Shown: one piece after another, positions 1 to 64,000 of the stretch
How the letters are laid out: each line of letters begins with the position of its first letter
How positions within the stretch are numbered: the stretch's first letter is position 1
Assembly (NCBI GenBank): GCA_963770895.1
Contig: CAVYRF010000002.1
Coordinates: 544,001 to 608,000 of the forward strand
From: an uncultured Acidobacteriota bacterium
GTDB taxonomy: Bacteria > Acidobacteriota > Thermoanaerobaculia > Multivoradales > UBA5704
Length of the DNA: 64,000 bases
Direction of reading: 5' to 3'
Made by a program: the position numbers and the translations under genes
The notes under the pieces: generated by a model
What the model saw: the letters and a program-made list of their open reading frames with translations, nothing else
What the model was told of the DNA's origin: nothing
The model's database searches: none

Positions 1-529
1 AATCGACGGGCCCGCCCGCCGCCGCGGCGCCGTCGGGCTTGACCACCAGGCGCTGGCCGTGCAGGTGGTAGACGGTGGCGTACGGGCTGGCGGTGGGGGC
101 CGCGGTCGCCAGCTTGAAAAGGTTTACATAGCGGTTGCAGTGGCGGTAGGCGCCGGAAAACGACATCGCCCCCGCCTCGGCGTACAGCCCGTCGGCAAAG
201 GGCTGGCGCAGCGTGTACACCCGTCCGCCGGGGCGCCCCTGCGCTTCCAGCACCGTCACGTCGTGGCCCAACGCCGCCAGCTCCCAGGCCGCGGCCAGCC
301 CGGCCAGGCCGGCGCCGACCACGATCACCCGCAGCGATCCGCCGCCGGCGCCGCTCTGCGGCGGCCCCCCTGCCGGCAGCGCCGGCTGCACGGCAACGGG
401 TGCGCCGCCCGCGACCGGCGGCTCGGCGGATGCGCCGGCCGGGGCCTGCTGCCCGGCCGCCGGCAGGGCTGCTGCCAGTACCGGCAGCGTCAGCGCCTGG
501 CGCAGAAAATCACGTCGTGACCATGGCAT
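1..529 (-). CDS. Tat-exported flavin amine oxidase / L-amino-acid oxidase family protein (N-terminal part; runs off the window start)
   Basis: Manual minus-strand translation: [11 protein letters not shown] (twin-arginine motif), then [41 protein letters not shown] (FAD-binding GxGxxG plus GG motif) and AEAGAM; GAGGAG RBS at 535-540. Confidence 0.85.
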
Positions 530-760
530 GCCGTCTCCTCCATCCCGACCGCCGGCGCGACCTGCGAAGCCGCTGGCGCGCGTGCCGGCTCATCCTATCC
601 GGAGCCTCAAGACTAGAGTGCGGCAGAACGCCAAAAAGCGGCTTCCTTGTTTCGCTTAAAGCGCTGATGGATCAACCGGTTATGCGACGCGCTGCACCTC
701 GGACCGGCGGTCCGCCGCGCGGCGCCGCCGGCGGCGGCGTCCGGCGCGGCGGGCGGCGGG

Positions 761-2317
761 TCAACGGCGGCGGGCTTCGATCAGCACCGCGATCTCGTCG
801 GGGCGGGGATTGACGAAATCGAGGCGGATGCGCCCGTCGCCGGCTTCCGTGACGGTCGCGGGGATGGAGCTGGCGGCGAGATACCAGCCGGCCGGCAGCA
901 CCACGGCGTCGCGCGGCCGGCCGAAGGTGCGATCGAACACCAGGACGTCGCCGTCCAGGCGGTAGCGGCGCGGGTCGGTGTAGGTCTCGGAGATGCGCAG
1001 GCGCAGGCTTTCGCCCTTGTGCAGCGCGGCAAAGCGGGCGATCACCACTTCGGTGTCGTCGCCGATCTGGCCGCCGACCTCGGCGACCTCGCGCAGCTCG
1101 GCGGGCGACAGGTTGGCGTGGCGCAGCGCGTCACCCTTGAGCGTCTCGACCGCCAGCGCTTCGCCGGTGTCGAGATTGCGCGCCGCCGGCTGCGACGCCG
1201 CGCTCCCCGGCCGCACCACGTTGAGGTACTTGTCCGTCCCCGCCCGCGACTCGGTGTAGTCGTGATACAGGTCGAAGGCGTGCGTCTCGGGCTGGCGCAA
1301 AAAATACACGATCGTGCGGTCCTGATGCGCCCGCTCCGACAGCCGCTCCTCGTAGGGCGGCGCCCCCGCCGCCGCGGGCGATGCCGCCGGGGTGGCCACG
1401 GCGGCCGGAGTCGACATTGCAGGTGGAGTGCCGGCCGGGGTCGACATTGCGGGCGGAGCGGTAGCCGGTCCGGCGCCGGCCGGCGTCGCGGCGGAGGCGG
1501 CAGCAGCAGCGGCGGCAGCGCTCGCGGGCAGCCGGCGCGCGGTGAGGGTCAGCGGCGCCGCCTCCGGGCCGGTGTAGAGGAAGCTCACCGTGGTGCGGCC
1601 GTCGGAGCCGGGCAGCACCTGCGACGGGATGTTGCACGACGTCAGCTCGTAGCCCGCCGGCAGCACGATCGAGTTGCGGTGGATGCCCAGCGGACGGGTG
1701 AAAACGATGCGGTCGGCGCCGCGCGCAAGATAGCTTTGCGGGTCGCGATAGGTCTTTTCGATCAGCAGCCGGGCGCCGCCCTCGGGCGGCACCGGGCGCT
1801 CCAGGTGGATGCGCAGGTAGCGCATCTCCAGCTCGGCTTCCGGCAGGCCGCTGGTGCGCGCCTCCTGGCCGCTCACCTCTTCGAACCGCAGCCGATGCGA
1901 CGTCGCCTGGTCGAAGATCGCCTCGCCGCTCGCCGTGCTCCCTTTGCGGATGGGATTGAAAAACACCGCGGCGCCCGGTGTCGTGGCGGTCACCTCGTAC
2001 AGGATGTGGAAGCTGGAGCTGTCAGGAGCCAGCAGCTCGTAGCGCGTATATTCGTCGGCCTCCGTCTGCGCGTGGCCGGCGCCGGCTGCCGCCGTTGCAG
2101 CGGTGGCAGCGATAGGCGCGCCGCCCGCGGTGGCAGGAGCGACGGCAGCGGCTATGGCAGGGGCGCCACCCGCGGCAGCAGCGGCGGCAGTCGCGGGCGG
2201 TGGCGGCGCCATGGCGGCGGCTTGGCCGATGGCAGCAGGCCCGGAAAGGATCAGCGGCACGGCGCACAGCGCCAGCCGCGCGACACGGCACACCGGGATC
2301 GGCGTCCCCGTCACCAT
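761..2317 (-). CDS. Secreted hypothetical protein with two tandem homologous domains and Ala/Pro linkers
   Basis: ATG 2317 with GGAGG RBS; signal-peptide-like N-terminus; internal duplication (YRDPQSY..IVFTR..RNSIVLPAGY..IP vs YTDPRRY..LVFDR..RDAVVLPAGW..IP). Confidence 0.75.
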   Translation of the reverse strand: MVTGTPIPVCRVARLALCAVPLILSGPAAIGQAAAMAPPPPATAAAAAAGGAPAIAAAVAPATAGGAPIAATAATAAAGAGHAQTEADEYTRYELLAPDSSSFHILYEVTATTPGAAVFFNPIRKGSTASGEAIFDQATSHRLRFEEVSGQEARTSGLPEAELEMRYLRIHLERPVPPEGGARLLIEKTYRDPQSYLARGADRIVFTRPLGIHRNSIVLPAGYELTSCNIPSQVLPGSDGRTTVSFLYTGPEAAPLTLTARRLPASAAAAAAAASAATPAGAGPATAPPAMSTPAGTPPAMSTPAAVATPAASPAAAGAPPYEERLSERAHQDRTIVYFLRQPETHAFDLYHDYTESRAGTDKYLNVVRPGSAASQPAARNLDTGEALAVETLKGDALRHANLSPAELREVAEVGGQIGDDTEVVIARFAALHKGESLRLRISETYTDPRRYRLDGDVLVFDRTFGRPRDAVVLPAGWYLAASSIPATVTEAGDGRIRLDFVNPRPDEIAVLIEARRR

Positions 2318-2403
2318 CGTCCACCTCCTAAGGAACCAAGACGCGCCTGCGGGGGAAATCCGGCGGGCGCGGCGGCGGACTGCCCGCGCCCGCTCCCTGC
2401 GAT

Positions 2404-3735
2404 CTACCGGCGGCCGGAGCGCCGGCGGCCGGCGGCGGCGCGCGGCTGTGCAGCACCGGCAGTGGGCTGCGGCCGCGCCGGCTGGGTGGGCGACGGCGCC
2501 GAGCCGCCGCCGGTCGGCCGAGCCGCGGGCGTCGCCGGCGAGGGGGCGCCGCCGCGGATGCGCGACTTGGCGCCGAACATCTGCTCCCACAGCAGGGTGA
2601 ACGGGCTGGCCACGTAGACCGACGAGTAGGTGCCGACGATGATGCCGACGGTCATCACGAAGGCGAAGCCGCGCAGCACTTCGCCGCCCAGGGCGAGCAG
2701 CGCCGCGACGGTCAGCATGGTCAGGCCCGACGTCATGATGGTCCGCGACAGGGTCTGGTTGATGCTTTCGTTCATCACCTGGAGCAGCGGCGCCCGCCGG
2801 TTCTTGCGCATGTTTTCGCGGATGCGGTCGAAGATGACGACGGTGTCGTTCACCGAATAGCCGATCAGCGTCAGGAAGGCGGCGATGGTGGTGAGGTTGA
2901 ATTCGAACCCCATCAGGATGAACAGCCCCAGGGTCACCAGCACGTCGTGAATCGACGCCATCACCGCGCCGATGCCGAAGCGCAGCTCGAAGCGCAGACC
3001 GATGTAGGCCAGCATGCCCAGCAGCGACATCACCACCGCCAGGAAGCCCTGGCGGCTCAGCTCCTTGCCGATCTGCGGGCCGACGTTTTCCACCCCCAGC
3101 AGGGCGTAGCCGCCCAGGTAGCCGCGCTGCTGGAGCACGGCCAGAGCCGCCGGCGTCAGGCCGGGAGTGTGCGCCACGGCGTCCCAGCTGTTGAAGATGC
3201 CGCTCTTGTGGCGCTGGTCGAGGATGGCCGAGGCGACGGTGGCGTAGTGGTCCTGCGGCACCGCCGCGGTGGCCGCGGCGGCAGAGGCGGCCGCGGCACC
3301 ACCGGTGTGATCGGGATCGGCAGCCGACAGCAGCTGGGCGATGGCATCGGCACCCACCAGGTTGATGTCCGGCCGGCCGCCCTGGTCGGCGTCCAGCTGG
3401 CGCGACAGCGCGGCGGTCACCCGCTCGCGGCTGCCCTCTTCGGCGCCCTTGCTGACCGGGGTCTTCACCATGACCTGGTTGGCGGATTCGCGGTCGTAAC
3501 GCTGGATCTCGACGTTGTTGATGCCCGCCGCCGCGAACAGCGAACGCAGCCGATCGATCTGCGGCTTGTCGCGGAAGCGCAGGGTGATCTCGGTGCCGCC
3601 GGCGAAGTCGATCCCCATCTTGGGCTGGACGGTGAAGAACGCGAAGAAGAAGACCGCGATCAGGATGAACGAAATGATGATCCAGAATCGCCGGTACTTC
3701 ATGAAATCGATGTGAGTTTCACCCAGCAACCGCAT
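2404..3735 (-). CDS. secF: Protein translocase subunit SecF
   Basis: GIDFAGGT, VGPQIGKEL, HDVLVTLG, GYSVNDTVVIFDRIREN, QTLSRT motifs; follows secD. Confidence 0.97.
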   Translation of the reverse strand: MRLLGETHIDFMKYRRFWIIISFILIAVFFFAFFTVQPKMGIDFAGGTEITLRFRDKPQIDRLRSLFAAAGINNVEIQRYDRESANQVMVKTPVSKGAEEGSRERVTAALSRQLDADQGGRPDINLVGADAIAQLLSAADPDHTGGAAAASAAAATAAVPQDHYATVASAILDQRHKSGIFNSWDAVAHTPGLTPAALAVLQQRGYLGGYALLGVENVGPQIGKELSRQGFLAVVMSLLGMLAYIGLRFELRFGIGAVMASIHDVLVTLGLFILMGFEFNLTTIAAFLTLIGYSVNDTVVIFDRIRENMRKNRRAPLLQVMNESINQTLSRTIMTSGLTMLTVAALLALGGEVLRGFAFVMTVGIIVGTYSSVYVASPFTLLWEQMFGAKSRIRGGAPSPATPAARPTGGGSAPSPTQPARPQPTAGAAQPRAAAGRRRSGRR

Positions 3736-3805
3736 GGCGTGCTCCTTATCCCTTATCCCTTGTCGCTGCTCGTCGGCTCGGACACGATCGGTGATCGGAC
3801 CGGCA

Positions 3806-5380
3806 TCAGATCGACATCGTCTGCACCTTGCGGCGCGACAGCACGACGTCGAAGATCCAGCGGCTCACGAAGACGGCGGTGAACAGCGAGGCCAGAAGAC
3901 CGATCGTCAGGGTAACCGCAAAACCCTTGATCGGACCGGTACCGAACTGGAACAGGAACATCGCCGAGATCAAGGTGGTGACGTGGGTGTCGATGATCGA
4001 TGTGAGGGCGCGCTTGAATCCGTTGTCGATGGCGGTGCGCACCGTGCTGTTGCGCAGCTCCTCGCGGATGCGCTCGAAGACCAGGACGTTGGCGTCCACC
4101 GCCATGCCGATGGTCAGGATGACGCCGGCGATGCCGGGCAGCGTCAGCGTCGAGTGCAGCAGCCCCATGCCGCCGAACAGCAGCAGGATGTTGAGCGCCA
4201 GCGCGCTGATGGCGTTGGCCGCCGTCAGCTTGTAGACGATCGCCATGGCGAGGATCACCAGCAGGGTGCCGACGACGCCGGCGAGCAGCCCTTCGTCGAT
4301 CGAGTCGCGCCCTAGAGACGGACCGACCACCTGCTCCGCCAGGTACGTGATGCTGGCCGGCAGCGCGCCCGAGCGCAGCACCGTCGACAGGTCCTCGACC
4401 TCTTTCTGGGTGAAGCTCCCTTCGATGATGCCCGAATCGGTGATGCGCGCGCGGATCACCGGCGCCGACATGATGCGCCCGTCCAGGACGATCGCCAGGC
4501 CGTTGCCGATGTTGGCTCCGGTCAGCTCGCCGAACGCCTTGGCGCCGTCCGGGGTGAACGAAAAGTCGACGATCGGCTGGTTCATCTGGCCCAACGCCGG
4601 CCGGGCGTTGCGCAGGTCGCGGCCGGTGACCGAGCGGCGCTTTTCGACCGCCCAATAGTGCGTTTCGCGGGTGGCGGTGTCGTTGTCGGCGGAGTCGCCG
4701 GTGTCGCCGGGGATGATCTCCAGGTCGTCCGGCAGGTGGCCGCCGAAGTGGGACAGGATGTCTTCGCGGGTCGTGCCGCGGCCGCCTTCCTTCGGATAGC
4801 GGGTGATGCGGAACTCCAGGAACGCGGTGTTCTTGATCAACTTGCGCACGCGGTCCAGGTCGTCCACGCCCGGCAGCTGGACGATGATGCGATCGCCGGC
4901 AGGCTGGATCACCGGCTCGGTCACGCCGTAGGCGTCGATGCGGTTGCGGATCGTCTGCACCGCCTGGTTGACCGATTGGTCGCGCACCTTGGCGACGTCG
5001 GCGGCGTTCATGTCGAACACCTCGCTGTCGCCCTGCTCCTTGGCGCCGAAGCGGGAGGCGGCCTTCTCCGCGGCCTTGGTGACCGTGCCCCGGTTGTCAG
5101 GGGTGAGCGACGACACGACGAAGCGGGAATCGGCGACGCGCTGCGCCTTGATGTTCAGCTTGCCCTGGGTGTCGTCCTTGACCTGCTGCACCAGGCGCTC
5201 CATGTCGGCGTCGGTTTCGGCGCGCAGGGCGTCTTCGGTGTGGACTTGCAGCACCAGGTGCATGCCGCCGCGCAGGTCCAGGCCCAGGCTGATCTTTTCC
5301 TTGGGCGGCCAGGCCGCGGCGATCGCCAGCAGGATGGACGCCAGGATGACCAGCCCGCGTCCGAGCAAATTGCGCTTCAT
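3806..5380 (-). CDS. secD: Protein translocase subunit SecD
   Basis: LGLDLRGG, RNRIDAYGVTEP, GMAVDANVLVFERIREE, GPIKGFAVTL. Confidence 0.97.
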   Translation of the reverse strand: MKRNLLGRGLVILASILLAIAAAWPPKEKISLGLDLRGGMHLVLQVHTEDALRAETDADMERLVQQVKDDTQGKLNIKAQRVADSRFVVSSLTPDNRGTVTKAAEKAASRFGAKEQGDSEVFDMNAADVAKVRDQSVNQAVQTIRNRIDAYGVTEPVIQPAGDRIIVQLPGVDDLDRVRKLIKNTAFLEFRITRYPKEGGRGTTREDILSHFGGHLPDDLEIIPGDTGDSADNDTATRETHYWAVEKRRSVTGRDLRNARPALGQMNQPIVDFSFTPDGAKAFGELTGANIGNGLAIVLDGRIMSAPVIRARITDSGIIEGSFTQKEVEDLSTVLRSGALPASITYLAEQVVGPSLGRDSIDEGLLAGVVGTLLVILAMAIVYKLTAANAISALALNILLLFGGMGLLHSTLTLPGIAGVILTIGMAVDANVLVFERIREELRNSTVRTAIDNGFKRALTSIIDTHVTTLISAMFLFQFGTGPIKGFAVTLTIGLLASLFTAVFVSRWIFDVVLSRRKVQTMSI

Positions 5381-5667
5381 CCGTTACCGCCTTTCTCCGC
5401 CTCCGGCTCGAGCCCGGAGATCGCCGATTTGGCCACCTTCACCTTGACGTTGTCGGCGACCTTCAGAAGGACTGCGGAGCCGATCACGGCCGCGACTTCG
5501 CCGTAGAGCCCGCCGTTGGTGACCACCCGGTCCCCTTTTTGCAGATTTTCGACCAGCTGCTGGAGGGCCTTCTGGCGCTTGCGCATGGGCACGATCAGCA
5601 GGACGTAGAACAGCACGAACATCAACAGCAGCGGCACCAGCTGCAAAAGAGAATTTTGGTTCATCAT
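5377..5667 (-). CDS. yajC: Preprotein translocase subunit YajC
   Basis: Single TM helix, then KRQK..LQKGDRVVTNGGLYG..KVKVAKSAI; sits between tgt and secD. Confidence 0.93.
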   Translation of the reverse strand: MMNQNSLLQLVPLLLMFVLFYVLLIVPMRKRQKALQQLVENLQKGDRVVTNGGLYGEVAAVIGSAVLLKVADNVKVKVAKSAISGLEPEAEKGGNG

Positions 5668-5734
5668 GGTGGGTCGATCGTCTCGCGAAAGCGCGGCAGC
5701 CACGTCACCTGGCGGCCTGCGTCGGGGAGGCTCC

Positions 5735-6901
5735 TTACGCCTTGGGATCGGGGGGACACGGACCCGCCTGGCGAACCTCAAGCCGCGCCGCCAGGTCCGC
5801 CAGTGCACCGAGGGCGATAGCTTGCCGGAGCTCTTCCATAAAGTCAAGGTAATACCGCAGGTTATGCAGCGTCGCCAGGACCGCCCCGGTGATCTCTCCG
5901 GCCCGCACCAGGTGGTGCAGGAACGCCCGCGACAGGCGGGCGCAGCAGGGGCAGCCGCAGGCGTCGTCGACGGGGCGGGGATCGTCGCGGAAGCAGGCGT
6001 TGCGGATCTTGAGCATGCCGCCGCGGGTGAACAGCAGGCCGTGGCGGGCGTTGCGCGACGGCAGCACGCAATCGAACAGGTCGACGCCGCAGGAGGCGGC
6101 GTGCAGGATGTCCTGCGGGTAGCCAACCCCCATCAGGTATCGCGGCCGCTCCCAGGGGAGTGCCGGGGCGGCCACCTCGACCGCGGCGCGGCGCTCCGCA
6201 AGCGGCTCGCCGACGCTCACGCCGCCGATGGCGTAGCCGTCGAAGTCGAGCTGCGCCAGGTCCGCGGCGGCGCGCAGCCGCAAGTCCGGAAAGGAGCTCC
6301 CCTGCACGATGCCGAACAGGCCGCGCCCCGCGGCGCCGCGCCAGACGCCGCGCGCGCGCTCCGCCCAGCGGCGGGTGCGCTCCCACGACGTGGCGGCCTG
6401 CTCGCGGCTGACCGGCCAGGGGGGGCATTCATCCAGCACCATGGCGACGTCGACGCCCAGCCGCTCCTGCCAGGCGGCCACCTCTTCCGGAGTAAAGCGC
6501 CATGGCGCGCCGTCGATGTGGCTGCGGAAGGTCACCCCGCCGTCGTCCACGGTGCGCAGGTGCCCCAGGCTCCACACCTGGAAGCCGCCGCTGTCGGTGA
6601 GCAGCGGCCCCGGCCAGCCGGTGAAGGCGTGCAGGCCGCCCAGCCGCTCGATGACCTCGATGCCGGGGCGCAGCACCAGGTGATACAGGTTGGCCAGCTG
6701 GATGGACGCGCCGGCGGCGGCCAGCTCCTGGGGGGTGACGCCCTTGACCGCTCCCAGGGTGCCCACCGGCATGAACGCCGGCGTCTCGACCACCCCATGG
6801 GCGGTCGTCAGGCGGCCGCGGCGCGCCGCACCGCCGCCGGCGAAAGCCGGGCCAGGTCCAGGGGCGGCGGGACTGGAGAGGATCTCGAAGGTGAGGGTCA
6901 A
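5735..6901 (-). CDS. tgt: tRNA-guanine(34) transglycosylase
   Basis: TPAFMPVGT, LTDSGGFQV, GIVQG, DLFDCVLP, CxCxxC..H zinc site; start TTG 6901 is inferred. Confidence 0.96.
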   Translation of the reverse strand: MTLTFEILSSPAAPGPGPAFAGGGAARRGRLTTAHGVVETPAFMPVGTLGAVKGVTPQELAAAGASIQLANLYHLVLRPGIEVIERLGGLHAFTGWPGPLLTDSGGFQVWSLGHLRTVDDGGVTFRSHIDGAPWRFTPEEVAAWQERLGVDVAMVLDECPPWPVSREQAATSWERTRRWAERARGVWRGAAGRGLFGIVQGSSFPDLRLRAAADLAQLDFDGYAIGGVSVGEPLAERRAAVEVAAPALPWERPRYLMGVGYPQDILHAASCGVDLFDCVLPSRNARHGLLFTRGGMLKIRNACFRDDPRPVDDACGCPCCARLSRAFLHHLVRAGEITGAVLATLHNLRYYLDFMEELRQAIALGALADLAARLEVRQAGPCPPDPKA

Positions 6902-6920
6902 AGGCGAACGCGGGCGCGGC

Positions 6921-7742
6921 TCACGGCCGGGAGGGCGCCTTGCCGCTGCCGTCGCCACCCAGGTCGATTTCGTGGGTTTCGGTGCCGGGCGGCAGCTGCA
7001 GCGCGAAGCGCGCGTCGGGGATCGGAGCGTTCCACTGGAAGTCCTTGAAATCGTAGGCCGTGGTGTCGCCGTCCGCCTCTTCGTATTCCAGGTGCACCGG
7101 GAAGAACCGCTCGGCATCGATATCGACTTCCATCGACTTGACCCGCTTCCGGATGCGGTCGTAGCGCGGCAGCAGCTTCATCCGGTAGGGATCGCCCTTC
7201 TGGTGCGGCAGCGTCAGCTGGACGGTGAAGTACTCCAGCAGCGAATCCATGCTGCCCGACGCGCCCAGGAACTTGAACACCTGGCTCGAGTAGCGGCCGA
7301 TCTTCAGCCGTTCGGCGCGCTTCAGGTCGCGGTACCAGGTGGTCATCTCGCTGCCGCGGATCACCACCGTGATCGGCGTCGGCGCCTGGTATTCCCAGCG
7401 CACGCGGTCCGGCGCGGCATAGGAGAAGGTGCCGCTCGACTGCTGGGGCGCCACCAGCATGGCGCTCGCCCGGTGCTGCACGAAGCGGGCTTCGATCGTC
7501 CTCACCGTGCGCTGCTGCAGCTTCACCCGCTCCAGCAACGCCTGCAACCGCTGCGCCCCGGTCAGGCCCGGCGCCATCGGGTCGGGCGGCGCGACATGCC
7601 CCAGCACCACCCCTTCCGTCGCGGTCAAGGGCGTCGAGCCCAGGGCAAACACCAGGGCACACAGGCCCGCCAGCGCCAAGCCGCAGGCCGCCGCGGGCAG
7701 CGTGGCAGGGATCTTCCGGCGTGTCTGGGTCGGTCGTGGCAT
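6921..7742 (-). CDS. lolA: Outer-membrane lipoprotein carrier LolA-family protein
   Basis: Signal peptide; ARFVQ..SSGTF..PDRVRWEY..P..VVIRG pattern; C-terminal NAPIPDARF. Confidence 0.8.
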   Translation of the reverse strand: MPRPTQTRRKIPATLPAAACGLALAGLCALVFALGSTPLTATEGVVLGHVAPPDPMAPGLTGAQRLQALLERVKLQQRTVRTIEARFVQHRASAMLVAPQQSSGTFSYAAPDRVRWEYQAPTPITVVIRGSEMTTWYRDLKRAERLKIGRYSSQVFKFLGASGSMDSLLEYFTVQLTLPHQKGDPYRMKLLPRYDRIRKRVKSMEVDIDAERFFPVHLEYEEADGDTTAYDFKDFQWNAPIPDARFALQLPPGTETHEIDLGGDGSGKAPSRP

Positions 7743-7976
7743 GGCAGAAACCCCTTCCGGCTGCCGATCAGCGGCGCACTCTACCGAGAATCGTATGCGA
7801 ACATCATGCTAGCCCCGGGCTCGGTCGCCGCGCAAGCCGTGCCGCGGCGGACGGACACCGGAGCTGTTCGACTGCCTGGCTACCCACGCTGCCCGGCGCC
7901 CATGCTGTCCGGCGCCCGCACCGCCTGGCTGCTCGGCTGTGCCGCTGGCTGGCCGCGCGCCCTGCCGCTGGCGCGG

Positions 7977-8005
7977 TTGACAGCGTTTTGGTCGGATGCT
8001 AGCTT
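7977..8005 (+). promoter_or_regulatory. Sigma70-type promoter
   Basis: TTGACA-N17-TAGCTT with a TG extended -10, 42 nt before ATG 8048. Confidence 0.6.
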
Positions 8006-8047
8006 CAGCGCCCTCTGACCGGCCCCCGCGCCGTCCTGGAGTCTGCG

Positions 8048-8356
8048 ATGCCTGAGCTCAAGTTAGGTACCAAGTACGAGTGTTTCAACTGCGGGACCAA
8101 GTTCTACGACCTCGGCAAGGCCGAGGCGATCTGCCCCAAGTGCGGCGCCGACCAGAGAAACGCCGTGGCGGCCGAATCGCCAGCCGTTTCGACGGCGTCG
8201 CGCAAGCGGCGCAAGGCCGAAGTGGCCAAGCCCATCGAAGTCGAAGAGGACGAACCGATCGACGACATTCCGGACGACGAGATCGAGACCCCCGAGATCT
8301 CCGGCGCCGATGCCGAAGAAGAGGAAGAGGAAGAGGATTTCGACGACGAAGCATGA
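8048..8356 (+). CDS. FYDLN_acid (TIGR02300-like) zinc-ribbon acidic protein
   Basis: [24 protein letters not shown] followed by an acidic tail. Confidence 0.9.
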
Positions 8357-8909
8357 GGTCGGGATCGCCCTGGCGCTGGGCGGCAACCTGGCGCTGCCCG
8401 CCGGTGGCCACGTCCGGCGCCGCCAGCGCCTGATCGAGAGCGTGCTGCGCCAGGCCATCGAGCAGCTGGAAGCCAACCTGGGCGCGCTGCGCGTCGCCGG
8501 GCTCTATCGCGGACCCGCGGTGTCGCCGATCCCGCAGCCCGATTTCCTCAATACCGCCGTCGTCGGCCGCACCGCTTTAGACCCCGAAGCGGTGCTCGGC
8601 ATCGCCAAGGCCATCGAGCTGGCGGCCGGCCGCCGGCAGGGGCCGCGCAATTCGCCGCGGCCGCTGGACATCGACCTGCTGCTCTACGGCGACATCTGTT
8701 CGACCGCCCCCGAGCTCACCCTGCCGCACCCCAGGCTCGCCCAGCGCCGCTTCGTCCTGGCGCCGCTCGAAGAGATCGCGCCCGACCTGTCCGTCCCCTG
8801 CATCGGCGCCACTGCCGGCGAGCTGCTGCGGCGCCTGTCCTCCGCCGCGCCGCCGGTCGAAAGGCTGCCCTGGGCCGACGCCGGCACCGCGGCCGCCCGC
8901 GGGCTCTGA
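8353..8909 (+). CDS. folK: 2-amino-4-hydroxy-6-hydroxymethyldihydropteridine diphosphokinase (likely 1-nt indel near the start)
   Basis: [45 protein letters not shown]; ATG 8353 overlaps the upstream stop (ATGA) and needs one extra G to be in frame (alternative in-frame ATG at 8310). Confidence 0.88.
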
Positions 8910-8976
8910 GCGCCACCGCCGCGGCCCGCGCGCGCACCCTTCCACCCGACGCCCATCCGGCAGAGCGCAAAGCGGC

Positions 8977-9852
8977 ATGGACTCCCTCCTGGACGCGCTG
9001 CTGCTGCTGATCGTGCTGGTCGGCTGGGGAGCCCAGGCCATCGTCCCTTGGCGGCGCCTCGCGACGCTCCCCCCGCTCCCCTCACTCCTGCCGACCCCGC
9101 CGCCCGAGGCAGCCGAATCGCCGGTTCCCGCAGCGGACGCAAATCCGGCCGCTGACACCCGGTCGGCCCCAACCGCCGTCGCGCCGGCGCGGGACGCCAT
9201 GGCCGGCCGATTCCTGCGCGGCTGGCGGGTTGCCGCGGTGCCGCTCGCGGTGGCGGCGGTGGTGGCGGCCTACGCCCTGGCCGATCGCAATCCCGACGCG
9301 ACCATCGCCGCACACCTGGTGCCGCTGCGCGGCTCGCTCGCCGGCGAGCTGCTGGTGCTGCTGGCCGGCGCGCAGCTGCTGGCCGCGCTGCTCACCAGCC
9401 TGGGGAGCGAACGGCTGGACCGCACCAGCTGGCAGATCGCGACCGCGCTGGGGCTGGCGACCTGTGCCGCCGCCGCGTGGGCGGGAGAGGAGCTGCGCCT
9501 GGGAGGCGGCCCCCTCAGCTCGGGGCTCTTCATGACGCTGCTGGTCGTCTGCCGGCTGGCGCTGACCCTGGCCGCCGGCGAGCTCTTCACCCCCGGCCGA
9601 TCGCGCTGGGCGGCGCCCTGCGGCCTTGGCATGGCGGTCTACACCTTCCTGCTGCCGCACGACCTGCGCGTCGAGCTCCTGCACCAAGGCCTGCTGCTCA
9701 CCTTCGGCGCCGCCGCAGTCCTGCTGCTCGTGGCGCGCTGGCTGCCGCCCGCCCTGCGCCGGCCAGCCCTGGGCACCGGCCTGCTGCTGGCCGCGATCGC
9801 CCTCACCCAGGCCGCCCACATCTCGCAGGACCTGATGCCGCTGCGGCAGTGA
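8977..9852 (+). CDS. Multi-pass membrane hypothetical protein
   Basis: About 7-8 hydrophobic segments; GC3-rich codon pattern. Confidence 0.65.
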   Translation: MDSLLDALLLLIVLVGWGAQAIVPWRRLATLPPLPSLLPTPPPEAAESPVPAADANPAADTRSAPTAVAPARDAMAGRFLRGWRVAAVPLAVAAVVAAYALADRNPDATIAAHLVPLRGSLAGELLVLLAGAQLLAALLTSLGSERLDRTSWQIATALGLATCAAAAWAGEELRLGGGPLSSGLFMTLLVVCRLALTLAAGELFTPGRSRWAAPCGLGMAVYTFLLPHDLRVELLHQGLLLTFGAAAVLLLVARWLPPALRRPALGTGLLLAAIALTQAAHISQDLMPLRQ

Positions 9853-9915
9853 ACCCGGCCGGCACCGGGCGGGCTCAGGTTTGCGGTGCCAGGTCGCCCA
9901 GATTGGGGCGCCAGC

Positions 9916-10080
9916 GGACAGGTGCGTCGAAAGGTTGCCCTTGCTCAGGCCGGTGATCCGTTGCAAAAACAGGAAGTCCGCCCGCTCGCAGGCCGAAAGC
10001 GCCACCAGGATCGCCAGCCGCGCCGGCTCATGAACCGTGCGGTCCAGGTTTGCCAGCAACTCAAAAGGCGTTTCGCTCAC
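9916..10080 (-). pseudogene. Truncated winged-helix (HTH_34/MarR-ArsR-like) transcriptional regulator
   Basis: GGAGGT RBS and GTG start; LDRTVHEPARLAILVALSACERADFLFLQRITGLSKGNLSTHLS, after which similarity stops and no wing region appears in any frame. Confidence 0.7.
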
Positions 10081-10271
10081 CGCCTCACCTCCCCCGCCTC
10101 GATCGCCGCACCCGCAACGACGCCAGGCGGACCGTGGCGCGGCGCCATTCTCCGCAACGAGCTGCGCACGGACAAACCGCCCTCGTGAACGCCGAGCTCC
10201 CGAGGGCGGTTTGAAAGGAAGAGATGGAGACTCTAATCAGGTGTTGCGGCGTCTCCGTGCATCGTAGGCGC

Positions 10272-10664
10272 CTACGCCTCCTTCGTCTTGGGGGTGACGA
10301 GGTGAGCCTGCCAGGTCTTTTTGGCGTAGTCCCAGTTTGCAAGGTTTGCCGACCAGCCGCTGCCCCAGGGTTTCCCGGTCTTCCACTCACCGTTGCGCTG
10401 CACGGTCCGGAGCGTCTCGGTGACCGTGTCGTTCCCGAACAGAGTCACCGCCACGCCTTCGTCCTCCGTCGGCATCTTGCTGAACGCATAGGGCAGAGGC
10501 AGTTCCCACTTGATCACCACCTCTCCGAGCTGCTCGCTGACCGACAACCTGCCCTTGATCTCGTATGCGGGCGATCCGCACTTCCACGTGAACTCAGCCT
10601 CCACCGGGGGTACCGAGGCGATATCCACGTCCGGGCGATCGACCGTGCTCTGATTCTCACTCAT
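10272..10664 (-). CDS. Hypothetical protein (130 aa, Trp-rich, orphan-like)
   Basis: AAAGGAGAAGG RBS; balanced amino-acid composition; lower-GC segment. Confidence 0.75.
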   Translation of the reverse strand: MSENQSTVDRPDVDIASVPPVEAEFTWKCGSPAYEIKGRLSVSEQLGEVVIKWELPLPYAFSKMPTEDEGVAVTLFGNDTVTETLRTVQRNGEWKTGKPWGSGWSANLANWDYAKKTWQAHLVTPKTKEA

Positions 10665-10964
10665 ACCCTTCTCCTTTCGTAGGTGCGTGGCGGCGGCAAA
10701 CAGGAGAGCTACCGGGATGGCCTGCCTGGCGCCAAGGCAACAAGCTGCCGGAGTGTCGCCGCCAAAGCTCGTCCTCTTAAGTGGTGAGGCCAGGTGTGCC
10801 GGAATTGCAGAGAGCCATGAAATGGAGCGGCGCCGGCTCCCCCGCCCTGCCGTACTCGGCTTGATCTACGGCCGATGCCTGAATTCGAGCGCCGTATCGA
10901 GTCTACCGTCCACCGAACCGGGGCAACACCAGTCGGCCGGCTACGCCCGATGGGAGTTGCTTTG

Positions 10965-13679
10965 TCAACTTCCTGCGCTTTCCATCGGGAGGGAGGAGGC
11001 GAGCGGGCCCCTGCGGCGGGACTGGCGAGCGGCCAGGGCGAGAATCGCCACCGCTGCGGCAGCGGCGGCGAGGCGCAGGCCCCAGACCCAGCCGCGGGGG
11101 CGATATTCGAGGTGGACGTGGTGGGTGCCGGATGGAATGTCGAAGCCTAGAAAGCCGGCGTTGACGCGGCAGACAGGCAGGTCGTGGCCGGTGTCCACGG
11201 TTGCCTGCCAGCCGGGCGCCCAGCTGACGCTGGAAGCTACGATGCCGCCGCTTGCCGTGGCGACGTCCATGTCGAATCCATTGGCGTGCGCGCGGATGGA
11301 GCGGACGGCGCCTGTCTGTTCAATTGCCGCCCCAGGCGTCTGCGCAGGCGGCCCGCCGGCGCCCGGCCGGCTGTCGGCGCCAGCCCGTTGCCTCTCGGCA
11401 TGGTCGGCGTGCTGGACGGTGCCGGCGCCGAGTGCCGCGGCGGACCCGCGTGTGGTCGCCGGCGCGGCACCTTGCACAGTGGCGGGTTCGGCATCCGATA
11501 CTGCTGCGGGTGCGGGGGCCGGCTGGCCCACGACGGCAAGGGCGGTCAGCGGTCGGGGGCCGACGCGGACCAGGCGGTTGGCAAAGTCGCGGGTGCGCAA
11601 CGTGGCGCGCAGGGCTTGGGCGTCGTCCCGGACGTAGACGACGCGACGCGGCATGAAGAAGAGCGGCAGGGCGCCGGGGTTCTCCCATACCTTGCCGCCG
11701 ATTCCGTCGTAGACCGGCCGCCAGGGCGGCAGTGGCTGGCGGTCGTGGACCAGGAGCAGGTAGCGGATGGACAGGTAGTCCAGGCCTGGATGCGGGTCGA
11801 GCGGCCCCAGGGCCAGCTGGTCGCCGGGTTGCTGGCCGGGGCGCAACAGCTCGGCGGTGACGCGCGCCGCCGCCGCCGGGCGCATGGCATCGTTGCCGCG
11901 CGGGTCCCAAAGTCCGTACAGCGCGCCCAGGTTGGCGTGCAGGTCGCCGCCTTCGGCGGCTACTCGAAACGGGGACCCCGGTGAAGCCAACGGCCACGGG
12001 GATGCCAGCCGCGCCGGGGACTCTGACGGCTCCGGCAAACTTGGCGAACCGGGAGCTTGGCCGCTCGCAAGGTCAGGGATGGCAGAACCTGCTGCCTGCG
12101 AAGTGAGAAAGGCGACCGCGGGCGGGGGTGCCAGGTCGAGCCGCGGCGCAACCGCCGGTTGGTAGCGCACGCCGAGCAGGCAGAGCTCGATTGCCAGGCC
12201 GGCGGCGGTCACCCGGGGGAAGTGCCGGCGCAGCCGCGGCACGGCCAGGGCGCCGAGCGCCGCGAGCACGGATGCCAGGGCGGCGCCCCAGGCGGCGAGC
12301 GGCCAGGGGGTGCCGGGATTGGGCGGGAGGCAGGCGGCGCCGGCCGTGGCCGCCAGCAGGAGAAACGCCGCGGCGCCGCGGGCGCGCGGTCTGGTGGTCA
12401 GACGGTCCAGAGCAAGGCCGGCGGCCAGGGCGACCGCGACGACGAACAGCAGGCGCAGGCGGCCGGCGGAGGCGTCGCCTAGCAGGGGCACCGCACGCAC
12501 GGCTTGGTAGAAGGGAGCGATGCGCAAGGCGGCCAGCAGGGCCGCCACGCCGCCCGCCAGCAGCGCCGCGATGCGGCCGCCGCAGGCCAGGGCGCCGGCC
12601 ACGGCCAGGGCCAGGGTCGCCAGACCCGCGTAGTCGCCGCACAGCTCGTTGAAGTTGGTGTGCGGCGGCCCGGACCAGGCGCCGTCGCGAGGACTGCCCA
12701 GCGCCAACGGGCTGGCGATGGGCGCCAGGAAGCGCGGCTGGAACGGCGGCGGCTGCACCTCGTCGGGCCGCTCCGCGAGGAGCGCCAGGCGCTCGCTCTG
12801 GGGGAGCGCCTCCAGGAAAGGCAGGAGCGCCGGCGCGGCCAGGGCGGCGGTCAAGACGGTCGCCGCGCACAGCTTGCCCGCGAAGCGCGCGCGCCCGCCC
12901 GGCGGGCCGGGGCGGAGCAGCAGGGCGGCGGTGAAGGCGGCGGCCAGGAGCGCTCCCTGAGCCAGGGTTTCGGGGTTGCCGCCCAGCGCCATGGCCAAGC
13001 CGCAGGCGACCAGCGCGGTCAGGGCGCGCGGCTCGCCGCGCCGCAGCGCCAGCAGGCCCAGCAGCACGCCGGGGGTCCAGGCCGCCGTCATGGCGATCGG
13101 GTGGTACATCCAGGCGACGGCGAAGGTCGACAGCGCGAAGGCGAGCGCGGCGACCGTGGCCCCCGCCCCGCCGGCTCCCAGGGCGCGCGCCAGGGCGTGC
13201 ATCAGCAGCAGCCCGACCAGCATCTGCCAGGCGGCGGCCACAGTCAGTGCACGCTCCGGCGGCAGGGCCAGCGCCAGCAGGTGGAGCGGCGCGAAGGGCG
13301 CCGACTGCGCGTTGCCGAGCAGCGGCTGACCGGTGCCCAGCTCGGAGGCCCACAGCGGCGCCTCGCCGGCGAGCAGGCGCTGGCGCACCAGGGTGCGGAA
13401 CGGCAGCATCTGCAGGCCGATGTCCCAGACCAGGTTGTTGGCCGGCTTCACCGGAACGGCCACCGTCTCTGCCCACGGCCGCCACACGTAGGGCAGGTCG
13501 GTGCCCGCCTGCAACCGGCCGCCCAGCAGCGGCAGGGCAAAAAACGCCAGGGTCAGGGCGGCATAGGCCGCCGCCGCGCGCCAGCCGACGCGCGTCCCCC
13601 AAAGACCCCGCAGCGCCGCGACCAGCAGCGCCGCCCCGGCCAGAAACGTGCAGCAGCTCAAGGCGGCGGCCAGGCTCAT
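10965..13679 (-). CDS. YfhO-family (GT-C-like) membrane protein
   Basis: PLWASELGTGQPLLGNAQSAPFAP, many TM helices, C-terminal SWAPGWQATVD..RVNAGFLG..IPSGTHHVHLEYRP; ATG 13679 forms an ATGA overlap. Confidence 0.85.
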   Translation of the reverse strand: MSLAAALSCCTFLAGAALLVAALRGLWGTRVGWRAAAAYAALTLAFFALPLLGGRLQAGTDLPYVWRPWAETVAVPVKPANNLVWDIGLQMLPFRTLVRQRLLAGEAPLWASELGTGQPLLGNAQSAPFAPLHLLALALPPERALTVAAAWQMLVGLLLMHALARALGAGGAGATVAALAFALSTFAVAWMYHPIAMTAAWTPGVLLGLLALRRGEPRALTALVACGLAMALGGNPETLAQGALLAAAFTAALLLRPGPPGGRARFAGKLCAATVLTAALAAPALLPFLEALPQSERLALLAERPDEVQPPPFQPRFLAPIASPLALGSPRDGAWSGPPHTNFNELCGDYAGLATLALAVAGALACGGRIAALLAGGVAALLAALRIAPFYQAVRAVPLLGDASAGRLRLLFVVAVALAAGLALDRLTTRPRARGAAAFLLLAATAGAACLPPNPGTPWPLAAWGAALASVLAALGALAVPRLRRHFPRVTAAGLAIELCLLGVRYQPAVAPRLDLAPPPAVAFLTSQAAGSAIPDLASGQAPGSPSLPEPSESPARLASPWPLASPGSPFRVAAEGGDLHANLGALYGLWDPRGNDAMRPAAAARVTAELLRPGQQPGDQLALGPLDPHPGLDYLSIRYLLLVHDRQPLPPWRPVYDGIGGKVWENPGALPLFFMPRRVVYVRDDAQALRATLRTRDFANRLVRVGPRPLTALAVVGQPAPAPAAVSDAEPATVQGAAPATTRGSAAALGAGTVQHADHAERQRAGADSRPGAGGPPAQTPGAAIEQTGAVRSIRAHANGFDMDVATASGGIVASSVSWAPGWQATVDTGHDLPVCRVNAGFLGFDIPSGTHHVHLEYRPRGWVWGLRLAAAAAAVAILALAARQSRRRGPLASSLPMESAGS

Positions 13680-15821
13680 CGTTGCGCCGCCGCCGGGCCG
13701 CTCGCCGGCGGCGCAGGCCTCGCGGGCGGCTCCCCTGGGGAAACCGCACGCGGCCCTGGCCGGAAAACCGCCATGGCACGCGCGGCCTTGGGGATTGCCT
13801 CGCTCGCAGCGGGCACGGCTCCTGGCGGCCTCGGCTCCTGCTGAGCGGCCGGCGGGACGGAGGACGCCTTGGGGGGCCGCCGGGCGCGGCGCCGGCTGGG
13901 CGGCGTGCAGCCGGTATAGATGGAAGTTGCCGCCGGCGTAGCCCAGGTCGTCGCCGGCGGCGGCGACCGCCGCGACGGCGGGCTGCCAGCGCAGGGCGAT
14001 GGCGCGATAGCGGTCGAACGCGAACATCTCGCCGGGCGAGGAGCGCAGGATGGCCGGCACGCAGACTTCGGCGGCGGTGCCGACGGCGTAGACGCCGGGC
14101 GCCATCGGCGTGTCCGGCGCATGGCTGACGCCGGCACCCAGGTAGGCCGCGGCCTGCGGCGCGGCGATCGCGGGGTCGATGACGTAGAACGGCGCATAGC
14201 CGTGCCGGTCGACGGCCCGGCGCAGCGCGATGAGGTTCTGCAGGTAGTAGCAGTTGTCGGTCGACAGCGCGAAGCGCATGGGGTTGCGCGTGCCGAGCCA
14301 CCAGGTGTTGGTGGCAGAAACCCAGAGCGGGGCGAGCGCCAGCGCCTCGACCAGCAGCAGCGCGCACACCGCCGCCGCCGCTCGCGGCCGCCGCGCCAGC
14401 CACAGCGCCGCGGGCAGGTACAGGATCGGCAGCACCGGCAGCAGGTGGCGCAACCCGGCGTTGTAGTTCGACGTCATCGCCATCGCCAGATAGACACCCG
14501 CCGCGACCGCCAGCACGATCGAAAACCGCCGCCGCAGCGCCGCCTCCCGCTCTCGCGCCGCCACCTGCTCTATCGCCGCCTCCTGCTCTACCGCTGCCAC
14601 CTGCTCCAGCGCCGCCACCTGCTCCAGCGCCGCCTCCTGCTTCCGCTCCACCTCCTGCTCCTGCACCGCTTCCCGCTCGCGCGCCCGCCGCCGCGCTACC
14701 CACGCCGCCAGCGCCGCGGCGCTGGCCGCCAGCAGGGGCAGCGGGGTTCTGGCCAGCAGCAGCACCGGGAAGTACCACCACAGGCCCTGCGAGTGCATGC
14801 GTCCGAAGTTGCAAGTGGGATAGGTGCCGATGGCGTTTTGCGCGCCGGTCGCCAGCAGCCCCGTCATCCACTGCGCCAATCGCGGGTCGCGGCGCTCCAG
14901 CGCCAGCAGGAAGCGCTGGTAGGGCAGCATGCGGTCGCCCACCTGCATCGTCGCGTGGTTGGTGCAATAGAGCTCGATCGAGCGGCGGCCGGCGGCCGGG
15001 TCGTAGCGGCGGTTGGCGATCGCGTAGACCGCTTCGACGGCCACCCAGGCGACGGCGAGCGCCAGGCAGCCGTGCAGCAGGCGCCGCCGCCACGCCGCCC
15101 ACGCCGCGCCCGTCCCTGGCCCTGACCTCCGCCGGTGCGCGGGCGGCGCGCTCGCCGGATCGCGCGCCAGGAGCAGGGCGACGGCAAGCGCCGGCACCAC
15201 GAAGAGACCGGTGTACTTGCCGACGATGGCAAGCCCCAACCCCAGGCCCATGCCGATCGCCGGCGCCGCCGCGGGGCACCGCAGGTAGCGGTGGGCCGCC
15301 AGCAGGGCGACGGCGAAGCCCAGCGCCGGCGCCACGTCGGTGTAGATCATGCCGAGCAGCGGAAAGAAGCTGAAGTCGAGGCCGAGCAGGAGCGCCAGAA
15401 CGATGCCGGCGGGGGCGCCCCCCAGCGCCCGCCCCAGCAGGAAGGCGGCGACCACCAGCGGCAGGCCGAACAGGCACAGCACGACGGCGCGGCCGCCGAA
15501 GCGGGCGCGCCGCTCGGCGGCCGGCTGCGCGTACACCTCCTGCAGCTTTTGCAGCCCGTCGTCGACCAGCAGCGGCGGGGTGAGCGGCCTGGGCAGCGCC
15601 GCCAGCGGCAGCGCCGCCAGCATCTTGAGCAGCGGCGGGTGCTCCAGGTTGAGGCTGTTCTGGCCGTAGCGGTCTGCCTGGTAGCCGGCGAGCGCGGCGT
15701 AGGCCTCGTCGCTGGTGACCGATTGCCGGGAGATGGCCAGCCCTTGCAGGATCAGGATGCCGGCGGCGCCGGCGAGCGCGATCGCCCACCAGGTGGGCGT
15801 GATGGCAAACTTGGCCGGCAT
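13676..15821 (-). CDS. ArnT/PMT-like (GT-C) membrane glycosyltransferase; appears fused to the downstream gene through a probable frameshift
   Basis: SVTSDE, LNLEHPPLLK, YTDVA, GKYTG, WWYFP, GLRHLLPVLP; an alternative-frame Pro/Ala tail ends at TGA 13676-13678 overlapping the next ATG. Confidence 0.8.
14555..14680. repeat. Degenerate 18-bp tandem repeat (EQVAAL/EQEAAI units) inside the glycosyltransferase
   Basis: Repeated gccacctgctccagcgcc-like units. Confidence 0.75.
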
Positions 15822-15828
15822 GTCTGCG

Positions 15829-16701
15829 CTACACCGGGTCGCCGTGCACGAACACCTCGGAGCGCGGGATCTCGCGCTCGATGGCGTCCAGCACGCGCAC
15901 CATCAGGGAGTGGGCGCCGACGAACGAGGTGGCGCGCGGGATCTCCAGGTGCAGCGAAATGAAGCTGCGGCCGCCGCTGCGGCGGGTCTGCAGGCCGTGC
16001 ATGCCGGCCACTTCCGGCTTGAAGGCGGCGACGGTAGCCTCGATGCGGCGCAGGTCGGCCGGCGGCAGGGCGCGGTCGGAAAGGCCGCCGCAGGCCTCCA
16101 GGATCAGGCCGGCGGCGGTGCGCAGCACATAGATCGCCACCAGCAGCGCCACCGCCGCGTCGATCGGCGCCCAGCCGGTGAAACGCACCACCACCAGCGC
16201 CGCCAGGGCCGAGCCGTTGATCCACAGGTCGGCGCGAAAATGCTTGCTGTCGGCCTTCATCGCCGGGCTGCCGGTCTGCGCCGCCGCCCGCTCCAGGCGC
16301 GGCGTCACCAGCAGGCCGAGCAGCAGCGAGGCGGCCAGCACGGCGATGCCGATGGCGGTCTGGCGCGGCACCTCCAGCGACACCAGGCGCTCGACGCCGG
16401 CGGTCACCAGGCCCGCCGCGGCACCGACCAGGAACAGCCCCTGCCCCAGCATCGCCAGGTCCTCGAACTTGCCGTGGCCGAAGGCGTGCTTTTCGTCCGG
16501 TGGCGCCGCCCCCTGGCGGCGGGCGACAAAGCTGGCGCTGTACACGAAGCAATCGATCAGCGAATCGAGCGCCGCCGAGCCCAGGGCGAGCGAACCGGTC
16601 GCCAGGGCCCCCGCCGCCTTGAACGTCACCAGCAGGGCGCTGGTGGCCGCCGGCAGCAGCGGCACCAGCCAGGGGCGGCGGCGGGCGGGAGGGGCGCTCA
16701 T
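15829..16701 (-). CDS. Cation diffusion facilitator (FieF-like) transporter
   Basis: TGSLAL..ALDSLID, PPDEKHAFGHGKFE, ADSKHFRAD, IDAAVA, C-terminal VFVHGDP. Confidence 0.92.
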   Translation of the reverse strand: MSAPPARRRPWLVPLLPAATSALLVTFKAAGALATGSLALGSAALDSLIDCFVYSASFVARRQGAAPPDEKHAFGHGKFEDLAMLGQGLFLVGAAAGLVTAGVERLVSLEVPRQTAIGIAVLAASLLLGLLVTPRLERAAAQTGSPAMKADSKHFRADLWINGSALAALVVVRFTGWAPIDAAVALLVAIYVLRTAAGLILEACGGLSDRALPPADLRRIEATVAAFKPEVAGMHGLQTRRSGGRSFISLHLEIPRATSFVGAHSLMVRVLDAIEREIPRSEVFVHGDPV

Positions 16702-17618
16702 CCGGGGTATTTCGCCAGCAGCTGCCGCGCCTGCGCCGCCGCGTCTTCGTCTTCCACCAGCCGCTCCGGCAGCGGCGGCCGCGCCAGCTCGCGGCGCAGC
16801 AGCTGCCGCGCTTCGGCGGCCTGGGCCGGCTGGTACTGCAGCAGCGCATCGGCCAGGAAGACGGAGTTGAGCGGGAAGTCGGGGGCGAGCACAACGGCCC
16901 GCCGCAGCTCGGCGACGGCGGTGCCGCGGTCGATCCAGCCGGTGAAGAACGGCACCTTGGGCGCCAGGGTGTGCAGGCGGCCCAGCAGGCGATGGCCGCC
17001 GGCGCTTTCGTAGCGTTCGTCGATCGCGATCACCACCTGGGCGTAGCGGCGCACCCGGTCGCCCACCCCCTGCCGCGCCGCCGCCAGGCGGCCGAAGTTG
17101 TCGCCCCACAACGCCCAATGGATGCCTGCCCAGAGGTGGATCGCGATCGCTTCGGGGGTGCCGGCCAGCGCCTTGGCGACGGCTTGCGGCGGCATGGCGT
17201 CCAGGCGCTCGCGGCCGCCCACCCGGCGGCTGAGCAGCGTCAGGCCCGCCTCCGCCACGTCGCGCGCCGACCCGAATACCTCCTGCTTCCGCTCGCGCGT
17301 GGAAGCGGCGAACTCACCCTGGAAGTGCAGGGCGCGCAGCAGCTTCCAACAGGTTTCCAGGCGGTCCGGCTGCTCCTTCCAGGCCTGCCGATAGGCGGCG
17401 ACGGCTTCGCCGATCGGACCGGCGGCGGCGCGCCCGCTGCCGGCGGCGTGCCCCTCCGCCCGGCGATCCCAGGCGGCGTCTCCCTGCGCCAGGCCGGCGG
17501 GCGCGGTGGTGGAAGCGGCGGGCGGATCGTTGCGCGCCGGCAAGGCGGGCGCCAGGAGCAGCGGCAGCAACAGCGCAGCGGCCAGCGGCCCTGCGGATCG
17601 ACGATAGCTGGATGGCAT
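16698..17618 (-). CDS. Secreted TPR-like alpha-helical protein
   Basis: GGAGG RBS; signal peptide; helical repeats (LLGRLHTLAP..GWIDR..AELRRA..LAPDFPLN). Confidence 0.7.
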   Translation of the reverse strand: MPSSYRRSAGPLAAALLLPLLLAPALPARNDPPAASTTAPAGLAQGDAAWDRRAEGHAAGSGRAAAGPIGEAVAAYRQAWKEQPDRLETCWKLLRALHFQGEFAASTRERKQEVFGSARDVAEAGLTLLSRRVGGRERLDAMPPQAVAKALAGTPEAIAIHLWAGIHWALWGDNFGRLAAARQGVGDRVRRYAQVVIAIDERYESAGGHRLLGRLHTLAPKVPFFTGWIDRGTAVAELRRAVVLAPDFPLNSVFLADALLQYQPAQAAEARQLLRRELARPPLPERLVEDEDAAAQARQLLAKYPG

Positions 17619-17746
17619 GGATTGAGCCTCCGTGGCCGGCCGCGCCCTCAACGGCGCGCCGCCGCCCCTCCGCGCGTGAACGCGCCGCTGGGGCGCGGGC
17701 GATGAACGCGAGCAGGAATTCTGCCATGAAGCGGTATCATCGCGGC

Positions 17747-18430
17747 ATGGCGACTGGCATCCAGGGTCCTCGTCTGCCGCTCTTCCCGCTCGCCGGCGTG
17801 GTGCATTTCCCCCATACGCAGCTCAAGATCCACGTCGCCGAGCCGGCCTGCCGGCGGCTGGTGCAGGACGTCGTCGAGCAGGACGAAGACGGCCGCCTGG
17901 TCGGCGTGGTGCTGCTCAAGCCCGGCTTTGCGCGCGACCGGCACGGCCGCCCCGAAGTCTTCGCCGGCGGCACCGCCGGCCGCCTGCTGGATGCCGAGCT
18001 GCTGCCCGACGGCTGCTCCAACATCGTGCTGCACGGCGAATACCGCTTCCAGCTGCGCTGCGAAGTCGGCCAGCTGCCCTACCGCCAGGCGGTGGTCGAT
18101 CCGGTCGAAGAGCCCTGGGTGAACGAGCGGGATCCCGGCATCGTCGCGGTCCGCTCCGGCCTGCTCGATCTGCTCGGCCAGCTGACGTCGGAGCTCGGCG
18201 ACCGCTGCCCCTGGGACCCCGATCAGATCACCGCCGTGGACCACTTCGAAGAGCTGGTCAACCGCATCGCCGCCGACCTGGACACGCCGGCGCTGCGCAA
18301 GCAGCAGCTCCTGCAGGAGTCGCTGCCCGACCGGGCGCTCTCGGTGCTGTCGATCCTGCGCAGCCGCCGCCTGGTGATCGAACGGCTCCGCCCGTTCCGC
18401 CACCTGGCCACCGACAAGCGCCTCAACTGA
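17747..18430 (+). CDS. Stand-alone Lon N-terminal substrate-binding domain protein
   Basis: LPLFPLAGVVHFPHTQLKIHVAEP, LLPDGCSNIVLHGEYRF, KQQLLQE; no AAA+ or protease domain. Confidence 0.85.
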   Translation: MATGIQGPRLPLFPLAGVVHFPHTQLKIHVAEPACRRLVQDVVEQDEDGRLVGVVLLKPGFARDRHGRPEVFAGGTAGRLLDAELLPDGCSNIVLHGEYRFQLRCEVGQLPYRQAVVDPVEEPWVNERDPGIVAVRSGLLDLLGQLTSELGDRCPWDPDQITAVDHFEELVNRIAADLDTPALRKQQLLQESLPDRALSVLSILRSRRLVIERLRPFRHLATDKRLN

Positions 18431-18442
18431 ACCTTTTCCGTC

Positions 18443-19678
18443 GTGCTTTCGATCCGCGATCCGGTGCACGGCTTCATCCGGGCGGACCCGCTGGAGGCGG
18501 CGCTGATCGCCAGCCAGCCCTTCCAGCGGTTGCGCTTCATTCATCAGCTGGGCTTCACCTTCCTGGTCTATCCGGGCGCCGAGCACAGCCGCTTCAGCCA
18601 CGCCCTGGGAGCGATGCACCTGGCCGGGCGGGTCTACGACGCGCTCGCCGCCAAAAGCGACGGCATGCTGCCGGGCGAGCGCCAGAACCTGCCTCGCCGG
18701 CTGGTTCGCGCCGCGGCGCTGCTGCACGACCTGGGGCACGCGCCGTTCAGCCACTCGGCCGAAGAGCTGTTCGAAGGCGGCATCGACCACGAAGAGATGA
18801 CCCGCCGCCTCATCCACACCACCGAGATCGAAGACATCTTCGCGCGCCACGGCCAGGGGCTCGAAGCCGCGGCGGTCAGCGGCCTGCTGGCCGGCTCGAC
18901 CGGAACCGCCGGCCCAGCCGCCCCAGCCAGCCCTGGCGCGGGGCGCATCGAGCAGCTCCTGGCGCAGGTGATCTCGGGCGAGCTGGACGTCGACAAGATG
19001 GACTACCTGCTGCGCGACGGCCTGTACTGCGGCGTGCGCTATGGCAACTACGACCTGGAACGCCTGCTCGACACCATGCTGCCGCTGGCCGATCCCGAGC
19101 GCGGCGAATGGGGCATCGGCGTCGAAGAAGGCGGCGTCCACGCCCTCGAAGCCCTGGTGATGGCGCGGTACTACATGTTCACCCAGGTCTACTTCAACGT
19201 CACCGGCAAGGTCCTGGAGCTGCACCTCAACGCCTGGCTGCAGGAATGCGATCGCCGCTGGCCCGCCGATCCGGAAAGCTTCCTTGCCGAGGACGACCTG
19301 TCGGTATGGACCGCGATGCGCCAATCGCCCAGCCTGCACGCCCGCGCCGTCGTCGCGCGCCGGCACTTTCCCCTGGCCTTCGAAACCCGCGAGCACCTCA
19401 ACCGCGCCGACAAGGACCGCTTCGAGGCGCTTCTGCCGGCCCTGCGCCAGCGCTTCGGCGCCGCCAACCTGCTGCTGTCCAATTCCGCCAAGGACCCCCA
19501 CCGCATGGGCAAGAGCCGCGTCCGCGTGCTGGTCCGCGGCTTCGACGGCACGCTCGCGCCGATGGAACACACCAGCCAGTTCATCCGCCATCTGGCCCGC
19601 ATCGACCGCTATCGCGTCTACGCCACCGCGGCCCTGCGCGATGACGTCGCCGCCGCCTTGCGCGAACAGTGGGACTGA
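18443..19678 (+). CDS. HD-domain phosphohydrolase (SAMHD1/dNTPase-like)
   Basis: IRDPVHG, FQRLRFIHQLG, HSRFSHALG, LLHDLGHAPFSH, DVDKMDYLLRD. Confidence 0.92.
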   Translation: MLSIRDPVHGFIRADPLEAALIASQPFQRLRFIHQLGFTFLVYPGAEHSRFSHALGAMHLAGRVYDALAAKSDGMLPGERQNLPRRLVRAAALLHDLGHAPFSHSAEELFEGGIDHEEMTRRLIHTTEIEDIFARHGQGLEAAAVSGLLAGSTGTAGPAAPASPGAGRIEQLLAQVISGELDVDKMDYLLRDGLYCGVRYGNYDLERLLDTMLPLADPERGEWGIGVEEGGVHALEALVMARYYMFTQVYFNVTGKVLELHLNAWLQECDRRWPADPESFLAEDDLSVWTAMRQSPSLHARAVVARRHFPLAFETREHLNRADKDRFEALLPALRQRFGAANLLLSNSAKDPHRMGKSRVRVLVRGFDGTLAPMEHTSQFIRHLARIDRYRVYATAALRDDVAAALREQWD

Positions 19679-19729
19679 GGGGCCGGCCGTTTCCCCGCCC
19701 CAGCGCCAGTGGCTGGGCCAGGACTAGGG

Positions 19730-19895
19730 CTAGTGTCCCGCCCGGTTAATTCGCATGGTATTCACTTGCCCTCCGGCCCCCTGGCGGCGTTGCGCCTCCT
19801 CGACATACGTTTCGACTATGCCTGCGTCGGCGCGCCTTGCCAGTGGACCGGATTGCGGCGTGACTACCAAGCGAATTAACCGGGCGGGACACTAG
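19730..19895. mobile_element. Non-coding MITE-like long-hairpin element with CTAG ends
   Basis: 25-bp perfect terminal inverted repeat CTAGTGTCCCGCCCGGTTAATTCGC / GCGAATTAACCGGGCGGGACACTAG; interior imperfectly palindromic; 8-bp direct repeat ACTAGGGC at 19723-19730 and 19891-19898. Confidence 0.7.
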
Positions 19896-20815
19896 GGCAG
19901 AAGATCCGCCAGGGCGCCGGCCAGATCGGCAAACCGGAAGCGATAGCCCGCCGCAAGCAGGCGCTCGGGTACCGCGCGCTGACCGGTGAGCACGCCTTCG
20001 GCCAGCTCTCCCAGCAGCAGACGCAGCGCAAAGGCGGGTGCCGCCAGCACGCTGGGGCGGTGCAGCTGGCGGCCCAGCGAGCGGGCAAAGTCGCGGTTGC
20101 GGACCGGCTGCGGCGCACACAGGTTGAACGGCCCATGCGCCGCGCCGGCGCGCAATAGGAAGAGGATGGCGCCCACCTCGTCGGCACGGTGGATCCAGGG
20201 CAGCCATTGGTTTCCGGTGCCCAGCGGCCCCCCGGCGCCAAGGCGGAACGCCGGCAGCATCTTCCCCAGCGCCCCGCCTGCAGGGTCGAGCACGATGCCG
20301 GTGCGCAGCACGACCCGCCGCACGCCGAGCTCCTCCGCCGCCGCCGTCGACCCTTCCCAGGCGACCGCCGCCCGCGCCAGAAAGTCGCCGCCCGGCGGGC
20401 TGTCTTCGTGCAGCGCCGCTTCACCGGTGCCGCCATCGCCGTAATAGCCGATCCCCGACCCCTGCAGGAGCGCCGCCGGAGCGCGCCCGGCCGCGGCAGC
20501 CTCGCGCAGAGCCAGCATCACCGCGTTGCCCGCCTCGACCCGGCTGTCCAGGATGCGCCGCTTGCGGGCCGCGGTCCACCGGCCGCCGGCGATCGGCTCC
20601 CCCGCCAGGTTGATCACCGCCGAGTCCGCCTGGAGCAGCGGCGCCCAGCCATCCCCCGAGCGCCCATCCCACCGCACCGCGCGCGCTCCCGCCGGCAGCT
20701 CGCGCACCCTGCCAGGGTCGCGCGACAACACCACCACCTCGTCGCCCTGCGCCGCCAACGCCCGCGTCAGAGCGCCGCCGATCAACCCCGAGCCTCCAGT
20801 GATGAGCACCCGCAC
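19892..20815 (-). CDS. TIGR01777-family NAD-dependent epimerase/oxidoreductase
   Basis: MRVLITGGSGLIG, INLAGEPI..RWT, RVVLRTGIVL, GNQWLPWIH, GQRAVP. Confidence 0.93.
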   Translation of the reverse strand: MRVLITGGSGLIGGALTRALAAQGDEVVVLSRDPGRVRELPAGARAVRWDGRSGDGWAPLLQADSAVINLAGEPIAGGRWTAARKRRILDSRVEAGNAVMLALREAAAAGRAPAALLQGSGIGYYGDGGTGEAALHEDSPPGGDFLARAAVAWEGSTAAAEELGVRRVVLRTGIVLDPAGGALGKMLPAFRLGAGGPLGTGNQWLPWIHRADEVGAILFLLRAGAAHGPFNLCAPQPVRNRDFARSLGRQLHRPSVLAAPAFALRLLLGELAEGVLTGQRAVPERLLAAGYRFRFADLAGALADLLP

Positions 20816-20968
20816 GCCGCCCCCTTTCTATCCCGCCGCTAGCCCGCTACCCGCGCAGGTGCACGCTTCACGCCACGGCGAAAACTTGCGCGTCGGGAGA
20901 CCCGTTTTGCGTCTTCCTAATTGATGGCATGGAACGACCAGAACCTGCACGATCGAGCCAGCGACCCA

Positions 20969-21034
20969 AGGACGGTGGCGGCCCCGGCGTCACCAGTCGA
21001 CAGGACGGTGGCGGCCCCGGCGTCACCAGTCGAC
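20969..21034. repeat. Perfect 33-bp tandem duplication covering the helicase stop codon
   Basis: AGGACGGTGGCGGCCCCGGCGTCACCAGTCGAC x2. Confidence 0.9.
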
Positions 21035-24000
21035 GGCGACGCGCAGCCGCACGTCGCGGCGCGGGTCGTGGTACACCACGCAACCTTCGCGACGGCCGTG
21101 AAGGTACAGGTCGCGCAGAATCTCGACGTCGTGCCGGCAGTACTCCTCCACCAGGTCGATGCGACCCTGCCGCACCCATTCCAGCGACTGCAGGCCGTCG
21201 GCCGACTTGGTGCTGCCCAGCGTCGCCATCGCCAGCCGCCCCATCCCCAGGCGGAACCCCAACCGGTGGTGAACCTCCTCCAGCAGGTCCAGCGTCGGCA
21301 GCGTCCGGCAATAATCCTCGCCGGTATAGCCGGCCAGCACGCCGTAGTCGAACCGTTTGATGTTGTAGCCGATCACCAGCGTCGCCCGATGCAGCGCCGC
21401 CGCCAATTCGTGGACCCGCCGCTCGTCAAAGCTCACAAACCGGCCTTCCTCCAGAAAGCAGGCGACCGCCACCGCCACCCCCATCCGGTGGCAATTGCCA
21501 AAGCCCCCCACCTCCGCCGCCGACCGCAACGTCTCCACGTCAAACAACAACGTATTCGGCCGCTCCTTGTGCCGCCGCGCCTGCTCGCGACTCAGTCCCC
21601 GCGCCGGCGCCGCCGCCTCTTCACCCGCTTCCATCCGAGGCATCCGCGCCCGCCGCCGCCACGTCTCCTCCTCCCCCACCCGGACCGCCAGGGCGGCACC
21701 CGCCTCCAGGGGACCTGCGCCCAAGGGACCTGCACCCAAGGGGCCTGCGCCCAGGGGACCTGCGCCCAAGGGACCTGCACCCAAGGGGCCCGCCCCGGCG
21801 CCCGCGCCATCAGAAGCGGCCAGGCGGCCAAAGGGGGCGACGCCAGCCGGCGGCAAAGCCCAATCCGCCCAGGCGTCATCCAAGGTGCAGCCCTCCGGCG
21901 CCAGGACAGTGCCAGGATCGCCGCTCGCCAGACCGGCCTGGAGGCCCGCCCCCGCCGGGGAAGTCAGGGGAGCGATGCTGGCGTCGCCGGCAGCGCTCGC
22001 GTCCGGTGACCAGAAGGCACCAAAGCCATCTGCACCGGGATCGGCGCCGGAAGCTGGTGTGGCCGGGTAGAAGGTCGCCAGGGCGGAGGACGCGGAGGGC
22101 AATGCGACCGGCGTAGAGGCTCGCCCATCGACGGCAACGGGTGGACCAGCCGGGATGGAGGCTTGAGAAGCAAAGTCAGTGGCGGTCGGAGCTGCTGGGG
22201 TGTACGTTGGCGCTGCGAAGGCGCCGGATGGGGTGGCCGGGAGGGAAGTCGCAGGGCCGAAGACAACCTCGGATGGGGCGGCTGAGATACAAGCTGCCAG
22301 GGCCAGGGCATCGACCGGTGGGGCGGCCGAGATGGAGATGGATGGGGCAAGGGCGGTGGGTGGGGTGGCTGGTATGGAGGTGGGTGGGGCGAAGGCGGCG
22401 GCGGGAAGAGGCGGGATGGGGGGCACGGCGGCGGCTTCGCGGCCGAGGAGGAGGCGGAGGATGCGGGCGGCGCCGGATTTGTGGAGGGGGCGATTGCCGT
22501 TGCCGCATTTGGGGGACTGGATACAGGAGGGACAGCCGGCCTCGCAGGGGCAGCCGTCGATCAGCTGCAGCACGCGGTCGAGCAGACCGGAAAGGTCTTC
22601 GAAGCCGCGTGCCGCGATGCCGATGCCGCCGGGGTGGCCGTCGTAGATGAAGACGGCGCCGCAGCCCACCTGGGGGTGGAGCGGATAGGAGATGCCGCCG
22701 ATATCGCCGCGATCGCAGAGCGCCAGCAGCGGGAACAGGGATATGGAGGCGTGCTCGGCGGCGTGCAGGGCGCCCAGAAAGTGCTCGCCGGCGCGCCGCA
22801 GGGTCTCTTCGAAGTGACGTGGCGCCTGCCACCACAGGCCCACGGTCTCGAACTCGACCGGCGGCAGATCGAGCGGCGTCTGGTCGATGGTTTCCTGGCC
22901 GTGGACGCGCTTGCGCTCGAAGCCCACGACCCACTCGGTCACCTTCAGCCGCCCCAGGCCGCACGCAAGGGCGCCGTCGTCGCTCTGCTGCAAGACTTCC
23001 AGGATTTCGGTCTGCTTTTCGGTCAGCGGCGTGGTGAAGTAGTCGAGATCCGCCGCCACCGCCCGCACCCGCCGCTCTTCGCGCTCCAGCTCCTTGACCA
23101 GGTACTGCCGCCCGGCGTGCAGGTACACCGCTCCCGGATGGCATTCATGCAGCGCCCGCACCCCGTCGACGGTGCCGATCAACCTGCCGCGATCGGCCCG
23201 CCCCCCCGCCGTCGCTGCCCTTGGCGGGCGCTGGCCGTGCGGGATGAGCGCTCAGAGCGGTCGGCGCGCCTGGAGCGGTCGGAACGGTTCGACCCTTCGT
23301 ACCCGTCAGAGCCGGAGGGGCCGCCTCCACCGGCCGCGCCATCGGAACCAGCAGCCAGCGCCGGGCGATCGATCCTGGCGCGCTCCGCGTCCGATTCGCC
23401 TGCGGACCCGGCGTCCTGACCGGCCCCGCCGTCACCATGCCCACCGGCGCGCTCGGCAAAGATGGCAAACGTGTTGCCGCTGCCACGCAACGCGACCATC
23501 CTTTGTGGCTGCCGCCGCAGGCAGTACAGCTCCCCGGCAAAGTCATCGCCAGCACCGTCTTCAGCGATGTCGACCGCTGCCCCTTCATGCTCCGGCTCCA
23601 GCGCTGCGTGCTCCAGATCTGGCCGCGCACTCTCCGGCTCCGGCGGCACACCCTTCAGCCCTGGCCTTGCGTGCTCTGAACCTGGCAGCGCACGCTCCGG
23701 CCCCAACTCTGCGTGCTCCAGATCTGGCCCTGCGCCCTCCGTCTCAAGGCGCGCGGGGTCTTGTTTTGGCCCGTCGGGCGTGGCGGCTGGTAGCGCAAGG
23801 TTTGCGTTGGGGTCTTCCGGCGGTGCGCTGGCTGGGTGGGGAGCGGGCGGCACGGCGGGCGCAGGGGAGGATGGGGCGCCGGCGGCCTGCAGGAGGTGGC
23901 CGGCGCGGAGCAGGTAGTCGATGCTGGCTTTGTGGCGCTCCAGATAGACGGCGTCGTGGCGGGGCGCCAGGGGGAGCTCGGCGGCGGCGCAGAGCAGGTG

Positions 24001-25358
24001 GGCGCGGGCGACGGGCTGGTTGGTGGGATCGACGACCAGGCGCTCGCAGGGGCGGTGCAGAAACTGGTCGGGATGGTCCAGGAAGTACTGATCGAGGGCG
24101 TCGGGCATTGCCACCAGGGCGGTGATCGACTCGCGGTCGGCGCGGCCGACGCGGCCGGAGCGCTGCCAGGTGGCCATCATGCTGCCGGGGTAGCCGACCA
24201 GGATGCAGGCGTCGAGGCCGCCGACGTCGATGCCCATTTCGAGCGCCGAGGTGGAGATCACACCGTCGAGGGTGCCGCTGAAGAGAGACTGCTCGATGAC
24301 GCGCCGTTCTTCGGCCAGAAAGCCGGCGCGGTAGCTGGCGACCCGCGCCGCCAGGCGGGGCTCCTGACGCCGCAGCCAGGAGTAGAGCAGCTCCGTGATG
24401 CGCCGCGCCTTGGTGAACATGATGGTCTTGAGGCCGGCGTCGAGGCAGCGGATGAAGAGCCGCAGGGCGGCGGTGTAAGGCGAGGCGTCGGGGCGCACCA
24501 ACAGCAGGTGCCGGCCTTCGCGCGGCGCGCCCGATTGGGCGATCCAATGAAATTGGCAGCCGGTCAGGTCGGTGGCAAATTGGGCGGCATTGGCGGCGGT
24601 GGCGGACGAGGCGATCACCACCGGCTGGCCGCCGACCGAACGGCAGAGGCGCAGCAGGCGCTGCAGCACGTGGTGGAAATGGCTGCCGAAGATGCCGCGA
24701 TAGGTGTGCAGCTCGTCGATCACGATCCAGCGCAGGTCGGCGAGCAGCGGCCCCCAGCTGGTCCAGTGCCCCAGCAGGCCCAGGTGCAGCATGTCGGGAT
24801 TGGTGATCAGGACCCGCGGCAGGCGCCGGCGGATGGCGGCGCGGCGCGCCGGCGGCGTGTCGCCGTCGTAGATTTCGCAGCCCGCCTGCGCGGGGTCGAA
24901 ACCGGCGTCCGCGACCAGCTTTTCCATCTTGCCGCGCTGGTCCTGGCCGAGCGCTTTGAGCGGAAACAGGAACAGGGCTCGCCCCTCCCCCCCGCTGCCG
25001 CCTCCAAGAGAGGAGGAATCTGAAAAACCAGCGACTTGCCCGAGGCGGTCGGGGTGGTGACCAGGACGTTTTCGCCCCGGCCGACGGCATCCAGGGCTTC
25101 CACCTGGTGGCTCCACAGGCGAGCCACGCCGCCGCGCTGCAACGCCCCCGCGAGCGCGGGCGGCAGCGGCGTCGCCAGCTCGCCGAAGCGCGCCGGCTGC
25201 GGCGGCAGGTAGGCCGCATGCACGACTTCGCCCCCCAGGCGGCTGTCCTGGCCCAGCTCCTCGGCCAGCGGCGCCAGCGAAGCCGTGCCGGTGGCAGCCA
25301 CAACGGCGGTCCCGGAAGCGGCGGCACCGGCATCGGCGCCCGACAAGTTACGGCCCAT
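21023..25358 (-). CDS. DEAD/DEAH-box helicase with DUF1998 (MrfA/Hrq1-like) fused to an RNase H-like exonuclease domain; split by two frameshifts
   Basis: TPTASGKS, FPLKALGQDQ, IDELH, SSAT, TSALEMGID, QRSGRVGR, CPCEAGCPSC, then FDVET..GYNIKRFDY..YCRHDV; frame breaks at G7 runs (minus strand) near 24990 and 23204. Confidence 0.88.
21707..21796. repeat. 15-bp tandem repeat, about 6 units, encoding (AGPLG)n in the helicase-nuclease linker
   Basis: Repeated ggacctgcgcccaag-like units. Confidence 0.85.
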
Positions 25359-25533
25359 TCACGCCATTCTAGAGGCCCACATCAGGATCAACAAGCCCGC
25401 GCGCGCCGCGCGGCCATCCGGACCGCGGGCTTCAACTTTGCAAGTTGGCTTGCGCGACCGCCGCGATAGGGGCGTAGCACGGCACCCCCTTTGGCAGAAC
25501 GCCGGCACGCGGCGGTCGTCGGCTTGGAGGGAC

Positions 25534-26193
25534 TCAGATTTGATCGAGCAGCTGCTTGCGCTTGGCGTCGAACTCGGCTTGCGAGATCAGCCCTTCGTCC
25601 AGGAGCTGCTTGAGCTGGCGGATCTTGTCGGCGCCCGACCCATGGCCGGCGACGCCCGCCGGCGCCGCCTGGGCGGCGGTCGTCGCCGGCAGGGCCGGCG
25701 CAGGGGCGCGGTTGACCGCGGCGACGTGGAAGGCGCTGGTGGCGGCGTCGATGGCGCGTTTGAAGGCGAGCGGGTGGCTGATCTGCGGGAAGAGCTCCGC
25801 GCCGGTTTCGCTGGCGGTGTCGATCTCCAGGTCGCCGTAGCCGAAGATGCGCCCCCAAAAGGTCTGCCGATGCTCGACGTTGTTGATCTTGTCGAGGTAG
25901 GAATCCATCGAGCTGTGGCTGAGCAACCCGCGCAGCCGCAGCAGCCGCCGGTCGGTGACCACGTAGACGCAGGAGACCAGGCGCATGTAGCGCACCAGGG
26001 CCAATCCGAGCGCCACGGCCAGCAGCACGCCGGCCGGCACCCACACCCACGTCTGGCCGGTCTGCTTCCAGGCGACCAGCCCGCCGGCCGCGGCCAGCAC
26101 CGCCACCGCCAGGGGGAGCACCAGCGGCATGCGGCTGGGATGGGCCTGGTACAGCACCTCTTCGCCCGGCTGCAGATGGGATGCAACGCTCAT
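25534..26193 (-). CDS. Membrane-anchored bacterial PH (bPH_2) domain protein with a C-terminal SHOCT domain
   Basis: LQPGEEVLY, two TMs, YVVTDRRL, GRIFGYGDLEI, IRQLKQLLDEGLISQAEFDAKRKQLL. Confidence 0.88.
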   Translation of the reverse strand: MSVASHLQPGEEVLYQAHPSRMPLVLPLAVAVLAAAGGLVAWKQTGQTWVWVPAGVLLAVALGLALVRYMRLVSCVYVVTDRRLLRLRGLLSHSSMDSYLDKINNVEHRQTFWGRIFGYGDLEIDTASETGAELFPQISHPLAFKRAIDAATSAFHVAAVNRAPAPALPATTAAQAAPAGVAGHGSGADKIRQLKQLLDEGLISQAEFDAKRKQLLDQI

Positions 26194-26247
26194 TGCCTCA
26201 TGCTAACACTGTCGCCAGCGCGGCGTTTACCGTAGAATTCGATCACC

Positions 26248-27753
26248 TTGAGCCCCTCCGCGACACGCTTGATCGTCGTTTCCAACCGCCTGCCCATCGT
26301 GCTTGAGAAGCGCGACGGCGGTTGGACGCTCAAGCCGGGCTCCGGCGGCCTGGTCAGCGCCCTGGCGCCGGTGCTGTCGCACCGCGGCGGTTTGTGGATC
26401 GGTTGGCCCGGTCTGGCGCTGGAGCGCGGCGGCGCCTGGCAGCAGCTCATGGCGGAGGGATTTCGCGAGCGCGGCTACGACCTGCTGCCGGTGCTGCTCG
26501 ACCAGGAAGAGGTCAAGGGCTTCTACGAAGGCTTTTCCAACGCCATCCTGTGGCCGCTGTTCCACGACCTGACCGGGCGCTGCGACTTTCAGCCGGCCTA
26601 CTGGTATTCCTACCTGGAGGTGAACCGCAAGTTCGCCGACGTGGTGGTGGACGAATGCCGCACCGACGGATTCGTCTGGGTGCAGGACTACCAGCTGATC
26701 CACGTCGCGGAATTCGTGCGCAAGCAGGCCATCGAAGGGCGGATCGGCTTTTTCCTCCACATCCCGTTCCCGCCGCCCGACATCTTCATGAAGCTGCCGT
26801 GGCGCGAGCAGATCCTCAACGCCTTTCTGGCCTACGATCTGCTGGGCTTCCAGACCCAGCGCGACCGCCGCAACTTCATCTCCTGCGTCGAAAACCTGCT
26901 GCGCCACGTGGAGGTCCGCCGGCCGCGCGGCGTCTCGCTGGTGGAGGTCCGCACCGGCGACCGTACGGTGCGCGTCGGCACCTTCCCCATCGGCATCGAC
27001 TACGCCGGGTACGCCGACACCGCGCGCACCGAAGAGGTGGAGACGCGCATCGAAGACCTGCGCCGGCGCATCGGCCCCTACGAGCTGGTGTTGGGAGTGG
27101 ACCGCCTGGACTACACCAAGGGGCTGCCCGAACGCCTGCAGGCGTTCCGCAACGCCCTGCAGCGCTTCCCCGAGCTGCGCGAACGCGCGGTGCTGATGCA
27201 GATCGTGGTGCCCAGCCGCGAAGCGGTGGCGCAATACCAGGCGCTCAAGGCCGAGATCGAACAGATGATCGGCGAGATCAACGGCGAATTTTCGACCGCC
27301 GGCTGGGTGCCGGTGCACTACCACTACCGCAGCCTGCCGCGGCGCGACCTGATCGCGCTCTACCGCATGGCGCGCGCCGGCTTCGTGACCTCGCTCAAGG
27401 ACGGCATGAACCTGGTCGCCAAGGAGTTTTGCGCCTGCCAGGTGGAATCGCGCGGCGCCCTGGTGCTGTCCGAATTCGCCGGCGCCGCCGCCCAGCTCGA
27501 AGAGGGCGCGCTGCTGGTCAACCCGCACGACATCGAAGGCATGGCCGACGCCCTCAAGGCCGCCTTCGAAATGTCACCCGAGGAGCGCAAGCGCCGCATG
27601 CACAGCATGCAGGAGGTGCTGCAGCGGGAAGACATCTTCTGGTGGGTGGACTGCTACCTGAAGGCCGCCCTGGGCGCCGTGCCCGGCGATTTCCGCACCC
27701 CCAAAGAGTTCCTGCCGCCGCTCGACGCCGACAAGAGCTGGGTCGGCGCCTGA
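26248..27753 (+). CDS. otsA: Trehalose-6-phosphate synthase
   Basis: VVSNRLP, GGLVSAL, LWPLFH, WVQDYQL, FFLHIPFP, GVDRLDYTKG, DGMNLVAKE. Confidence 0.96.
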   Translation: MSPSATRLIVVSNRLPIVLEKRDGGWTLKPGSGGLVSALAPVLSHRGGLWIGWPGLALERGGAWQQLMAEGFRERGYDLLPVLLDQEEVKGFYEGFSNAILWPLFHDLTGRCDFQPAYWYSYLEVNRKFADVVVDECRTDGFVWVQDYQLIHVAEFVRKQAIEGRIGFFLHIPFPPPDIFMKLPWREQILNAFLAYDLLGFQTQRDRRNFISCVENLLRHVEVRRPRGVSLVEVRTGDRTVRVGTFPIGIDYAGYADTARTEEVETRIEDLRRRIGPYELVLGVDRLDYTKGLPERLQAFRNALQRFPELRERAVLMQIVVPSREAVAQYQALKAEIEQMIGEINGEFSTAGWVPVHYHYRSLPRRDLIALYRMARAGFVTSLKDGMNLVAKEFCACQVESRGALVLSEFAGAAAQLEEGALLVNPHDIEGMADALKAAFEMSPEERKRRMHSMQEVLQREDIFWWVDCYLKAALGAVPGDFRTPKEFLPPLDADKSWVGA

Positions 27754-27769
27754 CCTGACAAGCCCCCCG

Positions 27770-28600
27770 GTGACGGCGACCGACCTGCCCCTGGCGCTCG
27801 ACCACTGGCGCGAGCTGGCCGACCGTCTGGCCGGCCGCCGCCGGGCGCTCTTCCTGGACTACGACGGCACGCTCTCGCCGATCGCCGCGCGGCCCGAGCT
27901 CGCCACCCTGCCGCCGGCGGCGCGCGACGTCCTGCGCAGCCTGGCGGCGCGCGCCCCGCTCGCCGTGTTGTCGGGACGCGGCCGCGCCGACGTGGCGGCG
28001 CTGGTGGACCTCCCCGCCATCACCTATGCCGGCAGCCACGGCTTCGACATCGCCGGGCCGCCTCCGGCTGCCGGCCAGCCGCCGTTGCGCCACGAGGTCG
28101 GCCCCGACCTGCCGGCCCGCATGGAGCGCATCGCGGCAACCCTGCGCGACCAGCTGGCCGGCATCTCCGGCGTGCTGGTCGAATGCAAGCGCTTTTCGGT
28201 GGCGGTCCACTACCGCCTGGTGAACGACCGCGACGTGCCGCGCCTGGAAGCCACCGTGGACGGCGCCGTCGCCTGCGCCGGCGACGACGGCGACGGCGAC
28301 GGCACCGCCCGGCTGCGCAAGGCCGCGGGCAAGAAAGTTTTCGAGATCCGCCCGGACACCGCCTGGGACAAGGGCAAGGCGCTGCTCTGGCTGCTGGCGC
28401 GCTGGGGGCTCGACCGGCCGGACGTGGTGCCGATCTACATCGGCGACGACGTGACCGACGAGGACGCCTTCGCCGCCCTGGCCGGCCGCGGCATTGGCAT
28501 CCTGGTTGCAGAAACGCCGCGGCCAACCGCGGCGTCGTACCGCCTGCGCGATCCCGCCGAAACTCTGGAGCTGCTCCGCCGCCTGGACGCCCTGGGGTAG
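27770..28600 (+). CDS. otsB: Trehalose-6-phosphate phosphatase
   Basis: FLDYDGTLSPI, YAGSHG, WDKGKAL, IGDDVTDEDAF. Confidence 0.95.
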   Translation: MTATDLPLALDHWRELADRLAGRRRALFLDYDGTLSPIAARPELATLPPAARDVLRSLAARAPLAVLSGRGRADVAALVDLPAITYAGSHGFDIAGPPPAAGQPPLRHEVGPDLPARMERIAATLRDQLAGISGVLVECKRFSVAVHYRLVNDRDVPRLEATVDGAVACAGDDGDGDGTARLRKAAGKKVFEIRPDTAWDKGKALLWLLARWGLDRPDVVPIYIGDDVTDEDAFAALAGRGIGILVAETPRPTAASYRLRDPAETLELLRRLDALG

Positions 28601-28653
28601 GATCCCGTTCAAACCCGCTGGTGCCGCGACGCGTGGAAGGACAGGAGGAAAGC

Positions 28654-29586
28654 TTGTCGGAATTGGTGGAAAACCAGGTCCAGTCCGAGATTGCCGCGGC
28701 CGCCGCCGCAGCCGTAGCCGTCCAGACGGTGGAACCGCCGCCGCAGCAGCAACAGCTGCCGCAGCCGCCGCCGCCGGAGCCGGTTGCCGAGGACCTGCCC
28801 GAGACGGTCGATTGGCAGCCGGGGCAGCTGCACGTCCTGGGACCGATCGCGGTGCCGGGTCTGGCGCCGCGCCGGGTGCGCATCTACCTGCCTGCCTCCT
28901 TCACTCCCCAGGCGCAGCGCTTCGCGCTCTACATGTTCGACGGCCAGAACGACTTTGACGACGGTCCGTCGTTTTCGGGCGGCTGGCACCTGGACAAGGC
29001 GATCGAAAAGCTGGATTGCGCCAGCCGCCTGGCGCCGATCACCATCGCCGTCGACCACGGCGGCAGCGAGCGGCTGCGCGAGCTGTCGCCCTTCCCCGTC
29101 GGCGACCGCGACGACGACCCCGAGCATTCAGGACAGCTCGACCTGCTGCTCGACTGGATGACCGGCCACCTCATGCCGCGCCTGGGCGCCATGCTGCCGC
29201 TGGTCGGCAGCCCGCTGGGCGCGGTCGTCGGCGGCTCTTCGCTGGGCGGCCTGGCCGCCATGTACGCCCACTTCCGCCATCACGAAGCTTTTGGCGGCGC
29301 GCTGGTGATGTCGCCTTCGTTCTGGCTGCACGACGCGGAGATCCTGCGCTGGATCGCCCAGCAGCCCAACCCCGAGGTGTCCCGCATCTATCTGGACTGC
29401 GGCGTGCGCGAAGGCCGCGGCCAGGTGCTGCCGCAGGTCGCGGCGATGGCCGCCCACCTTGCCACGCGCGGCTACAACGCCAATCACCTGATGTTTCGCG
29501 CCGATCCGCGCGGCACCCACTCCGAAGCCAGCTGGCGCCGGCGCCTGCCGCGCGCCCTGCGCTTCTTCTACCGCACCCGGCGCTAG
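28654..29586 (+). CDS. Alpha/beta-hydrolase (putative esterase family)
   Basis: AGGAGG RBS and TTG start; RRVRIYLP, YMFDGQN, GGSSLGG, SPSFW, IYLDCG, HSEASW. Confidence 0.88.
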   Translation: MSELVENQVQSEIAAAAAAAVAVQTVEPPPQQQQLPQPPPPEPVAEDLPETVDWQPGQLHVLGPIAVPGLAPRRVRIYLPASFTPQAQRFALYMFDGQNDFDDGPSFSGGWHLDKAIEKLDCASRLAPITIAVDHGGSERLRELSPFPVGDRDDDPEHSGQLDLLLDWMTGHLMPRLGAMLPLVGSPLGAVVGGSSLGGLAAMYAHFRHHEAFGGALVMSPSFWLHDAEILRWIAQQPNPEVSRIYLDCGVREGRGQVLPQVAAMAAHLATRGYNANHLMFRADPRGTHSEASWRRRLPRALRFFYRTRR

Positions 29587-29603
29587 CGCCTGGCGCCGGC
29601 GCC

Positions 29604-30803
29604 CTACGTCCGGGGCTGGTGGAGGCCGACGCTGGCGCCCACCCAGGTGCGGTCCTTGTTGAAATCGACACCGACCATCTTGCCCTTGGTCATGCGCACC
29701 AGGTTGTTGATCAGCAGCGGCCGGTCGCGCCACAGAAACATCATGCGGATCTCGACCTTGGCCGGGTCGTCGGGCGTTGCGACGACCGGGGCGTACTCGA
29801 TGCGGCGCTGCAGGATGTAGTCCTGCGGGCGGTCGATGGCGCGCAGCCGTTCGGCGGTCGGACCGATTTCGACGCCCAGCCCGGCAAACGAAAACAGCGG
29901 CTTGAGCACGTAATTGTCCAGGTCGTCCGGCAGCTCCTTGAGGTCGGCCAGGAAGTGGGCCGGCGGCGCATAGCGGCTGTGCAGGAACGGCAGCGTGAAC
30001 TTGCTCAGCTTCCAGAACCAGTTGGGATGCCCCACCCAGTGGACGTCCACGTCGTCGCGAAACAGCGCCGGCACCGGCAGGCGGCGGCGCGCCAGCTCGT
30101 CGAAGATCACCCGGTTGTAGATCCGCCGGATGGGCACCTCGCCGCCGCCCTGGCCCTGCGCGCGGCGGTAGAAGGCGCGCCCGCCGCGCACCACGACGTC
30201 GGCCAGGCCGACGGTGGGCACTCCCAGCAGCCTTTCGGTCATCGCGAAGTCGACCCGCGTCTTCTGCTGCTGCGGTTCGATCTCCAGCAGGATGACGCTC
30301 CGCGGGTCCTGGTCGCCGACGATCTCGTCGCGCAGCTGGCGCACGTAGGAGTCGTCGTCCAGGCCGGAAAAATACGGCGTCATCCCGGCGGGGATGGCGG
30401 CGAAGTGGCGCCGGTAGCCGCGCGCCAGCAGCCACTGAAAGCCGTACAGCGAGGGGAACCCCTGCAGCTCGATCAGCTGCGGCACCACGCCGCCGTCGGC
30501 GCCCACGGCCAGGGCCAGGTCCACCTGCACGAAAACCGGGTGGCCGTCATCGCCCGGCACCCGGTACTCCGGCGGCACGGCGCCCGCCGCCGCCCGCAGG
30601 TAGTCAGGGGTGCGCGTCACCTCCAGCAGCTCGTAAGCGGCGCTCTCCAGCTCGGCGACCAGCGCCGGCGGCAGAAACACCGGCGTCTCGCAGATGCGAA
30701 AGGCGATGGAGAACCCGGTCTCTTCGTCCAGCCACTCCTGCAGCTCCTGGTAGCGCTCGGCGGTGAAGGACGCGTTATAGGCCCGGCGCAGTTCGGGAAT
30801 CAT
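29604..30803 (-). CDS. Circularly permuted ATP-grasp-like hypothetical protein
   Basis: FRICETPVF, PQLIELQGFPSLY, IYNRVIFDEL, YVLKPLFSFAG, YILQRRIEY. Confidence 0.75.
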   Translation of the reverse strand: MIPELRRAYNASFTAERYQELQEWLDEETGFSIAFRICETPVFLPPALVAELESAAYELLEVTRTPDYLRAAAGAVPPEYRVPGDDGHPVFVQVDLALAVGADGGVVPQLIELQGFPSLYGFQWLLARGYRRHFAAIPAGMTPYFSGLDDDSYVRQLRDEIVGDQDPRSVILLEIEPQQQKTRVDFAMTERLLGVPTVGLADVVVRGGRAFYRRAQGQGGGEVPIRRIYNRVIFDELARRRLPVPALFRDDVDVHWVGHPNWFWKLSKFTLPFLHSRYAPPAHFLADLKELPDDLDNYVLKPLFSFAGLGVEIGPTAERLRAIDRPQDYILQRRIEYAPVVATPDDPAKVEIRMMFLWRDRPLLINNLVRMTKGKMVGVDFNKDRTWVGASVGLHQPRT

Positions 30804-30903
30804 GATCGATCAGAGGTCTCCGGCCGGAGCTCACACCCGGCGCCAGGGGGGACAGCCGCGGCCGGGACGGCACGGCCGCCGGACCCGGCGCGGCCGGCGG
30901 CGG

Positions 30904-32025
30904 TCAATCCAGGCCGGCATGCGTCTCCGCGACGATGAAATCGACCACCCGCAGGTAGTCGTGGCCCGATTGGTCCCACACCGCCAGCTGCCGGTCGGCG
31001 CCGGTGCCGTGGTTGAGAATGTCGTGGATGTAGGAGATCTCCTGCCGGCTCCCCAGCTGGTCCACCACGTCGTCGACGAACGCCAGCAGCTCGTGGATCA
31101 GGTCGACGCACGGCACCTCGGCCTGCTTGCCGAAATCGATCAGCTTGCCCGAGATCCCGTAGCGCGCTGCCCGCCACTTGTTTTCCGACAGCAGCAGCCG
31201 GCGGTAGAGGCGGAAACCCAGGTTGCTGCGGATCAGCTTGTGCAGCTTGACGGTGACCGCCTGGATGAGGGCGGCGATCGCAATCGTCTCATCGACGCGC
31301 ATCGGCACGTCGCAGATGCGGAATTCGAGCGTGTCGAAAAACGGGTGCATGCGGATGTCCCACCAGATCTTCTTGGCGTTGTCGACGCAGCGCGTCTTGA
31401 TCAGCAGCTTGATGTAGTCGTCGTACTCCGACAGGCTGCCGAAGTAATCCGGGATGCCGGTGCGCGGAAAGCGATCGAAGATCTTGCTGCGATAGGACTT
31501 GAGGCCGGTGTTGCGGGCCTGCCAGAAGGGCGAGTTGGTGGACAGGGCGAAGATGTGCGGCAGGAAGTAGCGGGCGGCGTTCATGATGTGGATCGCGACC
31601 TCGCGGTCGGCGATCCCGACGTGGACGTGCAGCCCGAAGATCAGGTTGGCGCGCGCCAGCTGCTGCATGTCCTCGACGATCTCTTCGTAGCGCGGGTGCG
31701 CGGTGATCGCCTGGTCCTTCCAATGGGCGAACGGGTGGGTGCCGGACGCGGCGATGGTCAGGCCGTTGCGCCGTGCCAGCGCCGCCAGGTCGCGGCGCAG
31801 CGCCAGCACTTCGCGGCGCGCCTCGCCGATGTCGGCGCAGATCTTGGTGCCCACTTCGATGACCGACTGGTGCAGCTCGGGCTTGAGCTGGTCGCGCAGC
31901 ATCGGCCCGGTCTCGCCGTCGGCCAGCAGGTGCTGGATATGGGAGCGCAGGTCGCGCGTCTCGGGATCGATCAGCTGGAACTCTTCTTCGATACCGAGAG
32001 TGAACTGCTCGTTTTCCTGAGACAT
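30904..32025 (-). CDS. ybdK: Carboxylate-amine ligase (glutamate-cysteine ligase family 2, YbdK-like)
   Basis: FTLGIEEEFQ, GTHPF, IFGLHVHVG, WWDIR..TLEFRICD, ENKWRAARYG. Confidence 0.92.
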   Translation of the reverse strand: MSQENEQFTLGIEEEFQLIDPETRDLRSHIQHLLADGETGPMLRDQLKPELHQSVIEVGTKICADIGEARREVLALRRDLAALARRNGLTIAASGTHPFAHWKDQAITAHPRYEEIVEDMQQLARANLIFGLHVHVGIADREVAIHIMNAARYFLPHIFALSTNSPFWQARNTGLKSYRSKIFDRFPRTGIPDYFGSLSEYDDYIKLLIKTRCVDNAKKIWWDIRMHPFFDTLEFRICDVPMRVDETIAIAALIQAVTVKLHKLIRSNLGFRLYRRLLLSENKWRAARYGISGKLIDFGKQAEVPCVDLIHELLAFVDDVVDQLGSRQEISYIHDILNHGTGADRQLAVWDQSGHDYLRVVDFIVAETHAGLD

Positions 32026-32077
32026 GCCCCCCTCCTCGTCGAACGGTGCGGCGGCGCGGCACCGGCGCGATCTCCCG

Positions 32078-33145
32078 TCAGCTCTTCAGCTTGTCGTCGT
32101 CCACCCAGCGCTCAGCCAGCGGCGACGTCGCCTCCACCGGCGCCACCGGCGCCGTGGCGGCCGAAGCCGGTGCGGTCGCGGTGGCGGCGTTGCCCACCGC
32201 GTTGACCAGGAAGCTGCCCCAGGTCAGGTTGCTGCGGCCCGGCTGGTACGCCTGCGCCTTGCGGATCGCCATCTTGGCCGCGGCCTCGACGATCCAGTCG
32301 AAGTTATCTTGCCCGATCGAATGCAGGTCGGCATCCGGCGCCGGGTTGCAGAAGTCGATGGCATAGGCGATGCCGTCGCGCACCGCGAACTCCACGGTAT
32401 TGAAATCGTAGCCCAGCGCTTCGTTGAGCTTGAGCACCCCGTCGTGCACCTGCTCGAGCAGCGCCGGCGCGACCGGCGGCCCGTTGCGCACGTAGCGCTC
32501 GTGGAACGGCGCCTTGGGGTCGTACTGCATGATCCGTACGTCGCGGACGTCGATGCAGTAGCAGCGGAAATACTCCTTGAAGACGATCTCTTCCTGCAGC
32601 ATCATCACCAGCTGCCCGGTTTCGTCGTAGGCGCGGAAGAACTCCTCGGCGTTGTTGAGCCGGTAGACGTTCTTCCAACCCCCGCCGGCAAACGGCTTGA
32701 AGAAGGCCGGAAAGCCCACGTAGGCGAAGATCGCCTCCCAATCCAGCGGATAGGCCAGGTTGCGCATCGATTTTTCGCCGGTGTCCGGCGGATGCTGCTT
32801 GGACGGCAGCAGCACGGTCTTCGGCACCGGCACGCCGATCTTGGTCGCCAGGCAGTTGTTGAAAAACTTTTCGTCGGCGCTCCACCAGAACGGATTGTTC
32901 ACCACCGCCGTGCCATTGAGCGCCGCGTTCTTCAGGTAGCCACGGTAAAACGGCACGTCCTGCGAGATGCGATCGACGATCACCGCGTAGCCGGTATCGT
33001 CGCCCTGGATCACCTTTTCGATGCGCACCGGTTCCGCCGTCAAACCTGCTTCGGCGCCTTTGGCGTTGACGCGATCGATAAAAGCCCAGGGAAAGCTGTC
33101 CTCCTGGCCGAAAAGGATGCCGATCTTCGTGTTGGTCGTCGTCAT
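32078..33145 (-). CDS. ATP-grasp domain protein (RimK-like)
   Basis: VVNNPFWWSADEKF, GFPAFFKPFAGGGW, MLQEEI, TVEFAVRDG..IDFCNP. Confidence 0.85.
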   Translation of the reverse strand: MTTTNTKIGILFGQEDSFPWAFIDRVNAKGAEAGLTAEPVRIEKVIQGDDTGYAVIVDRISQDVPFYRGYLKNAALNGTAVVNNPFWWSADEKFFNNCLATKIGVPVPKTVLLPSKQHPPDTGEKSMRNLAYPLDWEAIFAYVGFPAFFKPFAGGGWKNVYRLNNAEEFFRAYDETGQLVMMLQEEIVFKEYFRCYCIDVRDVRIMQYDPKAPFHERYVRNGPPVAPALLEQVHDGVLKLNEALGYDFNTVEFAVRDGIAYAIDFCNPAPDADLHSIGQDNFDWIVEAAAKMAIRKAQAYQPGRSNLTWGSFLVNAVGNAATATAPASAATAPVAPVEATSPLAERWVDDDKLKS

Positions 33146-33161
33146 GGAGAGCTCTCCCCCC

Positions 33162-33881
33162 TCACAGTTTGGAAAGGTAACGCGGGAACATGTCCCGCCA
33201 AAGCGGCCAGTCGTGCTTGGCCCAGCGCCACAGATCGAACCAGTGCGAGATGCCCTTGCCGTCGAGCAGGCGCGAAAAGCTCTCGTTGGCCGCCAGGCAG
33301 ATGTCCCATTCGCCGGCGCCGAGCACGATGCCCATGTTGCGCAGGTGATGCAGATACCACGGATCGTTCAGCCCCTGCACGTAGTCGACGGGGTTGTTGA
33401 AGTAGGCGTTGTCGTCGTAGTAGCCGCCGAGAAACTGGCGGATGTCGAAAGCGCCGCTCATGCTGAACATCCACCCCACCTGGTCGGGGTGGCGCAGCGC
33501 CACGTTCAAGGCGTGATAGCCGCCGAAGCTGCAGCCGGCGACCGCCACCCGCGGGTGCCCGGTGTCCGCCCGCGCGTGCTCGAACACCTGGTGGACGATG
33601 ACTCGTTCGTACGCCATGTGCGTCCTGATGCGGTCGGCCGGGTGGATGCCCTGGTTGTACCAGCTGTCGCCGTCGATGCCGTCCGGGCAATACAGCTTGA
33701 CCCGCCCGGCCTCCACCAGGCCGCGCGCCGCCTCGATCAGGCGGAAGTCCTTGTATTCGTACCAGCGTCCCTGCGAGGTGGGAAACAGCACCACCGGCAC
33801 GCCGGCGTGACCGAACGCCAGCATGTCGAATCGACGCCCGCCCAGATACGGCGTCTGCCACTGGATGTGCTCTTCTTTCAA
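33162..33881 (-). CDS. Esterase-family alpha/beta hydrolase
   Basis: FGHAGVPVVLFPTSQG, GCSFGGYHA, HDWPLW; TTG start is inferred. Confidence 0.85.
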   Translation of the reverse strand: MKEEHIQWQTPYLGGRRFDMLAFGHAGVPVVLFPTSQGRWYEYKDFRLIEAARGLVEAGRVKLYCPDGIDGDSWYNQGIHPADRIRTHMAYERVIVHQVFEHARADTGHPRVAVAGCSFGGYHALNVALRHPDQVGWMFSMSGAFDIRQFLGGYYDDNAYFNNPVDYVQGLNDPWYLHHLRNMGIVLGAGEWDICLAANESFSRLLDGKGISHWFDLWRWAKHDWPLWRDMFPRYLSKL

Positions 33882-34018
33882 TGGTTTGCGATCCCAACCC
33901 CGGCCTGATTCAGGCACCAGGCGGCACGACGCCGAAAGGTTAGCACACCCCCGTCCTGGGGGCGGCGGAACGCGGCAGGAGCTAGGATTGGGCGCGAACC
34001 CTGCAAGAAGGAGCTGCC

Positions 34019-35386
34019 ATGGCAAAGATCGACAGCGTGAACCCGGCAACCGGCCAGACCCTGGCGAGCTACGACGAGATGAGCGCCAGGCAGGTCGGCG
34101 ACGCGATCGCCGCGGCGCACGCGGCGTTTCTCGACTGGCGCGACACGGACTTCGCGACGCGTGCCGAAGTGCTGCGCACGGCGGCGCGCCTGCTGCGCGA
34201 GCGGCGGCGCGACTATGCCGAGCTGATGAGCCGCGAAATGGGCAAGGTCGTGGCCGGCGGCCTGGGCGAAGTCGACAAGTGCGCCTGGGTCTGCGAGCAC
34301 TACGCCGCGCACGCGGCGACCCTGCTGGCGCCCCAGCCGGTCGAAACCGAGGCCCGCCGCAGCTACGTCGCCTTCGAACCGCTGGGCGTCGTGCTCGCGG
34401 TGATGCCCTGGAACTTCCCCTTCTGGCAGGTCTTCCGCTTTGCCGCGCCGGGCCTGATGGCGGGCAACGCGGGCCTGCTCAAGCACGCCTCCAACGTGCC
34501 GGGGTGCGCCCTGGCGATCGAAGAGGTGCTGCGCGACGCCGGTCTGCCGGCCGGCCTGTTCCGCACCCTGTTGATCCCGTCGCGCGACGTCCCGAGCGTG
34601 ATCGAGCACCCCCTGGTGGTCGCCGTCACGCTGACCGGCAGCACGCCCGCCGGCAAGGCCGTCGCCGCCGCGGCCGGCGGTCAGCTCAAGAAGACCGTGC
34701 TGGAGCTGGGCGGCAGCGATCCCTACCTGATCCTGGACGACGCCGACCTGGACAGCGCCGTCGCCACCTGTGTCGAAAGCCGCCTGATCAACACCGGCCA
34801 GAGCTGCATCGCCGCCAAGCGCTTCCTCATCCCGCGCCGCCACGCCGCCGCGATCGAGCAGCGCTTCGTCGCGGCCATGGCCGCCAAGGTGATGGGCGAC
34901 CCGCTCCAGGACGGCGTCCACCTGGGTCCGCTGGCACGCCGCGACCTGCGCGACGACCTGCACGCCCAGGTCCAGGCCAGCCGCCGCGCCGGCGCCCGCT
35001 GCCTGCTGGGCGGTGAGCTTCCCGACGGCCCAGGAGCCTTTTATCCGCCGACCGTGCTGGCCGACGTCAAGCCGGGCATGCCCGCCTACGACGAAGAGCT
35101 GTTCGGACCGGTCGCGGCGCTGATCGCCGTCGACGGCGAAGACGAAGCCGTGCGCGTCGCCAACGATTCCGTCTTCGGCCTGGGCGCCGCCGTCTTCACC
35201 GCCGACCCCGCCCGCGGCGAAGCGGTAGCCCGCCGCCTGGCCGCCGGCAGCTGCTTCGTCAACGAGCTGGTCAAGTCCGACCCCCGCCTCCCCTTCGGCG
35301 GCATCAAGCAGTCCGGCTACGGCCGCGAGCTGGGCGCCTTCGGCATCCGGGAATTCGTCAACATCAAGACCGTCTACGTAAAATGA
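34019..35386 (+). CDS. NAD(P)-dependent succinate-semialdehyde dehydrogenase (Sad/GabD-like)
   Basis: PWNFPFWQ, LKHASN, LTGS, LELGGSDP, GQSCIA, EELFGP, FGGIKQSGYGRE. Confidence 0.92.
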   Translation: MAKIDSVNPATGQTLASYDEMSARQVGDAIAAAHAAFLDWRDTDFATRAEVLRTAARLLRERRRDYAELMSREMGKVVAGGLGEVDKCAWVCEHYAAHAATLLAPQPVETEARRSYVAFEPLGVVLAVMPWNFPFWQVFRFAAPGLMAGNAGLLKHASNVPGCALAIEEVLRDAGLPAGLFRTLLIPSRDVPSVIEHPLVVAVTLTGSTPAGKAVAAAAGGQLKKTVLELGGSDPYLILDDADLDSAVATCVESRLINTGQSCIAAKRFLIPRRHAAAIEQRFVAAMAAKVMGDPLQDGVHLGPLARRDLRDDLHAQVQASRRAGARCLLGGELPDGPGAFYPPTVLADVKPGMPAYDEELFGPVAALIAVDGEDEAVRVANDSVFGLGAAVFTADPARGEAVARRLAAGSCFVNELVKSDPRLPFGGIKQSGYGRELGAFGIREFVNIKTVYVK

Positions 35387-35387
35387 T

Positions 35388-35433
35388 GCCGGGGGCGATC
35401 TCCGGAGATGATCTCCGGCGGTGATCTCCCGGC
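35388..35433. terminator. GC-rich nested inverted repeat between convergent genes
   Basis: GCCGGGGG...CCGGAGAT-G-ATCTCCGG...CTCCCGGC. Confidence 0.5.
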
Positions 35434-35449
35434 GCCGAAGCGAACGGAC

Positions 35450-35626
35450 CTAACAGTTCTTACAGCTCTTCGCCGTCGGGTTCTCGCAGGTGCAGCCGGT
35501 GATCGGGCAGGTGTTGACCACCGAACAGGCGGGAGTCAGCGCCCCGCCCCCCGCCACGCCGGCCAGCGAATCCAGCCGGTAGAGGGATTCGGCCATCAGC
35601 CGCAGCTTCTTCGTGCTCTTCTTCAT
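35450..35626 (-). CDS. Small double-glycine-leader, Cys/Thr-rich RiPP precursor-like peptide (58 aa)
   Basis: AAAGGAG RBS; MKKSTKKLRLMAESLYRLDSLAGVAGG|GALTPACSVVNTCPITGCTCENPTAKSCKNC. Confidence 0.75.
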   Translation of the reverse strand: MKKSTKKLRLMAESLYRLDSLAGVAGGGALTPACSVVNTCPITGCTCENPTAKSCKNC

Positions 35627-35722
35627 CGCGTCTCCTTTGGGGTTGCACCGCGCTCGTAATGAGCAGTGCCGCCGCGCCCCAGAATCGGGCCGGCGACGCC
35701 GGATACGCCGGCCGCTGATCGG

Positions 35723-35751
35723 TTGACAAGCGGCTGAGCATCCGGCACCAT
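35723..35751 (+). promoter_or_regulatory. Sigma70-type promoter for the structured RNA
   Basis: TTGACA-N17-CACCAT. Confidence 0.55.
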
Positions 35752-35877
35752 AGCTACATCGCTCCGCGCGCTCTTTTCGAGAGCGACGCGGCGGCTCCAA
35801 AGAGGCTTGGGCGGCCCACGGAGCTGGGCGGGCTGGGACCTGCCAAATAGGAAGACGCCCAGAAAGGAGGTGGTCCA

Positions 35878-35922
35878 GTGGACTTAGATAAACCCGGTTT
35901 GGTGGAGGTGGCGTCCTCGTAA
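35878..35922 (+). CDS. 14-aa small ORF MDLDKPGLVEVASS
   Basis: GTG 7 nt after GGAGG within AGAAAGGAGGTGGTCCAG; TAA stop. Confidence 0.45.
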   Translation: MDLDKPGLVEVASS

Positions 35923-36022
35923 GGGGAGATCCTCCTAAGCCTGGCTCTCTGGTTCTGACCAGTGCTGCAGGTCGGCTCCCCTCCAAGCGGGGGGAACCCA
36001 ACGCCACTGAGACCAACCCCTC

Positions 36023-36050
36023 AAGGCCCCGGCTTCGGCCGGGGCCTTTT
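36023..36050 (+). terminator. Intrinsic terminator
   Basis: AAGGCCCCGGC-TTCG-GCCGGGGCCTT followed by a T-rich tail. Confidence 0.9.
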
Positions 36051-36230
36051 GTGTTTCTGCCCGCCTCGACGCGGAGCCTCTTGATGCCGCCGTTGCCTCG
36101 CGCGCCAGTCCTCCCCTGACTCGCCGCCCCGCCGCAGCCTGGCGCGGCAGATGCATCCCTGCGCCGACAGCGCCGGTTTCGCTGTACGCTGCAGCTGACG
36201 GGCGGTGGTCGACGGGAGGGAGGTTCGCGG

Positions 36231-39200
36231 ATGGGGATCTGGGATCAACTGTCACGCTGGCCGGTCATCCAGCAAATCGCCACGCGGGACCTCAAGGGGC
36301 TGGGCGCCACCGCCGCTTCGGCGCACAGCCGCGGCCTGGCGCCGCGCACGCAGGCGGCGGACCGGGTGGTGCCTTCGGTGTGCCCGTACTGCGCCGTGGG
36401 CTGCGGCCAGCTGGTGTTCGTCAAGGACGAAAAGATCACCGACATCGAAGGCGATCCCGATTCGCCGGTTTCGAACGGCTGCCTCTGTCCCAAGGGGTCG
36501 GCGACGTTCCAGCTGGTCACCGGCGCCCATCGCCTGCAGCAGGTGCTCTACCGCCGGCCGCACGGCACCGAATGGGAAGTGCTGCCGCTCGAAACGGCCA
36601 TGGACATGGTGGCCGAGCGCGTCAAGGCGACCCGCGACGCCACCTTCATGGAGGAGCACCCCGACGGCTTCCCGGTGCGCCACACCCTGGGCATCGCCCA
36701 CCTGGGCGGCGCCACCCTCGACAACGAAGAGAACTACCTGATCAAGAAGCTGTTCAACAACCTGGGGATCGTGCAGATCGAAAACCAGGCCCGGATATGA
36801 CATTCCGCCACGGTCCCCAGTTTGGGGACCTCCTTCGGTAGGGGCGGCGCCACCACCTTCCCGGGCGACCTGCAGAACTCCGACTGCATCGTCATCCAGG
36901 GATCCAACATGGCGGAATGCCACCCGGTGGCGTTCCGCTACGTCATGGAAGCGAAGCGGCGCGGCGCGACGATCATCCACGTCGACCCGCGCTTCACCCG
37001 CACCAGCGCGGTCGCGGACCTGCACGTGCCGATCCGCGCCGGCAGCGACATCGCCTTCCTGGGCGCGGTGGTCAACTACGTCTTCGAGCACGAGCGCTGG
37101 TTCCACGACTACGTGGTCGCCTACACCAACGCGCCCGTCCTGGTGTCGGAAGACTTCCGCGACACCGAGGACCTGGACGGCCTGTTCAGCGGCTGGGACG
37201 CCGAGGGCGCCCGCTACAATCCCAGATCCTGGCAGTACGACGGCACCGAGATGCATCCCGCCGGGGGCCATCGCGAGCTGACCGCCGGCGAGCTCCACTC
37301 GCGGCGCGCCGTCGAAAGCGAGTGCGCCTCGCCGCTGCCGCTCGACCCGACGCTGCAACATCCGCGCTGCGTCTTCCAGGTCCTGAAGCGCCACTTCGCC
37401 CGCTACACGCCCGAGATGGTGGACGCGGTGTGCGGCGTGCCGCGCCACCTGTTCCTGCGCGTCGCCGAAGCGCTGTGCGCCAGCTCGGGGCGCGACCGCA
37501 CCGCCGCCTTCTGCTACGCCGTCGGCTGGACGCAGCACTCGGTGGGCGTGCAGTACATCCGCACCGCGGCGATCATCCAGCTGCTGCTCGGCAACATGGG
37601 CCGCCCCGGCGGCGGCATCCTGGCGCTGCGCGGGCACGCTTCCATCCAGGGCTCGACCGACGTGCCGACGCTGTTCAACCTGCTGCCCGGCTACATGGCG
37701 ATGCCGCAGGCCGGCAAGGACCTGGACTTCGCCACCTACGTCAAGCGCAACACCCCCGCCGGCGGCTGGTGGTCCGAGTTCCCCAAGTACGCGGTGTCGC
37801 TGCTCAAGGCGTGGTACGGCGCCGAAGCGACCGCCGACAACGGCTGGGCCTACGATCACCTGCCCTTCGTCCACGGCGACCATTCGCACATGACGACCGT
37901 CACGGCGATGGCCGACGGGCTGGTCAAGGGCTACTTCCTGATGGGCGAAAACCCCACCGTCGGCTCGATGCACGGCGCCCTGCAGCGCGCCGGGATGCGC
38001 CAGCTGGACTGGCTGGTGGTGCGCGATTTCGCGCTCATCGAAAGCGCCGACTTCTGGCGCCAGGCGCCGGAGATCTCGCGCGGCGAGGTGCGGCCCGAAG
38101 ACATCAAGACCGAGGTGTTCTTCTTCCCCTGCGCCGCGCACACCGAAAAGGACGGCACCTTCACCAACACCCAGCGCCTGTTGCAGTGGCACCACAAGGC
38201 GGTCGAGCCGCCGGGCGATTGCCGCAGCGAGCTGCACTTCGCCTTCCACCTGGGGCGCCGCCTGCGCCAGCTGTACGCCGGATCGCAGGCGCGGCGCGAC
38301 CGGCCGCTGCTGGCGATGACCTGGGACTATCCGACCACGGGGCCGACCGCGGAGCCCAGCGCCGAGGCGGTGCTGGCCGAGATCAACGGCTACAGCATCG
38401 CGCCCGACGGCAGCCGCAAGCCGGTAGGCGGCTTCACCGAGCTCAAAGCCGACGGCTCGACCGCCTGCGGCTGCTGGATCTATGCCGGCTGCCGCAAGGA
38501 CGGCGTGAACCTGACGGCGCGCCGCAAGCCGGCCCGCGAACAGAACTGGGTGGCGCTGGAATGGGCGTGGGCGTGGCCCGCCAACCGCCGCATCCTGTAC
38601 AACCGAGCCTCCGCCGACCCGCAGGGGCGCCCCTGGTCCGAGCGCAAGCGCTGCGTGTGGTGGGACGCGGACGCCAAGCGATGGACGGGCGAAGACGTGC
38701 CCGACTTCATCGCCGACCGGCCGCCGTCCTACTGTCCGCCCGAGGGCGCCACCGGCCTGGCCACCATCGCCGGCGATGCGACCGTTCATGCTGCAAGGCG
38801 ACGGGCGCGGCTGGCTGTTCGCTCCCAACGGCCTGCTGGACGGGCCGCTGCCCGCCCATTACGAGCCCGAAGAGGCGCAGTTCCACAACCCGTTCTACGC
38901 CCAGCAGTGCAACCCCACTCGCCTGGAATGGCGGCGCCGCGACAACCCCTACCATCGCGCCTGGGACGATCCCCGCTATCCGCACGTGATGACCACCTAC
39001 CGGCTGACCGAGCACCACACCGCCGGCGCCATGAGCCGCTGGCTGTCGTGGCTGTCCGAGCTGCAGCCCGAAATGTTCTGCGAGGTGTCGCCGGAGCTGG
39101 CGCGCCAATACGGCCTGGTCAACGGCGGCTGGGCGACGCTGAGCACCGCGCGCGCCGAGATCGAGGCGCGGGTGCTGGTGACCCAGCGCATGCCGCCGCT

Positions 39201-39558
39201 GCGCCTGGGCAGGCGCGTCGTGCACCAGATCGGCGTGCCCTACCATTGGGGCAGCAAGGGGAGGGTGGTGGGCGACGCCGCCAACGAGCTGATCAGCTTC
39301 GTCGGCGACCCCAACGTCTCGATTCAGGAGTCCAAGGCGCTGACCTGCGCCATCCAGCCCGGCCGCCGCAGCCGCGGTCGGCGGGTGGTCACCAGCGGCC
39401 CCCTGGCGGCGGCACTGACGGCGACGCCGGCGCCGGAGTCCGTGGACGGCGAACCGGCGGGCGGCGCCTGGTCCCGCGACCAGCCGCCGGTTTCGGCGCG
39501 TCAGCCCGGCCCGCACGGCATGGTGGCATCGGCGGCACAGCGCAACGAGGAGAGCTGA
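36231..39558 (+). CDS. fdnG: Selenocysteine-containing formate dehydrogenase alpha subunit (Mo/W-bisPGD); in-frame UGA at 36798 and one frameshift near 38780
   Basis: CPYCAVGCG..LCPKG Fe-S motif; ENQARI-U-HSATVPSLG; GSNMAECHP; ALRGHASIQG; C-terminal TTYRLTEHH continues in another frame. Confidence 0.92.
36812..36830 (+). promoter_or_regulatory. Bacterial SECIS element
   Basis: Hairpin GGTCCCCA-GTT-TGGGGACC starting 11 nt after the UGA. Confidence 0.8.
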
Positions 39559-39560
39559 GC

Positions 39561-40373
39561 ATGGCCAAGGGGTTCTTCACCGACACCACGCTGTGCATCG
39601 GCTGCAAGGCCTGCGAAGTGGCGTGCAAGCAGTGGAACCAGCTGCCGGACGACGGCCTGCAGTTCACCGCCATGTCGTACGACAACACCGCCGCCCTGGG
39701 AGCCTCCACCTGGCGGCACGTCTCGTTCATCGAACGGCCGGTGCCGCTGTCGGGACAGGAAACGGGGCTGGGCAATTTTTCCTGGCTGCTGATGTCCGAC
39801 GTGTGCAAGCACTGCCACCGCGCCGGCTGCCTGGAAGCCTGCCCCACCGGCGCCATCATCCGCACGGAATTCGACAGCGTCTACGTGCAGCCCGACATCT
39901 GCAACGGCTGCGGGTATTGCGTCGTCTCCTGCCCGTTCGGGGTCATCGACCGCCGCTCCGACGACGGCCGCGCCTGGAAGTGCACGCTGTGCTACGACCG
40001 GCTGCGCGGCGATCTGGAGCCCGCCTGCGCCAAGGCCTGCCCCACCGACTCGATCCTCTTCGGCGAGGTGGAAGAGCTCAAGGTGCACGCCATCGATCGC
40101 GTCCAGCGCCTGCACCGGCACGGCGTCGGCGAAGCCTGGCTGTACGGCGCCGACGAAGCCGGACAGCCCGGCACCGAAGGGCTGAACGCCTTCTTCCTGC
40201 TGCTCGACCGGCCCGAGGTGTACAACCTGCCGCCCAACCCGACGGCTCCCGCCAAGCGCGCCGCCGCCAGCTGGGGCGCCATGGGATTGGCCCTGGCCGG
40301 CCTGGCTGCCGCGGCGCTGGCCGCGGTGCTCTCGACCGCGGGCGACGATCGAGATCGGGACCGGTACGCATGA
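39561..40373 (+). CDS. fdnH: Formate dehydrogenase beta subunit (4x[4Fe-4S], C-terminal TM helix)
   Basis: CIGCKACEVAC, CKHC..CLEACP, CNGCGYCVVSCP, KCTLCYDR..PACAKACP; GAGGAG RBS. Confidence 0.9.
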   Translation: MAKGFFTDTTLCIGCKACEVACKQWNQLPDDGLQFTAMSYDNTAALGASTWRHVSFIERPVPLSGQETGLGNFSWLLMSDVCKHCHRAGCLEACPTGAIIRTEFDSVYVQPDICNGCGYCVVSCPFGVIDRRSDDGRAWKCTLCYDRLRGDLEPACAKACPTDSILFGEVEELKVHAIDRVQRLHRHGVGEAWLYGADEAGQPGTEGLNAFFLLLDRPEVYNLPPNPTAPAKRAAASWGAMGLALAGLAAAALAAVLSTAGDDRDRDRYA

Positions 40374-41530
40374 CCGGCAGCGGCGGCGACGGCCGTCACA
40401 TCGATCCGGCGCTGGGCACGCTCGGGGGCAGCGCGGGCGCGCAACAGCGCGTGGCGCCGGATCGCGACGACCCCGGCGGCCAGCACGGCCATGGCGGCAA
40501 CGCCGCCGCGCCGTCGTGGCTCCCCTGGGGCGAGCTGCCGTCCGACTCCTTTGCCGGCGAGCGGCCCACCTACTATGGGCGGCCGCTGCTCAAGGAAGCG
40601 GTCTGGATCTGGTCGATTCCGCTCTACTTCTACGTCGGCGGCACCGCCGGCGCCGCCGCGACGCTGGGCGCCGCGGCGCAGCTCGCCGGCGGCCCCGGCG
40701 CGCGGCCGCTGGTGCGGCGCTGCCGCTGGATCGCGGCGGCGGGGTGCGGTGCCAGCACGGTGCTGCTGATCCACGACCTGGGGCGCCCCGAGCGCTTTTT
40801 GAACATGCTGCGCGTGTTTCGCCCCACCTCGGCGATGAGCGTCGGCTCGTGGGTGCTGGCCGCCGCGGCTCCGGCAGCCATGGGATCGGCGGTGCTCTCC
40901 GGCTGCCGGCGCCCCTGGCTGCGCCGGCTGGGCGACGCGGCCGGCCTGGGCGCCGCGCTCTTCGGCATGCCCCTTGCCGGGTACACCAGCGTCCTGCTGG
41001 CTTCGACCGCGGTGCCGTTGTGGCAGGCGTCGCGCCGCAGCCTGCCGCCGCTGTTCATCGCCTCCGGCATGTCCGGCGCCGCGTCGCTGTTCGGCCTGAT
41101 GCCGCTGGCGCCGCGGGAAGAGCGCATCGTGCACCGCTTCGGCACCGCCGGCAAGATCGCGGACCTGGCCGCGATGGCGGCGGTCGAGCGCGACGCCGGG
41201 CGCGTCCCCCAGGTCGCCCGCCCCCTCCAGGAGGGCCTGTCGGGTACGCTGTGGAAGAGCGCCAAGGCGCTGACCGCCGCCAGCCTGGCGCTGTCGCTGC
41301 TCCCCCTGCCGCGCCGGCGCCGCCGCCTGACGCGCGCCCGCGACGTCGGCATCGGCCTGCTCGGCACCGCCGGCGCCGTCGCCCTGCGCTTCGCCGTCTT
41401 CCACGCCGGCAAGGCCTCGGCGCGCGACCCCCAGGCCACCTTCGACAACCAGCGCGCCGAGCTGCACGCGCAGCAACCGGCGTCCGCACCGCCGCCGGCG
41501 CCAGGCCCAGGCAGCAGCTCCAACCCCTGA
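40370..41530 (+). CDS. nrfD: NrfD/PsrC-family membrane anchor
   Basis: WSIPLYFYVGG, LLIHDLGRPERF, TSAMSVGSW, YTSVLL..VPLW. Confidence 0.88.
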   Translation: MTGSGGDGRHIDPALGTLGGSAGAQQRVAPDRDDPGGQHGHGGNAAAPSWLPWGELPSDSFAGERPTYYGRPLLKEAVWIWSIPLYFYVGGTAGAAATLGAAAQLAGGPGARPLVRRCRWIAAAGCGASTVLLIHDLGRPERFLNMLRVFRPTSAMSVGSWVLAAAAPAAMGSAVLSGCRRPWLRRLGDAAGLGAALFGMPLAGYTSVLLASTAVPLWQASRRSLPPLFIASGMSGAASLFGLMPLAPREERIVHRFGTAGKIADLAAMAAVERDAGRVPQVARPLQEGLSGTLWKSAKALTAASLALSLLPLPRRRRRLTRARDVGIGLLGTAGAVALRFAVFHAGKASARDPQATFDNQRAELHAQQPASAPPPAPGPGSSSNP

Positions 41531-41660
41531 TTCGGCGCTTCCCGGCGACGCGACAGCCTTGTTTGTTTCCCACAACCGGCCTTGCCCAGCCTGCCGCTTT
41601 TGCTTCGCGGAACCCGTCGAACCGCTTTGCCAGCCGGACCCGATCTGGCGCTGATCTTGC

Positions 41661-42614
41661 TTGTGCTTGCGCCCGCGGAGGACCTGCTTGCGGCGCTGGC
41701 GACAAATTTTCACCCGGACGATCCTGGCCTGGAACGATCATGACGCGACGACGCAGGGCGCCGCGCTGGCGTTCTACACCATCTTTTCGCTCGCGCCGCT
41801 GCTGATCCTGGTGGTGGCGCTGGCGGGGGCGGCGTTCGGCGCCGAAGCCGTGCGCGGCCAGATCGTGCTCGAGCTGCAGGAGCTGATGGGGCGCGACTCC
41901 GCCAGCTTCGTGCAGTCGATGCTGCGCACCGTCGCCAAGCCCACCGCCAACCGGCTGGCGGGCATCATCGGCATCGCCACCCTGGTCTTCGGCGCCTCGG
42001 GCGTCTTCGTGCAGCTGCAACAGTCGCTGAACCTGGTCTGGGACGTGGCACCGCGGCCCGGCGCCGTCTTCGCCACGCTGGTGCGCAAGCGCATGCTGTC
42101 GTTTGCCGTGGTGGTGGGGATCGGCTTCCTGCTGGTGGTGTCGCTCATCCTGTCCACACTCCTGGCGGCGCTCGGCGGCTACCTGGAAACGCGCTTCGCG
42201 CTGCCGGTCAGCTGGCTCCACATGTCCAACATCGCCCTGTCGTTCGTCGTCGTCACGCTGCTGTTCGGGCTCATCTACAAGCTGCTGCCCGACGTCGCGA
42301 TCGACTGGCGCGACGTGGTGGTGGGGTCGTTGGTGACCGCCGCCCTGTTCGAGATCGGCAAGAACCTGATCGGCATCTACCTGGGACGGTCCGGCGTCGG
42401 CTCGGCATACGGCGCCGCGGGGTCGCTCGTGGTGATCACCTCCTGGGTCTACTACTCGGCGCTGATCTTCCTCTTTGGCGCCGAGCTCACCCACGTGTAC
42501 TCGCTCGACCACCGCGCCCGCCATGGCGCTCCCGCCGCGCCGGTGGAGGCGGGAGCGACGACCCGTACGCCGGCTGCCGCCGGTGCCCCTGCCGTGGAGA
42601 CAACCGCGGATTGA
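41661..42614 (+). CDS. yihY: YihY/BrkB-family membrane protein
   Basis: GAALAFYTIFSLAPLL, LIYKLLPD, YGAAGSL..WVYYSA. Confidence 0.9.
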   Translation: MCLRPRRTCLRRWRQIFTRTILAWNDHDATTQGAALAFYTIFSLAPLLILVVALAGAAFGAEAVRGQIVLELQELMGRDSASFVQSMLRTVAKPTANRLAGIIGIATLVFGASGVFVQLQQSLNLVWDVAPRPGAVFATLVRKRMLSFAVVVGIGFLLVVSLILSTLLAALGGYLETRFALPVSWLHMSNIALSFVVVTLLFGLIYKLLPDVAIDWRDVVVGSLVTAALFEIGKNLIGIYLGRSGVGSAYGAAGSLVVITSWVYYSALIFLFGAELTHVYSLDHRARHGAPAAPVEAGATTRTPAAAGAPAVETTAD

Positions 42615-44431
42615 ACGGCGACGGCGCGTCCTTCTCGCAGCGGCGCCGCGCGCCGCGCCGCGCGGCGGCATGGCTGCTGTCCACCGGCCTGGCGGCGATC
42701 ACGGCGATCACGTTGAGCGCGGCGGCAGCGCCGCTCTACGCCGCCGAGTCGCTGCGCGTCGAAGTGGACGGGATCAAGGGCGACCTCAAGAAAAACGTCA
42801 TGGCCACCCTTTCGATCGAAGCCCAGCGCAAGGACAAGGACCTGGACGAATCGCAGATCGAACGCCTGCACGGCAAGGCGCCGGCGGAGATCTCGCAGGC
42901 GTTGCAGCCCTTCGGCTACTACCGCTCCCTGGTCGACGCGTCGCTCGGCCACGACGGCGCCACCTGGGTGGCGCGCTATAAGGTGGACCCCGGGCCGCAG
43001 CTCAAGATCAACGCCCTGGACGTGCAGGTGCTGGGCGCGGGAGCGAGCGACGCGCATTTCGAGCGCCTGGCGCGCGATTTCCCGCTGCACCAGGGCGACC
43101 CGGTTTTGCAGCTGCAGTACGAGTCGGGCAAGAAAGCCTTTGACGACTACGCCGCCGGTCACGGCTACCTGGACGGCAAGTTTGCGGTCAACCAGATCCG
43201 CATCGACCTGGCCGCCTACACCGCGGACGTCGTCGTCCATTACGACAGCGGCCCGCAGTACAAGTACGGTCCGGTGCGCTTCCACCAGAGCTTCCTGCGG
43301 CCGCGCCTGGTCGAAGGCTTCGTGCGCTTCAAGCAGGGCGAGCCGATCTCGGCGGCGCAGCTGCTCCAACTGCAGCAGGCGCTGGCCGACACCAACTATT
43401 TTCAGCGCGTCGAAGTGGTGCCGCAGCGCGCCGAGGCGCAGGGCCTGGAAGTGCCGATCGACGTCAACCTGACGCCGTCGCGGCCGGAGAAGTGGACCGC
43501 CGGCGCCGGCTACGGCACCGACACCGGACCGCGCGGCACCGTCGGCCTGGAGCTGCGCGACATCAACGAATACGGCCACCGCTTCACCTCCGAAGCCGAC
43601 GTGTCGGCGATCAACAAGAGCTTCCGCGCCGACTACCTGATCCCCGACGTCCGCACGCGCACCGACATGCTGGACTTCACCGTCGCCTACGCCGACCTCA
43701 CGCCGGCGACCAGCAAGAGCCTGAACCTGCTCGCCGGCCCCAGCTACAGCAGCCTGCTCGGCCGCTGGCACCAGGTGATCTCGCTCGACTACCAGCGGGA
43801 GAGCTACACCGTCGGCCCGCAGAGCGGCCTTTCCGACCTGGTCATCCCGCAGATCACCTGGTCGCGCGTGTTCGGCAACGACCGCCTCTATCCGACGCGC
43901 GGCGAAAGCTACAACTTCGTCGTCCGCGGCGGCGACAAGGCCCTGCTGTCCGACGACAACTTCGCGCAGGCCCAGGCCACCGCCAAGTTCATCCAGAGCT
44001 TCGGCCAAAAGAAAGTGTTTCGCCTGATCACCCGCGCCACCATCGGCTCGACCTGGACCAGCGACTTCAGCCACCTGCCGCCCAGCGAGCGCTTCTTTGC
44101 CGGCGGCGACCAGAGCGTGCGCGGCTACGGCTTCGAAGGCATCGGCGCCCTCGAAGACGGGCAGGTCATCGGCGGCACCGACCTGCTGGTGGGCAGCGTC
44201 GAGCTGCAATATCGCCTGGCGCGGTGGCAGGCGCTGCAAAAGTTCGGCGTCGCGACGTTTTTCGACGCCGGCGGCGCCGGCTTCTCCTTCGGCGGCGAGC
44301 TCAAGGAGGGCACCGGCCTGGGCATCTTCTGGATCTCGCCGATCGGCCCGGTGCGCGTCTACGTGGCGACCGCGCTCAGCATCCCAGGTCACCCGCTGCG
44401 CCTCCACCTCACCATAGGTCCAGATCTATGA
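42611..44431 (+). CDS. tamA: TamA (Omp85-family) outer-membrane protein
   Basis: Three POTRA-like domains (ALQPFGYY), GYGTDTGPRG, RFFAGGDQSVRGY, WISPIGPVR, IGPDL. Confidence 0.92.
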   Translation: MNGDGASFSQRRRAPRRAAAWLLSTGLAAITAITLSAAAAPLYAAESLRVEVDGIKGDLKKNVMATLSIEAQRKDKDLDESQIERLHGKAPAEISQALQPFGYYRSLVDASLGHDGATWVARYKVDPGPQLKINALDVQVLGAGASDAHFERLARDFPLHQGDPVLQLQYESGKKAFDDYAAGHGYLDGKFAVNQIRIDLAAYTADVVVHYDSGPQYKYGPVRFHQSFLRPRLVEGFVRFKQGEPISAAQLLQLQQALADTNYFQRVEVVPQRAEAQGLEVPIDVNLTPSRPEKWTAGAGYGTDTGPRGTVGLELRDINEYGHRFTSEADVSAINKSFRADYLIPDVRTRTDMLDFTVAYADLTPATSKSLNLLAGPSYSSLLGRWHQVISLDYQRESYTVGPQSGLSDLVIPQITWSRVFGNDRLYPTRGESYNFVVRGGDKALLSDDNFAQAQATAKFIQSFGQKKVFRLITRATIGSTWTSDFSHLPPSERFFAGGDQSVRGYGFEGIGALEDGQVIGGTDLLVGSVELQYRLARWQALQKFGVATFFDAGGAGFSFGGELKEGTGLGIFWISPIGPVRVYVATALSIPGHPLRLHLTIGPDL

Positions 44432-47400
44432 ACGCCGGACGCCTGTTCCGCCGCCTCGGCCGCATCGCCCTGTGGGTCGCCGCCAGCCTGGCCGGCCTGG
44501 TGGTGCTGCTCGGCATCGCCCTGGCATTTCTGATCGGCACCCAAAGCGGCACCCGCTTTCTCTTCGGCAGGCTGGGCGCGCTCATGCCGGGAAGCTTCCA
44601 GGTGCGCACGGTCACCGGCCGCATCGACAGCCCGCTCACCCTGGAGGGCCTGGTCTACAAACGGCCGACCCTGCAGGTGACGATCGACCGCCTCTACCTG
44701 GAGTGGAACCTCAAGGCCTTGCTGCAACGGCGCCTGGACATCGGCCGCCTGTACGCCGACGGCATCCAGGTGGTGTCGACGCCGGCCCCCAGCCAGCAGC
44801 CCACCCAGCTGCCCGACCTGGACCTGCACTTCAACATCATCGTCCGCGACGCCCGCGTGCGCGGCCTGCGCATCGGCGGCGACGCCGGCGCGGCCGGCGG
44901 CGGCAGCGGTGGGAGCGGCAGCGCCGCGGGCAGCGGAGCCGCGGGCGGGCTGCCACCGATCGACGAGATCGACCTCAAGACCACCGACATCCAAAACCAC
45001 GTCCGCGTGGATCTGCTGTCGGTGCGCTCGGCCCTGCTGGACGCCAACGTCACCGGCACCGTCCAGCCGCAAGGCGATTATCCGGTCGACCTCACCATGC
45101 GCTACACCGTGCGGCCGCCGGCATCGCCGGCACCTGCCACGCCGGTCGCGCCGGCGGGCGCGCCGAAGGCCGCCGGAACGACGGCGGCGGGAGCGAAGGC
45201 CGGCGCGACGGCGACGGGGGCTCCTGGAGCCGCAGCGCCGGCGCCGCTGCCGGCGCTGCCGGCGATCGTCGGCTCCGGCACCCTCACCGGCACCCTGGCG
45301 TCGCTGCACGTCCAGCAGGTGCTGACGGCGCCCTTTGCGGCGCGCTTGCAGGCGGTGCTCGACCAGCCGATGCGCACGCTGCGCTTCGACGGCCAGCTGG
45401 CGTTCAAGGACGTCAACCCGCGGCGCCTGCGGCCCGACCTGCCCGACCTGCCCGCATCGGGAACGGTGGCGGCGCGCGGCACCGTGGACCGCTTCGACAG
45501 CTGGGGCGCCATCGACGGCGCCATGGACCCCGTGGGCCGCTTCCACCTGGACTTCCAGGCGTCCCGCGTGCCGCCAGCCCACACCGGCGACGCCTGGCAG
45601 GTGCAAAAGGCCCAGCTCACCCTGCCCGGCACACCGCTGCAGCTGGCGCTCAGCGGCAAGGTCGAGCTGCCCGCGCCCCCCGCCCAGACCGCAGCCGCGC
45701 CGGCAGCGCCGGCAAAGACCGCGACCCTCGTGGACGCCGACCTGCATGCCACCTGGCGCAACCTGGCCTGGCCGCCGCGCGGCACGGCGTCCTTTGCCAG
45801 CCCCAGCGGCGACGCGCACGTGACCGCGCACATGGGATCGGCAAGCGCGCTGAGCAGCGAGGGCAGCGTGCGGGCGGTGATCGCGTCCGTGGGGCCGCTG
45901 GCCGTCGACTACAAGGTGAGCCAGAACGGCGCCGACTGGCACCTGGAGAAGGTGGAGGTGGCGCTGACCAACACCGCGTCGCACCTTGCCGCCTCCGGGC
46001 AGGTCACCCAGCGCGGCCAGACCTTCGACGTCAACGCGGCGCTCAACTGGCGCGATCTCGCCTGGCCGCTCGCCGGCCCGCCGCAGGTCAAGAGCGCACA
46101 GGGCCAGGCGCGCATCGCCGGCACCCTGGACGACTTCAAGCTCCAGGTCGACGCCGCCCTGGCCGCCGGCGCCGGCGCCGCGGGCACCCTCGGCATGGCC
46201 GGCACCGCGCCGGCGGCAAAGCCGGCGAGCGCCGGTGCGACCAGCACAGCGGCTACAACCACCGCCGCGAACACCTCGCCAGCCGCGGTAAAGGCGCCGG
46301 CGACGACAAACGGCGCCAGTCCAGCGGCGGTCCCGGCGGCATTGCCGGCGGGGCGGTTTTCGCTCTCCGGCAACGGCAGCCGCAACCAGTTTCACATTGC
46401 CAGCCTGGCGGCGGACGTGCTGCAGGGGCACCTGCAAGGGCATGGCGACGTGGCGTGGAGCCCGCAACTGACCTGGAACCTGACGCTCAACGGGCAGGGG
46501 ATCGATCCGGCGGCGATCCGGCCTGATTTTCCCGGCCACCTCAACTTTGCCGTCGCGACGCGCGGCGAAAGCGGCGGCGGCGGGTTGAACGGCACGGTCA
46601 ACCTGCCGCAGCTGTCGGGGACGCTGCGCGACCAGCCGATCTCGGCCAACGTCGCGCTGGGCATCGCCGGGCCCACGTACAACCTGTCGCGCTGCGAGGC
46701 CAGCTGGGGGACGACGCGGGTGCAGGCGTCGGGGCGCATCGGCGATCGCCTGGACCTGGGGTTCGACGTGTCGACAACCAACCTGGGCCTGCTGCTGCAA
46801 GGCGCCACCGGCACGGTCAGCGCCCAGGGGCACGTGTCGGGGCCGATGAAGACGCCGCGCGTCGCGGCGACGGTCAACGCGCACGGTCTGCGCTACGGCA
46901 CCCAGGGGGTCGGCTCGGCGAACCTGCGCGCCGACGTCGACCTGGCGCCGGCCGGCCCCTTCCAGGTCGACCTGGACCTGCACCAGCTGAATGCCGGCGG
47001 CCAGCTGGTCAACCTGGCGACGCTGGCCAGCCGCGGCACCACCGCCAACCACACCCTGACGCTTGCGGCGACCGGGCTTGGCGACAGCAAGGACGCGCAC
47101 CTGGACCTGGGCCTGGCCGGCGGCGTCAGCGGCGCGCTGGGCGCGGATTCGGTGTGGCACGGCCAGATCACCCGCCTGGACGTGCGCTCGTCGCCGGTCG
47201 GCGATTGGGGCCTGCAACAGGCGGCGGCGCTCACCGCCGGCGCCAAGACGATCGAGCTGCGCGACCTCTGCTGGGCCAACACCGGCAAGCCCGCCGGGCC
47301 GACGGCCAGAGCCGGGAGCGGCGCCGGCGGCCGCCTGTGCGCCAGCGCCGCCTGGTCGCAGGCCGGCCCCTGGGCTGGCGACCTGACGGTCACCGCGGTG

Positions 47401-49023
47401 CCGCTCAACCTGTTCAAGCCGTTCCTGCCGGCGGACCTGACGATCACCGGCGACATCAACGGCACCGCCACGGCGCACGGCGGCAGCAAGGGCATCGCCG
47501 CCGCCAACGTCGACCTGTCGCCGGGACCGGGGACGCTCAGCTTCCCGGCCGACAACGGCAAGACGGCCGAGGTGCGCTTCGACCGCGCCACGCTGCGCGC
47601 CCAGGCCGGGCCGGCGGGCGGCGACGCCGACGCGGCGCTTTCGATCGCCGATGCCGGCACCTTCGAAGCCAAGCTCACGCTGCCGCGCCTGACCCAGGGC
47701 ATCGTGCTCAAGGATCAGCCGCTGGCCGGCACGATCACCGCCAACTTCAAAAATCTTGCGTTTGTCGAAGCCTTCGTGCCCACGGTGCGCAAGCTGACCG
47801 GCGGCCTGCTCGCCAACCTGCGGCTGGCCGGCACCGCCGGCGCGCCGCGCGTCGCGGGCGACGCTCACCTGCAAGGCGTCACCGCGCAGATCCCGATCCT
47901 GGGGCTGGACGTCAAGGACGTCCAGCTGAGCGCCACCGGCGACGGCGGCGGCCTGCTCAAGATCGCCGGCAGCGCCAGGTCCGGATCGGGGTCGGTGCAG
48001 CTGGCAGGCACCGCCGGGCTCATGCCCAGCGCGGCGACGCCGATCAAGCTGGAGCTGACCGGCTCGCGGTTCCAGGCGATGAACACCAAGGAGATCCAGA
48101 TCCTGGTGTCGCCCAAGCTGGACCTGGCCTACGACGGGACGTCGGCGCGGGTGACCGGCGACGTGACGATCCCGCAGGCGCTGTTTCACATCGAAAAGGT
48201 TGCCAAGGGCGGCCCGATCGTGCCGTCCAAGGACGTGGTGTTCGTCGGCGGCATGCAGCCGCAGGCCGAGCAGCAGGCGGCATCGCCCCTGAAGCTGCAC
48301 GCCCGCATCCGCCTGGTGCTGCCCAACCCGTCGGTCGAGCTGGACACCTTCGGCCTCAAGGGCCAGCCCTACGGCGAGCTGCTCATCGTCGAAGAGCCCG
48401 GCCGCGACACCAGCGGCAGCGGCGAGCTGGACATCGCCAAGGGCGGCACCTTCCAGGCCTACGGCCAGAACCTGACGATCGAGCGCGGGCGGCTGATCTT
48501 CGGCGGCCCGATCGCCAATCCGGGCCTGGACATCCGCGCCTCGCGCCTGTCGGACGACCAGACCGTCACCGCCGGCATCGAGGCCAAGGGGACGCTCGGC
48601 AAGCCCGAGATCACCGTCTGGTCGACTCCCACCATGGGCGAAAGCGACGCGCTCGCCTACGTCGTCCTTGGCCACGGCCTGAGCACCGCCTCGTCGCAGG
48701 AGGGCAACCGCGTCGCCAACGCCGCCCAATCGCTGGGCCTGGCCGGCGCCGGCATGCTGGCCAACAACATCGCGTCGCGCTTCGGCCTGGAGGAGGCGTC
48801 GATCAGCTCGAGCGGCGGCCTGGACCAAGCCTCGCTGATGCTCGGCAAGTACCTGGCCCCCCACCTCTACGTGGTCTACGGCATCGGCCTGTTCCAGCCG
48901 GTCAGCACCTTCCGCGTGCGCTACATCATCAGCAGCAAGTGGACCCTGCAGGCCGAAAGCAGCACGGAAACCGGCGCCGACATGCTCTACACCCTGGAGC
49001 GCGGCCGCATCAAACGCCACTGA
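44428..49023 (+). CDS. tamB: TamB translocation/assembly module protein
   Basis: N-terminal TM; long beta-rich body; C-terminal AYGQNLTIERGRLIF..NPGLDIRA..LGKYLAP; ATGA overlap with tamA. Confidence 0.9.
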   Translation: MNAGRLFRRLGRIALWVAASLAGLVVLLGIALAFLIGTQSGTRFLFGRLGALMPGSFQVRTVTGRIDSPLTLEGLVYKRPTLQVTIDRLYLEWNLKALLQRRLDIGRLYADGIQVVSTPAPSQQPTQLPDLDLHFNIIVRDARVRGLRIGGDAGAAGGGSGGSGSAAGSGAAGGLPPIDEIDLKTTDIQNHVRVDLLSVRSALLDANVTGTVQPQGDYPVDLTMRYTVRPPASPAPATPVAPAGAPKAAGTTAAGAKAGATATGAPGAAAPAPLPALPAIVGSGTLTGTLASLHVQQVLTAPFAARLQAVLDQPMRTLRFDGQLAFKDVNPRRLRPDLPDLPASGTVAARGTVDRFDSWGAIDGAMDPVGRFHLDFQASRVPPAHTGDAWQVQKAQLTLPGTPLQLALSGKVELPAPPAQTAAAPAAPAKTATLVDADLHATWRNLAWPPRGTASFASPSGDAHVTAHMGSASALSSEGSVRAVIASVGPLAVDYKVSQNGADWHLEKVEVALTNTASHLAASGQVTQRGQTFDVNAALNWRDLAWPLAGPPQVKSAQGQARIAGTLDDFKLQVDAALAAGAGAAGTLGMAGTAPAAKPASAGATSTAATTTAANTSPAAVKAPATTNGASPAAVPAALPAGRFSLSGNGSRNQFHIASLAADVLQGHLQGHGDVAWSPQLTWNLTLNGQGIDPAAIRPDFPGHLNFAVATRGESGGGGLNGTVNLPQLSGTLRDQPISANVALGIAGPTYNLSRCEASWGTTRVQASGRIGDRLDLGFDVSTTNLGLLLQGATGTVSAQGHVSGPMKTPRVAATVNAHGLRYGTQGVGSANLRADVDLAPAGPFQVDLDLHQLNAGGQLVNLATLASRGTTANHTLTLAATGLGDSKDAHLDLGLAGGVSGALGADSVWHGQITRLDVRSSPVGDWGLQQAAALTAGAKTIELRDLCWANTGKPAGPTARAGSGAGGRLCASAAWSQAGPWAGDLTVTAVPLNLFKPFLPADLTITGDINGTATAHGGSKGIAAANVDLSPGPGTLSFPADNGKTAEVRFDRATLRAQAGPAGGDADAALSIADAGTFEAKLTLPRLTQGIVLKDQPLAGTITANFKNLAFVEAFVPTVRKLTGGLLANLRLAGTAGAPRVAGDAHLQGVTAQIPILGLDVKDVQLSATGDGGGLLKIAGSARSGSGSVQLAGTAGLMPSAATPIKLELTGSRFQAMNTKEIQILVSPKLDLAYDGTSARVTGDVTIPQALFHIEKVAKGGPIVPSKDVVFVGGMQPQAEQQAASPLKLHARIRLVLPNPSVELDTFGLKGQPYGELLIVEEPGRDTSGSGELDIAKGGTFQAYGQNLTIERGRLIFGGPIANPGLDIRASRLSDDQTVTAGIEAKGTLGKPEITVWSTPTMGESDALAYVVLGHGLSTASSQEGNRVANAAQSLGLAGAGMLANNIASRFGLEEASISSSGGLDQASLMLGKYLAPHLYVVYGIGLFQPVSTFRVRYIISSKWTLQAESSTETGADMLYTLERGRIKRH

Positions 49024-49043
49024 CCGGCGGGCCGGCGGGCGGT

Positions 49044-50195
49044 TCAGCGGCGGCCCGCGGCACCCTTGGCGCTGCCCGCCGCCGCACTCTTCGCCGCCTG
49101 CGCCGGCCGCGCCGTCCCCAGCTCGCCCAGCCAGGTCTTGATCGCGGAGTCCATGCGCCGGCGGTCGCGGTGCCGGGCGACGGCGATCGCCACCAGGCGG
49201 TCGACCAGCTGCGGCAGCGGCAGCCCCGAAAGCGCCCACAGGCGCGGATACATCGAGATCGCGGTGAAACCGGGCAGGGTGTTGATCTCGTTGAGGTACA
49301 GATCCGCTTCGCCTTCGAGGAAGAAATCCACCCGCGCCAGGCCGGCGCCGCCGATGGCGACAAACGCGTCGGCGGCCAGGCGGCGCAGGCGGTCGGCGAC
49401 GGCGGCGGGCAGGTCGGCGGGTGCCACCAGCCGGGCGGTGTCCTGCAGGTATTTGTCGGCGTAGTCGTAGAAGGCGTTGCCGGCGACGATCTCACCCACC
49501 GCCGAAGCCTGGATCTGCTCGTAGCCGAGCACCGCGCACTCCAGCTCGCGGCCGGCGGCGGCGCGCTCGACCAGCACGGCGTCGTCGAAGCGCAGGGCGA
49601 AACGCACCGCGTCTTCCAGCCCGTCGCGCTCGTCGACGCGGCGGATGCCGACGCTGGAGCCGCCGTTGCGCGGCTTGACGAAGAGCGGCAGCGGCAGCTG
49701 CTCCAGCCGCCGCAACGCTTCCTGCGGCGCCGCCTGCCAGGCGGCGCGGCCGATCGTCTGGCAGGGCAACACCGGCACCCCCGCCGCGGCGACCAGCTGC
49801 TTGGTCAGCGCCTTGTCCATGGCGGCGGCGCTGGCGGCGACGCCGGGGCCGACATAGGGGAGATCGAGCATTTCGCACAGCCCCTGGAGCGAGCCGTCTT
49901 CGCCCCAGCTGCCGTGCACGATCGGGAAGACCACGTCGACGCCGGCGTCGAGCAGCACGGCAAGGGTCGGCGCGACCGGCACCCCCAGCGGCGGGATGGC
50001 GCGCGCGTCGCCGTCGAGCACCGCAGCCGCCGCCGCGCAATCGATCCAGCATCCGTCCTGGGAGATGCCGAGCGGCGTCACCTGGTGGCCGGCCTCGCGC
50101 AGGCCGCGCGCCACCGTGCGCGCCGAGGCGATCGATACCTGGTGTTCGACGCTCCTGCCGCCAAACACCACTCCCACCTGGAGCGCCTTGGTCAT
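49044..50195 (-). CDS. ddl: D-alanine--D-alanine ligase
   Basis: FGGRSVEHQVS, HGSWGEDG, FVKP..GSSVG, YDYADKY, NEINTLPGFT. Confidence 0.96.
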   Translation of the reverse strand: MTKALQVGVVFGGRSVEHQVSIASARTVARGLREAGHQVTPLGISQDGCWIDCAAAAAVLDGDARAIPPLGVPVAPTLAVLLDAGVDVVFPIVHGSWGEDGSLQGLCEMLDLPYVGPGVAASAAAMDKALTKQLVAAAGVPVLPCQTIGRAAWQAAPQEALRRLEQLPLPLFVKPRNGGSSVGIRRVDERDGLEDAVRFALRFDDAVLVERAAAGRELECAVLGYEQIQASAVGEIVAGNAFYDYADKYLQDTARLVAPADLPAAVADRLRRLAADAFVAIGGAGLARVDFFLEGEADLYLNEINTLPGFTAISMYPRLWALSGLPLPQLVDRLVAIAVARHRDRRRMDSAIKTWLGELGTARPAQAAKSAAAGSAKGAAGRR

Positions 50196-50266
50196 GAGAC
50201 GCCCATTCTAACCCGGCTACGACCGCCGCCGGCACGAGTGCCGGCCTGGGGGGCCGGGGCCGCGCC

Positions 50267-51850
50267 TCATGCGGAGAGGTCGAGCTGATGGGCGCTCAGC
50301 ACCTCGTTGAGCGCCTGCAGGCGGGCGACCACTTCGGGCGCCACCGGCTGGTCCAGGCGCAGCACCGCCAGCGCTTTCTCTTCGCCATCGCGGCGCGCCA
50401 GGTGGATGTCGGCGATGTTGACGCCGGCGACGCCGAGCAGCGTCCCGAGCTTGCCGACGACCCCCGGAACGTCGCGGTTTTCCAGCACCAGCAGCCGCCC
50501 CTGCGGCCGGAACTCCAGCTGGTAGCGGCCGAACCGCACCACGCGCGGGTCGCGCCCGCCGATGAGGGTCCCGCCCAGCTCGACCGTGCGGCCGCCGCCG
50601 GCGAGCGTCACGCCGAGCAGCGGCGCCGGGTCGCCCTGGCTGCTGTGGCTGGCGACCACCAACGCGATGCCCCGCCCGTCCGCCACGTGCTCGGCATTGA
50701 CGTAGTTGACGCCTTCGCCCAGAAACGGCGTCAGCGCCCCCTTGAGCGCCGCCACGGCGATCGGCTGCCGGTATCCTTCGTCGATGCCCCAGGCGTCCAC
50801 CTGCAGGCGCTCCAGCGGCGCGTCCAGCAGCAGGCTCGCCATTCTGCCCAGGCTCTCACCCAGGTGCATGAAGGGCTCCAGCCGGCCGGCGCCGCCGGGA
50901 GCGGCGCGGAACGGCAGGTTGACGGCGGCGATGGAGAGCGAACCGGCCAGCGCCGCCAGTACCATTTCCGCGGTCTCGCGCGAGATGCGCTCCTGCGCTT
51001 CGAACGTCTGCGCCCCCAGGTGCGGCGTCGCCACCACCCGCGGATGCGACGCCAGCGTGCGGTCCTTGGGCGGCTCTTCGGCGAACACGTCCAGGCCCGC
51101 GCCGCCGATCGCACCCGACTCCAGGGCGGCCAGCAGCGCCGCTTCGTCCAGCACGCCGCCGCGGCCGCAGTTGATCACCAGGGCGCCCTTCGGCAGCAGC
51201 GCCAGGCGCTCGTGGTTGAGCAGGTTTTTGGTCTGCTCGGTGAGCGGCGTGTGCAGGGTGACCGCGTCGGAGACTTTCAGCAGCTCTTCGAGCGGCAACA
51301 TCTCCACTTCCAGGCGGCGCGCCGCCGCCGGGTCCAGAAAGGGATCGTAGGCCACCACCTTCATCTCGAAGCCGCGCGCCCGCGCCGCGACGCGCTGGCC
51401 GATGCGGCCGAACCCGATCACGCCCAGCGTCTTGCCGTACAGCTCGACGCCGGTCAGCTTGCGGTTCCAGCCGCCGGCCTTGGTGGAGGCGTCGGCTTCG
51501 GGCACCCGCCGCGCCACCGCCAGGAGCAGCGCAAAGGTGTGCTCGGTGGCCGACATCAGGTTGGCGGTCGGCGCGTTGACGACCAGGATGCCCAGCTCGG
51601 TCGCCGCCGCCACGTCCACGTTGTCGACGCCGATGCCGGCGCGGCCCACCACCTTGAGGTGGCGTCCGGCGCGCAGCAGCTCGGCGGTCACCTTGGTGGC
51701 GCTGCGCACGACCAGCGCGTCGCAGTCGGCGATGAGCTCGGCGATGCGGGGCCGGTCGGCCTCTTGCATCTGCACCAGCTCGGCGCCCGACGCGGTGAGC
51801 AGCGTCAGGCCCGAAGGGTCGAGGGAATCCGCGATCAGGATGCGCGGCAT
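50267..51850 (-). CDS. serA: D-3-phosphoglycerate dehydrogenase (long form with ACT domain)
   Basis: GRAGIGVDNVD, GFGRIG, TPHLGAQT, NRDVPGVVG..GVNIA. Confidence 0.95.
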   Translation of the reverse strand: MPRILIADSLDPSGLTLLTASGAELVQMQEADRPRIAELIADCDALVVRSATKVTAELLRAGRHLKVVGRAGIGVDNVDVAAATELGILVVNAPTANLMSATEHTFALLLAVARRVPEADASTKAGGWNRKLTGVELYGKTLGVIGFGRIGQRVAARARGFEMKVVAYDPFLDPAAARRLEVEMLPLEELLKVSDAVTLHTPLTEQTKNLLNHERLALLPKGALVINCGRGGVLDEAALLAALESGAIGGAGLDVFAEEPPKDRTLASHPRVVATPHLGAQTFEAQERISRETAEMVLAALAGSLSIAAVNLPFRAAPGGAGRLEPFMHLGESLGRMASLLLDAPLERLQVDAWGIDEGYRQPIAVAALKGALTPFLGEGVNYVNAEHVADGRGIALVVASHSSQGDPAPLLGVTLAGGGRTVELGGTLIGGRDPRVVRFGRYQLEFRPQGRLLVLENRDVPGVVGKLGTLLGVAGVNIADIHLARRDGEEKALAVLRLDQPVAPEVVARLQALNEVLSAHQLDLSA

Positions 51851-51854
51851 GGCG

Positions 51855-52982
51855 TCACGACTCCGCGCGCGCCGGCTGAGCCGCCGCGCCCGCTCCCTGG
51901 GCCGCGCCGGCGAGCCCCGCCAGCACGTCGTCGATCTGGGCGAGCAGCTCGGTCAAGTCGCTTTCGCGCACCTCGCCCATGTGGCCGATGCGGAACGTCG
52001 TGGGCTTCCAGTCGCCGTAGCCGCCGCCGATGGTCCAGCCGCGCGCCAGCAGCTGCTTGACCAGCGCCTGCGGGTCGACGCCCTGCGGCGGGCGCAGGCA
52101 CGACACGGTGTGCGAATGCGCTCCCGCCGCCGCCACGTAGGTGCAGCCGCGCGTCGCCGCCCATGCGGCGGTCTGGCGGTAGAGCCGTTCGTGGCGCTGC
52201 CAGCGCGCCTCCATGCCTTCCGCCAGGATGCGGTCCAGCTGGCGCTCCAGGGCGTAGAACAGCGGGATCGCCGGCGTGGTGATGGCGCCGCCCTCGCGGT
52301 GCTTGTCGCGGTAGCGCAGCAGGTCGGTGTAAAAGCCGCGGCGCTCGACCTTGGCGGCGCGCAGGGCGGCGCGGTCGGAAAGCGTGAACACGGTCAGACC
52401 GGGGGGCAGCGCCAGCGCCTTTTGCGTGCCGGCCAGCACCACGTCCAGCCCCCAGGCGTCGGATTCGACCGGCGCACCGCCGAGCGACGACACGGCGTCG
52501 ACCAGGATCATGGCGTCGCTCTCTTCGCGGATGGCGCGCGCGATCTCGGCCAGCGGGTTCATCACCCCGGTCGAGGTCTCGTTGTGCACCAGGGTCACGG
52601 CGTCGTAGCGCTTGCGGCGCAAGGTGGCGCGCACCGCGTCGGGATCGATCGCTTCGCCCCACGGCACCGACACGCGGTCGGCGGCCTTGCCGACGCTGCG
52701 GGTGATCGAATGCCAGCGTTCCGAAAAGGCGCCGCAGGTCAGGTTCAGCACATCGGCGGCGGCGGTCGAGATCACCGCGCTCTCCATGATCAACGTGGAG
52801 CTGCCGGTGGCGATGAGCGCGTCGCCGGCGGTGCGCAGCACGGCGGGCAGGCGGCTTGCCAGGTTGTTGTAAAAGGCACGGAAACCCGCCGACCGGTGGC
52901 CGACGACGGGAGCCGCCATGGCCTGGCGGGCATCCTCGGGCACATAGGTGGGACCGGGCAGAAAAAACTGGATCTTTTCCAT
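51855..52982 (-). CDS. Class V PLP aminotransferase (alanine-glyoxylate/serine type)
   Basis: FLPGPT, VHNETSTG, VDAVSS, GTQKALALPPG, FRIGHMG. Confidence 0.92.
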   Translation of the reverse strand: MEKIQFFLPGPTYVPEDARQAMAAPVVGHRSAGFRAFYNNLASRLPAVLRTAGDALIATGSSTLIMESAVISTAAADVLNLTCGAFSERWHSITRSVGKAADRVSVPWGEAIDPDAVRATLRRKRYDAVTLVHNETSTGVMNPLAEIARAIREESDAMILVDAVSSLGGAPVESDAWGLDVVLAGTQKALALPPGLTVFTLSDRAALRAAKVERRGFYTDLLRYRDKHREGGAITTPAIPLFYALERQLDRILAEGMEARWQRHERLYRQTAAWAATRGCTYVAAAGAHSHTVSCLRPPQGVDPQALVKQLLARGWTIGGGYGDWKPTTFRIGHMGEVRESDLTELLAQIDDVLAGLAGAAQGAGAAAQPARAES

Positions 52983-53101
52983 GATGGAGGACCTTTGCTT
53001 TGATTTGCCAACGGGCGGAATCCGCGCGCACTGTGCGGTCCGAATGCCGCATTGTGGCAAATGCGCCGGCCAGCCGCAACCCGCCCGCGGCCGGCGGGAG
53101 G

Positions 53102-53623
53102 CTAGGCCGGACTGTCGCCCTGCCGCGCTTTTCCAGCGCTGGCGGGCTTCGACCAGGGGTACGGGCGGCGCAGGTGGGCCACCAGGCTGGCGGTATCGAG
53201 ATGCCGCACCGCGTCAACGCTTGGGTCGCCGGCGGCGCTTTTGACCGCCCAGGCGTCGCTATCGTGGGGCGCCAGCAGCGGCATCTCCCAATCGTCCGGC
53301 GGCATCGCCGCCGCGCTGCTCCCCGACACCAGGACCAGCACCACGGCGCAGCCGGCGAAGTGCTCCCGCAACAGGTCGCGCAGCACCGGGGCCCCCGCCA
53401 TCGCCTTGACCGCCATGCTGTGACTGCCGCCCACCGCCACCGCCCGCCCGACGCCCGTCGCCACCGCGTCGGCCAGGCTGGGCGCCATCGCTTCCGGCGG
53501 CCGCAGCTCCAGCCAGCCGGTGCGCATGCCGGCGGCGGCGAGCGCCTGAACCAGCGGCGCGAAGACCGCCGCCGGCTCGACCACCGCCAGCAGGTGCGGT
53601 GCGCGGCGACCGCGGCGCGTCAT
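53102..53623 (-). CDS. Hypothetical protein, degenerate MobB-like
   Basis: ATGA overlap with namZ; LVQALAAAGMRTGWL..AVATGVGRAVAV..LRDLLREHFAGCAVVLV resembles MobB but has no P-loop. Confidence 0.55.
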   Translation of the reverse strand: MTRRGRRAPHLLAVVEPAAVFAPLVQALAAAGMRTGWLELRPPEAMAPSLADAVATGVGRAVAVGGSHSMAVKAMAGAPVLRDLLREHFAGCAVVLVLVSGSSAAAMPPDDWEMPLLAPHDSDAWAVKSAAGDPSVDAVRHLDTASLVAHLRRPYPWSKPASAGKARQGDSPA

Positions 53624-54891
53624 GCCGGGTCCCGTGGCGGCAAGGCCGGCGACTCGGGGTACAGCAGGATCTCCCGCCGCTCGGCGCGGAAGCTGGCTTC
53701 GTCCGCCGCCCACGTCGCCATCCAGGCGTCGAGCGCGCCGTCGTCGCCGCGATCCAGGGCGGTGCGGCACTCGCTGCCGCCGGTCAGCAGATCGATCGCC
53801 GGCCGGTCGGTGACAAATTCGTAAGCGGCCCGCCGCCAGCCGAACGCCCGCGGCGCGATCCGCGCAAACGCCCGCAGCAGCTCGACGCCGGTGCGATACG
53901 AGCGAAACGCCGCCGGCTCCGTCACCTCCAGCTGGACGCCGCCGCACACTTGGCCGCGGTGCTTCTGGAACTGCGGCCGGAAGTAGACCGGCAGAAAGAC
54001 GCAGCCGGCAGCGGCGCCCGCCTTGCCCGCGGCGCCCGCGGTGCCCGCACGCATGGCGCCGTGGGCGTTGAGCGCGTCGGCCAGGGCGGCGGGATCGACG
54101 CCGGGGGCGCCGGCCAGGTGAAACGGGCGCGTCGTGCCGCGGCCTTCCGACAGCTCGGTCGCTTCGATCAAACAGCCGCCGGGATAGATCAGCGCCGTGG
54201 CGGCGGTCGGCATGTTGGGCGACGGCGCGATCCAGGCAAGGCCGGTTTCGGACCACGACATCGCGCGCCGCCAGCCGTCCAGGGTCCACACCCGCGGCGC
54301 CTGCCGCCAGCCGCGGCGGCGCGCCTCCAGCAGCATCAGCTCGCCCAGCGTCAGCGCGTGCCGCACCGGCAGGCGGAAGGCGCCGACGAAGGATTCGCAG
54401 CCCGGCGCCGGCAGGTTGCCTTCGATCACCTCGCCGCCCAGCGGATTGGGGCGATCCAGCACCCACACTTCGCAACCGGCGGCGAGAGCGGCTTCGGCCG
54501 CCCACACCGCGGTGGCGGCGTAGGTGTAGTAGCGCGAACCGACGTCCTGCAGATCGATGATCAGCAGGTCCAGCGCCAGCCTGGTAAAGGTTTCGGGCCG
54601 CGGCGCCAGCGTCTCCGCCGCGTCGCCGTAGAGCGATTCGATCGGCGCGCCGGTCCACGGATCGCGGCCGCCCGCCGCCGCCACCATGTCCTGTTCGATG
54701 CCGTAGAAGCCGTGCTCGGGGCCGAACAGGGCATGCGGCGGGCCGGCGGCGCTGGCGGCCAGCGCGCGGTGGATGGGACGCAGGTCGCCGGTCACCGCGG
54801 CGCCGTGCGCCAGCAAGCCGTAGCGCGTGCCGGCCAGTTCGCGCAGGCGGTCCGGCGCCGCCAGCAGCCGGTCGAGCCCGGTCTGGATCAT
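53620..54891 (-). CDS. namZ: DUF1343 exo-beta-N-acetylmuramidase (NamZ family)
   Basis: LFGPEHG, DLQDVGSRYYTY, LDRPNPLGG, PSPNMP, SEGRGTTRPF. Confidence 0.92.
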   Translation of the reverse strand: MIQTGLDRLLAAPDRLRELAGTRYGLLAHGAAVTGDLRPIHRALAASAAGPPHALFGPEHGFYGIEQDMVAAAGGRDPWTGAPIESLYGDAAETLAPRPETFTRLALDLLIIDLQDVGSRYYTYAATAVWAAEAALAAGCEVWVLDRPNPLGGEVIEGNLPAPGCESFVGAFRLPVRHALTLGELMLLEARRRGWRQAPRVWTLDGWRRAMSWSETGLAWIAPSPNMPTAATALIYPGGCLIEATELSEGRGTTRPFHLAGAPGVDPAALADALNAHGAMRAGTAGAAGKAGAAAGCVFLPVYFRPQFQKHRGQVCGGVQLEVTEPAAFRSYRTGVELLRAFARIAPRAFGWRRAAYEFVTDRPAIDLLTGGSECRTALDRGDDGALDAWMATWAADEASFRAERREILLYPESPALPPRDPA

Positions 54892-55364
54892 GTCCGCTGG
54901 TAGGAGCCGCGCTGGCCGCCGCTCTTGGCTTCGAGCCGCAGATCGGTGATCACCGCGTCGCGCTGGACGGCTTTCACCATGTCGTAGAGCGCCAGCGCCG
55001 CCGTCGAACAGGCGACCAGCGCTTCCATCTCGGCGCCGGTGCGCGCCGTCGCCACCACGCGGCTGCGGATCTCGACGCCTTGCGGAATGGGCAGCACGGT
55101 GACCTCCACCTGGTCGAGCGGCAGCGGATGCGCCAGCGGGATCAGCTCGGCGGTGCGCTTGGCGCCCTGGATCCCCGCCAGGCGCGCAACCGCAAAGGCG
55201 TCGCCCTTGGGCAGATTGGCCAGGGCGGCGACGGTGGATGCGGCGAGCAGCACGCGGCAGGAGGCTTCGGCGATGCGCCGGGTGATCGGTTTCTGGGAAA
55301 CGTCCACCATGTGCGCCGAGCCCTGCTCGTCGAGGTGGCTGAAGGGAGGAGCCGGATCGGTCAT
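54888..55364 (-). CDS. moaC: Cyclic pyranopterin monophosphate synthase
   Basis: MVDVSQK, KGD, AKRTAELIPLAHP, TGAEMEAL, YDMVKA, KSGG. Confidence 0.95.
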   Translation of the reverse strand: MTDPAPPFSHLDEQGSAHMVDVSQKPITRRIAEASCRVLLAASTVAALANLPKGDAFAVARLAGIQGAKRTAELIPLAHPLPLDQVEVTVLPIPQGVEIRSRVVATARTGAEMEALVACSTAALALYDMVKAVQRDAVITDLRLEAKSGGQRGSYQRT

Positions 55365-55438
55365 CGGAGCGGCTCAAGGAGTGAGCAGGCGGGTACGGCG
55401 GCGCGCGGCGCGCCGCCGGTTCGCCGATCCGTTCGGTG

Positions 55439-55732
55439 TTACTTGCGGCGCTTCTTGTTTACCGATTCCTTCAGTTCCTTGCCAGGCTTGAAACGCACGC
55501 TCTTGCTGGCCTTGATCGTGATGGATTCGCCGGTGGCGGGGTTGCGGCCCTTCCGCGACGCCCGCTCGGAAAGCGTGAAGCTGCCGAAGGACGGCACCTT
55601 GGCGGACTCACCCGCCTTGACCGCCTCGGTGATCGCAGCAAACACCGCTTCGAAGGCCTCGGTGGCCTGCCTGCGCGTGAGCCCCTCCACAGAGTCCACA
55701 ATGCTATTAATCAAGTCAGCTTTACCAGCCAT
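55439..55732 (-). CDS. hup: HU-family DNA-binding protein
   Basis: FGSFTLSERASRKGRNPATGESITI..FKPGKELK; strong RBS. Confidence 0.95.
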   Translation of the reverse strand: MAGKADLINSIVDSVEGLTRRQATEAFEAVFAAITEAVKAGESAKVPSFGSFTLSERASRKGRNPATGESITIKASKSVRFKPGKELKESVNKKRRK

Positions 55733-55782
55733 CTCTCCTCCTCCTTGGATTCCGTTTTTCCGGCGCAGAAAACTAGGAAAAG

Positions 55783-55811
55783 ACGATAAGCCAACGGCCA
55801 GGGGCTGTCAA
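55783..55811 (-). promoter_or_regulatory. Sigma70-type promoter for HU
   Basis: TTGACA-N17-TATCGT on the minus strand. Confidence 0.65.
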
Positions 55812-55837
55812 TGCCTCGTAAGCGCCGCCGGAGCCCT

Positions 55838-57244
55838 TCAGGGCGCGGTTTTCGCGAGCACCGAGACGGAGAAGCCGTCGTGATCGTCGCCGGTCAGCAG
55901 CCGCCATGCGCCCGGTCCCGCGATCGCCGCGCCCAGCTGGGGATCGAGGCGACCCGCCAGGTCGAGCGGCTTGAAGTCCGAGCGCACGGCCAGGAAGCTG
56001 TCCACAACCTGTTCGTTTTCCTCCATTTCGAGCGAACAGGTGATGGCGACGATGCAACCGCCCGGCCGCACCAGGGGCGCCACGCCGCCGAGCAGACGCA
56101 GCGCCTGGCGCGCCAGGCGGCCGATCTCCCCCGGGCTGATGCGCCACTTGAGCTCGGGATGGCGGCGCAAGGTGCCGGTGCCGCTGCACGGCAGGTCGAG
56201 AATGATGCGGTCGAAGCTGCGCGCAAACGGCGGCGCGCCGGCGTCCGCCACCAGCGCCGGCAGCCGTCTGCCGAGCCGGTTCAGGTTCTGGCGCACCAGC
56301 AGCAGGCGATCGAGCGACACGTCGGCGAGCACCGGCCGCACCGACGGCTCGCGGGCGAGCAGCGAAAAGCTCTTGCCGCCTGGCGCCGCGGCGGCGTCCA
56401 GCACGCGCTCGCCCGGGCGCGGCGGCGGCACCAGCGCCGCCGCCTGGCTGGCTTCGTCCTGCACGTACAGGTCGCCGCGCGCGAACGCCGGCGAAGCCAG
56501 CGGATCGCCGTGACGCACCGTGAGCCCCATGGGCGCGAGCGACGACGGTTCCACGTCGACGCCGCAGTCGATCAGCGCCTCGGCCAGCAGCTCGCGCCCG
56601 CCACGGTCGCGAAACGCCAGCAGCTGCAGCGGTTTGCCGCGATTGTTGGCGGCCAGCAGCGCCGCCGTGCGGCGGTGGCCGAAGCGCGCCAGCCAGCGTT
56701 CGACAAGGAAGTCGGGATGGCTCATTTCGAGCGCCAGCCGGCGCGTCGGATCGCTCTCCCGCACCGGCCAGCTGGCCAGCTGCGGCGCGCGGGCGATGCG
56801 CCGCAGCACGCCGTTGACAAAGCTGGCGCCGCCGCGATGCGTCACCTGGTGCGCCTGCTCGACCGCCTCGTAGACCGCGGCATGCGGCGGGATGCGATCC
56901 AGAAACAGCAGCTGGTAGGCGGCGATGCGCAGCGGCGAGCGCAGCGCCGGCTCGATGTCGTCGAAACGGCGATGGCTGGCGTCGGCCAGGATCTGGTCCA
57001 GCCGCCGCAGCCAGCGCAGGCTCCCCATCACCAGCTCCACCAGCAGTCCCTGGTCGCGCTCGTCGAAGCGCCCGAGCGCGCTGTCGAGGAACGAATCGAC
57101 CGGCGCCATCGAAGCGAGCGTGCGGTCCAGCACCCAGCTCGCCGCCACCCGCACGTTGTCCTGCGGCGTGCGGCGCGGCGTCAGCCGGCGGTTGCGCGGG
57201 GAGCTGGCAGGCGCCGGCGGGCCGGCGCCGCGGCTGCGGGTCAG
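55838..57244 (-). CDS. rsmB: 16S rRNA m5C967 methyltransferase RsmB (NusB-like plus methyltransferase domains); start uncertain
   Basis: FVNGVLR, YVQDEAS, LDAAAAPGGKS, DLPCSGTG..RRHPE, TCS..EENE. Confidence 0.92.
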   Translation of the reverse strand: MTRSRGAGPPAPASSPRNRRLTPRRTPQDNVRVAASWVLDRTLASMAPVDSFLDSALGRFDERDQGLLVELVMGSLRWLRRLDQILADASHRRFDDIEPALRSPLRIAAYQLLFLDRIPPHAAVYEAVEQAHQVTHRGGASFVNGVLRRIARAPQLASWPVRESDPTRRLALEMSHPDFLVERWLARFGHRRTAALLAANNRGKPLQLLAFRDRGGRELLAEALIDCGVDVEPSSLAPMGLTVRHGDPLASPAFARGDLYVQDEASQAAALVPPPRPGERVLDAAAAPGGKSFSLLAREPSVRPVLADVSLDRLLLVRQNLNRLGRRLPALVADAGAPPFARSFDRIILDLPCSGTGTLRRHPELKWRISPGEIGRLARQALRLLGGVAPLVRPGGCIVAITCSLEMEENEQVVDSFLAVRSDFKPLDLAGRLDPQLGAAIAGPGAWRLLTGDDHDGFSVSVLAKTAP

Positions 57245-58332
57245 GAAAACCTCTCGCCCGCGCGCAGGCGCTCGCCGTTGACAAAATCCGCGCCGCGCAG
57301 CGCCCGCTTGCCGGGCCGTTGCAGCTCGGCAACCACCAGCCGCGTATCGTCCCCCGCCGCAATCAGCAAGCCCTGCGGCGTCAGCCCCAGAAAGCTCCCA
57401 GGGGTGGCGGCGGACGGACCGTCTTGCGCCGGCGAGGCGGGTGACGGCACCGCCGATGCCTGCGCCGCCGGCATTTGCGCCGCCAAAGGCTGCGCCGGTG
57501 GCGCTTGCGCTGCCGGCGCCTCCGCTTGCGCAGGCTGGGGTGCCGGCGTTTGCGCCGCCGCGGGCTGGTCCTGGGCGTGCGCGCGCACCAGCTTGACGGG
57601 AGTGCCGCGCAGGTCGGCGGTGAGGCCCGGCCATGGCGTCCAGGCGCGCAGGCGGTTGGCGATCTGCGCCGCCGGCAGGCTCCAATCGACGCGCCCGCCC
57701 TCGCGGGTGAGCCGCGGCGCGTAGGTGGCGAGCGCGGCGTCCTGCGGCTGCTGCGGCAGGTCGCCGCGATCCAGGCGGTCGAGCGCCTGCAGGATCAGTT
57801 GCGCTCCCAGCGCGGCAAGCCGCGGCGCCAGCTCGCCCGCGGTTTCGCTGGGACCGATCGCGATCGGCGCCTGGAGCAGGATGGGACCGGTGTCGAGCCC
57901 CGCTTCCATGCGCATGACGGTGACGCCGGTGCGCGCCTCGCCGGCGGCGATGGCCGCCTGGATCGGCGAGGCGCCGCGCCAGGCCGGCAGCAGCGACGCG
58001 TGCAGGTTGAGGCAGCCCAGCGCCGGCAGCGCCAGCAGCTCGGCGGGAAAGATCTGGCCAAAGGCCACCACCACGGCGATCGCCGGCGCCAGCGGCCGCA
58101 GCTCGGCCAGGAAGTCCGGCGAGCGCACGCGTTCGGGTTGCAGCACCGGCAGGCCATGCTCCAGCGCCCAGCGGGCGACCGGCGGCTGGCGCAGCTGCTG
58201 ACCGCGGCCGGCGGGGCGCGGCGGTTGCGTCACCACTCGCAGCGGCGCGCGCCCGGCCGCCACCAGCGCCTGCAGTGCCGGCACCGCAAGCTCCGGCGTG
58301 CCAAAGAAAAGGAGCGGATGGGTCGGCGGCAT
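57241..58332 (-). CDS. fmt: Methionyl-tRNA formyltransferase
   Basis: FFGTPE, NLHASLLP..RGASPIQ, GLDTG, PWPG, LQRPGKR. Confidence 0.95.
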   Translation of the reverse strand: MPPTHPLLFFGTPELAVPALQALVAAGRAPLRVVTQPPRPAGRGQQLRQPPVARWALEHGLPVLQPERVRSPDFLAELRPLAPAIAVVVAFGQIFPAELLALPALGCLNLHASLLPAWRGASPIQAAIAAGEARTGVTVMRMEAGLDTGPILLQAPIAIGPSETAGELAPRLAALGAQLILQALDRLDRGDLPQQPQDAALATYAPRLTREGGRVDWSLPAAQIANRLRAWTPWPGLTADLRGTPVKLVRAHAQDQPAAAQTPAPQPAQAEAPAAQAPPAQPLAAQMPAAQASAVPSPASPAQDGPSAATPGSFLGLTPQGLLIAAGDDTRLVVAELQRPGKRALRGADFVNGERLRAGERFS

Positions 58333-58567
58333 GGCGGCGATGCTACCACCCGCTCCACCTGGCCTGGCGCACGTGCGGCGCGCTCCGATGGCAAACGATC
58401 CTTGGCAGCACGGCTGCGCGCAACCCGGACCGATGGCTGGCTTGGGTTGGCGCTGCCGCGATGGGCTACGGCGATGGGCGACGGACGGCGGGAGCGACAG
58501 CCGGTAGAGACAGCGAACCCCGGGAGGTGACCCTGCCCGGGGCTGGTGCTGCGACGATGCGGCTGGC

Positions 58568-59869
58568 TCAGGGGATCGGATTTTCGACGGTCATCGGGAT
58601 CTTGCCGATGAACGTGTAGACGCCGTTGGAGTCCACCACCTGTGCCGACAGCTCGTGCACACCGTTGGACAGCTGGGTGGTGTCGATGTAGGAGTACCAG
58701 CCTGACGTGGCGGAGGTGGGATAGTTGGGATATTCGGAGAAGATGTCGGGCCGGGCCAAGCCGTAGTAGGCGAAGTTGTAAAGGTTGCCGTCGACGTAGA
58801 CCAGCACCGCGTTGACGCCTTCGTAATCGAGCGCCCAGCCGGACGCGATCACGTTGCCGCCGAACAGCAGGCCCGGAACCGGATTGTCGATACCGCCGAT
58901 TCCCAGGTCCTGGTTGGTGAAGTCGAAGCAGGTGAAGAACACCGCGATCGAGGCGATGTCGGTGACGTTGCCGGCGATGTCGCCGACGCGGATATCAATC
59001 TGGTGACTGCCGGGTGCGTACTGCGCCGGAATCACCGTGCCGTCGCCGCTCGGATCGCTGTGCGCACTCATCAGGTCGCCGATGTCGAGCGCGAAACGAA
59101 AGCCCGCGTTGGGCGTGTCCTTGAGGCCGGGATAGATCTGCAGCAGGTCCGGCCGGTAGAGACCGTAGCAGTTGGTGTAGCCGCCGGCTTCGGGCAGGTA
59201 TTCACAACCCGCCTTGCTGTTGTAGCTGCCCAGGTCGAAGTTGAAGTCGTCGAACAGGTTGGCGCCGTCCAGCAGCAGCTCGACATAGCCGATGCCGGTC
59301 TCTTCGTTCTGCACGTTCACGCCCAGGGCATAGCCCTGCACGATGTTGTAGTTGCGGCTGTCGCGATTGGACGGGGCCCAGGGCGTGCAGGTGCCGTACA
59401 GCTGGGCGCCCAGGTTCGGGAACTCGATTTTGCCGAAAGGCAGGAGGTCCGCTTCGGTGTTGGTGAATTGCAGCCGGATCCTGTTCAGATAGGCGACTTC
59501 ACCGGTGCGGCTTTCCACCCTGGCCGACACGAAGTGCATGCCGTTGAGGAACTTGGTGGTATCCAGCTCGTAGCCGAAACCGGCGGCCGCCGAATCGGGA
59601 TAGTGGGGATATTCCTTGGTCACCAGCGGGCGGCTGCGGCCGTAGTTGGACCGGCCGACGATCGCGCCATCGACCACGATGTCGACGGCGAAGACGCCGG
59701 AATCCGCCAGCGCCCAGCCCGCGATCGGCACGACACCGTTACCGGAATTGCCGCCGTCCACCAGGCCGGTGAAAAATCCAAAAGGCGCCGCGGCCCAGGC
59801 GGCAGGCGCCCCGAGGCACAGCGTCAGCAAGAGCATCCACGTCGCAAGAGAAGCCTTTCGCCACATCAT
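58568..59869 (-). CDS. Secreted protein with three Ig-like repeats
   Basis: Signal peptide; repeated G(W/Y)AL..VDG..YG..RP..YP..G(F/W)..DT..NG.H units. Confidence 0.8.
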   Translation of the reverse strand: MMWRKASLATWMLLLTLCLGAPAAWAAAPFGFFTGLVDGGNSGNGVVPIAGWALADSGVFAVDIVVDGAIVGRSNYGRSRPLVTKEYPHYPDSAAAGFGYELDTTKFLNGMHFVSARVESRTGEVAYLNRIRLQFTNTEADLLPFGKIEFPNLGAQLYGTCTPWAPSNRDSRNYNIVQGYALGVNVQNEETGIGYVELLLDGANLFDDFNFDLGSYNSKAGCEYLPEAGGYTNCYGLYRPDLLQIYPGLKDTPNAGFRFALDIGDLMSAHSDPSGDGTVIPAQYAPGSHQIDIRVGDIAGNVTDIASIAVFFTCFDFTNQDLGIGGIDNPVPGLLFGGNVIASGWALDYEGVNAVLVYVDGNLYNFAYYGLARPDIFSEYPNYPTSATSGWYSYIDTTQLSNGVHELSAQVVDSNGVYTFIGKIPMTVENPIP

Positions 59870-59979
59870 CACTCCGACCTCCGCTGCGCCGGCCCGGCCC
59901 CCACGTTGCAAATCGTGAAAGCGCCTTTACGACGCAGGCATCACCGGCCTTCTTTCAAGTGATACGTTAACTTTCGGCG

Positions 59980-60008
59980 ATTCTAAGCCCGCGATAGCCG
60001 GAAGTCAA
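59980..60008 (-). promoter_or_regulatory. Sigma70-type promoter
   Basis: TTGACT-N17-TAGAAT on the minus strand within an AT-rich spacer. Confidence 0.65.
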
Positions 60009-60169
60009 TGAGTTAAATCGCGGTGGCATATGGATTTACCCCAGACGGCAAGGCAGGCGGCCAAGAACGGCGCCAAGCTACAACCGGTAGGCCGCACCGC
60101 CGCTAAAACCACAACATGTCGGGTAGTTCGACCGGCGCGCCAGTGGCGCCCGCCGCCGGGGCGCGTTCT

Positions 60170-61216
60170 TCAGCCGCCGGCGAGCGCCTGCAGGTGCGCC
60201 GCGACCAGGTCGGGGAGGCTCGCGATGTCGTAGCCGCCTTCCAGGACGGCGACGACGCGGCCGTCGCAGACCTCCGCGGCCAGCTGGCGCAGCCACTCCC
60301 CCCAGCGCGCGAAGCCGTCCTGGGTGACCGCCATGCCAGCCAGGGGATCGCGCATCCAGGCGTCGAAGCCGGCCGAGATGAGCAGCACCTCCGGCGCGAA
60401 CCGGCGCAGCGCCGGCAGCACGTGGTCCTGGATCGCCTCGGCGTAGCCGGCGTCGCCGGTGCCGGCGGGGAGCGGCAGGTTGAGCGTCGCGCCGGCCCCT
60501 TCGCCCAACCCGGTTTCGTCGGCCGCACCGGTGCCGGGATAGAACGGATACTGGTGGGTGCTGGCGAAAAACACGTCGGCGCGCGTTTCGAACAGGTGCT
60601 GGGTGCCGTTGCCGTGGTGCACGTCAAAATCGAAGATGGCGACGCGCGAAACGCCGTGCCGTTGCCGCAGGTGCTGGGCGGCAACGGCGACGTTGTTGAA
60701 GAAGCAGAAACCCATCGCCGTCGCCGCTTCGGCGTGGTGACCCGGCGGCCGCACGGCGGCGAAGCCGGTGCGGTCACGCCCGCCGGCCACCCAGTCGGCG
60801 GCGGCGAGAGCTGCCTGCACGCCACCCCAGGCGGCGTCCCACGCTCCCGCCGACAGCGGGTTGTCGGACGAATCGAGCAGGCCGTCGCCGCGTTCCACCG
60901 CGCGTGCGAACCGCTCGATGTAGCTTTCCTGGTGGAGCGCGCTGACCGCCGCCAGCGCCTCGGCCGGCGGCGTCGACAGGCCGTCCGGCTCCGCGGCCTC
61001 CGGCTTTGACGGCACAGATGACGGCCGTGACGGCGACGAGGGCGACGAGGCGTCCACCGCCGGCGGCGCCGGGTGGAGGTCGTGGATCTCCAGACCGGCC
61101 GTGCGCAGGCGCTCCAACACCCGCGCCAGGCGCCGCGGCTGCTCGGGGTAGCTGGGCGGCACGACGTGGCCGAGGCAGCGCGAATCGGTAAAGACGCGGA
61201 TCACAAGGCGGATCAT
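60170..61216 (-). CDS. Histone deacetylase-family Zn hydrolase
   Basis: RPPGHHA, GFCFFNNVA, DFDVHHGNGTQ, SAGFD..DPL, LEGGY. Confidence 0.95.
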   Translation of the reverse strand: MIRLVIRVFTDSRCLGHVVPPSYPEQPRRLARVLERLRTAGLEIHDLHPAPPAVDASSPSSPSRPSSVPSKPEAAEPDGLSTPPAEALAAVSALHQESYIERFARAVERGDGLLDSSDNPLSAGAWDAAWGGVQAALAAADWVAGGRDRTGFAAVRPPGHHAEAATAMGFCFFNNVAVAAQHLRQRHGVSRVAIFDFDVHHGNGTQHLFETRADVFFASTHQYPFYPGTGAADETGLGEGAGATLNLPLPAGTGDAGYAEAIQDHVLPALRRFAPEVLLISAGFDAWMRDPLAGMAVTQDGFARWGEWLRQLAAEVCDGRVVAVLEGGYDIASLPDLVAAHLQALAGG

Positions 61217-61219
61217 AGA

Positions 61220-61888
61220 TCATGGCCGCACCCCGCCGCCCTCGGCCACCAGAAATCGCAGATCTGGCACATCCAGGCTGGCAGCGGCGGCCCTGCCATG
61301 CGCCGCGACGTCGCGGCGCACCCGCGGCAGCAGCCCTTCGACGCAGCGCGCGGTCAGGCCGCTGCCCAGGGCAGCGGCGATCTCTTCGCTGGTCCAGCCC
61401 GACGCCGACATCACCAGGATCCTGGCATTGCGGCGGCAGTGGCGGCGCCCGGCGAGCGCCCCGCACGTTTCCAGAAACATCCTCACCCGCTCGTGGCCCA
61501 GCACCCGCTCTTCGGGATTGGCCCGCGGGTCCTCCACCAGCTTCTCGGCGGCGTCGGAGGCCGGCTGCTCCCTGCCACGCTTGAGCGCGCGCGCCGCGCG
61601 CAGCTGGTCGAGCACCACCCGCTCCGCCACCTTGCCCAGGAACGCCGCGACCTGCGGGTCGTTGATCGCGCGGCAGCTGTAGATGCGCCGGCCGCCGCCG
61701 TCCAGCAAGCGGCAGTACACCTCCTGCACCAACTCTTCGACCTGCTCGCGACGCGGCCGCACGCCGGCCTGCCGCAACACCCGCCCCACCCGCGCCCGCA
61801 GCCCCGGCCCAAAGCGGCGGATCAGCTCCTCCCAGGCCGACTCCGGCCCGGCCGCCGACGCAAAGCACAGCTCTGCCAATCGTTGCAT
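61220..61888 (-). CDS. ECF-type sigma-70 factor
   Basis: AWEELIRRF, EELVQEVY, region 4-like GWTSEEIA. Confidence 0.7.
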   Translation of the reverse strand: MQRLAELCFASAAGPESAWEELIRRFGPGLRARVGRVLRQAGVRPRREQVEELVQEVYCRLLDGGGRRIYSCRAINDPQVAAFLGKVAERVVLDQLRAARALKRGREQPASDAAEKLVEDPRANPEERVLGHERVRMFLETCGALAGRRHCRRNARILVMSASGWTSEEIAAALGSGLTARCVEGLLPRVRRDVAAHGRAAAASLDVPDLRFLVAEGGGVRP

Positions 61889-62269
61889 CGCACCGCTCCC
61901 CCTTCGCCATGAAGGGGGGCGGCGGCTGCCAGGGGATTTGAGGGCACGCGGCCAGGGAACGCAGGAGCGTCCGGCGGCGACAGGGACGCTTTTTATAACA
62001 TGCACAAGCGACGCAGGCAACTGCCATCTTTGGGCGGTTGGGGCGGCGGCGTTGGCCGGTTGGGCGGCGGCGCGCTTTGGCCCCACGATCCTTCAAGTCA
62101 AGAGGCAGGCGTCAGAGCAGCCGGCGACAGACCTTCCGCGGCCCTGGGCTACAATGCTCGCTCCGAGGCCGCCGTGCGCCAACGCTCCCCGTCTCACAAG
62201 TCCAAACCCCAGCAGCCTACGGACCGGCCCATCAACAGGGCTGGGGCAGGCACGCCTGGCGCCAAGGCG

Positions 62270-63802
62270 GTGCATGGCGCGCAAGGGGCGTTCGCCACGC
62301 TGGGGGGGGCCGGCGCCAGGGCGGCAGTCGGCGCCAGGGCGGCGGTCGGCGCCAGGGCGGCGGTCGGCGCGATCGCCGCGGTCGCCGCGGTCGCCTTGCT
62401 CGGCGCGCTGGCCGCGCTGGGCCTGGTGGCGGCCGGTTGCAGGGGCGGCGCGGCCGGGACGGGAGCCGGCCCGGCGGCGGGGCGGGGGCTGGCTGGAGCG
62501 GCGCGGGGCTGGAACGTGCTGCTGCTGACGATCGACACGCTGCGGTCGGATCGGCTGGGGGTGTACGGCTACCGGCGCCGCGCGACGTCGCCGCACCTGG
62601 ACGGCGAGCTGGGGGCGGGAATCGTCTTCGACAGCGCGTTTTCGCAACGGGCCGCGACCTGGCCGTCGCTGGCTTCAGTGCTCAGCGGGCTCTATCCGAG
62701 CGGCCACGGGGTGGACGAAAACGGCTACGGGTTCCCGGACGACCTGCCGACCCTGCCCAAGCTGCTGCACGGCGCGGGGTACCGCACCGCGGCGTTCCTG
62801 AGCAACATGTGCGACGCCAACCACCTGGGCTGGGACGATCGCACCTGCATGGGCGGCAAGGACGGCAAGACGGTGCAGGAGGCGCTGGACTGGGCCGCCG
62901 GCCCCGAACCGACCCCGCGGCGCCCGTTCCTGATGTGGGTGCACCTGTTCGGCGCCCATCCGCCCTACTACAACGGCGGCGACCTGGCGAACCAGCTCGA
63001 CCCCGGCTACGAAGGGGAGCTGGGCCCCAAGAAGTGGCGCCTGGATGAGGTGATGACGCAGCACCTGCGCCTGGACGCGGCGGACCTTCGCCACCTGGAC
63101 GCGCTGTACGACGGCGCGGTCATCGGCAGCGACCGGCTGGCGGGCGCGCTGCTCGACGGCCTGCGCCAGGCCGGCAAGCTGGATCACACGCTGGTGGTGA
63201 TCGCCGCCGACCACGGCGAAGAGCTGTACGCGCACAACGCCTATCTCTACCATGCCTGCTCCGTCTACCAGACGACGCTGCACGTGCCGCTCGCCTTCGC
63301 CGCGCCGGGGCTGCTGCGCGCCGGCGCCCGCGTGCCGCAGGCGGTCGAGCTCATCGACGTGCTGCCGACGCTGCTCGAGCTGCTCGCCGTGGCGCCGCCG
63401 GCGCGCCTGGACGGCCGCTCGCTGGTGCCCTACCTGGAGCGCCCCGGCGAGGGCGGCGCCGGCAAGCCGGCGTTCTCCGAATACGGCGCCAGCCACCTGC
63501 ACACCGTCATCCAGGGCGGCTGGAAGCTGGTCGACAACCCGGACGACCTGCAGCCCGCGTGCATCCCCGGTCTGGCCGGCAAGCCGCCGCTGCACTATGC
63601 GATCGGCCGCTCCGAGCTGTACGACCTGGCCCACGATCCCGGCGAAACCGTCAACCTGGCCGCCACCCACCCGGTGGAGCAAGCCGCCCTGGCGCGCCTG
63701 ATCGTCCAGCGCTTCAGCCACCTGGCCACCCGCGCCCACCCCCAGCAGGTGCCTGAAAAGCTGCGCAAAGAGCTGACCGACCTGGGCTACGTCGCGCCGT
63801 AG
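62270..63802 (+). CDS. Sulfatase-like (alkaline phosphatase superfamily) protein with Thr at the nucleophile position; start uncertain
   Basis: NVLLLTIDTLRSD, TWPSLASVLSGLYP, HPPY, ADHGEE, LHVPL, ELYDL..DPGE, LGYV. Confidence 0.85.
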   Translation: MHGAQGAFATLGGAGARAAVGARAAVGARAAVGAIAAVAAVALLGALAALGLVAAGCRGGAAGTGAGPAAGRGLAGAARGWNVLLLTIDTLRSDRLGVYGYRRRATSPHLDGELGAGIVFDSAFSQRAATWPSLASVLSGLYPSGHGVDENGYGFPDDLPTLPKLLHGAGYRTAAFLSNMCDANHLGWDDRTCMGGKDGKTVQEALDWAAGPEPTPRRPFLMWVHLFGAHPPYYNGGDLANQLDPGYEGELGPKKWRLDEVMTQHLRLDAADLRHLDALYDGAVIGSDRLAGALLDGLRQAGKLDHTLVVIAADHGEELYAHNAYLYHACSVYQTTLHVPLAFAAPGLLRAGARVPQAVELIDVLPTLLELLAVAPPARLDGRSLVPYLERPGEGGAGKPAFSEYGASHLHTVIQGGWKLVDNPDDLQPACIPGLAGKPPLHYAIGRSELYDLAHDPGETVNLAATHPVEQAALARLIVQRFSHLATRAHPQQVPEKLRKELTDLGYVAP

Positions 63803-63878
63803 CGCTCCCCGCCGGAAGCCCGTAGGGCTAGCTACCAGCACCACGCCGGTGCAGCCGGGCCACCGCGCTGCCGTGAAG

Positions 63879-64000
63879 CTAGTGTCCCGAGTCAGAAGTT
63901 TCACACCATAATTCGGCGGCCGCCCACGCCCCTGGCGGCGTTGCGACCTGCCGGAAGTGCCGGGACAGGCGGCAGCCCCGGCCGCCGCCTCGACATAGTC
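63879..64000. mobile_element. Second, diverged copy of the CTAG-ended hairpin element (cut by the window end)
   Basis: Shares CTAGTGTCCCG, CCCCTGGCGGCGTTGCG and CCTCGACATA, in the same order, with 19730-19895. Confidence 0.6.

What the first reader, a model, noticed from the sequence alone, without database searches (positions are those of the whole stretch)
35723..36050. Stand-alone structured RNA with an 18-nt anti-16S 'super Shine-Dalgarno' driving a 14-codon ORF
Seen in sequence: TTGACA-N17-CACCAT; a 5' hairpin (35764-35791); AGAAAGGAGGTGGTCCAG at 35861-35878; a GTG 7 nt after GGAGG; ORF MDLDKPGLVEVASS using codons rare in this high-GC window (TTA, AAA); and a strong UUCG terminator. The stop codon sits in a GNRA loop (TCCTC-GTAA-GGGGA) on a longer stem where a second in-ORF GGAGG pairs with CCTCC (35931-35935). 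Further hairpins follow (CTGGT-TCTG-ACCAG; TCCCCT..GGGGGA), and alternative long-range pairings exist (AGGCTTGGG/CCTAAGCCT; ACCTGC/GCAGGT). Established: the typical bacterial 16S 3' end reads CUGGAUCACCUCCUUUCU, so the motif pairs over 18 nt with one G-U, far beyond a normal 5-9 nt SD and into the helix 45 region. The locus lacks tmRNA, RNase P, SRP and 6S hallmarks as far as I can see. Inference: a dedicated ribosome-binding or sequestering RNA, or a dual-function sRNA/micropeptide unit. I cannot assign it to a known family, and it is the best candidate for an undescribed system in this window.
Basis: partly seen in the sequence, partly recalled or inferred. Interest (0 to 1): 0.8.

Follow-up and report, generated by a model that had tools for sequence, protein, structure and literature searches.

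The report
Ribosome-docking small mRNA with super-SD
This is a real, well-conserved and expressed RNA of about 290 bases that can pair with the whole free 3' tail of 16S rRNA and carries a tiny reading frame; it is a structurally elaborate relative, outside the alpha-proteobacteria, of the little-known 'rre' small mRNAs, whose function is still unknown.

Summary
The 18-nt motif pairs with this genome's own 16S 3' end (17 Watson-Crick pairs plus one G-U). It is the only such site in the 8.16-Mb genome followed by GTG and a short ORF.

The locus is a single-copy, stand-alone gene with its own promoter and terminator.
- Homologs: 42-45 of 61 related genomes, 24 of 151 genomes sampled across the phylum, and 40 of 81 genomes of a second phylum.
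- No flanking gene is conserved across the family.
- It is not in Rfam.
- Covariation supports a pseudoknotted 5' domain and a long-range helix that locks the 3' half of the ORF.
- The 13-16-codon ORF is intact in 57 of 57 homologs, yet its sequence drifts with no codon periodicity. Translation seems to be selected, not the peptide.
- Motif substitutions are almost all wobble-preserving against an invariant 16S tail.
- Soil metatranscriptome contigs from 3 studies cover the RNA.

The kind is already described. rreB and rreR are small mRNAs of alpha-proteobacteria (Hahn et al. 2017); rreB binds 30S subunits and is weakly translated, and its function is unknown.

Verdict: a new structural variant of a known kind. 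30S docking is likely; its physiological role remains open.

The parts
35723..35751 (+). Promoter: -35 TTGACA (35723-35728), 17-nt spacer, -10-like CACCAT (35746-35751)
   Evidence: Read from the sequence. Both hexamers align in the 30 order-level homologs. A loose pattern finds a TTGAC-like -35 in 45 of 57 family loci, 41 of them with xAxxxT at the right spacing. The simple scanner did not call it.
35758..36056 (+). Inferred transcript of about 290-300 nt. The start is inferred from the -10 box and the end from the terminator.
   Evidence: RNA-library contigs span 35766-36016 (X9), 35771-36017 (X6, 0 differences, adapter letters on both sides), 35781-36051 (X10) and 35784-35927 / 35800-36003 (X14). 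Exact ends were not determined.
35764..35791 (+). P1, the 5' hairpin; its sequence varies among homologs
   Evidence: Folded. The arms change together in the alignment (seen by eye, not counted).
35792..35826 (+). P2 (35792-35798 with 35820-35826) enclosing P2a (35804-35806 with 35814-35816). The P2a loop TTGGGCG holds the 5' strand of pseudoknot PK1.
   Evidence: On the MAFFT alignment A4 (63 sequences), P2 is 97.1% paired with compensatory changes in 5 of 7 pairs, and P2a is 91.5% paired with 2 of 3.
35809..35860 (+). Pseudoknot PK1: GGGCG (35809-35813) pairs with CGCCC (35856-35860), which ends directly 5' of the anti-16S motif
   Evidence: 97.5% paired, with compensatory changes in 3 of 5 pairs, including G-C to A-U in 6 sequences. 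PK1 was not part of the model used for alignment A2, where it is also seen.
35827..35844 (+). P3 hairpin (35827-35832 with 35839-35844) with the conserved loop CTGGGA
   Evidence: 96.6% paired, with compensatory changes in 6 of 6 pairs.
35861..35878 (+). Anti-16S motif ('super Shine-Dalgarno') AGAAAGGAGGTGGTCCAG; its last G is the first base of the start codon
   Evidence: Among 57 homologs, the 13-nt core has no mismatch to the 16S tail in 55, and the observed changes are A>G and C>U, plus two U>C.
35878..35922 (+). Mini-ORF: GTG, 14 codons (MDLDKPGLVEVASS), TAA
   Evidence: Intact in 57 of 57 homologs at 13-16 codons. All length differences are multiples of 3. Stop codons are TAA 30, TAG 26, TGA 1. 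Substitutions show no codon periodicity.
35907..36008 (+). P5, a long-range helix: GGTGGCGT (35907-35914, codons 10-13) pairs with ACGCCACT (36001-36008)
   Evidence: 96.9% paired on A3 (53 sequences) and 97.4% on A4. Three of 8 pairs show compensatory changes, and slid controls reach at most 67.5%.
35915..35927 (+). P6 hairpin with the stop codon in its loop (CCTC-GTAA-GGGG)
   Evidence: Read from the sequence. The stop lies in the loop in the homologs inspected. Pairing counts are poor (70%) because indels disturb the alignment.
35931..35935 (+). CCTCC, an anti-SD-like pentamer just after P6
   Evidence: Exact CCTCC is found within 25 nt after the stop in 35 of 57 homologs, and a relaxed form in 48 of 57. 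Its pairing partner is not settled.
35950..35995 (+). P7 (CTGGT..ACCAG, 35950-35963; specific to this genus in this form) and P8 (C-rich / G-rich hairpin, about 35977-35995)
   Evidence: Read from the sequence. A CCCC-loop-GGGG hairpin precedes the conserved ACCCAAC block throughout alignments A3 and A4. Pairs were not counted.
35834..36000 (+). Possible tertiary pairing PK2: P3 loop TGGG (35834-35837) with CCCA (35997-36000)
   Evidence: 84.4% paired. The GGG/CCC core never varies, so it is uninformative. The two flanking pairs show both-side changes (1 and 9 sequences). Support is weak.
36023..36056 (+). Intrinsic terminator (11-bp stem, TTCG loop, T-rich tail)
   Evidence: A terminator-like pattern is found in 54 of 57 homologs, and all 57 have a strong hairpin (at most -20 kcal/mol) in the same place.

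Best explanation
The locus is a stand-alone gene for an abundant small mRNA of about 290 nt of the 'rre' kind. This is a structurally elaborate family found outside the alpha-proteobacteria.

Proposed working:
1. A pseudoknotted 5' domain (P2, P2a, PK1, P3) and a long-range helix (P5, perhaps PK2) hold out a stretch of about 45-55 nt that has no covariation-supported pairing. It contains the extended SD, a 7-nt spacer, GUG and eight A/U-richer codons.
2. The 30S subunit docks there. The whole free 3' tail of 16S rRNA pairs with 13-18 nt of the RNA.
3. Initiation at GUG and translation of the 14 codons require both this very long SD duplex and helix P5 to be opened. Codons 10-13 lie inside P5, and the stop codon lies in a hairpin loop. 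Translation is therefore slow or rare.
4. Ribosome engagement, not the peptide, is the selected activity. By analogy with rreB, ribosome engagement probably governs the RNA's own turnover.

Shown here: the gene, its conservation, its structure, the maintained ORF, the substitution pattern that preserves pairing to 16S, and its presence in RNA libraries.
Inferred: 30S binding, weak translation and ribosome-dependent decay (shown experimentally only for rreB), and any physiological role.
For: - The motif is complementary to the genome's own 16S tail and is unique in the genome in this form.
- The gene is single-copy.
- Homologs: 45 of 61 relatives by blastn, 42 of them with E of 3.2e-12 or lower; 24 of 151 genomes across the phylum; 40 of 81 genomes of a second phylum.
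- No conserved neighbour: at most 7 of 57 loci share any flanking family.
- The ORF is kept open in 57 of 57 homologs, and length changes are only multiples of 3. Over the same span the other two frames carry stops in 76% and 82% of distinct sequences. Entropy is equal at codon positions 1, 2 and 3 (1.24, 1.29, 1.28).
- Motif substitutions are A>G and C>U, which keep a wobble pair with 16S, plus only two U>C. The 16S tail is unchanged in all 4 divergent genomes whose 16S gene was recovered, out of 5 searched.
- Structure on an alignment not fitted to it: 92.2% of cells paired, 23 of 38 pairs with compensatory changes, 0 of 500 shuffles as high, and slid controls at 49% or less.
- RNA-library contigs from 4 runs in 3 studies cover the RNA. 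One is identical to the window and bounded by adapter letters.
- Experimental precedent for the kind: rreB co-sediments with 30S, is weakly translated, and is stabilised when its start codon is replaced (PMC5711450, abstract and Discussion).
Against: - There are no binding, toeprint or ribosome-profiling data for this family.
- Nested thermodynamic folding predicts that the GGAGG..TCC core is mostly paired (mean unpaired probability 0.29 over the 13-nt core). Only the 5' AGAAA is open (0.62-0.80). The usual predicted partner is the CGCCC stretch just upstream, so accessibility depends on PK1 winning.
- That competing hairpin is 84.6% pairable. It lacks covariation, but it is not excluded.
- The peptide is not conserved, so translation might be irrelevant.
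- The RNA was not found in 16 of 61 relatives or in 127 of 151 genomes of the phylum sample, so it is dispensable or replaced by something else.
- For rreB itself, over-production gave no phenotype, and binding to E. coli ribosomes was weak.
Confidence: 0.72

Rival explanations
1. This is an ordinary small-protein gene. The 14-residue peptide is the functional product, and the long SD only sets its expression level.
For: The ORF is intact in 57 of 57 homologs with a conserved C-terminal E-V-A-S/A motif. Hahn et al. regard RreB and RreR as conserved small proteins.
Against: - Codons 2-9 vary equally at all three codon positions (1.24, 1.29, 1.28).
- The conserved codons 10-13 are conserved at the nucleotide level, third positions included, and lie in helix P5, which covaries with its 3' partner.
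- About 100 nt of covarying structure lies upstream of the SD, which a plain peptide gene does not need.
- Peptides of the other lineage-specific types are unrelated to this one.
Confidence: 0.12
2. This is a purely non-coding regulatory RNA, either a base-pairing sRNA or a protein sponge. The SD-like stretch serves intramolecular pairing or a non-ribosomal partner, and the ORF is incidental.
For: The structure is rich and covaries. Folding predicts the SD core to be paired. Several GGAGG/CCTCC elements could act as switches.
Against: - The frame is kept open, the stop stays in place, and indels are multiples of 3 in every homolog examined.
- GTG or TTG is always present at a spacing of 7-8 nt.
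- Substitutions in the motif are those tolerated by an invariant partner with the 16S tail sequence. No internal partner covaries with the motif.
- The same motif + GTG + short-ORF design recurs in unrelated RNA families of other phyla.
Confidence: 0.08
3. This is a cis-acting leader or attenuator that controls the downstream selenocysteine-type formate dehydrogenase operon.
For: It lies 180 nt upstream of, and on the same strand as, a molybdopterin oxidoreductase gene. It has a short ORF followed by a terminator, as attenuators do.
Against: No flanking gene family is shared by more than 7 of 57 loci. The RNA has its own conserved promoter and a strong terminator in every homolog. Hahn et al. 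also report non-conserved context outside Bradyrhizobiaceae.
Confidence: 0.02
4. This is a chance match or a relic fragment of an rRNA gene.
For: The motif is the reverse complement of the 16S 3' end.
Against: No rRNA similarity extends beyond the 18 nt, and Rfam finds no rRNA match in the window. The pattern was expected 0.01 times in the window. The locus is conserved as a unit in two phyla.
Confidence: 0.01

Closest known systems
rreB / rreR small mRNAs of alpha-proteobacteria (Hahn et al., RNA Biol 2017, PMC5711450)
   Same: - A stand-alone short transcript with its own promoter and terminator.
[quoted passage not shown]
- An sORF of 14-18 codons.
- Conserved within a clade, without conserved neighbours outside close kin.
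- The 5' A-rich part of the motif is predicted open and the rest is predicted paired (here; Discussion of the paper).
- Part of the ORF pairs with a downstream segment in rreR and rreB as well (my RNAalifold runs).
   Different: - No sequence or model similarity beyond the motif. Model R1 scores at most 18.6 bits on the 98 loci of the first 100 scan loci that are not family members; these include rreB-, rreR- and CC2171-type loci.
- This RNA is nearly twice as long (about 290 nt against 165 nt).
- It has a covarying 5' domain of about 100 nt with a pseudoknot abutting the SD, and a multi-helix 3' domain.
- It occurs in Acidobacteriota-titled genomes and a second phylum, not in alpha-proteobacteria.
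- 30S binding, weak translation and start-codon-dependent decay are untested here.
Rfam RF01867, CC2171 sRNA (Caulobacter; also Rhizobiales and Methylobacteriaceae)
   Same: Its consensus begins ..GAAAGGAGGUGAUCCAGUG, the same motif plus GUG. It gives the only Rfam match at the locus with an E-value below 0.1 (35854-35999, full model length). It is an expressed sRNA of unknown function (passages of bioRxiv 10.1101/2022.01.24.477521).
   Different: The score is 21.6 bits against a gathering score of 75, and several model helices are unpaired in the alignment. True members score 99-102 bits. The ORFs differ (MSHC.., 21-27 codons).
Rfam RF02471, Ms_IGR-5 sRNA (Actinobacteria)
   Same: - Its consensus holds GGAAGGAGGUGGUCC, and further on GAGGUGGC.
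- It matches an Acidobacteria-titled locus, L060, above its gathering score (47.7 against 45).
- By eye only, that locus and its like (L071, L122, L128) share the design: GAGGUGGC near the ORF end pairing with a ..CACC segment that is preceded by an AAUCC-like block.
   Different: There is no match to this window at E of 10 or less, nor to the own genome. R1 does not match L071, L122 or L128, and scores 12.8 bits on L060. Homology is not established. The papers found only list the family.
tmRNA
   Same: By general knowledge, it resembles tmRNA only in layout: a short ORF presented between pseudoknotted or helical domains of a stable, abundant RNA that engages the ribosome.
   Different: There is no tRNA-like domain. 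ARAGORN finds no tmRNA and Rfam gives no hit. This RNA has an SD and a start codon, which tmRNA lacks.
Leader-peptide transcription attenuators
   Same: A short ORF followed by alternative helices and an intrinsic terminator.
   Different: There is no conserved downstream gene. No run of regulatory codons is conserved in the ORF. It has its own promoter and appears as a discrete RNA in RNA libraries.

Membership tests
rre-type small mRNAs (as defined in PMC5711450) | Stand-alone small transcript with its own promoter and terminator | tested here: met
   Conserved TTGACA-N17-xAxxAT promoter and a terminator. RNA-library contigs span about 35766-36051.
rre-type small mRNAs (as defined in PMC5711450) | At least 16 nt complementary to the 3' end of the organism's own 16S rRNA, reaching the first base of the start codon | tested here: met
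   18 nt with one G-U against the genome's own 16S gene. The last G of the motif is the G of GTG.
rre-type small mRNAs (as defined in PMC5711450) | GTG start and an sORF of roughly 14-18 codons, conserved in the clade | tested here: met
   Starts are GTG in 56 and TTG in 1 of 57 homologs. ORFs are 13-16 codons in 57 of 57. In 11 further loci of a second phylum, ORFs are 14-15 codons.
rre-type small mRNAs (as defined in PMC5711450) | Predominant association with 30S subunits / the ribosomal fraction | not testable with these tools
   Shown only for rreB (abstract).
rre-type small mRNAs (as defined in PMC5711450) | Weak translation caused by the extended SD and GTG; stability that depends on the start codon | not testable with these tools
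   Shown only for rreB (abstract and Discussion).
rreB / rreR sequence families | Sequence similarity of the RNA or peptide to RreB (..KRCHLA..) or RreR (MSxxxLE..) | tested here: not met
   The peptide is unrelated. R1 scores at most 18.6 bits on 98 of the 100 scan loci searched.
Rfam RF01867 (CC2171) | Covariance-model score at or above the gathering score of 75 bits | tested here: not met
   21.6 bits. The whole-genome search found no match.
Rfam RF02471 (Ms_IGR-5) | Covariance-model score at or above the gathering score of 45 bits | tested here: not met
   Not among the matches with E of 10 or less at the locus. No match in the own genome.
tmRNA / RNase P / SRP / 6S and all other Rfam 15 families | Any match at the family's gathering score | tested here: not met
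   0 matches in the 64-kb window. ARAGORN finds 0 tRNA or tmRNA genes.

The most novel reading that the evidence does not exclude
This family would be the most elaborate branch of a class of RNAs that is widespread across bacterial phyla and largely unrecognised. Members seen here include rreB, rreR, CC2171, Ms_IGR-5, a 6-codon MRYxL type in Acidobacteriota, DCxxGL[RH] types in Planctomycetota, and others.

Under this reading, their job is to engage the complete free 3' tail of 16S rRNA on a pseudoknot-framed landing loop. The mini-ORF would be a mechanical 'test track', not a message. The class would act as a probe, cap or checkpoint for the mature 3' end of idle or newly made 30S subunits, or as a gauge of free-30S concentration read out through its own ribosome-triggered decay.
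Probability: 0.2. Interest if true: 0.85.

Novelty: new variant of a known kind. Interest (0 to 1): 0.62.

Why it matters
The rre RNAs are among the few natural transcripts known to pair with the entire free tail of 16S rRNA, and nobody knows why cells keep them.

This finding adds four things:
- The design is not an alpha-proteobacterial oddity. It recurs, in unrelated sequence families, in genomes titled Acidobacteriota, Fibrobacteraceae/Krumholzibacteriia, Planctomycetota and others, and it links two orphan Rfam families (CC2171, Ms_IGR-5).
- It gives a new family, absent from Rfam, that is large, covaries strongly and is visible in soil metatranscriptomes. Its pseudoknot-framed docking loop offers concrete structural hypotheses for cryo-EM and mutagenesis.
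- The ORF is preserved while the peptide is not. This points to the act of ribosome engagement as the selected function.
- The wobble-only substitution pattern is evolutionary evidence that the partner is the invariant 16S tail.

Together these make the open question of what rre RNAs do more tractable. They also bear on how very long SD duplexes affect initiation and on how the 16S 3' end is surveyed.

Tried and rejected
- Rfam at gathering thresholds over the whole window gave nothing. The permissive search gave only the weak CC2171 hit plus terminator look-alikes.
- ARAGORN found no tRNA or tmRNA.
- The RNAalifold consensus of alignment A1 paired CGCCC with the SD. Counted on A2, that local SD-sequestering hairpin shows no covariation: 489 of 500 shuffles score as high. 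I therefore prefer PK1, but I cannot exclude the hairpin as an alternative state.
- The single-sequence MFE pairs the SD with a segment after P5. That partner is specific to the genus (9 of 56 transcripts) and is not conserved.
- PK2 is only weakly supported, because its core never varies.
- P6 pair counts are poor because of indels in the alignment.
- Neighbour analysis found only local synteny.
- The flanks of the RNA (35341-35750 and 36079-36365) had no cover in the four RNA runs. With contigs this is not evidence of absence. One X10 contig runs on past the terminator into unlike sequence, which probably comes from a relative with a different flank.
- Contig depths (40 to 1277) cannot rank expression.
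- I searched five relatives that lacked a blastn hit for the motif. Two had a match, neither matched R1, and the one I read (L204) lies in what looks like coding sequence. I did not establish what, if anything, replaces the RNA there.
- The Ms_IGR-5 family search rang in none of the 14 control genomes, so that negative result carries little weight.
- Other strong anti-16S sites in the own genome (C2:1333260, C2:964518) lie in open frames and have no short ORF.
- Literature:
  - Searches for CC2171, Ms_IGR-5, rreB/rreR, the paper's title phrase, and combinations of 'extended Shine-Dalgarno', 'small mRNA', 'sORF' and '30S' found one paper on the class (PMC5711450). Three papers from the same group cite it. 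I found no description outside alpha-proteobacteria in the held library; subscription journals are not covered.
  - Of PMC5711450 I read the abstract and sections 13, 18 and 19. I did not read sections 14-17. Its supplements are closed, so Fig. S1 and the list of taxa with analogs could not be seen and may widen the known range.
  - PMC4974804 was seen only as a search listing.
Full report
1. THE OBSERVATION

They are:
- the TTGACA-N17-CACCAT promoter candidate (35723-35751);
- a 5' hairpin (35764-35791);
- the 18-nt motif AGAAAGGAGGTGGTCCAG (35861-35878);
- GTG seven nt after GGAGG (35878-35880);
- a 14-codon ORF (MDLDKPGLVEVASS) with its TAA at 35920-35922 in the loop of a small hairpin;
- CCTCC at 35931-35935;
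- a strong terminator with a TTCG loop at 36023-36048 plus a T-rich tail.

I located the genome's own 16S gene and read its 3' end. It ends CTGGATCACCTCCTTTCT, so the motif pairs with it over 18 nt with a single G-U. The predicted duplex energy is -32.0 kcal/mol, against -9.2 for a plain AGGAGG.

2. NOT CHANCE, AND UNIQUE IN THE GENOME

- The 17-nt pattern occurs once in the window, where shuffles give 0.01.
- I scanned the whole 8.16-Mb genome for 18-mers that pair with the tail, allowing G-U. Three reach 18 of 18: this locus, the antisense of the 16S gene (trivial), and a G-rich site inside an open frame.
- Of nine exact AGGAGGTGRTCY sites, only this one is followed by GTG and a short ORF.
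- The covariance model built later finds one copy in the genome (163 bits). The next hit scores 17.2 bits.

3. A CONSERVED STAND-ALONE GENE

Distribution:
- blastn with the 298-nt region found matches in 45 of 61 related genomes, the own genome included. Three of these are only short weak matches, so 42 are solid, with E of 3.2e-12 or lower.
- Model R1, built from the core, matched 24 of 151 genomes sampled across the phylum. The pattern is clade-wise, for example 5 of 5 and 6 of 6 in two families.
- A pattern scan of the species-level genome collection also brought in two family members whose record titles name a Fibrobacteraceae MAG (L047) and a Krumholzibacteriia MAG (L108), scoring 85.6 and 96.7 bits. 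The tool treats their genomes as one phylum, and 40 of 81 sampled genomes of that phylum have the RNA.
- Named members close to the window are titled Acidobacteria or Acidobacteriota MAGs (L136, L139). The window's genome itself is unnamed.

Independence of the gene:
- No flanking gene is conserved. No flanking ORF family is shared by more than 7 of 57 loci.
- The promoter hexamers align in the 30 order-level homologs.
- A terminator-like pattern is present in 54 of 57 loci, and all 57 have a strong hairpin in that place.

4. THE MINI-ORF IS MAINTAINED, BUT THE PEPTIDE IS NOT

- In 57 of 57 loci (56 distinct sequences) a GTG (56) or TTG (1) opens a frame of 13-16 codons. The distribution is 14 codons in 44 loci, 15 in 8, 16 in 4 and 13 in 1. 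Stops are TAA (30), TAG (26) or TGA (1).
- Every length difference is a multiple of three (-3, +3, +6), and these occur in several separate lineages.
- Of 12 further loci from the second phylum, 11 parsed the same way, with 14-15 codons. The twelfth has a variant motif that my pattern missed.
- Over the same span, the other two frames contain stops in 76% and 82% of the 38 distinct 14-codon sequences.
- Substitutions nevertheless show no codon periodicity. Mean column entropy at codon positions 1, 2 and 3 is 1.24, 1.29 and 1.28 for codons 2-9.
- Codons 10-13 (E-V-A-S) are conserved at all three positions. This is explained by RNA structure (section 6).
- The variable first half of the ORF is less G+C-rich than the rest: codons 2-8 of the window copy hold 9 G/C of 21 (counted).

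I read this as selection for an open frame that stops at a fixed place, meaning selection for ribosome passage, not for a particular peptide. Kinship among the sequences inflates such counts, so I give no probability.

5. THE PARTNER OF THE MOTIF BEHAVES LIKE AN INVARIANT SEQUENCE

- Across the 57 loci, the six G positions of the 13-nt core AAGGAGGTGATCC never change.
- The changes seen are A>G (at four positions, 42 sequence instances) and C>U (13 instances), which keep a wobble pair with the 16S tail. There are only two U>C changes, which break a pair.
- 55 of 57 sequences have no mismatch to the tail in the core.
- I recovered the 16S gene from four divergent carriers of variant motifs (GGGGGTGATCC, GATTC, GATCT, GATTT). 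Their tails are unchanged. A fifth genome had no assembled 16S gene.
- So the RNA drifts only within what an invariant CUGGAUCACCUCCUUUC-type partner tolerates.
- The two bases between ..TCC and GTG, and the bases 5' of AAGG, vary freely in distant members. The selected complementarity is therefore 13-16 nt, which by general knowledge is the single-stranded tail, and does not extend into helix 45.

6. STRUCTURE

I counted pairs on a MAFFT alignment that was not fitted to any structure (A4: 63 distinct sequences from both phyla).

Overall, the proposed structure has 92.2% of cells paired and 23 of 38 pairs with compensatory changes. None of 500 shuffles is as high on four of five measures, and partners slid by 1-3 columns reach at most 49%.

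By helix:
- P2: 5 of 7 pairs compensatory.
- P2a: 2 of 3.
- P3: 6 of 6.
- Pseudoknot PK1 (loop GGGCG with CGCCC directly 5' of the motif): 3 of 5, including G-C to A-U in six sequences.
- Long-range helix P5 (GGTGGCGT of codons 10-13 with ACGCCACY about 90 nt downstream): 3 of 8, 97.4% paired. It was also counted separately on A3.
- A tertiary pairing of the P3 loop (UGGG) with the CCCA block next to P5 is possible but weakly supported.

The stop codon sits in the loop of hairpin P6 in the homologs inspected. An anti-SD-like CCTCC follows in 35 of 57.

The segment from the SD to codon 9 has no covariation-supported pairing. Nested thermodynamic folding does predict that the GGAGG..TCC core pairs, mostly with the CGCCC stretch, and leaves only the 5' AGAAA open. 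This is the same picture Hahn et al. describe for rreB. That hairpin shows no covariation and competes with PK1, so an open/closed switch is conceivable but not shown.

7. EXPRESSION

Contigs from four metatranscriptomic runs in three studies lie on the RNA:
- 35771-36017, with no differences from the window and adapter letters on both sides (X6);
- 35766-36016 (X9);
- 35781-36051 (X10);
- 35784-35927 and 35800-36003 (X14).

This shows that the RNA, or close relatives of it, is present in RNA libraries. It does not fix the ends or the expression level.

8. WHAT IS KNOWN

Rfam evidence:
- The permissive Rfam search gave a weak full-length match to CC2171 (RF01867), at 21.6 bits against a gathering score of 75. 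Its consensus starts with the same motif plus GUG.
- True CC2171 members among the scan loci score 99-102 bits.

The defining paper:
- Literature search led to Hahn et al. 2017 (PMC5711450). I read the abstract and sections 13, 18 and 19.
- rreB of Bradyrhizobiaceae is a 165-nt mRNA. It has a 17-nt region complementary to the 16S 3' end that includes the first base of a GTG start, and it encodes 14 residues.
- It sits mainly in the ribosomal fraction and co-sediments with 30S. It is weakly translated because of the long SD and the GTG start. It becomes more stable when the start codon is replaced.
- rreR is the 18-codon counterpart in Rhodobacterales.
- Function is 'elusive', and over-production had no growth effect.

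Cross-checks in my scan:
- The scan recovered these types, including a locus titled Afipia broomeae ATCC 49717 with an rreB-type ORF.
- Further searches found no description of the class outside alpha-proteobacteria in the held library.

9. THE DESIGN IS MUCH WIDER THAN DESCRIBED

My rough estimate, not a tool result, is that a few hundred chance hits are expected in a collection of 596 Gb, so single hits mean little. Sorting the 120 loci by the ORF behind the motif gives:

| Type | Loci |
|---|---|
| CC2171-like | 41 |
| rreR-like | 32 |
| rreB-like | 6 |
| this family | 4 |
| Ms_IGR-5-like | 3 |
| MRYxL 6-codon type (Acidobacteriota- or Acidiferrales-titled MAGs) | 4 |
| other short ORFs | 21 |
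| ORFs longer than 40 codons (probably ordinary genes or chance) | 9 |

- The 'other short ORFs' include recurring DCxxGL[RH] peptides in Phycisphaerae- and Planctomycetaceae-titled MAGs, and a pair in Burkholderiales-titled records.
- One Acidobacteria-titled locus (L060) matches Rfam Ms_IGR-5, an actinobacterial sRNA family, above its gathering score. That consensus also carries GGAAGGAGGUGGUCC. The papers that mention Ms_IGR-5 only list it.
- Model R1 does not recognise any of these other types, scoring at most 18.6 bits on 98 of the 100 loci searched.
- The genomes of L060 and L037 have no R1 match.
- The shared trait is therefore a design, not demonstrable homology.
- In rreR and rreB too, part of the ORF pairs with a downstream segment, and each RNA has an internal CACCUC-like element.

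10. MECHANISM: WHAT IS SHOWN AND WHAT IS INFERRED

Shown:
- a conserved, expressed, single-copy RNA gene;
- a covarying fold whose two domains frame an unconstrained SD-GUG-ORF segment;
- a maintained ORF;
- a motif that evolves as if paired to the invariant 16S tail.

Inferred from rreB and from general knowledge of initiation:
- The 30S subunit docks through a duplex of 13-18 bp.
- The initiating ribosome fits on the open segment.
- Moving on requires breaking both the long SD duplex and P5, so translation is slow or rare.
- Ribosome engagement controls the RNA's fate.

The physiological role is unknown. Stoichiometric sequestration of ribosomes is unlikely, given the rreB data. A role as a gauge of free 30S subunits, or in surveying or capping the 16S 3' end, is speculation that the evidence does not exclude.

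11. RIVALS

- A plain peptide gene is disfavoured by the lack of codon periodicity and by the large covarying structure.
- A purely non-coding RNA is disfavoured by the maintained frame, start and stop.
- A leader of the downstream formate dehydrogenase operon is disfavoured by the absence of conserved context.
- Chance, or an rRNA relic, is excluded.

12. VERDICT

It is a new, structurally elaborate variant of the rre kind in new phyla, and it is absent from Rfam.

Limits:
- There are no experimental data for this family.
- The distribution figures come from samples.
- Kinship inflates the conservation counts.
- The 16S tails of the second phylum were not checked.
- The supplements of the key paper were closed.

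Noticed in passing
window 35450-35626, minus strand: A 58-codon ORF with an AAGGAG ribosome-binding site, transcribed divergently from the RNA. It encodes MKKSTKK..., with a Gly-rich stretch followed by a C-terminal part rich in Cys and Thr (..TPACSVVNTCPITGCTCENPTAKSCKNC). From recall only, it resembles a precursor of a ribosomally made, modified peptide. No family search was run.
   Followed up: partly
window 36231-40373, plus strand: A molybdopterin oxidoreductase gene of the formate dehydrogenase alpha type, with Fe4S4 and Molybdopterin Pfam domains. It has an in-frame TGA at 36798-36800 in the context ..ARI-TGA-HSATV.., which fits a selenocysteine codon. Further on, the same frame turns into Arg/Ala-rich low-complexity sequence. 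It then reads a 4Fe-4S-type protein starting MAKGFFTDTTLCIGCKAC.., so a frame change or a gene boundary lies in between. This was not resolved, and no SECIS element was sought.
   Followed up: partly
L037, L056, L146, L149 (and L079): A different rre-like family in Acidobacteriota- or Acidiferrales-titled MAGs. It has the same motif and GTG but an ORF of only 6 codons (MRYxLR or similar), and a conserved upstream region of its own. The genome of L037 has no match to model R1.
   Followed up: partly
L060 2623-2818 (also L071, L122, L128): Rfam family Ms_IGR-5, described as actinobacterial, matches an Acidobacteria-titled MAG above its gathering score (47.7 against 45 bits). Its consensus holds the anti-16S motif. 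Similar loci occur in MAGs titled Terriglobales, Terriglobia and Polarisedimenticolia, with ORFs of 15-19 codons ending ..EV...
   Followed up: partly
L053, L057, L090, L092, L101; L059, L110; L036, L080: Records titled Planctomycetota or Phycisphaerae carry the motif plus GTG, followed by recurring short ORFs. These are ..DCxxGL[RH]x (10-12 codons), MTYGDCTGECLGGFSY (seen twice), and M[ED]Y.C...RGG.A. They suggest further lineage-specific families of the same design.
   Followed up: no
window 34019-35386, plus strand: An aldehyde dehydrogenase gene (Pfam Aldedh, E 2.4e-133) lies upstream. It looks ordinary.
   Followed up: yes
G000 C2:1333260-1333277, minus strand: A G-rich 18-mer (GGGGAGGGGGTGATCCGG) could pair with the whole 16S tail through several G-U pairs. 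It is followed directly by ATG and an open frame of at least 133 codons, and it seems to lie within a longer coding region. Probably chance.
   Followed up: partly
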